Shown in pieces: positions 1 through 64,000 of a stretch of 64,000 nt of DNA. The notes beneath the pieces were generated by a model. It made no database searches. It was not told the origin of the DNA and worked only from the letters and a program-made list of their open reading frames with translations. The translations under genes and the position numbers were made by a program. Source of the stretch: Octopus vulgaris (Eukaryota); the NCBI GenBank assembly GCA_951406725.2, contig OX597819.1:127038001-127102000 (forward strand). Reading direction: 5' to 3'. How positions within the stretch are numbered: the first letter of the stretch is position 1; each line of letters starts with the position of its first letter.

Positions 1-319
1 AAAGAAATTATGGATTACATTTACATCTCTAGCAGTTGCATGTAACAGCTTGATTTTTTTTTTTTTTAGCAGGTATGATAATGGATGTAATGATTAAATG
101 AGCAGAATTTCAGAAAGAATATCTCATTGAAATACTTCCTTTGAAATATTTACAACATTGGAGATAATCCTTGTATTCGCATTATTAAGTGTAAGAATTG
201 TTGCCCATGTCTTTGCGAGCCTCTCATTGGTTGCATTGGTCTACTTTGCGAAATGTAGACACACCAGCAGTTACGAGTACGGAATAGAGTCGAGTGTCTT
301 TCGTTAATCAAACCATACT

Positions 320-1021
320 ATTGTAAGGCACCTACAGCGTTATTTTCTGTCGATATTGTTCACCAGGTACTCTGTGGCAATCTACTCTTCCTGGATTGCA
401 AAGGCATAGCCTCCAAAGTGCGATGTGATGTAGTGGTCTTGTGGCCAAGAGAGGCTGCGCTTTGTGTCAATTCTACTGTATTCTTCAAGCTTCCTGGCAA
501 CATAACCATAGATAGTCTTTTTTTTTTATATATGTTGAGTGCTTCCACCCAGGTCTTCTTTGCGATAAGAGAGCCCAGCTGTTTTGGGGTTGAAGAGGAG
601 ATCATCAGGAAGAGAGTGCTTCTTGAGGAGTTCACTGCCAACTCGTACAATGTTTCTCACTTAACTTTTCAACACTGCATTTATATATTTATTTTTACTG
701 CTGTTGTTCAGCAGATGCTGCCTGAGTGATACCATACGGCATTCGAAGGCCGTCTGCACTAATCTCAGGTCTCTATCACCTTCATTTCTTCTTTGGTAGA
801 GCATGTGAGCATCAGTTTCTGTGGAAGTTCACAGTTGTTGTCAGGATCTTGTGGGTTTTGGTATCTATGGAGTGGATTTCCTCTACAGAGCAGTCAAATA
901 TCCCATATGTTGGGATCAACCCTGGTACTGCAAATGCATTGTGGGATATTGTTTTGTTGTAAGAGGAGTGTTCCGACTGCCATATTTTCCTATGACTAAT
1001 GTAATATTCTCGGGTCACCAT
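320..1021 (-). mobile_element. R4/Dong-like (RLE-type) non-LTR retrotransposon fragment, post-RT region, pseudogenised
   Basis: The minus strand reads RKIWQSEHSSYNKTISHNAFAVPGLIPTYG...IDTKTHKILT and later ITSHFGGYAFAIQEE*IATEYL. These resemble R4-clade motifs, with stops and frameshifts. Confidence 0.72.
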
Positions 1022-1517
1022 ACATACGTATGTATATATGTATGCATGTGTATGTATGTATTTATGTGTGTATATGTGTGTGTGCGAGTGTGTGCGAGTG
1101 TCTGTGCATGTGTGTGCGTGAGTGAGAGAGTGTGTGTATACGTATACAGACGCAAATTTGTAACGTGTATTGCAATATTTTTTGTTACGCGTGATATTTG
1201 TGAATGTTTGTTAATTATATTACCATGCAGGGTACGTTTGGCGCAATCTTTACACTCGTGATATGAAGAAAGCTGATGTTGTCTTCAGAAAGATTTTCAG
1301 AATTCTAATTGTGCTTTTCTGTTATTTCTTTATTAATGTAATTATTTATAATACATTGGTGATAATTACATCATATCCCGTTTGATATTTAGCAAGTCAA
1401 ACTTCCTGACTGTCATATACATTTATTCATCAAAATTTGAAATTACTTTCATCAGAATTGATGTTAATTAACTATAATTAGTACGATCTCACCTTGATCT
1501 ACAGAATAAATAATAAC

Positions 1518-1787
1518 GAGAGAGTGAGTGAGCGAGCGAGTGAGTGAGCGAGTGAGTGGGTGAGTGAGAGAGAGTGAGTGAGTGTGTGAGTGAGTGGGTG
1601 AGTGAGAGAGAGTGAGTGAGTGTGTGAGTGAGTAAGTGAGAGGGAGAGAGAAATAAAGAGGGAGAGAAAGAGAAAGAGAGAGAAAAAGAGAGTAAGTGAG
1701 AGAAAGAAAAAGAGAGAGTAAGAGAAAGAAGGAGAGAAAGGAAAAAAGAGAGAGGAAGAGAAAGTAAAAGTGAGAGAGACAGAATAA

Positions 1788-1852
<65 letters not shown>
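1518..1852. repeat. Compound (GAGT)n / purine-rich / (GA)n microsatellite
   Basis: Seen directly in the sequence. Confidence 0.95.
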
Positions 1853-1856
<4 letters not shown>

Positions 1857-3065
1857 CCAGGATCTTATATTTAACTAATTATCTAATTTGCAACAGATGC
1901 AGGTGCTGAAGTAATTACTATGTCAACTTCGTGAAGACAAAATTGTTTTTATGCCTCAAACATGCAGCACATTGGTCTCAGTATAGAATTTCAAATCTCG
2001 TTACTCGAAACCTTCTTACATAATGAGAAGAACTGTTTAACAGAACATTGATGCAACAGATCATCAAGAACTGTTCAAATTGTCACATGGGTACAAACTT
2101 TGTTAGATTCTGACCATCTTCTTGAACATCTCTAAATTCGGATAAATTTAAAAATCATTTCAACAATTATTCAGGAATGTTTCATTCAAGGAATGGTTGT
2201 GCAGTGAACACAGAACTTAATTGAATAAGTTTCAGGAAACACCCTACTTAGAGACTAAACACTATAAGCAGTCATTAATGAGAAACTACTCTGATTAAAT
2301 TTCAGATATTGCTTTCAAGTTATGCTCAAAATATCATTATAGTTTACTTCAGTAAGGCAACAAAACACATCTCAGTTGTGCTTTGAAGGATTCCACAGAT
2401 TATTAAAATCTCTTGTCAATACAGATTGAACAACCCATACTGAAAACGTTCGAGCCGTGACCAACCCATTCTCTTTTCAGGTAAATTTTATTATGGACCA
2501 CATACTTTTTCTTTTTGTAAGACTTTATGAGTGAGATTAAAAAGAGCGAGTTTGCTGCCATTTCTAACAGATGGAACAACTGCGTTGCAGCTCCTATTGG
2601 CTTGAATGTCAAGCGATATATTCTTGGTGGTACTTATTTAACATTGATTGGACCGGGCCAATGTGAGTTAAGTTTCTTGCAGCTGACAAAGGGTGATTGT
2701 TGGTCACGGCAATCAAATAGACTGCCACTGTCTTTTCGGTAACATTATAACACGTCACTCATTACAAATTTAAAATTGTATACATTGGATTTATGGAGTC
2801 TAGTGTATAATAAGCATTGAAGAAATAGATGGGTTGTGAGTAGTATGAATATCATTCATGTGAGGCTATTTTTGCTCCATCGGCGCAGTCCTAGAGATAA
2901 ACAACAACAGCAGCAAAAATACTTATATTATTATCACTAATATAACAACCTTAAGTCCTAGTCAATCAACTGAAATGTGAACCTAAAAAAACATACATTA
3001 ATGACAGGGAATACGTTAGCTTATGCCTTCAAAGAAGCTGTCTGCAAACAGCACACTAACTGCAA

Positions 3066-3447
3066 GTGGAGGCGCAATGACCCAGTGGTTAGGGCAGCGG
3101 ACTCGCGCTCGGAGGATCGCGGTTTCGATTCCCAGACCGCACGTTGTGTGTGTTTATTGAGCTAAAACACCTAAAGCTCCACGAGGCTCCGACAGGGGGT
3201 GGTGGCGACCCCTGTTGTACTCTTTCGCTCCAACTTTCTCTCACTCTTTCTTCCTGTCTCTTGTCCCCGACTTCCTACGCAACAGCTGAGCCTGGATGCG
3301 CATTCATTCATCCGTAGATGCTCTCGGTGTCGGGGGTTGAAATGCTTTCTCTTCTGCGGGTTTTACGAATAGCAAAGGACCATGTTTCGGACTTCTCCCA
3401 CCTTGCGAGCTCTGGGACCAAGACCGCTTCGCTCAACAAACAAAGAA
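3066..3447 (+). mobile_element. tRNA-derived SINE (family C, Arg-like head)
   Basis: Head GGCGCAATGACCCAGTGGTTAGGGCAGCGGACTCGC has A/B-box-like motifs. Flanks acactaactgcaa / acaccaactgcaa form a 13-bp TSD with 1 mismatch. Related copies start at 14586 and 16414. Confidence 0.85.
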
Positions 3448-4374
3448 ACACCAACTGCAATACCATGATAATTTCTTACAAAAGAATGACGTCAAAGATT
3501 AAGATTAAACTGTCGACATTCTACATTTGTGTCAATGTCTGATATTTTTATTGTGAGAATCTTTGAATCACTAAAATCCCAAGCTCTGGATTCTGAGGAA
3601 GCGAGGGCGACGTACTTAAAGAATAAGTGAACCGAATTCCTTGCAGAATTTTTTGCGTACCTCGATATTTTGCATTCAAAATCTGTCGCGTTTGACTTTG
3701 CTTCATTCCAAGTCAGAAAAAATATATCAGTCAAGTACATGGTTCGATTTGCTCGGCTATACTCGCCCTGAGAACTATATTAAGGTTACACGTGTTTGTG
3801 GAGTGCTCAGCTACTTGCACGTTAATTTCACGAGCTTAGAACTTAGAGCGATGGGAGGTATTCTGTTAAGAAAGATGCAACATATTTGAGAGACGGCACA
3901 TTAAAGAAGCTGATTAAGGGTATCTTATGTATAAGCATCATGCTGTAACGGTCTGATAATCTGATGAGCGGGAAGTATGATACCTTTTACGAAAACAAAT
4001 TCTGGTAATTATTCCAATTTCACGTATGTCCACAAATAATCTATAATCTGTAAATATCAAGATGTTATCCTCGACTCCGCAAAATAGTCTTATGCAATAA
4101 GCACCAAAGTGCATAAGGTCAAAACTGGATTGCATAAGAATGAGATTCCTGGGACGGATACAATTAATCCTTTGGAGGTACCGAGTTTTTGTCTGCTATA
4201 TTTTGTTGGGGGCTGGTTTTAAAAGTAATTTCACATTGACTGAACATTGAATAATGAAACGGCTATCAACTGACAGGATGAAGCAATTATATGTGTGTGT
4301 GTATGTGTGTGTGTATGTGTGTGTGTATGTGTGTGTGCGTGCCCGCGTGCGTAAGTGTGCGTGCGCGCGCGCAT

Positions 4375-5610
4375 ATATATATCTATGTATGTATGCAAAT
4401 ATATAGAAATATATACATATGTCTGAATGCAAATGTATATATATATACATATGTATAAGCGACATATATTTATGTATATATACATATATAAGTACATATT
4501 CATATATGTATATATATATATATATATACATACATGTATGTATGCAAATGTATAGGTATATATACATATGTCTGTATGCAAATGTATATAGACATATGTA
4601 TAAGCGACATATATTTATGCATATATACATATATAAGTACATATTCATATATGTATATATATATATATATATACATACATGTATGTATGCAAATGTATAG
4701 GTATATATACATATGTCTGTATGCAAATGTATATATACATATGTATAAGCGACATATATTTATGTATATATACATATATAAGTACATATACGTATATGTA
4801 TATATATATACATATATGTATGTATGCAAATGTATAGGTATATATACATATGTCTGTATGCAAATGTATATATACATATGTATAAGCGACATATATTTAT
4901 GTATATATACATATATAAGTACATATACGTATATGTATATATATATATACATATATGTATGTATGCAAATGTATAGTTATATATACATATGTCTGTATGC
5001 AAATGTATATATACATATGTATAAGCGACATATATTTATGTATATATACATATATAAGTACATATACATATATGTATATATATAGATATATGTATGTATG
5101 CAAATGTATAGGTATATATACATATGTCTGTATGCAAATGTATATATACATATGTATAAGCGACATATATTTATGTATATATACATATATAAGTACATAT
5201 ACGTATATGTATATATATATACATATATGTATGTATGCAAATGTATAGGTATATATACATATGTCTGTATGCAAATGTATATATACATATGTATAAGCGA
5301 CATATATTTATGCATATATACATATATAAGTACATATACGTATATGTATATATATATACATATATGTATGTATGCAAATGTATAAGTATATATACATATG
5401 TCTGTATGCAAATGTATATATACATATGTATAAGCGACATATATTTATGTATATATACATATATAAGTACATATACATATATGTATGTATGCAAATGTAT
5501 AGGTATATATACATATGTCTGTATGCAAATGTATATAGACATATGTATAAGCGACCTATATTTATGTATACATACATATATAAGTACATATACGTATATG
5601 TATATATACT
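4375..5610. repeat. Minisatellite, about 9 units of 117-145 bp (mode 137) built from TA/TATG sequence
   Basis: The anchor taagcgac recurs at 4456, 4601, 4746, 4883, 5022, 5157, 5294, 5431 and 5548. Confidence 0.9.
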
Positions 5611-5850
5611 TACACACGCATTTACACTCAGGCACACACACACACATATACATGCATGAATTTGTATATGACCCACATATAATAATTAGCAATACGTATT
5701 TATTAGCAGTCACTGTAAGGAGATACTATGAAACAGGAGTCTATCAAACGTGAGAGAGTGACAACGGGAGAGGCTAAATGAAAGTGAATGGAAAGTTCTG
5801 GTATTTATCACACCGTCCTAACATATAAATAGGAGAAGAGGGACAGAAAG

Positions 5851-6273
5851 GGATCTTTTCGGTTTCAACGGCAGTCTTTTCTAGCGGTGTCATATGAAAT
5901 TGTCACCCATAATTATGACCCTAGTATCGATCTATTGCATTTCAATCTGTTTTAGGGTTAGGGTTAGGTTTAGATGTGGGGGAAGGGTATCTTTTTTCTT
6001 CAGTAATATAAATAAACCCAATCTGTTTCTTAAACGAGGAATATATTTATACGGCACAGAATGTTTTTCACCTCAATAGACGTCATTGATTGGTTGAAAT
6101 TGCAGAAATTGAAGAAAAAATAACAACAAATATCTTACAAACTATAGAATTTTCTCAAGAAAGCGAAGAGAAAAAGATGTTTTATAAACACATTCAACCA
6201 GTATACGAAGTTTAAAAGTGTTTAGTTACGTGGAAATTATTTTAAAAAACTGCCGTTCAAACCGAAAAGATCC
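5851..6273. mobile_element. MITE with ~29-bp TIRs (GGATCTTTTCGGTTT...), 8-bp TSD and internal TTAGGG-like repeats; copy 1
   Basis: TIRs ggatcttttcggtttcaacggcagt / actgccgttcaaaccgaaaagatcc; flanks acagaaag / actgaaag. A second copy lies at 44711-45131. Confidence 0.88.
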
Positions 6274-6630
6274 ACTGAAAGTGCTAGAATGGGTGAACTA
6301 AGAAGAATACGTTAAAAAAAAAAAACCATTAAATTTATGTTGCTTTAAGCAGGACAAGTGATAAAGAGAATCTAAAGCTACTAGTTGATATGTATGGAAA
6401 CCAATGAAATCTTGAGCGAATTCGTACTTTTTATATATTTATATTCGTTTTTATGAATATTGTGATATATCTGATGCACTGATGACAACTTGATATAAAT
6501 TGTTCCATATTTTATATTGTAAAATTCTTATAAATATAGAATTATCATTTTGAATTACATTTTTATAACTGTAAACCGTTCAGTGTAATAAACAAACAAA
6601 TATGTGTGTGTGTATATAATATATATATAA

Positions 6631-6699
<69 letters not shown>

Positions 6700-6700
<1 letters not shown>

Positions 6701-7158
6701 TATATAAAATCCGTTCTGTCTGTCTGTGTGTGTGTCTTCTAGGATCTCGGGCATCCTCCATCCGATTGCGCTCAAATTTGATATGCAGATACCGACGGTA
6801 TCAGGGCGTGTATAAGTCTTGCAAAAATTACAAAAATCGATTCCAGGTGAGAATGCGAACGATAAAGCCATGGGAACGTGCATTTGTACGCGCAAGTACA
6901 TCAGCTGTTGTGATGTACTTTTCTAGTACATTAAACTCTTCGGTTGCATATTTGTGTGAATAAAATCGTTTTTTCTTTGGAATGGAAAAAAAGTTTATCT
7001 TTATTTCTTCTTTTGCTGGTGTCTCAAATTTAGTTTAAATAAGTGTTTCTCAAAGGGGAGGCCAATGGGACGGTGGGACAAGTTGTTTTGAGAAAATTTG
7101 GCTTAAATGTTTGACAACTCAGCACCGTCCATTGGACGGGGGGTGGGGCATTTTGCTC

Positions 7159-7160
<2 letters not shown>
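6700..7160 (+). mobile_element. Possible non-autonomous Helitron-like (DINE/Lep1-type) fragment
   Basis: tatataaaa...tgtctgtctgt...ccgattgcgctcaaatttg resembles the 5' region of such elements. No clear 3' CTAG/hairpin was seen. Confidence 0.35.
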
Positions 7161-7206
<46 letters not shown>

Positions 7207-7263
7207 AGGTTGAACTATATTTCATCCTTTTAATTTGGAGGGTTATGTATAACAAATAAATCA

Positions 7264-7340
7264 TCTTACACCTGTTTGAATTCTTACTCAGTGAATTAAT
7301 CAAATATTAAAGTCATATGACCTGAGCATATCTTCAGAGA
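7264..7340 (-). ncRNA. Degenerate type I hammerhead-like motif next to (TA)n
   Basis: Minus strand: tct-CTGAAGA-...tgctcag...ctgagta...-cAAA-c aggt g-TA-aga. The G of GAAA is lost. Confidence 0.35.
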
Positions 7341-7377
7341 GAAAAAATATACCTTTGGATGTTTTATATATGTGTTT

Positions 7378-7536
7378 ATGTATGTATGTATGTATGTATG
7401 AATGTATGTCTGTATGTATGTATGAATGTATGTATGCATGTATGTATGCATGTATGTATGTATGTATGTATGTATGTATGTATGTATGTATGTACGTAAG
7501 TACGTACGTACATATGTATGCATGTATGCATGTATG

Positions 7537-7602
<66 letters not shown>

Positions 7603-7675
7603 TATATGTATGTATGTACGCACGTACGTACGTACGTACATACGTATGTATGTATGTATGTATGTACGTATGTAT
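7378..7675. repeat. (TATG)n microsatellite
   Basis: Seen directly in the sequence. Confidence 0.95.
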
Positions 7676-7945
7676 AAAGCTTCCATTTTTGATGGTACAA
7701 GAGTCAATATAGTTATACATCTTGTAGCCCATTTTCAGCGTGCGGCATGCACCATCACAATACACCATCCCAATTACGAATTATAGTCTTACACTTATTC
7801 TAAGATCAAAATATAAAGATTTTAGGTAAGAAATTTATCAAAGATTTTCCAAGACGTTTTCAACAGATATACTATTTCCCGTAGCAATTAAAACCATCGT
7901 CAATTTTTTACGATGCAATTTCATCATCGTGTGTGTGTGTGTGCG

Positions 7946-8324
<379 letters not shown>

Positions 8325-8887
8325 GTGTGTGTGTGTGATATATGTGTGTGTGTGTGTTGTGTGTGTGTGTGTGTAAGTTTGTGTGATGACCACTTGCTTT
8401 CTTCTCCTTCTATCAGTCTTTCTATATCAGCCCAGTAGCACATATATGGACCACTTTTGTATATTCTTGCATCTATGTTATTATTTTTCTCTCCTTCTCC
8501 TTTGATTTTCCCCTCTGTCTCGAACTTTTAAACTGATTTTAGAAGTTTTGGAAATTTACCATCTCGAACATTTTCGGAACCTTTTATATCAGATTGAATT
8601 ACTAAATTCACGAAGGTTTTAAATTTTTTGCACATTCCTTCACAGCCCTTCACCGTCCCCCAAAGAATAAAAAATTAACGCAAGCAACTTTTTACCTTAC
8701 AGAAGCCGGCCTACACCACTTCACATAGTTCTTCACACGTACGAACACACACACAAACATACACTCCAAGACTACCTTACGTAATATTTCATAGTACACG
8801 CGCATCAAAAAATTTCATGCGCACCGACATCTTCCAAACTGCACTGAACTATGCCAACAAATTTACGCATTTGCGCACATCTATGTA

Positions 8888-9453
8888 TTGGATTGTTCGG
8901 AAAGTTCGTGCCGATTTTTAAAGGAAAGAAAAAGCTCAATAAATACTTGCCATTACATTTTTAATCAACCAAATATGAACCATTTTGTTGCACAATGCGT
9001 CTCCATCTTTCCTTTCTCTTGAAAATACCCTCTTCCCAGTATTGAGGTGGTTTCATGGCAAAGAATTCATCAAGGTATCTTTTTACGTCATCCAAGGAAT
9101 TGAAAGTTTTACCATTAAGACTATTCTGCAGAGACATGAATAAGTGGAAATCCGAAGGAGCAATATCTGGGGAATATGGAGGGTGGGGTAACACATCCCA
9201 GCCGAGCTGCAGCAATTTTTGTCTGGTTCGCAAAGCATCAAGTGCCAAAAATGAACTTTCTTATCTACCATTTTAAAGGGTTACAGAATTAAAACAGGTT
9301 ATAGGAACATAAACTTTCTTCCACGAATAGATAGTTTAAACTGTGCTTTAAATGGAGGTGTAGTCAAATCCTATTCTTTGCACTCAACCATGTTCTAAAA
9401 TAAGTCGAAAGTTATGTAACTATAAATCGGCACAAACTTTCCGGACAACCCAA
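8888..9453 (-). mobile_element. Internally deleted mariner element
   Basis: TIRs ttggattgttcggaaagttcgtgccgattt / aaatcggcacaaactttccggacaacccaa with TA TSDs. ORF 8961-9248 contains PHPPYSPDIAPSDFHLF...NGSYLVD, and the N-terminus MVDKKVHF is fused directly to it. Confidence 0.93.
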
Positions 9454-9779
9454 TACATTCTCACTAGTCACAAACATTCACAGTTACACTATTCTCACTC
9501 GTGTCCGCTCCCAAACAAACAAACACCTTGGCACACGTATCTACACACCTACCCTCCACACTTCTTGATTTCCGTATAGAACTGTATTTGCTCCTGGTTT
9601 CAACTAATCCTTTCTTTACTTTTTCAACAAATTAAGTTTTGTTTTCCTCACATCTATATATACTATTTCTGTTTCCCTTTCCTTGTATTTCTCTTTCACC
9701 CCAGATGAAAGACTAACGCCCGTAACATTAATAAATTCATTGATTTTCCCTTCTATGTTCTTTTGAGCTGATGGTGGGC

Positions 9780-9836
<57 letters not shown>

Positions 9837-10509
9837 CTCTCTACACACACACATATATATATATAACTGTATATACACATACATTTGTACTCACACACAT
9901 ACACACTCACACACACATACACACATATACACGCCCACACACTCACACACACACGTATATATATATATATGTATACATTTATATAGATAAATGTTTTTAA
10001 TATGTTTTTATAAAGTCAAAATGATGCAAATGATAAAACAATAATACAGTTCCATGGTTGGAACTATTACCTGGTATTTCAATATTTTAGGATTGGGACT
10101 CTTCGTCTCGAGATTTACAGAGGAAAACATTTTAAAACTGATGCATGTGCATTTGATTAGCCCGTGTAGATTGGCAAAAGTCAATTAGAAAAAAATAGAT
10201 CAATTACAAAGAAACTGGATGATGGGGAATTTTCTTTGATATCAGTTTAAATCCAATTTTAAAAAAACCTGTCCATTATCTATGATCATGCGTTCACTGA
10301 ATGATAAAGCTTTCGCCGCCACTTCTCAGTAATTGTGTTCTTTTTATGAAGTGCGTTAACAGAGACAGGTACGACAGTCTAGATATACTTACAAACGGTT
10401 AAACAAATGTTTGCTTGAGTAAAATTCACTGTACTCAAACAAACCCCGTCATTTTTTACGGGTACGTCAGTAGTATATATAGTTATGAATTAGCGCTGAG
10501 ACACATCAC

Positions 10510-10554
<45 letters not shown>

Positions 10555-10602
10555 CAGTCGCCATGATAGATCGTTAGCCACTACACACATTTTTTTCTCT
10601 GC
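10555..10602 (+). mobile_element. 5' stub of the HHR-bearing element found as a trimer at 55988-56614
   Basis: cagtcgccatgatagatcgttagccactacacaca follows a (TA)n tract and matches the reverse complement of the trimer unit end. Confidence 0.75.
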
Positions 10603-11527
10603 CTGAGTGTATAAGCAAATAAAGATTTAGCCGAAGAAGAGCTGAAATGGAGACCTCGGGAAATGCTTTTGTCTGTTCGATCGTAAAGTACCTTAGATAT
10701 ATTTCAGGTACTTTGCGTAATGGTTGTTCATCTTTTCATTTAAAATCATTCGTTAACGGTCACTACACTGTGAAGTAATTGGATTTTGTGTTTACTTCTG
10801 TGTATAAGTGTATGTGAATGTTTTTATGATATTTGCCAATACAAGTTTTTTGTACTACGTTTAAAGTTTAATCAGGCGTATAAACGGGTTTTAATGAAAT
10901 GATTCCTACCACTCATTCTGTTAAGAGTCACCGCCCGCGGCTGCTACACAATATGTTCCTCTGATCCATTTATAAATGTTAAATATGTATATATTACGAT
11001 ATGTAAACTGCATTACTCACATTCAAATGCACTCAGAAATACACTCCCACATATACATGTATGTAAGCACTTTTGTATACATATTCATACAGATGGAAAG
11101 ACACGTTTTTTGTGCCTTTGTCAGTATGTACTTGACTATCTCTCTTGCAGACAGACAGCACCCCCACACACTCACACTTGCTCACACATACACATGCACA
11201 TATGCGCCCGCACACAACACACAAACTAATTCTGCCAAGAAAACAAAAAAAAAATATTAATAAAAATTAAAGTTTTTGAAGGACACAAAATACAAACGGC
11301 AACCATATTTATCTGTTCATACTCCTAGACTTCTATCGAGTATATGTGAGTAGGCGCACACAGACACACATGCACACACACATACACCTACACACGCACA
11401 CTCATGTGTGTGTTCTTATATAAATTCACATATATTTTCATACATATCGCAATCGCATAAACGTATATATGTCTTTGTATATGTGTGTTTGTGTGTATGT
11501 GTGTGTATATGTATGCGTGTACGTATA

Positions 11528-11585
<58 letters not shown>

Positions 11586-12101
11586 GTATATGCGCAAGTG
11601 TATATGTGAGAATTGTATATGTGTGTGTTTGTGTGTGTGTATGTATATGTATGTGTGTACGTATATATATGTGTATGTGTATATATATATATACATGTAT
11701 ATGCGCATGTGTATATGTGAGTATTGTATATGTGTGTTTGTGTGTGTGTGTGTGTATGTATATATAAATGTATGTCTGTACGTATATATATATATGTATG
11801 TATATATATATATATATATATATATTTACAAACATGTATATACGCATGTGTATATGTGAGTATTGTATAAAATACGTAACTTAATAGCAAACATATTTTT
11901 CTTCGTCAGCCAGGGTAATGTACAATTTCTCTAACATTTTGGTATAATTATTTCATGTATATTAATACGTTTTCATTTGGGTGATCCTCATGGTGTGACT
12001 ACTCTCTACATATGTTCATTGTCCCTTGTTGAAAACACAAGGCCACACACTGACACACGCATAACTTAACACTTCAACACACTCACACAAACACACACTG
12101 A

Positions 12102-12284
12102 ATGTATGTATGTATGTATGTATGTATGTATGTATGTATGTATGTATGTATGTATGTATGTATGTATGTATGCATGTATGCATTTATGTATGTATCTATG
12201 TATAAGTATGTACATATAGATATATATTTATCTATTCACATATATTCATCAACACATTCATACAAACACACACTAAATGTCTGA

Positions 12285-12317
<33 letters not shown>

Positions 12318-13138
12318 TGTATGTATGTATGTATGTATGTATGTATGTATGTATGTATGTATGTATGTATGTATGTATGTATGTATGTATGTATATATGT
12401 ATGCATTTATGTATGTATGTATGTATGTATGTATGTATGTATTATGCATTTATGTATGTATGCATGTATGTATGTATGTATGTATGTATGTATGTATGTA
12501 TGTATGTATGTATGCATTTATGTATGTATGCATGTATGTATGTATGTATGTATGTATGTATGTATGTATGTATGTATGTATGTATGTATGTATGTATGTA
12601 TGTATGTATGCATTTATGTATGTATGTATGTATGTATGCATTTATGTATGTATGTATGTATGTATGTATGCATTTATGTATGTATGTATGTATGTATGTA
12701 TGTATGTATGTATGTATGTATGTATGTATGTATGTATGTATGTATGTATGTATGCATGTATGTATGTATGTATGTATGTATGTATGTATGTATGTATGTA
12801 TGTATGCATGCATGTATGTATGTATGTATGTATGTATGCATGTATGTATGTATGTATGTATGTATGTATGTATGTATGTATGTATGTATGTATGTATGTA
12901 TGTATGTATGTATGTATGTATGTATGTATGTATGTATGTATGTATGTATGTATGTATGTATGTATGCATTTATGTATGTATGTATGTATGTATGTATGTA
13001 TGTATGTATGTATGTATGTATGTATGTATGTATGTATGTATGTATGTATGTATGTATTTATGTATGTATGTATGTATGTATGTATGTATGTATGTATGTA
13101 TGTATGTATGTATGTATGTATGTATGTATGTATGTATG

Positions 13139-13167
<29 letters not shown>
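12102..13167. repeat. Long (TATG)n array with tatgcattta interruptions
   Basis: Seen directly; it is the source of the ~300-aa MYVC pseudo-ORFs. Confidence 0.97.
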
Positions 13168-13172
<5 letters not shown>

Positions 13173-13350
13173 TATATTCATCTATGTATAGATGAATTTA
13201 TACAAATATATATATATTCGAGGTTCGTTTTCCCCAGCTGCTAAAATGACAAACTCGTAAAAGTTCAATTCATACGGCCGACTACCTGTTGAGTGTTGTG
13301 CATTTACAGTGTTTAAATACATAAGCACACACATTACATACACATTACAC

Positions 13351-13413
<63 letters not shown>

Positions 13414-14140
13414 CACATAAATAATTCATATGTATGTGCATGTATGCGTAAGCATTCATGTGAACAGACACACACAAACACACACACACACACACACACA
13501 CAGAGACAAATACACACACACACACACACAGACAAATACACACACACACACACACACACACATGCTTATATGATTGTTCTCATTGAATGTCCCAAATGCC
13601 TGTTTAACTATAGATGATGCTCAGTTACAGCTGTCGTCTCTGTAACGTCGTGGATAATAGATTTGAAATTTGATGGAGAGGAAGAAAAAAAAGAAGTAAA
13701 AAGAAGGTAAGAAGGAAGAACGTAAGAAGGAAGCAGAAAAACACGAAGCACACAGTAACCATCGTGCTGCTGTTGAAACAGATCCTGATTTTGATGCTGC
13801 TGGTGATGATGATATCGTCTATGATACTGAATACGATCGTTGTGATGACGACGTGATGATAGAAACGGGGATCATTCAATCAAAACCTGTCGTTAAAACT
13901 ATATTTGGTACCACCGTGTCCATTAACACGTCCAGCATCTATTAAGTGATCTTGCCTCGATACCTCAGTAGAAACTGGTTTCTCCAAAAAAGGCTGGCTT
14001 CACTACAATATCTTAACTGGGAGGCAGCCATTATCGAATCTTTTTACTTTCGTAGACAATCTCCTTTCATATTTTTTTCTGGGACTTTTCACTTGCATAA
14101 TTAGATGTCACATTATATGCGTGAAGGTGGGGTCGATGTA

Positions 14141-14240
14141 AAGTACCAGTTTCGCACTGGGGTCGATGTAATCGACTTAATCCCTTTGTCTGTCCTTGTT
14201 TGTCCCCTCTATGTTTAGCCCCTTGTGGGCAATAAAGAAT
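14141..14240 (+). mobile_element. SINE family A, 3' fragment
   Basis: aagtaccagtt...ccccttgtgggcaataaagaa matches the family A tail. Confidence 0.8.
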
Positions 14241-14585
14241 AATATATGTGTGAAGATAAATGCCTTAGTGGCTAGAGTGTTGCACACACGACCAAGGGAT
14301 CATGCTTTCGATTCCCGGACCGGCCAGTGCTTTATGTTTTTGAGCAAAACACTTCATTTCCCGTTGTCCTGCGATTACTTTATTGCACCTCTGCAGGTAA
14401 TGTCGATTTGACGGAGAGAGCGGTTTAAGGTAATGTATAAACATTTGACCACTATGAACAAATCATGCATACAAGTTGTTCAGCAAGTTGCAGAGTACTC
14501 ATCTATCGTTTACGATGTGAGAATCCACCACATTGTACAATAATTTCAGTGGTAGTAAGTTCTTGGCAAGCCAACTCTGTAAGCA

Positions 14586-14883
14586 CGTTTCCGTTACAGG
14601 CAGAACTTTTTTTTTTCCTTCTCGAGTCATGCCTGGCTCATAAGGGCCGGTTTCCCGGCGTATAGGTTCCCCACCTGGACGGGAGCTGCAACATGCAGGA
14701 GGAAAGACTGAGAGAACGTTGTGGCGAAAGAGTCAGCAGAAGTTTCGCCATTACTTTCTGCCGGAGCCGCATGGAGTTTAGGTGTTTCGCTCATAAACAC
14801 ACGCAACATCCGGTCTGAGTTTCGACCTCGCGATCCCTCGACCACGAGTCCGTTGCTCTAACCACTGGGCCATTGCGCCTCCA
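14586..14883 (-). mobile_element. tRNA-derived SINE (family C)
   Basis: The reverse complement begins GGAGGCGCAATGGCCCAGTGGTTAGAGCAACGGACTCG and ends in an A-rich tail. Confidence 0.82.
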
Positions 14884-16030
14884 CAGTTAGAACTAATCCA
14901 CTTCACTTACTCATTTCACTTGATATTTCAGGTTAGTTGACATTTCCTACACCGATTTTACTGGTCTGATTTTTTTTTACCAACCCACTTGACAATGGCT
15001 TTGCCAAAATTCGACCTGCCCATAATATACAACAGGTAAAACGCTTTATGCACTCTTTGAATCACTTTACATGGTGATCACTTGTATCCCAATCGGACCT
15101 ATCCATGCAACACATGGTCTGGATTTTCATGGGGATGGCCCGTGTTTTTCTTTCGGGTTTAGTTTATCTAAAACTACATCAATCCGTTTCGTCTGAATAA
15201 CTTCGTATAACTCTGTGATTCTGAAATATTTATGTGTGTACTTATCTCCATTGCTTAATGCTTAACTAATAGACATGTCGGAGTTCTCTAAATTGGTTCC
15301 TAGGGCAAGAATTGTCATTAGCGCTAAGGCTTTTCGTACTATGTATGCAATATCAACTGCTTTAGAATTACATTCTAATTTCTGCATTAGGTACGTTAGT
15401 TAGCTCGCAATAAAATTTACATGACTGGATGGTAGCAGAATTTTTGCATGAAAGGAATTACGTAAGTTGATCTATTTAATCTTGTTATAATAATAATGAT
15501 GACAGAAAATAATAATAAAAGAAAAGAAAAGAATTGGAAATAAATTGAAATAGTGACTATTTGATCGTCAACTCTAATTATATGAAGGCAATGGCTGAGT
15601 TGATAAGGAGTTCGCTTCGTAAACAGTTGATTACAGATTCAATTCCACAAGCAGCACCATGAAGATATACTAGGTTTTTCAGAAAAATAAATCAACCAAC
15701 TAACTCGCACATTATAAATACAATCTTTAAGAGGAACAGTAAAGAAATGCAAGACTTTTCTCAAGTTTAAACTGTGACATAATTTTTATCTCCATTCCCA
15801 CGATGGAGGTGTTTTTATCTTTGTTAGGAACAAGACCCTTCCTCCGTGGGAAACATTTAAATAATTAAAAACAGGAGAGCATATATACATGCATACATAC
15901 ATGCATACACACACGTACGTACATACAAACGTACGTACATAATACATACATACATACATACATACATACATACATACATGCATGCATGCATACATACATA
16001 CATACATACATACATACATACATACATACA

Positions 16031-16061
<31 letters not shown>

Positions 16062-16288
16062 GTCATGTGCTCAGGCTGTCGCAAGAGCTCTATCCTAATA
16101 TACAGCTGGTCCTGATTTGACTGTAGGACATTTCTTGCACAACTAGATAGATAGTTAAAAAGAAAGCGATAAATAAAAGGACCTGGTAACTTATTGATAC
16201 TGATAGGACGAAATGCAAAGACCTAAGTCAAAATAGTTGGAGGCATTTTGAACGCAAGAGCTGTGAGCTGCAATGATTACCCAATTTA

Positions 16289-16338
<50 letters not shown>

Positions 16339-16413
16339 GTGTGTGTGTTTGTGTGCGTGTGTGTGTGTGTGTGTGTGTATGTGTGCGTGTGTGTGCGCGT
16401 GCGCGCGCGTGTA

Positions 16414-16745
16414 AGCGCAATGGCCCAGTGGTTAGGGCAGCAGAATCGCGGTTTCGATTCCCAGACCGGGCATTGTGAGTGTTTATTGAGTGAAAACACC
16501 TAAAGCTCCACGAGGCCCCGGCAGGGGTGGTGGTGAACCCTGCAGTACTCTTTCTCTCACTCTTTGTTCCTGTTTCTGTCGCACCTGTATTTCAAAGGGC
16601 CAGCTTTGTCATACCCTGTGTCACGCTGAATCTCCACGGGAACTCCGTTAAGGGTACACGTGTCTGTGGAGTGCTCAGCCACTTGCACGTTAATTTCACG
16701 AGCAGGCTGTTCCGTTGATCGGATCAACTGGAACACTCGTCGTCA
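16414..16745 (+). mobile_element. tRNA-derived SINE (family C)
   Basis: gcgcaatggcccagtggttagggcagc...aacacctaaagctccacgagg is shared with the copy at 3066. Confidence 0.85.
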
Positions 16746-16759
16746 GCAGAATTTGCTGA

Positions 16760-17112
16760 ATAAGTGAGTAGAATTATGATTTTACATCTTTTTACATCTT
16801 TTTAACCCCGAAACGCGTATATAGTTAATCAAAGCCGGGTGGATTCGTTATTTTTTTCTCTTTACCTGTGAGTTGTAGAGTATTGCTGTCTGGGAGATAT
16901 TTTATGGTAGTAGAATAGCATTTTAACTACTATTTCTAAATTTCGGTTTGTGGTGAAGCAAATTCTGCTGTATACTTATAATTATAGAATTTTTGTATAA
17001 GTTTACCGATAGAATTTTTGTATAAGTTTACCGATAATGGTTCTTTTAACATACCGAACTACTTGGTAAAATTATTAATTGATTAATTAATTTTACCCTT
17101 TATTATTATTAA
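16760..17112 (+). mobile_element. Penelope pLTR-like fragment with the 3' half of an HHR; homologous to 37510-37812
   Basis: Contains cGAAA-CGCG-TA (palindromic stem III). It shares gtctgggagat...tttctaaa.ttcggt.tgtgg and ggtaaaattattaa...ttttacccttta with the 37.5 kb element. Confidence 0.55.
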
Positions 17113-17301
17113 TAATATAATTCACTCCCTTGGTCTTCTCTGCCTGAAACATTTGTTATTTTTGTTACTGCTTTCACCGCCATGTCTCACACCTTGTTTA
17201 CGTCAATGTCAAGGTCAGAGCGCTTTGATACAAAATCTGAACGCGATAGAATATAATGGATCCTGAATTTGAATTCAATAATTTGAATTTAGTAGGAAAT
17301 A

Positions 17302-17442
17302 TTAGGTTGTCCCAAAAGTTCGTAAACACTTGCGAAAGTTGAAATTTTACTCGCCAAGTACTAACAAAAACAACAAAAATTATTCCTCAAAATAAAGACC
17401 ATTATTTTCCAAGACTTTCTACGAACTTTTGGGACAACCTTA
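17302..17442 (-). mobile_element. 141-bp mariner-derived MITE
   Basis: TIRs aggttgtcccaaaagttcgta / tacgaacttttgggacaacct with TA flanks. The minus strand retains the transposase end KVLENNGLYFEE*. Confidence 0.85.
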
Positions 17443-17919
17443 TATTTCAATAACAGAAAAATAGTTAAAATTTGTTGCTTAGTTTTACCAAGGGGCTTCT
17501 AACTGTCATTATCCCCTTTTGCTATGACATACTATATGATATCTGTCCTTTGTTTTCGTTCTTTCTGAAGAAGGTAGCGTGTGACTTGGGAGAGATTTGT
17601 TCTTCATTTTTAGCTGGCCGAATGACCATGTAGATGCTTCATGCTTGATTTATATAACTTTATTTTTGTTTAATCCAGGTCTGTCTCCAACCAACATAAC
17701 CCCAATCAGAAGCACTCCCTTGTATTGTATGTTAGGCGTAACAGTTCTTCTTACGAAGTGAATTACATAATGTCTTCTCTTGCCACCCAACAAGACAGTA
17801 AGAAGACATTACTTTTCTTGCAGGTTGAGTCATCATGTGTATTCCCCTTATAATGACTGATAGAGGAAAATGAATAAAGAAACCACCAATGATGATTAGC
17901 CGCAATGGGAAACAATGCT

Positions 17920-18320
17920 TACTCTTTTACTCTTTTACTTGTTTCAGTCATTTGAGTGCGGCCATGCTGGAGCACCGCCTTTTAGTCGAGCAAACCGACC
18001 CCGGGACTTATTATTTTGTAAGCCCAGTACTTATTCTATCGGTCTCTTTTGCCGAACCGCTAAGTGACGGGGACGTAAACACACCAGCATCAGTTGTCAA
18101 GCAATGCTAGGGGGACAAACACAGACACACAAACACACACACACATACATATATATATATGTACATATATACGACAGGCTTCTTTCAGTTTCCGTCTACC
18201 AAATCCACTCACAAGGCATTGGTCGGCCCGGGGCTTTAGCAGAAGACACTTGCCCAAGATGCCACGCAGTGGGACAGAACCCGGAACCATGTGGTTGGTT
18301 AGCAAGCTACTTACCACACA
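17920..18320 (-). mobile_element. SINE family B (internal microsatellite, gtaaaaga tail)
   Basis: Homologous to the copies at 28757, 44057 and 53109. Confidence 0.88.
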
Positions 18321-18322
18321 TC

Positions 18323-18488
18323 ATTGTTCGATCGTGGTCGAGACAATGGAATATACTATGTTACGCCAGACTTCACGGTCCATCATAGCATTACGGAGGT
18401 CCTGTTGTTGGATACCTGTATCCCTGGAGATTACATCAGGGTAGGAGAGTGTGCGCCCTCTGGTATCGCGAGCAGATGGCTTCCAGAT
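18323..18488 (-). mobile_element. RTE-like LINE 3' end fragment
   Basis: Near-identical to 58396-58520 (WKPSARDTRGRTLSYPDVISRDTG). Confidence 0.8.
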
Positions 18489-19096
18489 TAAAATGCTTCT
18501 AACTGAATGGATTCAATTTTAAGCTGGATGAGAAACAGAAACCTTTAGAATTCCTATCCTATTTTTGAAAAAGATTAGAAAAACATCAGCCTTTCAAAGC
18601 TAAAAATTGCTTGAATGTAAAATAGTGGGTAATTCGAAGTTACTATTATTTTACTTTCCTTTTTTTCGTTCATAGTTTCCGTCAATGAACTGCGGACATA
18701 CCAGGGCCCCAGGGCCTTGATTTCAACGCCTTTAGCCAACCACATCGACTCCAGTGCATCTTTTATTATTTTCTGTTATTTATCGAAATTAGGGTGATAG
18801 TTTAGTAGAATCATTTGAACGTCAGAAAAAAATGCATCGTAGCTCATTGCATTCTCAGTTCAAATTCACTGCAATTCAAATTGCACGTTAAATACTTTGT
18901 TTGATTCCTTTATAATCATTAAAAAAACTGTGAGGAGGACTCGTATTTGTAGTCTAAATATTATTCGGTTGGTTGGACACTCTATTGTTGGATAGGTCAC
19001 AGAGTACATATAGAAATATAAAAAAGCTCATAAAACTTTTTGTTTTGCTTTATATATTCATACATTCCTATATATATGAACTATAAAATAAAATAA

Positions 19097-19131
<35 letters not shown>

Positions 19132-19192
19132 TGTATGTATGCATGTATGTATATATATATATACATATATATATACATATATATATATACAC

Positions 19193-19279
<87 letters not shown>

Positions 19280-19297
19280 TATACATAAATATATATA

Positions 19298-19328
<31 letters not shown>

Positions 19329-19483
19329 GTATGCATACATAGATACATATATATATATATGTATATATACATACATACATGCATGCACATATATATATAT
19401 ATATATATTGAAATTGTAAAACAAGAAAAGAATGAAAGAGACCTCGATATTATGTAAATAGAGGAATTGTTACATATTATATT

Positions 19484-19557
<74 letters not shown>

Positions 19558-19589
19558 CGCACATATTCATACATATCAATATATCTAGT

Positions 19590-22500
19590 TTTCTTGGGCC
19601 AATAGGTGGGGGTAGTGCAGTGCAAGCTACACCTACAGAAAATTATTCATCTGCACAGGTACATTTTGTACACCAAATTTTAGTAAAATCATTGAAAGTG
19701 CACTTGCAACTTACTCTGAAGTGTTTCAAACAGATTCGGCAACAGGTTTTGCACGACAGGTGTCCAAGTGCGTTACAGGCTGGGCCCAGGCGTCATCTTG
19801 CCACCGTTGTCAAACAATCTTCAAGAAGAAGAAAGAATAAACATCCTCTGAAATTTTTGCTGTTGGAATCTGCGCATGTGTCTAGATGATAATTTCAAAA
19901 AGTGCCAGGAAGGAGTACTGCATTTATTGAATGTGATGTCAAAAGGTATTCCCTTGTGAGCTCTCTGAAACTCGTCTCTCCGGTCAGGGTCAAATAAATG
20001 AATCTACTTATGAATATGCTATTCTCTGGAGAGACCAACATGAGGGTCAGCGTAGAGAATCTGGTGCTGGGTTTGCCCTCAAGAATTCATTGGTATCCTC
20101 CATTGTAGAATTTCCAAGTGGTATATCTGACCGAACCATGTCATGCCGCATAAAACTTACAAAAGTTAGATTTCTTACTGCTGTCAGCATTTATGCACCA
20201 ACAATTTCTGATGGAACTGTAGGACAGTTTCACGATGATCTAGCACAATTATTGAGGAAAGTACCAAGTTCTGACAAACTGGTCATATTGAGATATTTCA
20301 ACGAAAGAGCTACTCCATTTTTATTACATTTTCCAATCCCATGTCGGCCCACAACAAGATATGCCGACATGGGATTGAAAGATATGATAAAAATTGAGTA
20401 ACTCTTTTGACGTTTTGTACTGAGAATAATCTAGTTTTTAGTAAGACTCTGTGTAAGCGCCCAAGATCTAAGTACTGGCATCTCATAGATTTTGATCAGA
20501 AAGTGTGATGTGAAAGATGTTTCTAGTGTTCGGTCCATGAGAGGAGCAGAAAGCTAGACTGACCATCATCTAGTGCATGGAGAAATGAATTTTTCGATAA
20601 TGCCTAAAAGTCGACAGTCTGGTTCCACGGTACCAAAAATGTTAAATGTTGCAAAGTTTAAATTATCAACCAGCTTGCAAAGATTCCACGATCCTATAGA
20701 AAGTATAAATCTTGATCCAAACAATCTACGGGAAGATTTCAGAACAAAAGTATTTCAGGTTTCAAATTCTTCAATGGAATTTAAATCATCTAAATCCAGT
20801 GACTGGTTTTCAGACAAATCACCAGAAATTCATTATCTACTTTTAGAAAAACAAAACTTAGACAATGTACTTCTTTCTTAGCCCGTGAACCCCAACTCAA
20901 ACGAAGCTTACAGGAAACAGAAAGAGAAAGTGCTGACTGCCCTAAGGAAAATTAAACAGGAATGGTGGAATGAAAGAACAAAAGGGGCACAAGAAGCAAC
21001 TGACGGAAAGGATCTCAAGGCTTTGTACTCTTGTGTTAAGAAGGTATATGGCCCCAAATCTTTTCCAACACCTCCAGTGAGACCAGCAGATGGACATTTG
21101 ATTTTGACTGACACCGCTTCTATTCGTAAGCGCTGAGTAGAACATTTTTCTGCACTTTTGAATAGACCATCATCCGTTGACATGAGGATTTTAGAAAAAA
21201 AATCGAACACCTTCCAGTTATAGAGGAGATGGCTTTTGAACCAATTCTAAATGACACTTATCTAGCTGTGAATTAGCTGAATAACAATAAGTCTCCAGGG
21301 TTTGATGGAATCTGTACAGAGGTCTTGAAATATGGGGTGACTAATTGTTTGAACTCTTAAATACATTAATATGTCACTGTTGGAGAACTGAGGAAGTGCC
21401 TCAAGACTGGATTGATGCCATCTTAGTCTCCTTGTATAAACCAGGGACAAATGGTCTGTGTGGTAGTTTTCGTGGGATTTTGCTTTTCCCTGTAGTTGGA
21501 AAGGTATTTGCTCGCATTCTGTTGTAACGTTTAAATACCTTCATTGTTCCAAATATAGTGTCTGAGTCTCAATGAGGTTTTCGCTCCTCCAGAGGTACAG
21601 TTGATGGTAACTTTACAATCAGACAATTGTCCTATACCACTGCTTTGTTGATTTAAGCAAGGCATTCGATACTGTTAATCGAAATGCTCTGTGGCTAATT
21701 CTAAGGAAAATAGGTTACCCAGAAAAATTTTGTAAACATGAACAGGGCTTTGCACCAAGATATAAAGGCTAAAATTAAAGGCTTTCTTGATCCTTTGCCG
21801 TGGAAAATGGTGTAAAGCAAGGAAACCTTGATGCATCCACGCCCTTTGCAATATACTTTACTGTTGTGCTGTCACACGCTTTTCAAATCTCCAAGGAGGG
21901 TATTTGCATAAAATATCGAATGTTTTTAATCTGACCAGACTAAAATTCAAAACAAAGTTTTTTTACTTTACTCATTAGAGAACATTCATATGCTGAGATT
22001 TGCGATCCAGTCAGTCACTCTGAAACAGGCCTGCAATCTCTTGTATCTGCATTTCTCTCAGCTTGTAATGATTTTGGCTTGAATATGAATTAATAAAAAA
22101 ACAGTTGTAATGTATCAACTTGCAAGTGGTGCTTGTTTGCAACCTTGATGAAATTCCCTTATGGGTAAGTTGTTCATTCTTTTATCTACCTCACAAGCTC
22201 TGTACAAAATGGTGGACACAAAAATACATCTGCGAATTCAAAGGGAAGCCCAAACATTTGGTGGTTTGCAGCCACACGTTTGGGACCAACGATATACAAA
22301 TAACAACATAAAATTGGCTCTTTACAAATCGTTTGTTTTACCATCCCTGTTGTATTCCTCCGAAATGTGGATGTGTTATGAAAAACGTTTCAATTTGTTA
22401 GAAGGATTCCACCAAAAATTCCTTCGCCACATAATAAACATTACATGGGTCTCTTTTACTCAGACACAGAAGTCCCTGCATCTGCAGACATCACTTCAAT

Positions 22501-23197
22501 TAAATCAATGATTCTAAAAATAAAAAATGGGATGGTCTGGTTATATACTTCAAATGGCAGGTGAACACACCCAAATAACTGTTTTGTGGTGAGCTTTGGA
22601 GGGAAAATGCAATCGGTGTAAATCTAGAAAGAGCTTTATGGACTGCATAACGACTATCATCAAATCACTTGGAATGGACCCAAAGGACATAGAAACCCTT
22701 GCTTCGGATCGAGCTGGATGGCAAACAAAACTGTAGATTGGAGTGAAAGCTTTTGAGGAGGTCAGGATAACAAATGCAACACTCAAGAGAGATTTAAACA
22801 AGAATGTTGCGATCAACGAGACGGTGAATCGCGGCGAACTTTTTATGTGTACAGTCTGTGACAGACCATGTCTTTCTTTTGCTGGGCTCAAATCTCATTT
22901 GCAGACACATGAAAAGCGAACCTCCACTAACTACTCTACCTCTATATATCTATGCACATCTTTCAATGCCATGTATGCCATAAGGTCTGCAAATTTAACG
23001 GAGACTTCGAAAGATATTTTAAGATCCCCGAAGATCAGAACTTAACTGCAGCTCATGGTGGTCCAAATCATATACGCAATCTATGTGGGTGTATTCTCAA
23101 TACATTGACTGGTTTAAAAAGCTACATTAGACACCATGATGCATCTAAGGTGTAAGTACAAGGGGTGGTCAGACTGCATAAAGGGTAGACAAACACC
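19590..23197 (+). mobile_element. Near full-length decayed RTE-clade LINE (APE endonuclease, RT, C-terminal C2H2 zinc fingers)
   Basis: EN motifs LSETRL, GAGFAL, SIYAPT and DKLVILRYFN; RT motifs KSPGFDGI, FRGILLFPVVGKVFARIL, ESQ*GFR, FVDLSKAFDTVNR and GVKQG; LLYSSEMW; zinc finger CTVCDRPCLSFAGLKSHLQTH. Many stops and frameshifts. Confidence 0.93.
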
Positions 23198-23348
23198 ATG
23201 TATGTATGCATGTATGCATGTATGTATGTATGTATGTATGTATGATTGTATGTCATTATTCAGTTTCATTTCAAACTTAAATCCAAAGGTCCTTCATTGG
23301 AATTTTAATGTAACAAGAGGGAATTTTTGTTTGTATGTATGTATATGT

Positions 23349-23439
<91 letters not shown>

Positions 23440-23552
23440 GCCTGCTCGCTTAGCCAGCGGGGCGGCGTCATTCAAAGGCTAAAACAATGCGAACGCATTG
23501 TGATCAGCTATATGTAGCAACATCTGATGGTGTGGTCAGTCACGTGATCACT

Positions 23553-23612
<60 letters not shown>

Positions 23613-24090
23613 ATACATATGTAGAATTTTTCTTTTACTCGTTTTCTTTTTTTCCTTCCTTCGATTATTTCTATCTTTCCTTCTCTTCATTCTTCTAGTT
23701 GTTCCTTTTTCTAGTATTCGATCTCTCAGACTACCATGTTCACTCTGAATCGATCAGTTAGCTGTGTATATATATATTTAAGAATCTAAATGTTTCTCTG
23801 TTATTACGTACACACGTGCACATCCTCATTCACATATATGACCGCTTTTAAGCTTAAGTTCATGCTTCAAAAATGAATGTTCTATTTCTCGTGTGACATC
23901 AATATTTACGTCCAGGCCTCGAATTAGAGGGAGGGGGTTATACTTGAAAATACTTGGCATCCTAAACTGGTGGAACAGACACTCGGTAGACTTTTCTAGA
24001 AGCTGAACTGGATGTGCCAAGTAAAAAACCAGAAACGAATGAGTGCAAATATATTCGCGCTCTTATGTGTGTGAGTGCAGATGCGTACAC

Positions 24091-24151
<61 letters not shown>

Positions 24152-24355
24152 CTTATGTATATATACACAAATACAAACAAGTATAGTTCTGTGTATGCGG
24201 GTGGACAATATCTGTTGTTAATATTACCCAAAATTCTTTCTAAATTTCAACATATTCGAATGTAATTTTCAGTATTTTCTCTTCCTCACTTTTTCTGATT
24301 CTCTAAACTCATATCTTCGTATACAAACACTCACACACACACACATACACGCGCA

Positions 24356-24398
<43 letters not shown>

Positions 24399-24726
24399 GC
24401 TCCCATACTCTCTCTCTCTCTCACACACACACACCACACACCAAACGCCATATATACATACATATTGATGTATATGTCTTAGAATATATCAAAATATGTG
24501 TTTTCATGTTATATCCATGTTGCAGACGCTAGTTATGGCGGCAGTGAAATCAAAACTTTTCTCCAGAGAGCACTTGGTAATGGGTGTGCCGACAGATGAT
24601 TTAATAATAAGTTGTAACAAAAACTTATGTATATATATATAAATATCCAAGATATACTGAAAAATATTTGATGAAATTTTTATTTCATTCCACAAGTTTA
24701 TCGTATTAAGATTTTATAGTATAAAT

Positions 24727-24734
24727 TGTTGCTG

Positions 24735-24796
<62 letters not shown>

Positions 24797-24974
24797 GTTA
24801 TTATTGTTGTTGTTGTTGCTGTTGTTGTTGTTGTTATTATTATTATTAATATTATTATTATTATTATTGTTATTATTATTATTATTGTTATTGTTGTTGT
24901 TGTTGTTGTTGCTGTTGTTGTTGTTGTTATTATTATCATTATTATTGTTATTGTTGTTGTTGTTGTTGTTGTTG

Positions 24975-25037
<63 letters not shown>
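24727..25037. repeat. (TAT)n/(TGT)n trinucleotide array
   Basis: Seen directly; it produces the poly-N and poly-L pseudo-ORFs. Confidence 0.97.
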
Positions 25038-25038
<1 letters not shown>

Positions 25039-25513
25039 TTTGGAATGCGTTGTACAACCTTACAAATTGACTTTGCAAACAATGGAGGTGTTCTCGCACT
25101 GTTTGGTATAACATTCTGTGCGGACATTTTTCATTTTGGATCCCTATACACCCACATACAGTCATGCATATAATATACATACACACGCATATACACGCAC
25201 GTATATTTCTTTCTTCTTTCATTGATTGCAGTCACTGGTGGGCATCCATACTTAGGCATAATCTTTAATAGTTTTATTTGAAGATATCCATTTCTGTACT
25301 TTGTTTCTTATTTACTTTAGGCAGCTTGCAAGTGAAGACAGGCAAAGTCGACTGAGCGATAAAGGGATGTAACTGGAGTAGAACGAAATAGTTACAAGGT
25401 TAGTTTATACACCGGACGCAACAATTTTGCCGTTCCACATCAATATGCAAACATGAATAAATGAACACATACATGATGATGGCTGTCTATGCGTTCGAGG
25501 AGCATGACGATCG

Positions 25514-26016
25514 CTGGCGAGCTGGCAGAACCGTTAGCACGCCGGGCGAAATGCGTAGCCGTATTTCGTCTGCCGTTACGTTCTGAGTTCAAATTCCGCC
25601 GAGGTCGACTTTGCCTTTCGTCCTTTCGGGATTGATTAAATAAGTGCAAGTTACGCACTGGGGTCGATGTAATCGACTTAATCCATTTGTCTGTCCTTGA
25701 TTGTCCCCTCTGTTTAGCCCCTTGTGGGTAGTAAAGAAAGAGGTAGTTAGATAAATGCGGCGAGCTGGCAGAATCGTTAGCACAATGGGGCGGTGAGCTG
25801 GCGGAACCGTTAGCACGCAGGGCGAAATGCGTAGCCGTATTTCGTCTGCCGTTACGTTCTGAGTTCAAATTCCGCCGAGGTCGAATTTGCCTTTCATCCT
25901 TTCGGGGTCGATAAATTAAGTACCAGTTATGCACTGGGGTCGATGTAATCGACTTAATCCGTTTGTCTGTCCTTGTTTGTCCCCTCTGTGTTTAGCCCCT
26001 TGTGGGCAATAAAGAA
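25514..26016 (+). mobile_element. Two tandem SINE family A copies with a short head fragment between them
   Basis: Head ggcgagctggcagaa occurs at ~25516, ~25759 and, as a variant, ~25792. Full tails end at ~25740 and ~26016. Confidence 0.88.
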
Positions 26017-28756
26017 ACAGATAGTTGTGTCAGCAATGCTCATGCGATTGTTTTAAGTCGAATGTGGCTTGAACAACACCACAACGATTCTCACTAGCAA
26101 TACCAAGATGCCCAGAGCAAGTGGATTTTAATTTACTAGTTTGTCTTACCCTAGAGGGATACCTTGAAAAAGGCCAGGGGTCCTCATTCCCAGTGAGTGT
26201 ACTCTGCCCTTGGACATCCAAGTGTTTCTACATCCTGGTGACTACCTACACGCTGTACATGTATACATGCATATATGCACATCGTTCAATGGTCGTTCAA
26301 TTTCTCGAATTCTTTCGACCTTTGACGGGTTTTTTTCTTGTCCCGCATATCATCCAAATTCCTCTCCTCACCATGCATGCTTGGTGAGGTTCTCAGTTAC
26401 CAAAATTCAAAGCTCATCTGGAGACGATTTTGATTAAGAACTTCTGCCAATGTGGCAGAAAATAATCCAGCTAAGGCTGGCAAGATCTGTGTATCTGAGT
26501 CCTATATCAACATAACGATATGTCAATTCACCTGAATATTTCAAATCCATAGAAATTATGTTTATTTACCATGTGACAGGTTCTAGTGAGTTACATATTA
26601 CCAGTAGCCCCTACATCTATACATACATAATACATACATACAGACAGACAAAGTATAGTTTTAATTCTTTTAAACTCATCGTGTTCTTTACCTTGTTACC
26701 TTGCCTTAATTCTTACCCCATTTTAAAATGTTCTATCGGGGTGATATCCTTAGAATATTTTCTGCGAAGTTGCATATTGTTTTATTTACATTTGAGTATG
26801 AACCATATGTGTATATGCATATGTCCTTTTTCTTTCCCTTTTTTTGTTTGTTGTTTTCTAATGATCTAGCAACAACATGTTTTGCTAATGAGACCGAAAC
26901 ATAACCGGTGTTTCCACTTTCTCTGCCAAAGATGAGGCTATTCTTTTCTCTCACCACATTGCCTACATTTTCTTTAATTAATTAGAATTCTGCTTTGTCA
27001 ACGAATTCCAAAGAAAATTCTAAATTAAACATTTTTATTTTGAGCTCTCCTCTTCGTTACGTTGTCTTGAATACTGTTGAACGATATTTTCCACAATATA
27101 TATAAATTAGAGATTCAACGTTTTATAAATGTTCATATTTGTTAGTTTAATGTATAAACTTAAATCCCTTCATAGCTTCGTTTCATTATTTTAAATATTT
27201 CGCTCCATAACACCCAAATTATTTCATTATATCAAAATTTCGATTGCCTTCGATTTTGTTCCATAATTAAAGTTGCTTAAAGCGTTACTCGAAAATACAT
27301 CTTGACAAAGATAATATCTTTATTAAGCAATGATGGCTATACTGCTTGTTGTATAGAAGATGATGATGATAAGGAAGGGAATAAAGGACGACATGGAAAA
27401 TACAAACCCGTAACAATTTTACCATATCTAGTCCAATGAATCATTTATCAAATGTGTGCGTGTGTATGTGTGTGTGTGTGTAAGTATATGTATATGTATA
27501 TATCTAGAATAGCCACAAATCTACATCTCTATCATTTCTTCATTCTCTCACTGATAGTTACAATGCATATAAAATTGCTTGATCCATCATATGTAACGCA
27601 CCATTATATAGATATTGTGATAGGCGGTGTGGGTTCTGTGTATGTAAGGCGTTCCATATTAGTAAAATTAAATCGATTATTATTAATAAGCCTGACGAAT
27701 TGCTTATACGATGCCAGCATCTTAAGAACAAATCGTTCTTATATGCTAGTTATATAATGTACCAGGAATACACTAATAAACCTTAAATCTTTGATCAATG
27801 CAATTGGATATTCTCCTATCCAATGATGACCAAATTGTGATAGATAATGTATTAAACCATATTCTAACATTCTAAAGTTATGTAACGCTACTTAACGATA
27901 TATAGATATTTAACACATCCACCCATCAATCCATATATACATATCTTCATAAATAAATACATATAATGTCAGAGAGCTTCATACACACATACAAACACCC
28001 ATACATATACGCAAAAATACACAGTATATAACGCACGCATCAGATTCATACGCACACGCTTTGTCCAATACACACACCGACCAAAAAAACAGGAAACACA
28101 CTTGCTCACCAACATACACGTACGCACAAATACATACAATATACAGGAACACAATAGCGTCATACACGCACCTGTATGCTCACATCCATATGTCCGGTAG
28201 CCTTTTACACACATACACACGTAAACAGGAAATAAAAATATTCCTACACGCCCAATTACACGTTTGATAGCCTCATATACACACATATATAGCAGATAGC
28301 CCCCCCCCCCACAAACACACACCCATGTATACGCACACACACACATTGAAGCCCACATTTTTTCATACACACACACATACGCTTTCGCACACTCCCGCAA
28401 ACACAGATAACATATATAATAATAATATCAAGGTCAACATTCTGCCTAAAAGTGAAACTGCAGATACAATATCCCTGCATATCTCACGTCTGTTAGTCTC
28501 TATTTCATATCTTCTCTAGAATAACTACTGGTTAACCATTTTCTCACACCGTCTCCGATGAAGCTATCAATTCCCTGATCATATGCTAGAACTCATAAAT
28601 TCACACCACCCCTAAGTTAACAAGCAACTCATAATTCTTGATATACCTTAATTTGCATATTCATAACGTTCTAAATTCTCAAAGTAGTGATATATTGAAT
28701 ATCTATTACACTTTCGGATATTAAAAAAAAAAAATAAATAAAAAAATAAAAACGGA

Positions 28757-29186
28757 TAGGCGCAGGAGTGGCTGTGTGGTAAGTAGCTTGATTACGAACC
28801 ACATGGTTCCGGGCTCAGTCCCACTGCGTGACACCTTGGGCAAGTGTCTTCTACTATAGCTTCGAGCCAACCAAAGCCTTGTGAGTGGATTTGGTAGAAG
28901 GAAACTGAAAGAAACTCGTCATATATATGTATATATATATATGTATGTGTGTGTATATGTTTGTGTGTCTGTGTTTGTCATCCCAACATCGCTTGACAAC
29001 CGATGCTGGTATGTTTACATCCCCGTAACTTAGCGGTTCGGCAAAAGAGACCGATAGAATAAGTATTAGGATAACAAAGAATAAATCCTGGGATCGATTT
29101 GCTCGACTAAAGGCGGTACCCCAGCATGACAGCAGTCAAATGACTGAAACAAGTAAAAGAGAAAAAGAGTAAAAAGAGTAAAAAGA
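28757..29186 (+). mobile_element. SINE family B, full length
   Basis: Head aggcgcaggagtggctgtgtggtaagtagc, motif ccttgggcaagtgtctt, internal TA/TG tract and (gtaaaaaga)n tail. Confidence 0.9.
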
Positions 29187-29547
29187 GAGGACAGAGATAG
29201 AAAATTACGCAGTTCCGCTTTGGGCACTTTCAAAAGTCATTGTTACCACCATTTACACTTATTGAGTTCAAGGAATAGTGACTACCCCACATTCTTATCC
29301 CAATTATTTGGAAGCTCAGAGAATACGTTGATAAAGTCTTCCTTTAGTTCAGTGGATTAAGAAACAGAAGGCTTTATCCAACTGTAAAATTCCAGATGTT
29401 TAAGCAACCAGAGATATCAATGCATTCATCATAAGAGCTTTGACCTTGATCGCTTCGAAACAACCGAAAATTCAAGGATTGGTGACTTATATCTAATGCA
29501 TGTCTCAAAGTAGCTTTACGTCCTACAATTTACAAATGGATTGAGTG

Positions 29548-32788
<3,241 letters not shown>

Positions 32789-33431
32789 ACATGCATAAAT
32801 TGTTATACATATAAAAACCACCGCATGCAGTAAAACACTCTCATATAGATAAATACATATGCATGGGCGTATGTACGTATGTATGTTCATTCATGAACTC
32901 ATCCATATACGCTGGGGATCAAGCTCATGTTACCTCCATGTTAACAATAGTCTGCGCATTCATATATTACGCCCGTTATATTCAAACAAGGATTGTCTCT
33001 CATACAGCCACCAACACAGCAATGCACTGAAATATTGAAATGATCATTTCAAGGCAAAATAACAGTACATTTGCTCATAAGAGCTATCATTCCAATAAAC
33101 CACTTTGCTCACATCTATGAATTTTCAGAGGGACAACTTCAACTTAACGCACCTGCAGTCATTCGCATAGTAAACATTATATAAATATTTAAGCACTTCT
33201 TATTCACGCATGATTGCGGTGTGAATTTCTTAGTCATGCCTGCGTTAACGTTGCAGGCATGGCTGAGTGATTAAGAAGTTCGCATTGCTTTCAAAGAGGA
33301 CCTGAGTTCAGTTTTAATGCGTGGAACCTTGGGTTAATAAATTTTATTATTACCTCGTGTCAACTCAAACTATGTGAGTAAAATTGTGTGAAGGAAAGTG
33401 TGAGTATGGAAATGTGGTTGGATTTACATAC

Positions 33432-33495
<64 letters not shown>

Positions 33496-35038
33496 TTGTG
33501 TTGTACGGATTCAATCTGAGAATTAAGCTGAGAGCATACGTGTTCGTGGAATACTCGGTCACTTACACTGAATGCTAATCGTGAATCCCGCTGGCCGATC
33601 TCTCAGCATTCAGCGGAGCAGTTTCTCCAACATAAAATACATATAGAACAGACTAATACCATTTTACATCTCTAACTCGATGAATATTTTGAAAATACAA
33701 GACGTAGTATTGATAGGAAATTCGTACTTTATCGAATCTCAGAGATTCATAGAGAGCACTGCTCCATTCTGATTTTTGGCGTGATTGATAAAGAGATATA
33801 TGTCTTCACTAAGATAGGATGGTAGACTCTATTTCTTGGGAAGGCCTAAGTGCTAAACTCGGAACCTAAAGATATAGTGCCATGCCACAAAGTCTCGTCT
33901 TAGAGATCCAGAGAGAAACAAGACATCAACGAGCTCATTGTCCTTACCACTACTGTTTTTATGTTAACATTATATAAAAACGCCAGGAGACAATGCCTCT
34001 TAGTTCTTTAAAAAGACCTCCTTTTTACATTCTAATCGAGCTACATCATTTCACAGTTATTCTATTCACACTCTCTTTCATAAGCCACACATTCAAAATA
34101 GAGTTACCCTGAAGACACTGGTTTAATAATGACATACAGCGCTTACCCACACTTGACTTTTTTCCATGTTTTCTTACTGTTTTATTTTATAGCATTTTAT
34201 TTCATCATAGCACACAATATTTTGCTGTCACTACACCAGAATAGTACAGCCAACGACTATTATTACGATTATATCACTGTCTGATCTCGATTTTCCCTGT
34301 CACCCAATAAAAATATTCACTCAGTATATTATCTCATGAGTTATATTATCACTATCAATCTGCCGCATCTTCTAGAGCCTGTGTTCCACAAAGGTTTTCA
34401 CCAAACACTAATCCTCTAACAACTAACAAGAAACAGTAGCCCCATTAACCACACCCAATATAAGCCTTGTGGTGTTAAAACGTGATGATGTCTCCTTATC
34501 ATTCGACAGACACACACATTCACATAGACACATAGACACACACATTCACATAGACACATAGACACACACACACATTCTCACAGATAGACACATATACGCA
34601 AGCAAACATACACTCACACATCTTCCACAAAACATTGAAATAACTGCTTTTGTATCAAGTTTTCTTTCCTTTTCCCTGCGTAGAGTTATTGTAGTCCTCC
34701 GATATGGATTACCAATTCGAAAGGTCTTAGTCGCTCCTATCACCTCCAGTAACTCAATTATAGAGATTCTCTGATCGAATAATAATGTTTTTATTTTTAC
34801 TTGCAGTTCTGTATCACACATACGCGCGCTCACTGGTGACTGTCGCACGCAAAACTCACCCTTGAGAAACTTTTGTAGCTTTCTGAAACTTAAAAGTAAT
34901 AAATAATAATTTAGTACATATAACCCTATATTAAATTCTCCCCCTTTTATATTACCAATCATAAATGTGTGTGTCTCTCTCCATACGTATAGATATGTGT
35001 GTGTAAACATACTTGCATACATAAATATATATACATAC

Positions 35039-35099
<61 letters not shown>

Positions 35100-35259
35100 A
35101 GTACATTTGCCACTTAAATGTGGCTAAGCCCTAAAGGTGGATGCTACTGTAGCTTGTAGCCCCAGGAGGACACTTCCTCCAGCTGGCTATTGACACACTT
35201 TCTGTGCCCTATCAGTATTTGCAAAGGGAAGCCATCCTTCCCGTCTTCAACCTATGATA

Positions 35260-35304
35260 CACACGGACTTCAGTTTCTGGGTATTGACCCGTCATCAGCG
35301 TGTG
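35260..35304 (-). ncRNA. Type I hammerhead ribozyme motif within a short element (~35097-35365) abutting (TA)n
   Basis: Minus strand: CACACG-CTGATGA-cGGGT caat ACCCa-GAAA-CT ga AG-TC-CGTGTG. It has a 6-bp stem I, a complete core and a GUC site. Confidence 0.8.
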
Positions 35305-35365
35305 ACAATCACCGGTTGTCGATGAAAAGTAGGTTCCTTTTGCAAATATATATCCTTTATGTGGC

Positions 35366-36205
35366 TTTTTAAATCAAACAATGTTCTGAAAAGATACCCA
35401 CGCAGATTGCACATCCAATTTGGACCACCAAGAGTTGCAGTTTGTGGATCTTAAAATGTCTCTTGAGACCTCCGTTGGATTTGCAAACCTTCTGGCATAC
35501 ACTGCTTTCAAAGGTGTGCACAGACATATAGGCAGAATGGTTGGTGGAGGTTTGTTTTCCATGCATTCCTAGATGAGATTTGAGGTCAGCAAAAGACAGG
35601 CATGCTATGTCACAGACTGTGCACACAAAATTATCATTGTCATTCACCTTCTGGATTGTTACATTCTTCCTTATATCTCTTTTGGGTCTTATTTGTTTTA
35701 TCCTGGCCTCTTCAAATGCTTTCCACTCTACACCTTTGTTCGCCATCCAACTCGAAGCAATGGTTTATATCTTCTGGAACCATTCCCAGTGACTTCATAG
35801 TAGTTCTTATGTCGTCCTTAAACCTTTTTTTAGGTTTACACCGATAGCATTTCCCCTCTTACAAGCTCACCATAAAACAGATGGTTCGGCATGTGTTCAT
35901 CTGCCATTCGAACAATATGGCCACACCATCTCATTTGGTTCCTCAAAATCATAGTTTTAATTGAGATGATACCTGCAGATGCAAGGACATCTGTATCTGG
36001 AGTAAAAGAACTCCATTTAATTTTTAAAATGCGATGAAGGCATTTTTAGTGGAATTGTTTCAATAATTTAAAATGGCTTTCCTAACAAGTCCAATTGTCA
36101 CAGGAATACAACAGGGATGGCAAGACAAATGATTTGTAAAGAGCAAGCTTTGTATCCTTATATGTCGCTGGCACCAAACACGTGACCCCAAGACACCAAA
36201 TACCT
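35366..36205 (-). mobile_element. 3' fragment of the same RTE family as 19590-23197
   Basis: KLALYKSFVLPSLLYS, CTVCDIACLSFADLKSHLGMH and VCQKVCKSNGGLKRHFKIH. Confidence 0.9.
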
Positions 36206-36224
36206 ATACACCAGTCACTAGTCC

Positions 36225-36920
36225 AGTACTAAAGAAAAGGAAAAATAGGAATAGGAAAATTATCTGGTTCACACCACCTTACTCCCTCGAAGTGACCTTT
36301 AATATAGGTAGATATTTCTTATCCCTTATAGATATGCATTTTCCAATCAATCATAATTATAGAAGCTCTTTAATAGGCACAACTTAAAAATTAGTTTTAG
36401 TTCTACTGCTAACATTAAAAATATAATTGCATACAACAAAGAAAACAACAAGATGAAGCCGGCTGTTCCTGCAGAGTTAAAAATTTGTGCCCGCTAAATG
36501 GAGCTTGTATGACCGAGGCCATCATTTATGAAGCCACCGTAGACTCTACAACAACTAAGGGCTTAGTTTCGTCAAAGAAATATGTGGGTCTCACACGGAA
36601 ATTTTAAAGCTAGGCTCAACAATCACACCTTAAGCTTCAGACACTGGGATGAAAGGAAAACAACCAAATTATCCAGTTATATATAGTTCTTAAAAGAAAA
36701 AAGGTGTCAACTATAAGATTCACTGGAAGATCTTGGCCAAGTGTAAGCCTTACACCAACGGCAGTGGAAAGTGCGGTCTTTGCGATATGGAAAGATGGCT
36801 TATCTGGAAAAGTTATTTAGAACTCGCTACATGTCCTAAATTCAAGAACTGAACTTTTTGGGTCATGTCGACATATGGCAAAACATTTGCTACGTTTTTG
36901 GTCTCCACAAGATCACAGAT
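36225..36920 (+). mobile_element. Penelope-like element (PLE) relic: linker, Cys motif and GIY-YIG endonuclease
   Basis: RKIIWFTPPYS..NIGRYFLSLIDMHFP; CSCRVKNLCPLNGAC..AIIYEA..KYVGLT; FKARLNNH..SF; CGLC..E; NSRTEL..CRH. Frameshifted. Confidence 0.88.
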
Positions 36921-37377
36921 AGAACCTTCTTTTGATATTATATAATGTCCATGTGCATAATCAAGAAGAGTCTCTACTGGCTATTTTGGAAGCCTTCTTT
37001 GAGCGGTCAAATGTCAATTTACTTGAAAAAAGAAACAATACAGTTATTAATTAGAAGGGATGAAATTGATGTATGCTAGGTTTCGCAGCTCTAGCGTAAA
37101 CTCTTTCATAGTCAGCCTATGAACTTTTCAGCCCACCCTCGTATATCCATGAACTTTAATTTTTTTTTTATATTTATGAACCTATTACAGAAAATTAAAC
37201 CAACTGGTATTATACTACCTTTAGTGTCTTTATATATTGTTTTACTTTATTTCATTTTATTCTATTTTTCTTTCTCTCTCATCTTCTTTCCTACCTATCT
37301 ATTAACGGCGTGACATCGTTATCTTATATGTATGTATGTACGTATATATGTATATATATATGTATATATGTATATAC

Positions 37378-37410
<33 letters not shown>

Positions 37411-37509
37411 TGTATGTATGTATGTATGTATGTATGTATGTATGTATGTATGTATGTAGGTATGTATGAATGTATGTATCTATCTGTCTATCTATCTATT
37501 TAACTATAT

Positions 37510-37812
37510 AATCAATAATAATAAAGGGTAAAATTAATTAGTAGTTAATAATTTTACCAAGCAGTGTTCAGTATGTTAAAATGACAATTTACGGTAAACT
37601 TAAACATTACTTTATATAATTAGGGTTCAGCCAAAAAAATTTGCTTTGCCACATACCGAACTTTTAGAAAAACAATTGTTTTTGAGTATACGTTGTCTGG
37701 GAGATTCTTCTTATAGTAGAAGAAATAGCTAAATTCTTTGGCTGCTATTTCTAAAAGTTCGGTATGTGGCAAAGCAATTTTTTTTTGCTGAACCCTAATT
37801 ATATAAAGCAAT
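37510..37812. mobile_element. Fold-back element: inverted arms 37606-37670 / 37748-37812
   Basis: tataattagggttcagc...ccacataccgaacttttagaaa and its reverse complement. Homologous to 16760-17112. Confidence 0.82.
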
Positions 37813-37818
37813 ATCTAA

Positions 37819-37899
<81 letters not shown>

Positions 37900-38551
37900 A
37901 CATAGCATAAACATCGTCTATTATTTGTTATAGGCATATATATATGAATGTAGAAATGATAGAACTTATAAGCTCAAACTCACAAACGATACACACACGC
38001 GCGCACACACACATGCACACACATATATGTATGTATAAAGAAGTATAGTATGGGATCGATTAGACATTACATAAACGACAAATCCGACCAAGTGACAAAC
38101 GCGTGGTTTATATTTCCTCTATGTATCTATTTCCGGCTTAACATTCCGGTTAACTCTACATAAATATGCTTGCTAGTATTCAATATTTCCCTCTGATGTT
38201 CCGCGAAAGTTCGCTTATGAAAGAAGAAAGAAGAAAAGAGGACCCATTTTGAGCAGACGTGTTACCTAATCGTTATTTCTTCCGTTTTCATATCTAAATG
38301 TTATAGCCGTATAGATAAAAAGCTTTTTCTGTTCACTGCAAATAATAATAATAAAAGTAAGAAAAAATATGAAGCATGGAAAATTGATAGGATGAATTGA
38401 GGAGAAGCCTGCGTTAAAAGAAGATTATTACTTAATGAGGTTAACCAGCGCAGAAGACGTCATTAATTGAAAACAAGAATCAAAAGGAATCGACAGAAGT
38501 GAAACTATTTCAATGATTAGTGGAATAATTGAGTTCTAAACAATCTTAGAC

Positions 38552-38614
<63 letters not shown>

Positions 38615-38617
<3 letters not shown>

Positions 38618-38932
38618 CAGTAAATAGTGGGGTTGTGCTAACTGCACGTAGAGAAATGATAGGAAAGGAAAAAAGTATAAGGCTGAATGCTAAATTGAAA
38701 GTAAATTTTTATAAAAATGGGTGTATATGTATTATTATTTTTTTGAAAGAAACATTATAAATTTCTATTTCTCTTTCCTCAATTTCAAAAAAAAATTCCC
38801 CTTCTAAATCTTGAAAATTTGTCTTGCCATGAAAACCGGTTTGATTTATTATTATTTTTTTTAATTCTTCACACACCCATTTGTATTAAAATTTACTTTC
38901 AATTTAGCATTATGCCTTATAACTTTTCCTTT

Positions 38933-38937
<5 letters not shown>
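38615..38937. mobile_element. Fold-back element between (TA)n tracts: imperfect arms 38659-38724 / 38873-38937
   Basis: ataggaaaggaaaa..tataaggc..aatgctaaattgaaagtaaatttt..aaatgggtgt and its reverse complement. Confidence 0.78.
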
Positions 38938-38980
<43 letters not shown>

Positions 38981-38982
<2 letters not shown>

Positions 38983-39185
38983 AAAATGTGACCGCGTGTG
39001 TACCGTTGGCGACTTTTTTATCCTATGTCTTCCCTTCTCTGGATCTTTCCTTCTCCTATGTTTCCGACGAAGAGCTCCGCTCGAAACGTTATACCCTCCT
39101 TATTTCCTTCTTTCCTGAGCATCCAATAATATAATATTTGTTCCACGTCCTCGCGTTGCTGTGTTTTTTGTGCTTTCTTGTTTGG

Positions 39186-39188
<3 letters not shown>
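38981..39188 (+). mobile_element. ~208-bp element between (TA)n tracts with a minimal HHR variant at 39060-39094
   Basis: gttt-CCGACGA-a-GAGC tcc GCTC-GAAA-CG-TT-atac. The downstream ttcctgagc is shared with the 56 kb trimer unit. Confidence 0.7.
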
Positions 39189-39225
<37 letters not shown>

Positions 39226-39232
<7 letters not shown>

Positions 39233-39371
39233 GGCATTATTACACATAAATGCCTCACGCTAAGAGGGACAAAGTCATTACTACCAAAATTATACTAATC
39301 ATACCAAAATTATACTAAAATTATACTAAAATTATAGCGTGAGGCATTTATGTGTAATAATGCCCTCTATA
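39226..39371. repeat. Perfect 37-bp inverted repeat (39226-39262 / 39335-39371) around short ataYYaaaatt-like repeats
   Basis: tatagagggcattattacacataaatgcctcacgcta / tagcgtgaggcatttatgtgtaataatgccctctata. Confidence 0.9.
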
Positions 39372-39505
39372 CAATATAGATATAATTAATTTGTTCAAAG
39401 GAAAAAATTATTTTCGAATTCTTTTCTTTTATGAGGTTTTCACGCTAACTACCCGATAATTTCTTGTTAAGATCCCTTATTAAGAGATTATCCTTAATTG
39501 TTAAA

Positions 39506-39575
<70 letters not shown>

Positions 39576-40117
39576 TACACGCACACATATGTAAAGAAAG
39601 TAATGGAGATACAAACTATGTCATAAAAATATAGTCATTGGATACTGATGTTTGCTTCAAAAATTCTCAAGAAGTTAGGATGCTGGATTCAACTGTATGG
39701 TTGCAAGGTCGATTTCCAGACTGAAACCCTTATTTTCAGTCACTAAATACCTCAGAGACTGGGATACAGATCCGGTTAATGTAAGTGTAGGCTTAAGATC
39801 GACTATATTATATATATGTGTGTGTGTGTCTGTGTGTGTGTGTGGATACAAATGATTGATAAAAAGAAAAGAGAAAAAAAATTGAAAAGGTTGCAAGACG
39901 CAACGAAAATTTTAGGACAATAAAAATAAGAAAAACGTGGAAATTTTACCGGTGAGTGTGTCACATAAGGCACAAAAAGAAAATTACTGTCCCCAGACAC
40001 AATAGAATATGCTTCAACACACGAACTCATATAAAGAATCTTGCAAACCAAATCCAAAAACCAAATAGAAAAAAAAAATGAATTTGGCATAAGCTGGATT
40101 ATGTCCAAATCATATTA

Positions 40118-41031
40118 CAGTAGAACCTCGCAGTACGAGTGCTTCATTGTCCGAGCAATTTGCTGTACGAACCGAGGCTTGTACGAATTTTTGTCTTGAA
40201 GTTTGAGTGGGAATCCGTAGTACGAGCGAGTTTCATACAAGCTAATCGTTGCTGAGCTTGCACACATTCTCCCAACAATTGTAGTCTCTGCCCACACAGT
40301 TCACGTGCTTATCTCGCTGTGGTAGCATTCCTGTTGTGTTTTTCCTAGTGTTTGTTTTTAGTTTTGTCAGGGTTTTTTTTGCTATTATTTTATAATAATT
40401 GTGTTAGCTATGGCTGCTAAGAAGGTTAGCACAAAAGTGTGCTGAGAAAAGGCTGATTACGATAGAACTCAAGAAGGAAATCATTGATAAATGCGAGAGA
40501 GAGAGGAGAACGTGTAGTGGACATACACACGTCAATACGACCGAAGCACGACGACTATCTGCATCGTTCTGAAGAATAAGGATGAGATCAATGCCGTTAC
40601 AACAGCAAAGGGCCGTTACAAGGCACATCTGTCCACGAAGAGATAGAAAAATTGCTTCTCCTGTAGATCAACGAGAAGCAACATTCAGGGGATACGATTA
40701 CGGAGACCATCATCAGCAATAAAGTACGAAAGCTGTACGGGGATCTCCTGAAGCCGAACCCTAGAACATCAGCAGACATATTTAAGGCCTGTTCGATTAT
40801 TTCAAGAAGAGGAGTGGTGTTCATAACGTCATCAGGTTTGGAGAAGCAGCAAGTTCTGACACGAACGCAGCTAGGGTTTCTTGCGTGAATTCCGCCGGCT
40901 CATCGCAGCCGAGGGGTACGTAGCATAACAGGTATTCAACTGTGATGAAACTGGCCTTTTTGGGAAAAATGCCTAGTAGAACCTACATAACTGCAGAGGA
41001 GAAGAAAATTTCAGGCCGCAAGTCTATGAAA
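40118..41031 (+). mobile_element. Tigger/pogo DNA transposon, 5' part, decayed
   Basis: TA followed by CAGTAGAACCTCG terminus; ITIELKKEII, IEKLLL, GEAASSD, QVFNCDETGLF and MPSRTYITAEEK. Confidence 0.9.
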
Positions 41032-41044
41032 GCATGGAGTATCG

Positions 41045-41850
41045 AGAAGTTTATGACATCCGACTTCTAAGTTTACCCCATGCAATTCAAGAACAAGATA
41101 TCCCCATCAAGTAATTAGATAACAAATGTAGGCTGTGCAAGATCAAAATTGAAGACATCAACCACATTATTGCCAACTGCGAGAGAATGTCTTCCAGATA
41201 TTATCTTACCATATGGCATGATGTGCTGGCCATCATGCCAAAGGGAACATTTGACAAGTCAGTCAGTCACCGGCTGACACTCGCTGACGATACATCGAAG
41301 AGGCCAGGGAACAGAAGAAAGAAGACAGGCACCCAACACAAGAGCTGAAGACACCTCCGAAAGGGGGGGGGGCGCCACGTCAAAACGGTAGAGGAGTAGG
41401 GGCCGAAACCGGACGTTGTTCCTCCTGATGATGTCTTGAGCTAACTGGATCCTATAAAGGACCTGCTGTGGTAGTAGACCACGAAACACGGTTGTAATTC
41501 CTCCTTACCATGTGGCATGATGCGCTGGCCAGAACAGTCTGGAAAGAGGATAGCAACATTAAAACACTTACAGACGAAGGGTCACATGGACATTGGTGGA
41601 ACTTGAAAATTAAAACACCTGCCAACACGACCTACCTAAAATTGTTGTGTGAGACCACAGGGAAAACATACGTTCCCTTGAGGAAATCAGCTGCAGTCTG
41701 GACACCAATGTGGTTAGAATAATACAAGAGGAAGAGGACATCTACGTATTATTGATAAAAATCCAGTACCCAAGATACATTTTCAGTTTCGTACCTATTA
41801 TTTTTGGGGTAGCAGGATATATACCAAACCGTCTGGAGCAAAGTATGGTA
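41045..41850 (+). mobile_element. R4/Dong-like retrotransposon C-terminus (CCHC knuckle plus RLE region), interrupted by an insert
   Basis: AIQEQDI..CRLCKIKIEDINHIIANC..HDALARTVW..WWNLKIKT..YPRYIFSFVPIIFGVAGYIP. Confidence 0.8.
41233..41503. mobile_element. ~270-bp GC-richer insertion flanked by a 28-bp direct duplication
   Basis: cttaccatatggcatgatgtgctggcca (41205-41232) versus cttaccatgtggcatgatgcgctggcca (41504-41531). Confidence 0.75.
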
Positions 41851-41959
41851 GAAACACTCACTCACACAGATACTACTATACATCCACATACACTTTCTCT
41901 ATCTGTTTCCATTTCCGGTCAGTTATTTTTCACTCATGTAACGACACACATACTTTTCT

Positions 41960-42145
41960 CAGACTATTCCTTTCCTTCTCTCTGGCTGTTCCATCTTTCT
42001 ACCTTTTGATAAAGGGCCATGCTCGAAATATCACATCCTCTCTTTTTTATGTCAGAGACTTTCTCTGAACGTCAATCTAATATGTTAACCGCGTTGTCCT
42101 CTTGGATTTTATTGTTCGTCCTGCTCTTATTTTTGATTTGACCAC
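41960..42145 (+). mobile_element. Degenerate relative of the 38981 HHR element
   Basis: ttgataa-a-GGGC cat GCTC-GAAA-ta-TC at ~42005-42031, followed by a pyrimidine-rich tail running into microsatellite. Confidence 0.45.
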
Positions 42146-42152
42146 ATATATA

Positions 42153-42272
<120 letters not shown>

Positions 42273-42418
42273 AAATAGAAAGATGAATTTTCTTGTAACA
42301 GATTATTCAAAGGTTTAACCGATACCTGGGTAGCAAAAATCACAGCGGAAAACAGCACGGTTGGAGATAAGACCATTTGGTGTTGCAACCGTGCGTTGGA
42401 GCGGATAATTGAAGTTTA

Positions 42419-42847
42419 ATATTATTAGTGAATGGAATAAATGGAGTTGAACGAAGATTGTACAGAATACCTTTTATTACATTCTACACATGTTTCGAAG
42501 GCCACAAATTTCCAAATTCTGTTTAAATAAGGGTACCATATTGCGGCTTTCTCTTCAGGAAAAAAACAGGAATTCCGTTGACAGGACAAAACAAAACAGA
42601 GGCACAGCAATTCGAACGAAGATGCTCCTTAGGAGCCCATGGCTGAACTGTTTATCAATGTCTGTGCCTCTGTTTTGTTTTGTCCTGTCAACGGAATTCC
42701 TGTTTTTTTCCTGAAGAGAAAGCCGCAATATGGTACCCTTATTTAAACAGAATTTGGAAATTTGTGGCCTTCGAAACATGTGTAGAATGTAATAAAAGGT
42801 ATTCTGTACAATCTTCGTTCAACTCCATTTATTCCATTCACTAATAA

Positions 42848-42850
<3 letters not shown>
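42419..42850. mobile_element. 189-bp perfect inverted repeat (42419-42607 / 42662-42850, 54-bp spacer), each arm carrying a type I HHR motif
   Basis: The arms are reverse complements. Plus-strand HHR at 42708-42787: TTC-CTGAAGA-gaaagccgcaa...ttgtggccttc-GAAA-CA tg TG-TA-GAA. Confidence 0.88.
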
Positions 42851-42885
<35 letters not shown>

Positions 42886-43093
42886 ACAATGTATGCGGCT
42901 GAAGAGAGCTTTAACCCGTCTTTTATATCTATTATACACTGATGTAAGAACAGGTTGTTTATAAAGCTTGAAACACGTATACCGCGACATCCTTTGTGTT
43001 CTGTTTTCGATTTTATTTGATATATACCCTCTCACCTCTGCCACTAGCTGGCCTATACAGGTGCTTACACTTATCAAGTATATATATATATAT

Positions 43094-43141
<48 letters not shown>

Positions 43142-44056
43142 GTATATGTATATATATATGCACATACTGACATACTTACACACGCACACGCATACATATG
43201 TATATACGTATCTATGTATGTAAACATGAAGTATTTGTGAGTTTAAAGGCAAACAAGTATGTGTCACCGCCACAGGATTAATCTCACGCCATATTGCTGT
43301 GTTAGGAACTGATGTAATATATTTAATAAAATAAAGAAGAAAATCAGTAAATTTCTCCAGAATTGTTTTTACTTATTTTATTCAATAACATTTTAGGGAT
43401 CAAACTATCGTAAAAATGACAAGACTCGCAAGATTAATTCCGTAACATTTTGTTGTGAATTTTCGAAAAAAAGTCACACCAAAAATTTATGGAGTATTAT
43501 TATAAATTTATAATGTAGGCATTAATTTTCAGAAATCTAAAACCATTCATATTTATATTTAATTATAATGTTTCTTTTATTGAAGAGGAAAAAATCCTAT
43601 AATCGCTTGGAATACAAGTTTTCATGCATTAATTTTTGTCGCTTGAATTTATTAAAATTTTGATTTTCCCCTCACAAACGTACACTGCACAGACGAGCCA
43701 ATGACGGTGTCTACGCAACAGTTTGGACTAGCTACGAGTAGCCACCAAAATCTCTTGTTTACACATTACTGTTTTGACGGTAGGAACATAGATTGATGTA
43801 TATAAAAATAATATGATAGTCATTATTGAAACGTTTTAGATCCTGTGTTAGTTGGATCTAAACTTACCACGATCTAAAAAAAAATTTAAAAAACACACAG
43901 AACAGCTGGCTAAGGAACGTTTGTATCGTATAAACATTACGCTGTATGAATCTTACTTCCACATTTGAGTCACGATTTGTGTTTTGTCGTTAAGCCGTAC
44001 AAAAGGCGAATTAGGCGGAGGACTATAATAATTATCTTGGTATAAATTGTTATATC

Positions 44057-44461
44057 TCTTTTACTTTTTTACTAGTTTCAGTCATTTGACTGCGGCCATG
44101 CTGGAGCGCCGCCTTTAGTCGAGCAAATCGACCCAGGACTTATTCATTGTAAGCCTGGTACTTATTCTATCGGTCTCTTTTGCCGAACCGCTAAGTTACG
44201 AGGACGTAAACACACCAGCATCGGTTGTCAAGCGATGTTGGGGGACAAACACAGATATACAAACACAAACACATATATATATACATATACATATATATGA
44301 CAGGCTTCTTTCAGTTTCCGTCTACCACATCCGTTCACAAGGCTTTGGTCGACCCGAGGCTATAGTAGAAGACACTTGCCCAAGGTGTCTCGCAGTGGGA
44401 CTGAACTCGGAACCATGTGGTTGGTAAGCAAGCTATTAGCGACACAGCCACTCCTGCGCCT
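44057..44461 (-). mobile_element. SINE family B
   Basis: Reverse complement of the 28757 type. Confidence 0.9.
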
Positions 44462-44710
44462 ATGATTGCAATCTTACAGAAAATTATCTGATTTCTACTG
44501 AAGACGTTAAGTTCATTTTGACGAAGCATGGTGCATGCTTCTCCCAATAATAAATTGACTCAACACATGAGAACATCACTTCGGGAGATATATAAATAAC
44601 CTCTACAACAGTCAGTATCTAGAAATAGCAGCCATATTTCCTTCAGGCTACACCCTACTATATTACAAAAATGATATATAAATAAAATAAAATAAAATAA
44701 AAAAGGAATA

Positions 44711-45131
44711 GGATCTTTTCGGTTTGAACGGCAGTTTTTTCTAGTGGTGTCATATGAAATTGTCACCCATAATTATGACCCTAGTATCGATCTATTGCAT
44801 TTCAATCTATTTTAGGATTAGGATTAGGGTTAGGGGTGGGGGAAGGGTATCTTTTTTTCTTCACAAATATAAATAAACCCAATCTGTTTCTTAAACGAGA
44901 GATATATTCATACGGCACAGAATGTTTTTTACCTCAATAGACGTAATTGATTGGTTGAAATTGCTGAAATTGAAGAAAAAAACCCCAAATATCTTACAAA
45001 CTATAGAATTTTCTCAATAAAGCCAAAAGAAAAAGATGTTTTATAAACACATTCTACCAGTATACGAAGTTTAAAAGTGTTTAGTTAGCTAGAAATTATA
45101 TTAAAAACTGCCGTTCAAACCGAAAAGATCC
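44711..45131. mobile_element. MITE copy 2 (GGATCTTTTCGG TIR) with a perfect 8-bp TSD
   Basis: aaggaata at 44703-44710 and 45132-45139. Homologous to 5851-6273. Confidence 0.92.
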
Positions 45132-45805
45132 AAGGAATAAATTGTATAGTGTTGTTCTAGATACACTATAGTTAAATAGTAGAGGGGATGATTACGTCTG
45201 GAACGCTTTTGATCATAGAGATGCCTAGCTAGTATTAACCTAGGGCTTAACAACAGCAAAATCATCAAAACATTTTATGGCACGTTCTACTTATTTGTAT
45301 GTTTGTTTGGATGATACCTGATATCGAAACCACGTAACTGTGGACTGGTTTCGTGCTAGTAATTCCTTAGCCGCGTCATAAAATCGATATAAAGATTTTC
45401 ATAGATTTCCTCGTTGCACAATAATAAATTCTGGGTTAAAAGAAAAGACCAAGTGAAGTGAACAGATTAATTACGCCATTTTCAATAGTTCATGGTTGCA
45501 GAAATATTGTTGGTGTTAATGTTGTTGCCGGTGATAGCCAGGATAGTTGAAGCAAAATTCCACGCGGTGAAATCTTCTTCATATAATATGGTCTTTATGA
45601 TGTGATGATTTTGAGTAAAAGGTATCCTATTCATCACAACTGAATACGACATCCACTTGGTGATGTCTGCCTGTTTGTTGTTCTACGTTGAATATGGAAC
45701 AGAGTCCATCACGACAGACTTCACGGCATTCAAGGATTAAAGTCTGAATCCATTTTCAAGTAATCCTAAGTGATTGGTCGATTGTACTATGAAACTTACA
45801 TTCAC

Positions 45806-45854
<49 letters not shown>

Positions 45855-46538
45855 TCTCTCTCTCTCTGATGCATCCACAGGGAAACCCACAAGCACAGAT
45901 ACGCACACAAAATACAAACATACAGACATGCTGAGAGTGTACTCAGCCTCCGTTTACTGAGAGTAGTTTTGATTTTATTCATGTTGTCCCAGGCATGACT
46001 CGATGTTTTGGTAGATTAAACCTAGGATCAAAGGCAGTCTACCCGTGATCATCTTATCACTTTCGGGTATTTTGCGTGCATGCGCATGCTTTAGTATTTG
46101 TGTATTAATGAGCCTTCCCACTAATTTAGAAAGACGGCGTGATTTGTCTCATCTGAACGTCTTCAGTCAGTAACTCATTAGATACAAACTTGCCTACAAA
46201 TGAAGGAAAAGTTTTCTTGTCTTTCATCCATTTACTGCCCACCACCAACGAAAGGTTATATCAGTGTGAATTGAGAAAAAATGCAAACATCTAAGTCATT
46301 GACTTCTTATCTCACATCATGATTTGTCTGTTTGGCAACTAAACATAGCTTCATATCTACATGATCGGGTGGGTGTTCCATATAAGGACACAACTTTAGC
46401 TTGAAAACAGTCGATTTCTCGATCGGGCATTTATATCACTAAAAAAAAGCAGAATTTAAATTCAGAGCGTAAAATGGAAGAAATGCAACGAAGCATTTTG
46501 TCTGGTGTGCTAACGAATCTGCCCGCTCGCAGCCTTTA

Positions 46539-46603
<65 letters not shown>

Positions 46604-46693
46604 TTAGTGGTGTTGGTGGTGGTGGTTGTAGTAGTAGTAGCAGCAGCAGCAGTAGTAGCAGGGGTGGCGGTTGTGGTGGTGGTGGTGGTGGTG
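46539..46693. repeat. (AGT)n/(GGT)n trinucleotide array
   Basis: Seen directly in the sequence. Confidence 0.95.
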
Positions 46694-46774
46694 ATAATGT
46701 TTCCCTACAATCCATTAAGTGTTCTGAATAAGAGCAAGGATGTGACAAGAGGATATCATGTCGTGTGGTTATAT

Positions 46775-47640
46775 AAAAATATGTAAACAGTACAAAAATT
46801 GAAGCAAAGAAACAGAAATTTCACACAGTAAAGAATTTCCCTGAAAAGGAGAGCACCAAGGGCTGCTCGTGGAAACTCCAATATACTACAGACACCCTGT
46901 CTACTAGGAGAAAATGCCTTCACCCTTTTCTCTCCCAAGGCGCATAATCAGAGCAAACCCACTTTGCTTGGAGCATACTTGCCGTCCTCGTCTACCTTTC
47001 ATCAAATTTTCTGTGAGGCAGCACTTCCCATCTGCACCTTCAATTTCCTTTCCAAATGAAGCTTGAAAAAGTTGATGAAGGCTTCGCCAAAGAGAACATC
47101 GTCTTCCACACTTTCAGGCTTATCCACTACACTACTTCTTCTGCCATATCCAACAGGCAGATGAAAGCTGCCCATCCTTTCCGGTCTAAATAAAGATAAC
47201 TGGGTCCGCCCTACATGCAGCAGAAGGCGGTCAATATAACTCCACAGATCAGCAATGCTCAGGTACTGGACAAGTGCGGGCAGAAAGAGTTGACTGCACA
47301 ACGTGCATCTCGGGCAGACCCAGCTAACGACATCCGTTCCTGTAGAGTTTATTCGAAACTCTCAATGTCATTTGGTAGCACTGTCAGGCCAGGATTTCTG
47401 GAAAATATGCCTGTGCCCTGGTTCGAAATCTTCTGTATAGACTGGCCAGTTAGTTTCGATCCCCACGCATACTATACGTTGCCACTCTTGCCCATTACAA
47501 GCCCTCTGTTGAAAGGCAGGGTGGAAATTCCACTGGCCACATTTCCTAACAGGCAGAAGGCTGGAAGCACCTGACGATACTTCCGAGTGTCCTGTATCTG
47601 TCTATACTTGATCCGATTGGCTGCACAGATCACATATTTG
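46775..47640 (-). mobile_element. L1/Tx1-like LINE 3' fragment
   Basis: The minus strand reads FYRG-like, ..QCYQM..RVSNKLYRNG..VCPRC..ALVQ..IADLWSYIDRLL..FFKLHLERKLKV. This resembles the Tx1 C-terminal zinc-binding region. Confidence 0.6.
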
Positions 47641-48029
47641 TTTTCTGCCCTATAGATGTGCAACGCACACAGAAGCATCCAGTTATCGGTAGTTGAACAC
47701 AATTTTCCCGATGCACAACCGGTAATAGGTCACTCAGAAGAGAAAGAATAGAGCAGAATAGATTTAGACAATTATTTATGAGTAAAAATAAATGAAAATG
47801 TAATGGAGGAAATAGCTAATAAGAAAATTTGAAAGGTCTATTAGGACAGGTATTATGACCGATGGGCAAGCAGTTAGAATGCCATCCCCAACCGTTTCAT
47901 CAACACGAATTACAACGGTTGAATTGTCAGAGGAAAGGTGATAGCTCTTAGACTCGTAGGCAACAATTCGCGTGATAGTGAGTGAGACAAGATGTGGTTA
48001 CACAGCCACTGTTCGGTCCTTTCATACAG

Positions 48030-48352
48030 CTTACTTGTACATACTTGTGGCGACATTCACCCTGGGCGGGTTGAGTCGGCTTCTTCTACTCATGGAAGAA
48101 GTTTCGTAGGAATATGTGGATTTCACAAGCGGTCCCCAACAATCCTGCATGTGGAGACATCCTGTTTGCCGCAGATTGTCCACAGATGCAGGGACAGAAC
48201 GACCGAGGAGCCGCCGGTTGCCGCAGCAGACACTCCGAGGATTTTCACCAGAGCCCCGTCTGCTGGGTTGTGGCCCTAATACCACTCGGTGTCAGACCAA
48301 TCCGCCTTGGGGGGCCCTACCAGGAACCGAAGATCCCGACGGCATGGCTCTG
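48030..48352 (-). mobile_element. Probable 5' end (UTR to EN start) of an RTE-like LINE
   Basis: The minus strand agagccatgccgtcgggatcttcggttcctggtagggcc resembles RTE 5' leaders. It ends in RVNVATSMYK, which resembles the EN start. Confidence 0.45.
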
Positions 48353-48496
48353 ACACTTTTCATACAGCATTCTTACACGTGACCATATGTGATGTTAGTA
48401 TGGAAGCAGTATTCTTAAGGTTTGATAGGAGCATGTTAATAGCCACTTTGAGGTTGAACAATTACATAATGATGTACACGGATGCTTTCTCGCTGG

Positions 48497-48785
48497 AATA
48501 TGTGATCTGTGCAGCCAATCGGATCAAGTATAGAATGAGACAGGACACTTGGAAGTATCGTCAGGTGCTTGCAGCCTTCTGCCTGTTAGGAAATGCGGCC
48601 GGTGGAATTTCCACCCTGCCTTTCTACAGAGGGCTTGTAATGGGCAAGAGTGGCAACGTATAGTATGCGTGGGGATCGAAATTAACTGGCTAGTCTGTTC
48701 AGAAGATTTCGAACTAGAGCACAGGCATATTTTCCAGAAATCCTGGCCTGACAGTGCTACCAAATGGCATTGAGAGTTTCGAATA
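48497..48785 (+). mobile_element. Inverted second copy of Tx1-like segment 47350-47638
   Basis: Reverse-complement match with scattered substitutions. Confidence 0.85.
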
Positions 48786-49510
48786 TATATATATATATAT
48801 ATATAGTCTCATACATTCTCAGATGAAACAGACCTCGTACCAGTTTGTGTTCTGGCCATGACCATCCAGATTTATCTTCTTGTACAGTGTACTTACGACT
48901 ACACAATGAAATATGTAACCTTACATCAATGAGAGGTTTGCTATTTTTAGCAACCTGAATGCTGAATATTTTATGGCAGTGTTAGTGCTATTAGTTTTAG
49001 AGTAATGAACCAAGAAATTCTAATTTGTTGTCATAACACTTGTGAGATAATCATTAACATAATGAGCAAGTCTATTCAATAAATGCGCGAGAGACAATCC
49101 TGAAATCTTAATTGAAATTAATTAAAAAGGAATGTGGGCTATGTAACTGAGTGCTTTTGATCTTGGGAGTAAAGAGAATAACGTCGGACGTGTGTGTAAG
49201 CCTTATTAGACCACCACCTGGAAATATAAATCTTTACACATAATGCCAGATAAAGACTTTAAACACAAACACGTACGCAAACATACACACGCACAATTAC
49301 ACACGTACACACGCACGCAAACACGCATACACACATACTTGTGTGAATGTAATCTAAGTGGTGTAATGATCTTAAATAAAAGCCAGGGAATATATCCAGC
49401 AGTTGGTGCTGGATGAAAACCGAATGGTTATGCCTGTGCCAATTAACTGAGTGTAGTAAGCTAAGATATTTTAATTAATTAAAAGGCCCTGTACTTCACT
49501 GATGAAGCCT

Positions 49511-49732
49511 ATTTCTTTACTACCCACAAGGGGCTAAACACAGAGAGGATAAACAAGGACAGACAAACGGATTAAGTCAATTATATCGACCCCAGTGCGT
49601 AACTGGTACTTATTTAATCGACCCCGAAAGGATGAAAGGCAAAGTCGACCTTGGCGGAATTTGAACCCAGAACGTAACGACAGACGAAATACCACTAAGC
49701 ATTTCGCCCGGCGTGCTAACGATTCTGCCAGC
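49511..49732 (-). mobile_element. SINE family A with 15-bp TSD
   Basis: tcactgatgaagcct at 49496-49510 and 49733-49747. Confidence 0.9.
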
Positions 49733-51699
49733 TCACTGATGAAGCCTGTGACACCGAAATATGTCCACAGTTATCACGTTTCTATTGAGATCAGACTTTG
49801 TTTATATTTAGATATTTTATTCATATCGTATCCCTCTTTTTCTTAAGAATCTATCGATTCCTTATTCTTTACTTTCCCTTTTTCAGTGACGCCATGATGG
49901 TGCAAAGCCTTAAAAGTCCGGTACAAATTGTTTAATGTGATACATATTCTATCGGTATCTTTGGTCTAAACACTAGTTTTATAAGGGCGGTGCCCCAGCA
50001 TGGCTTCAGCCGGATGGCTGAAACAAGTAAAAGAGTAAAAGAGTATACAAAACAGGATTCTTTCAGTTTCCGTCTACCAAACCCGTTCACACAACCGTGT
50101 GGTTGGAAGTAAGCTCCTTACTACACAGCAACCTTCCTTCCTCTTAATTAAGTCAACATCAACCGATGGAGTTGGTTTCCTCATCAATTTTATAGTAGCT
50201 TGTTCGAAGTGATGCTGCTTCCTTTTCAGTATTATTCTTATTATGGAAATTGGTGTACTAAATATGTGATATTTACTGATTGCGGTTAATACAACACCAA
50301 TAGCAGTATTCCATATATATATATAGCTAAATAATAAAATAAATTTTTAACGCGAAACAAAGCAAAACAAGATGGAATATCACAAATTATAGGTAAAATT
50401 AATCAACTTCAACTTTAATTTTCTCTAATCCATTTAGTTTATATCAGTCGTCGACGACCGATGCTTTGCTGAAAAAGGAATCCTGTAGATTCTGTAACCA
50501 TAAAAACGGTCTCTCTCTGAGTTTTCGACGATGGTGTCGATAGTATTGAAAAAAAAAGAGAGAATTTCTTTGCCTGAATTCTACTCACAAACATTTAGCC
50601 ACCACTAATCCAAACACGATGTCTCCCCAACACACACAACCTAGTAAGTGTTGTATAGTCTAGCATCTTTGTTGGTGTTCTAAAATGCACATCAGTTAGA
50701 GAAAGTGTCTGGGAGTTAAAATGACAGAGTTAATCCTTTTGAAATTTTGTATGATTGCAGCTGGTTATCTCTGGAATCGAAACTTGCTTACTGTCTTTTG
50801 CTCTACAGAACATGATACACAGCAGCCAATCTCCAAAAGACAACCTAAATTTAGTTTCTAACAATGTAATAATATATAATAAAAACAACAAAATACCACC
50901 GCCCCGCAAAAAGACAATAACTTTAGTGATAAGATTTTTTTTCTTTTGTATTTCATAGCGCGAAACAAAACTTTCATCGTGTGTGTCTATTTGTGAAATT
51001 TCACACCTAATTGAAAAATCGTGATAGTTATACGTATTTCACAGAAGAAAAAAATGAATATATATCTATAGTATATGAAAATCTTACACCCATCTTATAA
51101 TTTAATAAACTTATCATTCGTATAATCTCTGTTAACCAACTTGCTGGGTTTTTTATTAGACAGCATCACTCAAAGACCGCAGAGACAGCGGTTCGGTTCT
51201 TAATCATTGGCTTTTGTGCTGTTTCCATGGGAAACTTGGAAAAGCTTGGGCAAGTGTTTTGACAGTTTAATATTTGTTGTATTCAAGGTGGCGAGCTGGA
51301 AGAACCATTAATACGCCGGACAAAATACTTATTGGCATTTCGTCTGTCTTTTACTTTGAATTGAAATTCCTTCGAGGTCGACTTTGCCTTTCATCCCATT
51401 CAGGATCAATAAAATAAGAACCAGTTGAACACTGGGGTTTGAAAACAATATTCATTGAATTCAGCTTTTATTTGTTGTGTATAATATTTAGCATAAATTC
51501 GTAGGCGAAAACATGGTGCTGGATTAGCAGAAGCGTTAACTCAAATCCCACTGAGGTCAGCTTTGCAACTTTGCGACATTGACGCTTTGGACAATTTCCC
51601 TTTGTCGGGATGATGTGCGTCACCTGCAATGAAATACTGTCACTTTGGTTGTTTCTTCACGCGTAAGAGAACATAGAAGCTATAGCCTTTACAATATCT

Positions 51700-51862
51700 G
51701 TTTCTTTATTACCCACAAGGGACTAAACATAGAGGGGACAAACAAGGACAGACAAACGGATTAAGTCAATTACGTCGACCCCAATGCATAACTGGTACTT
51801 AATTTATCGAGCCCGAAAGGATGAAAGGCAAAGTCGAACTCGGCGGAATTTGAACTCAGAAC
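51700..51862 (-). mobile_element. SINE family A, 5'-truncated
   Basis: Matches the family A tail through the B box. Confidence 0.85.
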
Positions 51863-52303
51863 TACAATATCAGAGTATTGCTACCACATAAACTATATCT
51901 TCTATGTGCCGTTGCGCGCGAGGAAACAACTAGAGTGGCGCCATTTCATTGCAGTAGACACACATGGTAACTACAGAACTGCTATGGAAGATTCGCCATC
52001 TAATTGTGGGTTCAAGAATTCTAGTTTTGACTTGAACTAGACGTTAGTGAGAGTGGGCTGCCCCTTATTATCAGCCTCTCCTTTCTATCTTCCTGAGCGC
52101 TAACAAGGCTAGTGAAGACAAATGGAGATATACCAGAAATGCAGATTGAATTCTGAGTCTCATCTTCCTTTGAGATAAACGTCCTAGAATGTCGTTCCTA
52201 TATATCACAATACTGCCGCGAAAACCCGACCACTGAGAGTTACGCTTCGTCCACACAATCAGTCGAAAATCCATTTTTCATTTATGCATAAGTTATTAAT
52301 ACC

Positions 52304-52456
52304 TATTTCTTTACAACCCACAAGGGGCTAAACACAGAGAGGACAAACAAGGACAGACAAACGGATTAAGTTGATTACATCGACCCCAGTGCGTAACTGG
52401 TACTTAATTTATCGACTCCGAAAGGACGAAAGGCAAAGTCGACTTCGGCGGAATTT
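52304..52456 (-). mobile_element. SINE family A, 5'-truncated, with 16-bp TSD
   Basis: ataagttattaatacc at 52288-52303 and 52457-52472. Confidence 0.9.
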
Positions 52457-52939
52457 ATAAGTTATTAATACCACCCAGAATTTAATATTCTTCGATTACC
52501 GCCAACTTGCCATATCGGCCGGGTAATGTCGTGATAGTTTGTGAATCTGCAGGTGAGGACTAGGTGACGTGAAGCAACCACTAGCAGAAGAGCTGCCCTG
52601 AAAAAGAACTTGAAGGACACCCAGCAAAGGTGCTGTCATACCCTTAGAACTCATGCTTCCTTTGTTGAATAAGCACAAATATACATCCTGAGTGAGGTGG
52701 AAGTAATTAGTTGAAGCTAGTAGAGCTGTTCTCGAGTTTGCCCTGCAGAAGCCCATTAGGCTTAACCGCGCTGTCTATTTAAACTGAGAGGTTTATCTAG
52801 CGTATGCTGTTTACATGAGAAATTATTCATAATACATAAATGTAAATATACAAGCATCGACATGTTTGGATGTAAAAATGAACGGAAAGTACACGGCAGA
52901 ATATTTTCTGTTATTCATTCAAAGTCAACCATCATCATG

Positions 52940-52980
<41 letters not shown>

Positions 52981-53108
52981 TATATAAAGCGCATAAAATT
53001 ATAATGGAGGATGTCCATCCTTTATAGCCGATACTTGTTTGTCTGGATTCTATTATACGCATTTGACGTATTCTTACCCTTTGAGTATATATATATATAT
53101 ATATATAT

Positions 53109-53486
53109 ACTCTTTTACTTGTTTCAGTCATTTGACTGCGGCCATGCTGGAGCACCGCCTTTAATCGAGCAACTCGACCCCGGGACTTATTCTTTTGTAA
53201 GCCCAGTACTTATTCTATCGGTCTCTTTTGCCGAACCGCTAAGTAACGGGGACATAAACACACCAGCATCGGTTGTCAAACACAGACACACAAACACACA
53301 CACGCATATATATACATATATACGACGGGCTTCTTTCAGTTTCCGTCTACCAAATCCACTCACAAGGCTTTGGTCGGCCCGAGGCTATAGTAGAAGACTC
53401 TTGCCCAAGGTCCCACGCAGTGGGACTGAGCCCGGAACCATCTGGTTGGTAGACAAGCTACTTACCACACAGCCACTCCTGCGCCT
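53109..53486 (-). mobile_element. SINE family B
   Basis: Reverse complement of the 28757 type. Confidence 0.9.
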
Positions 53487-53556
53487 ATGTATACATATAT
53501 GTATGTATATATATATTTACCGGAAAAACTGATGCTGCAGATAATACTTTACTACA

Positions 53557-54690
53557 TTTATGTAAGTAAAATTACGTAATATGTTAATAGTGAAACATGT
53601 ATGCGAATAATCCATGTTTTTATTGACGTCCTAGTATGCAGTCCTGCAAATTATATTCATCTGGACGGTCGCACCGATGATCTACGGATATTTATGTAAG
53701 TAAAATTACGTAATATGTTAATAGTGAAACATGTATGCGAATAATCCATGTTTTTATTGACGTCCTAGTATGCAGTCCTGCAAATTATATTCATCTGGAC
53801 GGTCGCACCGATGATCTACGGATATTTATGTAAGTAAAATTACGTAATATGTTAATAGTGAAACATGTATGCGAATAATCCATGTTTTTATTGACGTCCT
53901 AGTATGCAGTCCTGCAAATTATATTCATCTGGACGGTCGCACCGATGATCTACGGATATTTATGTAAGTAAAATTACGTAATATGTTAATAGTGAAACAT
54001 GTATGCGAATAATCCATGTTTTTATTGACGTCCTAGTATGCAGTCCTGCAAATTATATTCATCTGGACGGTCGCACCGATGATCTACGGATATTTATGTA
54101 AGTAAAATTACGTAATATGTTAATAGTGAAACATGTATGCGAATAATCCATGTTTTTCTTGACGTCCTAGTATGCAGTCCTGCAAATTATATTCATCTGG
54201 ACGGTCGCACCGATGATCTACGGATATTTATGTAAGTAAAATTACGTAATATGTTAATAGTGAAACATGTATGCGAATAATCCATGTTTTTATTGACGTC
54301 CTAGTATGCAGTCCTGCAAATTATATTCATCTGGACGGTCGCACCGATGATCTACGGATATTTATGTAAGTAAAATTACGTAATATGTTAATAGTGAAAC
54401 ATGTATGCGAATAATCCATGTTTTTATTGACGTCCTAGTATGCAGTCCTGCAAATTATATTCATCTGGACGGTCGCACCGATGATCTACGGATATTTATG
54501 TAAGTAAAATTACGTAATATGTTAATAGTGAAACATGTATGCGAATAATCCATGTTTTTCTTGACGTCCTAGTATGCAGTCCTGCAAATTATATTCATCT
54601 GGACGGTCGCACTGATGATCTACGGATATTTATGTAAGTAAAATTACGTAATATGTTAATAGTGAAACATGTATGCGAATAATCCTTATT
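53557..54690 (+). repeat. Tandem array of ~8.4 near-identical 134-bp units, one type I hammerhead-like motif per period
   Basis: Units start at 53557, 53691, 53825, 53959, 54093, 54227, 54361, 54495 and 54629. Motif: TCGCA-CYGATGA-stem II-GAAA-CATG-TA-TGCGA. Confidence 0.9.
54607..54678 (+). ncRNA. Hammerhead motif with canonical CUGAUGA core (last copy in the array)
   Basis: tcgca 54607-11, ctgatga 54612-18, gaaa 54664-67, catg, ta 54672-73, tgcga 54674-78. Confidence 0.72.
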
Positions 54691-55005
54691 TTTATTGCTT
54701 TTTCTTTTGTCTTACTCGATTGCGTTTTGGTTGTTTTGCTGAATTTTTCTTTAGAACATTTCTTAGTGGTAAGACCATAGCGGATCTATTTCTAGCATAA
54801 GGGTGTCCACATAGTGGTATCCCTCTAATATGTGTATATATATACCTGTTTTTTCGTTGTTTAAAAAAATGTCCGTTTCCATGGTTTTGTTTTTATGCTT
54901 TCGTTTCTCATTGTGTTCGACGTTTATTTGGTGTCATGTATATATACATATGGATGTAGGTAGGTACATATATGTATATATGCATATGTTTTATTTATTA
55001 TTTTG

Positions 55006-55051
<46 letters not shown>

Positions 55052-55115
55052 TAAACATAGATTATTTTACATTTAATGCATCAGATTACTATGAACAACG
55101 TGTAACATAAATTTT

Positions 55116-55151
<36 letters not shown>

Positions 55152-55167
55152 GTACTAATAGTAGTTG

Positions 55168-55198
<31 letters not shown>

Positions 55199-55987
55199 CG
55201 CATAGAATCGCTATTGTAAGATATACTTGCGAAAATTTAGTAGCAAGCGTTTGAGAGCTATCAAGCACCACAGAATGAAAACTGTAACATGGGTACTCTG
55301 AGAAGAAAAAAAAAAAAAAAAGATTTGAGATTCCCTTAATGACAACAGCAGATGTTGACTGGATTGTTGATCACTACATACTTTAGACTCTAAATAAAAA
55401 CGAATCGTAAAAGAAAATACAGAAAATCTCTTATTTCTCGATGATGATATCAGATACTTCTAAAGACATGCTATATGTCTTGTTAGTTAGTTTTTGATTT
55501 TCTTTCAGTTTTATTTATTTATTTATTTAATTATTTATTTATTTATTTACAAAAATATGTGTAATTTTTAAAATATATTTTTAGAGTACTTGTTTTTTTT
55601 TTTTGTAACATGTATGATTCTGTTTTTAGGTTCTAGAGGTTAGTTTAGAAGTATGTAGTTTGTTATTTTATTTAAGTAACCATTTTCCGTGTTGTAACTA
55701 TTGAGAAAAATAAAAAAAATAAGAGAGAATATATAGTTATTGGGATAAAAAAAATAACAAAAAAGTAATCAAACGGGGCTTCTTTACGAGGCTTTACTGT
55801 ATTATGAAAGAAAAGGGAGCGATGGTGGAAATAGTATAAGTGAGCCCAAGAAAAATTGAGTTGCAAAATGTAAGATCGATTTCTAAAAAAGTGACAAAAG
55901 CCGAAAGGATTTGTAAGGGTAGATACCATGCCACACACAAATAAATGTATGTTTACTGGTTTATTGGTTAAACAGACATACATGCAT

Positions 55988-56614
55988 AGGGAGCGTTTAC
56001 GAAATAAACAAAAGACGAAGGCAGGTGGTGTACAAAACAAACAGATATATTAGTATAACGCTCAGGAATAGAAAAAGTCTTTTACGTTTCGAGCCTACGC
56101 TCTTCTACAGAAAGGGACACAGAAAAAACAAGGAGAGAAAAAAAATGTGTAGTGGCTAACGATCTATCATGGAGACTGCTATATATATATAGGGAGCGTT
56201 TACGAAAAAAAAAATCAATAGACGAAGACAGGTGGTGTACAAAACAAACAGATGTATTAGTATAACGCTCAGGAATAGAAAAAGTATTTTACGTTTCGAG
56301 CCTACGCCCTTCTACAGAAAGGGACACAGAAAAAAACAAGGAGAGAAGCACGGAGAGAAAACAAAATGTGGGAAGTGGCTAACGATCTATCATGGCGACT
56401 GCTATATATATATATATAAAGAGAGTTTACGAAAAATCAAAAGACGAAGACAGGTGGTGTAAAAAACAAACAGATGCATTAGTATAACGCTCAGGAATAG
56501 AAAAAGTCATTTACGTTTCGAGCCTACGCTCTTCTACAGAAAGGGACACAGAAAAAAACAAGGAGAGAAGCACGGAGAGAAAAAATGTGTGCAGTGGCTA
56601 ACGATCTATTATGA
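55988..56614 (-). mobile_element. Trimer of ~200-bp units separated by (TA)n, each with a minimal HHR variant
   Basis: Units start at 55988, 56191 and ~56418. Minus strand: CTTT-CTGTAGA-a-GAGC gtag GCTC-GAAA-CG-TA-AAAG (e.g. 56079-56114). Confidence 0.8.
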
Positions 56615-56693
56615 ATGCATACCTACATATATAAATACATATGCGTGCGCGCAAACACATGCACATACACACACACGCACACACACACACACA

Positions 56694-56736
<43 letters not shown>

Positions 56737-57026
56737 CGTGAATTTTAGCCATTTAGATAAAGCATATACAAAAGTGTTGCAAGATGCATTCCAGAAGTTT
56801 TGAAACGTTTTTAGGAGAGGCAGTCGTAAATGTTCTAGTATTTTATTACTATACACCAAATAAGCTGACCTACCAACTTCTTTCATTACAAATTGTAGGA
56901 GACAGCTGTAACACGGCTTTGAACAAGCCCTACTAAGCATTGCATGTTACGGTTGACTAGTTTTCAGAAGTTAGTCGAGACCTGAAGATAAGTTGGAAGA
57001 ACGCTATGCAATCGAGTTTTGTGCTA

Positions 57027-57238
57027 CACTCTTTACTCTTTTACTTGTTTCAGTCCTTTGACTGCGGCCATGCTGGAGCACCGCCTTTAGTCGAGCAAAT
57101 CGACCCCAGAACTTATTCGTTTGTAAACTTAGTACTTATTCTTTCGGTCGCTTTTTGCCGAACCGCTAAGTTACGGGGACGTAAACACACCAGCATCGGT
57201 TGTCAAGCGATGTTGGGGTGACAAACACAGACACGCAA

Positions 57239-57240
<2 letters not shown>
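57027..57240 (-). mobile_element. SINE family B, 3' half
   Basis: Runs from the tail to the internal microsatellite. Confidence 0.85.
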
Positions 57241-57305
<65 letters not shown>

Positions 57306-57307
57306 CA

Positions 57308-57895
57308 CTGGGCAAAAATGCTACAGAAACTTATGAAATGCAGCAGGCTGCTTATGGATTAGCTTGTATAAGCCGAGTATCCGTTTTCGCTGGCAGAAGA
57401 GATTCAAGGACGTTAGAGGGAAGGTGAGAGATGATGAAAAGTGTAAGCGAGAGAATATCAGAGCTGACTGAGAGAATTCGCAATTTTCTACATAAAGACC
57501 GTCGTATCTGTACAAAGCAGAGAGGACACAGCTTGAAGATGGTGCGGAAACTGCATACAGAATTATTCATGAAGGTCTGAACATGTCCAAAATTTGTGCA
57601 AAGTTTGTCCCCAGGCTGCTCAGAGACGAAGAGAAAGAAAGACGCTTTAGTGACATTACCTCCAATCCAAGACTACTTGACTCTTTGATGACCTGAAACG
57701 AGAGTTGTATCTACTGTTATGACCCAGAAACCAAAAGACTGTGTACCCAATGGAAGCATCCTAACCACCACCTAAGAAAGCCTGGGAATGCAAATGAACT
57801 GGGAAGCTCATAATGATGCCCTTTTCTTTTTCAAAAGCAAGAAAATCATCTCTGTCCACTGGATCCTCTCTGGACAGACAATTAATAGAGTGTAA
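57308..57895 (+). mobile_element. Mariner transposase relic
   Basis: LGKNATETYEM..AYG, RW.KRFK, KICAKFVPRLL, MT*NESCIYCYDPETK..QWK and GQTIN. Confidence 0.88.
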
Positions 57896-58257
57896 TTTTC
57901 TTTCAGGATTTTTTCTCTCTTAATATTTTTGCTTGTTTTCGATAGAAAGGGGAAGCGAGAGAGAGAACAAGGGAGAGAGAGGGAGGGAGAGAGAAAGAGA
58001 GTGAGAGGGTGAGAAGGAAAGTACAAAGTTGTAATGTTCATATATTTCTTAAGTATAAATGTAGTAAAAAAACGTACTGCCTTCATTTGAACCTTGTTCT
58101 CTCAGTAATGGAAACACATTTGCTACCAAGCTGCTGAGTTACTGATAGAGTAAGTTTAAACATACCGTGGATATCATGGACCAAACTGACCCCAATGATT
58201 AAAATATTGGGCTAGATATATTTCATAAATTATAATTCAAATTGCACTGAAATGTAT

Positions 58258-58316
58258 AGTCTACTGATGAGCTCATAAAAAGGTTAATTACCAGAATGTG
58301 TGAAATAGTGTGGGCT
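58258..58316 (+). ncRNA. Degenerate type I hammerhead-like motif
   Basis: agtcta-CTGATGA-gctcat...atgtgt-GAAA-tag-TG-tgggct. Stem I pairs using GU, but position 17 is G. Confidence 0.45.
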
Positions 58317-58395
58317 CAGAGTTAGTTTACTTCAATGTTATTTCTGATTCGCTATTGCATTAAATTTGATGACACTCAATAAATATTTCTTAGTT

Positions 58396-58762
58396 CGCCA
58401 GACTTCACGGTCCATCATAGAATTACGGAGGTCCTGTTGCTGGATACCTGTATCCCTGGAGATTACATCAGGGTAGGAGAGTGTGCGCCCTCTGGTATCG
58501 CGAGCAGATGGCTTCCAGAGGAGAATTGCCTCGTTTTCAGCTCTACAACAATGTCCAGCAAACTGGACTCTCCTACCTTTCACAAGAGATGATCCAGGTG
58601 GTAGTTTCCCATATATTTGTACTTTGGTTGGATGACGCTTCCACGAGAGATTTTGAACTCTCATAAGGAGGCGAGTGTAAATTCCACCCAACCGCCTCTC
58701 AAGCTTTTTTGATAACGTCCAGGTTTCTGAGCCATATAGTAGAACTGGTTCGACTGTGGCTT
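58396..58762 (-). mobile_element. RTE-like LINE 3' fragment
   Basis: ATVEPVLLYGSETWTL...RRVQFAGHCCR...MMDREVWR. Confidence 0.88.
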
Positions 58763-58869
58763 AACAACACTGTCATAAGCATTCGGCCCAGATCTAAATC
58801 ATAGAAAAATAAGCAACTATTGAAATGTATGCCTATTGTCTGACTCGTATATTAACATTTATTACTGTA

Positions 58870-59450
58870 AGGTGGCAAACTGACAGAAGCGTTAGCACAC
58901 CGGTTAAAATGCTAAGTGGCATTTCGTCCGTCTTTAGGTTCTCAGCTCAAATACTGCCGAGGTCGAATTTGCCTTACATCCTTTCGAGGAGGGGGGAGAG
59001 GAGAATATAAGAGCCAGTTGAGGAATTCTGAGACCCCCTTCGGTCACGACACTGACCATGGGATTCCACCTACAAAGATACCCTCCCAGGTACAAGTCCG
59101 GGCAAGGTTGTTTATGGAAGACCAGCGGTCGCCCATACATACCAGACTCCCCTCTCCACGCCACCAGTGTTATCCAAGGGAAAGGCAAAGGGGCCGATAC
59201 AGCTTGGCACCTGTGACGTCGCAACTCATTTCTACAGCTGAGTGAACTGGAACAACGTGAAATAAAGTGTCTTGCTCAAGAGCACAATACGCAGCCCGAT
59301 CCGGGATTCGAGCTCACAACCTCACGATCGTAAGCTCGACGCTTTAACCACTGAGCCACGCGCCTTCACAGTTGAGGAATAGGTTCGATTTAATCGACTG
59401 ACCCATTTCTTTCAAATTGTTGGCTTTGTGCTAAAACTTGAAACCAATAT
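58870..59450 (+). mobile_element. Old SINE family A copy split by a nested SINE
   Basis: Head at 58870-59026; the remainder resumes after 59369. Confidence 0.65.
59027..59368 (-). mobile_element. tRNA-derived SINE (family D, V-domain-like) with 12-bp TSD
   Basis: Head ggcgcgtggctcagtggttaaagcg, motif cttgagcaagacacttta, and TSD cagttgaggaat at 59015-59026 / 59369-59380. Confidence 0.88.
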
Positions 59451-59795
59451 TGTTACTATAGAAAAACGAAACAAAAACAAAATCAAAATACTTAGGACAG
59501 TTTAAGTAACTGTATTCTGGCTACTATTATTTTCTGTAATTATGACTGTAAAGTGCTAATTGTACCAGAAGCCTCTTCTCTTCCAACCCTTCTCTCTTAC
59601 CTACAGTATCTTCTTCATATTCAATTCACTCTAAGTCTACATCTTACGTAATTCAGATCGGAGCAGCAATAAAACCGGATGTTTAAACTTTACACGCATT
59701 CTTGATCTCTATGTACCTATCCTCACTGTCATTCTCCCTCCCTCTCCCCCTCTCTCTCTTATTATATGTGTAAACATATACATATGTATACATAT

Positions 59796-59826
<31 letters not shown>

Positions 59827-59859
59827 CATACCTACCTACCTACCTACCTACCTACCTAC

Positions 59860-59901
<42 letters not shown>

Positions 59902-59902
59902 G

Positions 59903-59933
<31 letters not shown>

Positions 59934-60236
59934 CTGTGAATATGTGTTTGTATACATGCATCCCTCTCACTCAGATTAAACAATGGCTTCATTCACGCAA
60001 CACTTGTTCTCACTCGAATTCCACCATTCACTCGGCAATATTTCGTCTTACCCAGTCGTTCATATTCTCGCTAGCTGCCTTGTTCTGCTGTCAAGATTCG
60101 TACCTATACACACAGGCGTGGGTAGATCCCCATACACATGTACACATACACTGGGTGCAAATACAGAACACATCAGACCCATACACATTTTTCTCCTCAA
60201 CTACTCTCACTCTCTCGCACACGTGACACGTGCACA

Positions 60237-60735
60237 GTGTGTATGTGTGTGTGTGTATGTCTGTATATGTGTGTGTATGTCTGTATGTGTGTGTGTGCCT
60301 GTATGTGTGTGTGTGCTTGTATGTGTGTGCCTGCATGTGTGTGTGCCTGTATGTGTGTGTGTGCCTGTATGTGTGTGTGCTTGTATGTGGGTATGCCTGT
60401 ATGTGTGTGTGCCTGTATGTGTGTATGCCTGTATGTGTGTGTGCGCCTGTATGTGTGTGTGTGTTTGTATGTGTGGGTGCCTATATGTGTGTGTGCCTGC
60501 ATGTGTGTGTGTCTGTGTGTGTGTGTGTGACTGTATGTGTGTGTGCCTGTATTGTGAGTGTGTGCCTGTATGCGTGTGTGTCTGTATGTGTGTGTGCCTG
60601 TATGTGTGTGTGTGTGCCTGTATGTGCGTGTGCCTGTATGTGTGTGTGTGTGCCTGTATGCTGTGCCTGTATGTGTGTGTGCCTGTATGTGTGTGTGTGC
60701 CTGTATGTGTGTTTGTGCCTCTATGTGTGTGTGTA
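60237..60735. repeat. (TG)n-derived minisatellite with recurring gcctgta
   Basis: Seen directly in the sequence. Confidence 0.92.
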
Positions 60736-61675
60736 AACATGTATGTATGTATATATGTATATATATGATACAGGCGACGTAAACAAAGAAGCGTTAGAGT
60801 GTTCTGAGATATTTTTTCTTCTTCGAGATGTTAAGATAAACACTTTAGACAGAAACAAACAAAATAATACGTATTAATTGCTTGGTTCTAAACCAGGAAA
60901 ATCAGCTTCCTCTCTCTCTAAATATTAATCTGAAAAGAGTGAGAAGTTTCGCGATGATATCAAACTAATGAAACATGTCTGTCTGCGAAGATACTTGATA
61001 ACGGAAGGAAGGTATCAGCATAGGTTTTGCGTGGGATTATTTTAATATATAAATAAAAGAAGACAGTTACGGTCTTGTTTCTGTACGGAGAGAGAACAAC
61101 AATGCTGAGACCTAATGAAAATTGTAGCTTGGTTTTATTTTATTTATCTTATTTTATATGTATATTTTTTTTTCAGATTAGAAAGCCAGAAAGTTTGCGG
61201 TGTTAATGGTGTTTGTATAACGAAAATAAACTTATTCCCGTAAAATTTTTATTGCGAAGAAGTGAGTGTTATCAGGCAATAAAGAAGAAAAAAAGGCAAC
61301 AAAAATACAATAAAAAACAATAAAATCGGTAAACACTTGAACATTTTAGTAAAATATGTTGGATTTAAGGAAATATTTTATAAAGATACATACGAGTGAA
61401 ATATGTTTATGATATTTAAAATACCATAAATAATTGTTTATCATCGATTCAGCTGTGACATAGCAGACGTATGATCAACAATGCTCAAGCAATGAACTTG
61501 TCTTTTCTTTCTTTCTTAGGGGGTGTGGAGCCTACATTAAATTGCCAGGCTTAGCTTTCGGTCGTCTTATAGAATCGTAGGGGCGCCATCTGACAAGCTG
61601 TGTGACTCAGATATGCTAAATTTGGCATGGCCTTTCCTGCTCCAAGTCCGACAGCCAATTTTTCAGGGAGATAGG

Positions 61676-61721
<46 letters not shown>

Positions 61722-61789
61722 TCCCAGTATTGGGCTTATTCATTATTTCATTGAGCCCCAAAATGTTGACTCTGATGGACTTTGAACCT

Positions 61790-62019
61790 ATTTCTTTACT
61801 ACCCACAAGGAGCTAAACACAAAGGGGACGAATAAGGACAGACAAACGGATTAAGTCGATTATATCGATCCCAGTGCGTAACTGGTACTTATTTAATCGA
61901 CCCCGAAAGGATGAAAGGCAAAGTCGACCTCGGCGGAATTTGAACTCAGAACGTAACGGCAGACAAAATACGGCTAAGCATTTCGCCCGGCGTGCTAACG
62001 ATTCTGCAATCTCGCCGCC
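61790..62019 (-). mobile_element. SINE family A, full length, with TSD ttgaacct
   Basis: Complete from head to tail; flanks at 61782-89 and 62020-27. Confidence 0.9.
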
Positions 62020-62869
62020 TTGAACCTGTAGAACAGAGAGGCGGAGCAAATATCACAAGGTTTTTTAATCGATGCTCTAACGAATGTGTCAATTTGCTGC
62101 CTCAGTACTACATTGTGTACAGTGTTGCTCCATTTTGAAGAGAGTTTGAGTGTGATCTGAGGGAAATTTGGCTACTATTTTCATGCGTTTGAGATACAAT
62201 GAAAAGAACCCCACGAGGGCATACTTATAATGGTAGTGACATAGGAAATTCTATCCAAATTACCTTCTACATGAAGAACATATGGTTAATTACAGAGTAC
62301 CAAAGATATTTAATCAATTAGAATCGAATAGTAATGAGGAAATAAGTTATTAGTGTTAATGAAAATTACTCCTAAAAATGTCAAAAAAAAAAAATAAAAA
62401 AAGAGGACGTTCCCGACAGTTCAATTGAATAACAATTAAACAATAATAGATGACGGATGGATGTAGAATACTGTTGGCTGCGGAAATGTTTTCTTGTATG
62501 AATTCAGTAGAACGAAGAGAAAAAAAAAATTTATACAGAAAAATACAAACATTAATCCTGAAGAGGATGAGAGATGGATAACAACAAAAAGCATACAGGC
62601 ACATCTACAAACACGGTAGCATGTATATGTACATAAGGCACACACACACACAAACACCCACGCACGTACACACAAATACACACACGCACGCACACACAGA
62701 CACACATACACACGCGTGCACTCATATAACTATATGAATAAAATATAGATATTTCTCGGTAGTAATACAGAACATAATTTGTATAAAAGGAGTAGCGAGA
62801 GCTCAACAAATATGCAAAAGATAGATTTAGTGCAATTACAAATGTGTGTATGTGTGTGTGTGTGTGTGT

Positions 62870-62913
<44 letters not shown>

Positions 62914-62924
62914 TACAGCTAATA

Positions 62925-63355
62925 CAAATATGTATTTAAAAATCGCTTTGTACAGATCGAATGATTCTCTGTTGTCGCAACCGACATGAACTGACCTCTC
63001 CCCATCACATACGACTTGTAGCAGATGTTTTCACGCGAAACTTCTCTGATGGTGCACTCTGAAACACTGAGGTTCTTTGAAATGGCTCTTGTTGACTTTC
63101 CGGGGTTTTTATCGATTATTTCTTGAACTTTTTGCACAAAGTTCTGCTGGCATTAGGAGACAATAACTTTCAGAAGGTGAGCTATCTCTCTATCGCTCTA
63201 CTGTTATGTTAAGCCAACGATTACAGCGTGCCTTTTTTGTTTGGTGAGTTAATCTGATTGCTGACATTATTTATCTGGAAAGAAAGGCAAAAAACAAAAC
63301 GTTAGAAGAAAGAACTTTTGAAAGAGGTAACCTAAAAAAAAAACGACCCACCCTG
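62925..63355 (-). mobile_element. Tc1/mariner (maT-like) transposon 5' relic
   Basis: TA followed by CAGGGTG terminus on the minus strand; HTH-like KVQEIIDKNPGKSTRAISKNLSVSECTIR. Confidence 0.65.
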
Positions 63356-63465
63356 TATAGCCTTCCATCAATCCACATGAATGTATGTTTGTATACACAT
63401 ACATACATACATACATACATACATACATACATACATACATACATACATACATACATGTATGTATG

Positions 63466-63514
<49 letters not shown>

Positions 63515-63847
63515 ATATATACATGCGCACTCACATACGATCTCTCGGATATGAACGCTGAGGTCTACATCCAACTCATCAAAAGCTGTGAGTGATATAT
63601 TTTCTTATCTCCCATCCACGAAGTTTTATCGTGTTTGAATACGACCGTCTAAAGTCGTGTATTACACATTTTATATAAGAATGGGTTTGACCTATAAAGT
63701 TCAACTGCATACGAACAAATAAATGTTTGTGGGTGTTTGTGTGTGTGTGTGCGTGTGTGTTTGTATGTATGCTTGAGCGTGTACGTGTGTGCGTGATATA
63801 TAATTCATTATAGTGTGTGAATGTATATATGAATATGAAAATGCGAT

Positions 63848-63888
<41 letters not shown>

Positions 63889-64000
63889 CTGTGAGTGTGT
63901 GCATGCGTGTGTATGTCTGCCTATCTGTACACACAGACGCATACACAGACACACACATACGCATGCACACACACACATATATGTAGATACAGGGTGCGTA

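Follow-up and report, generated by a model that had tools for sequence, protein, structure and literature searches.

The systems closest to the locus described here are the metazoan non-LTR retrozymes, the axolotl hammerhead ribozyme (HHR) HHR_Amex2, the minimal HHRs in the pLTRs of Penelope-like elements (PLEs), and satellites built from segments of transposable elements. Retrozymes, as presented in PMC7229834 and bioRxiv 10.64898/2026.07.22.740005, are ORF-less, AT-rich and arranged head-to-tail with one type I HHR per unit, and these traits are shared by a dispersed family of Octopus vulgaris, referred to below as the parent family, from which a short tandem array of predicted HHRs probably descends. 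The likeness extends to a weak palindromic stem III suiting cleavage as a dimer, a monomer circle predicted to be well self-paired, the coexistence of PLEs, and dispersed monomers outnumbering multimers. The parent unit, at ~540 bp, is longer than the 150-450 bp given in PMC7229834 and lies within the 51-972 bp of consensus lengths in bioRxiv 10.64898/2026.07.22.740005. Unlike in the described retrozymes, the family core is CCGAUGA, and the 134-bp array repeats a sub-unit of the monomer at one locus rather than the unit that spreads. In the same preprint PLE ends are described as amplified locally in tandem, and one of nine tested dimers as cleaving; its lengths, PLE-end amplification and cleavage rate make a 134-bp unit less novel and lower the prior expectation that it cleaves.

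HHR_Amex2 (PMC7229834) resembles the array motif in having U·U at the base of stem II and a stem III of 2 bp; its monomer is described there as weak (22% after 1 h) and its dimer as more active. The array motif in addition carries U4C and a GUA site, its loop III is palindromic and 2 nt long, and an internal loop interrupts its long stem II. The minimal HHRs of PLE pLTRs (PMC4209133, PMC8557442, PMC11167929) share the 5-bp stem I, the long stem II and the palindromic 15.2-16.2 region. According to PMC4209133 they keep the G10.1-C11.1 pair and cleave weakly as dimers, whereas that pair is absent here and unpaired bases stand on both sides instead of a single bulge. PLE pLTR systems are also alike in their (TA)n targets, inverted 5'-truncated segments and more-than-unit insertions, but no RT + GIY-YIG ORF continuous with the fetched family copies was found within ~1.5 kb flanks, and the parent monomer showed no blastn similarity to an autonomous PLE (13 loci of the one PLE family examined, pLTR included). 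Satellites of transposable-element segments, which bioRxiv 10.64898/2026.07.22.740005 attributes to tandem duplication followed by unequal crossover, share with the array a short segment in tandem at one locus and a higher-order sharing of a variant. The difference is that the segment repeated here is just big enough for a complete predicted ribozyme, so that the array, retrozyme-satellite-like in layout and most likely a local accident in itself, might in principle give rise to a smaller retrozyme of its own. A literature search that included the full-text term CCGAUGA and mostly covered papers outside subscription, whose supplements may hold examples, turned up neither cephalopod retrozymes nor U4C combined with a 10.1·11.1 mismatch.

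The array lies in a window of 64,000 nucleotides, which is the whole stretch of O. vulgaris DNA that was analysed, and is enclosed by a longer element, a point absent from the first-pass annotation. The features of the locus are as follows.

53484..53516, no strand: TA-rich microsatellite, left insertion end and presumed target site (sequence; TRF row 53486-53516)
53517..53556, minus strand: inverted 40-bp piece from the upstream part of the parent monomer, a 5' inversion (blastn)
53556..54697, plus strand: tandem array of 134 bp x 8.5 (TRF; junctions and parent comparison)
53556..53625, plus strand: first, partial unit with the HHR 3' half (GAAA, ACAUGU, GUA at 53599-53601, 3' strand of stem I) and no core
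53625, 53759, 53893, 54027, 54161, 54295, 54429 and 54563, plus strand: shared G of the eight head-to-tail junctions
53669..54544, plus strand: seven predicted type I HHRs with core CCGAUGA (U4C) and U10.1-U11.1
53669-53740 and then each 134 bp up to 54473-54544, plus strand: the series of these internal HHRs
53735, 53869, 54003, 54137, 54271, 54405 and 54539, plus strand: bases after which the internal HHRs are predicted to cleave
54607..54678, plus strand: final predicted HHR, core CUGAUGA, predicted cleavage after 54673
54563..54832, plus strand: final unit and unique 3' tail, colinear with the parent monomer (97.4% to L009/L072)
54833..54846, no strand: short TA-rich run, right insertion end (TSD and microsatellite indistinguishable)

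TRF reports the array at 53556-54697 with a period of 134, 8.5 copies, 99% matches and no indels, in agreement with the near-identical 134-bp array of eight complete motifs that had been described before. Nine GAAACATGTA sites follow one another at exactly 134 bp (last base 53601, 53735 ... 54673), and the eight complete cores read CCGATGA seven times and CTGATGA in the final unit, as tallied in the first-pass annotation. Whole-period variants are confined to A>C at 54158 and 54560 and C>T at 54613. The annotated structural elements are all present: stem I (UCGCA/UGCGA), CUA/UAG at the base of stem II with a U on either side, the hairpin distal to it, and the ACAUGU palindrome. The proposed stem I extension UGGA/UCCA holds in the internal units and is one pair shorter in the terminal unit, where CCTTAT replaces the CCATGT of the internal units 3' of the final cleavage site (differences at 54686 and 54688). 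Each junction fuses parent TTTTATTG to parent GACGTCC, so that ~406 of the monomer's ~540 nt are skipped.

The type I hammerhead reading is borne out by the covariation of its stems between related families. All eight array motifs pass a descriptor consisting of the core, stem I of at least 5 and stem II of at least 3, which was composed after the motif was seen, as against none of 20,000 dinucleotide-shuffled 134-mers taken as circles on both strands. Three helices can be drawn: stem I of 5 bp, which is open, stem II with a base of 3 bp, and stem III of 2 bp. In 28 distinct motifs of the mismatch families, taking the 5 bp of stem I together with the 3 bp at the base of stem II, 221 of 224 cells are paired, compared with 56 and 72 when the strands are slid by one or two, and two-sided changes occur at five of the eight stem pairs; the motifs were picked by core pattern and family with the stems ignored, and related copies are counted repeatedly, so that about four families represent the independent events. 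URA stands 5' of the 3' strand of stem II in 27 of the 28 motifs, YRA in all, and N17 is always H. Since the stem cells pair despite two-sided changes, the hammerhead structure is, by sequence comparison, kept across related families.

The core of the predicted HHR is doubly variant, with U4C plus a mismatch at 10.1·11.1. The consensus CUGAnGA...GAAA...UH is absent from seven of the eight window motifs and fits the final unit alone. In place of the R10.1-Y11.1 pair the array motif has U·U; among the 28 motifs U·U occurs 14 times, and the sister families contribute A·A (11), C·A (2) and U-A (1). As described in PMC3088659, U4C is a natural variant which lowers in vitro activity, yet allows viroid infectivity, and U10.1-U11.1 is a natural, tolerated and active HHR variant (PMC3088659; PMC7229834). 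Rfam gave no match at gathering score in the window and no hammerhead match at E<=10. Matches of the final units to snoR128 (21 bits, cut-off 40) and mir-365 were set aside as far sub-threshold and non-HHR. The sole other descriptor match of the window, at 35298 on the minus strand (stem I 6, stem II 4), may be due to chance.

The core followed by GAAACATGTH was matched 393 times genome-wide, compared with 19 for the reversed control. Among the 100 matches listed, 66 were assigned to families by eye and 34 were left out: 29 belong to the array's family (27 C4, 2 U4), 7 to an A-GGA..UCC-A family (all C4), 8 to an A-AGA..UCU-A family (2 C4, 6 U4), and 22 to a canonical GAAG..CUUC family (all U4). 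In exact 19-mers of the array's family, C4 was found in 81 of 88 outside the array, and with the array the ratio is 88 to 8. The supposition that CCGAUGA is the degenerate and CUGAUGA the good form is thus reversed in the parent family, C4 being the majority (81 vs 7 outside the array), and U4C as a decayed CUGAUGA was rejected; the U4 minority fits CpG loss. Substitutions were counted at 75 of 1042 CpG sites and 114 of 3913 other C/G sites, the T share being inflated by loci that were fetched with a T pattern.

A search of the genome (2.8 Gb, 227 contigs) with one 134-bp period returned 991 candidate places, of which 40 were scored at 93-98% identity. The scored dispersed copies nearly always cover query positions 24-151, leaving the junction out, and the dispersed copies run on beyond both GACGTCC (upstream) and TTTTATTG (downstream). 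Landmark mapping shows a circularly permuted parent, with two HHR motifs placed head-to-tail at 539 (L054), 541 (L056) and 532 bp (L058). The one monomer tested, that of L054 (539 nt), has 34% GC and a longest stop-free stretch of 85 aa, and its circular fold gives z -5.4 against 40 shuffles.

Among 55 distinct fetched parent-family insertions, an inverted segment was found in 23 and a TA repeat at most 24 nt from the 3' end in 37. The 3' ends of 42 fall either 160-179 nt (15 insertions) or 260-279 nt (27) past the cleavage site. Each of the 55 extends 120 nt or more beyond that site on its 3' side; they come from the best-scoring loci, and one of the queries favoured the longer end, so that these proportions are biased. 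Internal rearrangements were seen in several insertions. PLEs are described as using (TA)n targets and leaving inverted 5'-truncated copies (PMC8557442), and PLE RT as initiating internally at AT-rich DNA (PMC11167929). By its (TA)n flanks and 5' inversions, the parent family has a Penelope-type insertion anatomy. An ORF-less unit with one type I HHR-like motif, its head-to-tail copies, and its dispersal over many loci with marks of retrotransposition (991 candidates, 37/55 with TA, 23/55 with inversions) together identify the parent as non-LTR retrozyme-like at the sequence level.

The 134-bp unit behaves differently. The 134-bp junction pattern had eight exact matches in 2.8 Gb, all inside the array, and the pattern of two HHR 3' motifs 40-480 nt apart had nine, eight of them in the array; these junction searches require exact matches in one assembly, so mutated copies and alleles absent from the assembly escape them. 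The ninth match (L143, C18:80.76 Mb) was rejected as a second short-period array: there a SINE lies within a family copy and ~90-100 bp of target, including the HHR 3' half, is duplicated around it. Among 88 listed exact core matches, same-strand neighbours less than 1 kb apart outside the array were, by eye, 532 and 539 bp from each other. The search for other arrays suggested in the first-pass annotation, run by exact patterns in this assembly, therefore found a single genomic locus, and spread of the 134-bp unit to several loci was not found by the exact junction search, nor was another short-period array. The fold of the 134-nt circle gives z -0.8 against 200 shuffles, without the self-pairing of a retrozyme. 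Because it occupies one locus and has no self-paired circle, the 134-bp unit fails as an independent retrozyme family.

From left to right the insertion consists of a TA run, an inverted piece of the parent, one partial and seven internal units, the stretch 54563-54832 and a further TA run. The inverted piece at 53517-53556 matches L009, L015, L016, L025 and L029 by blastn at 92-97% on the opposite strand, and carries a T shared, by eye, with L072 (the same locus as L009, 1.4 Mb from the window), a comparison in which one copy passed the allele filter. The stretch 54563-54832 is 97.4% identical to L009/L072 (C6:125.70 Mb), with five minority alleles in common, and the 3' end at 54832 lies 159 nt past the cleavage site, at the shorter of the two frequent 3' ends of the parent family. 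A segmental duplication between the window and L009 was not seen: in 8 kb vs 9.5 kb only the element and one common repeat match. Exact copies of the CTGATGA 19-mer are found on C6 in five of eight cases, three within 4.1 Mb (125.70, 127.09 and 129.80 Mb). Several rare alleles of the window recur in the nearest CTGATGA copy, on C6, a hint that copies spread locally from a single source. Directly 3' of the insertion, 54849-55039 matches another repeat at 71%, which also stands beside a family copy in L118.

Variants within the array bear on the way it was formed. The final unit and tail depart from the column majority at 8 of 270 sites, 5 of them in common with L072 and 3 not, while an internal unit departs at 2 of 134 and is without two of the alleles shared with L072 (C at core position 4 and A at the 54686 site). 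The absence of these two shared minority alleles implies that the internal and terminal copies had two different parent copies as templates, or that conversion acted later. C4 in the internal units would need at least two junctions or conversion, and one simple jump would be insufficient for the seed. Two positions vary within the 1,007 internal bases: both are A>C at one and the same place in the unit, separated by 402 bp or three units. At the tail's private divergence of 3/270, ~11 internal changes would be expected (Poisson P(<=2)=0.001), a yardstick of 3 differences in 270 bp, some of which are possibly inherited or RT errors. The near identity of the internal units and the recurrence of a variant three units apart favour recent DNA-level expansion or homogenisation over rolling RT, as far as the sequence can tell. 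Polishing of an assembly can homogenise tandem units and so mimic recent expansion, and the A>C at the variant site was also seen in one of 53 family copies, so the recurrence could be a hot spot.

The array is thus probably a single-locus array of a predicted HHR segment from the dispersed ~540-bp ORF-less family, with a likely DNA-level expansion after a likely Penelope-type RT insertion of one rearranged copy. On the model of known retrozymes, parent multimers would be transcribed, cut by their HHRs, circularised and then reverse-transcribed in trans by a PLE RT/GIY-YIG protein. RT might have begun at 54832, within the tail of the parent, and after copying one HHR might have switched to another HHR copy of slightly different sequence, skipping ~406 nt with 1 nt of microhomology; alternatively, the gap might stem from a later deletion. 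In either case 134-bp repeats would come to lie next to each other, together with an inverted 5' end. The internal unit may then have been expanded and homogenised by unequal crossover, slippage or conversion, giving internal units that, by prediction, cleave poorly and a final unit that is the best candidate for cleavage. Of the two origins proposed in the first-pass annotation, local amplification of a Penelope-type element segment fits better, with the amendment that the segment comes from an ORF-less ~540-bp monomer and not, by blastn, from the pLTR of the PLE examined.

The other origin, a rolling-circle multimer of a 134-nt circular RNA, is disfavoured by the single junction locus and the shuffle-like fold of the circle, and we regard it as unlikely. 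Under this account RT would start on a ~540-nt template, switch by homology to a 134-nt deletion circle, roll 7.5 times and end with an inversion, all in one event. The unit is indeed one complete predicted HHR with its stem I extension, the internal units are uniform and differ at three sites from the final one, as from one circular template, eight junctions fall at the same base with a microhomology of 1 nt, and published consensus lengths reach down to 51 bp (bioRxiv 10.64898/2026.07.22.740005). Against this, the assembly holds no second junction locus as a source of the circle, the independent changes are too few for the divergence of the tail, the same variant repeats three units apart, the circle pairs with itself like shuffled sequence, and its HHR is predicted to be blocked. 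The more ambitious version, in which a self-cleaving circular RNA of 134 nt, derived from a 540-nt retrozyme, left the array as its cDNA footprint or has its working source there, a minimal retrozyme at birth in a clade whose active doubly non-consensus hammerheads were amplified to hundreds, is rather improbable. Repeated RT jumps on a linear multimeric parent RNA at insertion, with no circle and with later homogenisation by gene conversion, would agree with the frequent template jumps of the family (23/55 inversions and several internal rearrangements); eight jumps at one base with a 1-nt microhomology are, however, hard to expect when, by exact search, no other copy has used that junction even once, and this course of events appears quite doubtful.

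It is very improbable that the assembly has inflated the copy number and that the true locus has one or few junctions. Near-perfect unit identity would be expected in that case, but variants distinguish the units, and a 69-nt contig of DNA run X2 equals 53586-53654 over a junction with no mismatches at a depth of 130, compared with 10-14 for the other contigs of the parent family in that run. This contig has 29 letters on one side where the bridging rule asks for 31, comes from a run that may be the assembly's source, and is the sole junction contig listed, a SINE within the read-search stretch having swamped the tables. Part of the stretch occurs in 20 of the 24 run rows, none of them recorded as RNA. 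Contigs of run X10, guessed to be RNA and possibly DNA, also match the parent family and were set aside. There is likewise very little probability that the motif has lost its ribozyme function in the family and survives with a dead core for protein binding or priming, or that it belongs to a different class of RNA, for instance the C/D snoRNAs. Two consensus departures in one core (U4C and the 10.1-11.1 mismatch), the weak snoR128 match, the HHR mutants that are reported in PMC11167929 to have no effect on PLE insertion in vitro, and the eight of nine Xenopus retrozyme dimers that did not cleave in vitro in bioRxiv 10.64898/2026.07.22.740005 would suit this view. Opposed to it are the covariation of stems I and II in 28 motifs picked by core, the constant H at N17, the kept YRA (URA in 27/28), and the description of U4C and U10.1-U11.1, each by itself, in natural active HHRs (PMC3088659, PMC7229834).

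The internal units of the array are predicted to be poor cleavers, since the junction and an internal G allele would let CAUGUUUU pair with GAAACAUG, covering the core of the internal HHRs. Four of the internal HHRs were tested and gave a P(stem I) of 0.00-0.01; the final one reached 0.54 (local window), and 45 parent copies had a median of 0.35, 16 of them also lying below 0.1, so that folding does not set array and parent sharply apart. The final unit, as the sole one with appreciable predicted stem I, may be the best candidate for cleavage. In natural parent dimers three of four HHRs had P(stem I) <=0.01 and one was high; with one of four motifs scoring high, equilibrium folding is weak evidence.

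A very abundant young PLE family with RT and GIY-YIG domains and many long open frames is present in the genome and is possibly still active; it was found at 23,148 candidate places, of which 128 were scored at 97-100% identity, with open frames of up to 1,214 aa. Two of its copies are located at:

L144:1752-5384, plus strand: young PLE family copy
L145:2252-5893, minus strand: young PLE family copy

Pfam recognises RVT_1 (E 3.9e-8) and GIY-YIG (E 0.0055, under Pfam's cut-off) in the family; a Pfam search of the first PLE fragment gave nothing, and two other fragments gave sub-threshold matches. The family carries a CxxxxCxxC linker, which we take to suggest the Neptune clade. CxxxxCxxC linkers of PLEs are described in PMC8557442. 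By analogy with the systems of PMC7229834 and bioRxiv 10.64898/2026.07.22.740005, the parent might be mobilised in trans by this abundant PLE, a partnership that we only infer because no sequence link between parent and PLE was found.

Two additional non-coding families of ~545-585 bp have the same HHR architecture (L089, L112-L114 and L107-L111, L115, L116, L122). They show A·A at 10.1·11.1, a GUU site, C4 or U4, frequent inverted pairs and (TA)n ends; they are ~70% alike, with self-repeats of 547 bp (L089, L114) and ~585 bp (L108), and had no blastn match to the array's family. The canonical GAAG..CUUC family with 22 of the listed core matches (L079, L080, L096, L098, L101-L105) combines its standard core with G10.1-C11.1, an extended stem II and GUC as its site.

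At least three related families of ~540-590 bp have thus kept hammerhead stems by compensatory change despite the 10.1·11.1 mismatch, two of them having been amplified mainly with U4C. As descriptors that demand CUGAnGA and Rfam models miss such families, counts of animal genomic HHRs are probably too low. The array, for its part, offers a clean natural test of how retrozyme satellites originate, by RNA rolling or DNA crossover, because the parent, the junction and the template alleles are all readable.

Other repeats lie in the same window. At 55978-56642 on the minus strand, 1.3 kb from the array, a 222-bp tandem repeat holds three minimal-HHR-like motifs (56083-56110, 56290-56317 and 56512-56539) with core CUGUAGA (A6U), a 4-bp stem II and GAAACGUA; the similarity to the 3' repeat of the young PLE with RT and GIY-YIG (L144/L145), where the motif is CUGUUGA, amounts to 75-78%. 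A TA-rich satellite of 137/274 bp occupies 4373-5607 with ~7 units at 95%. At ~29700-31000 and 31300-32600 a microsatellite pattern and near-identical reading frames occur twice, ~1.6 kb apart, suggesting a local tandem duplication.
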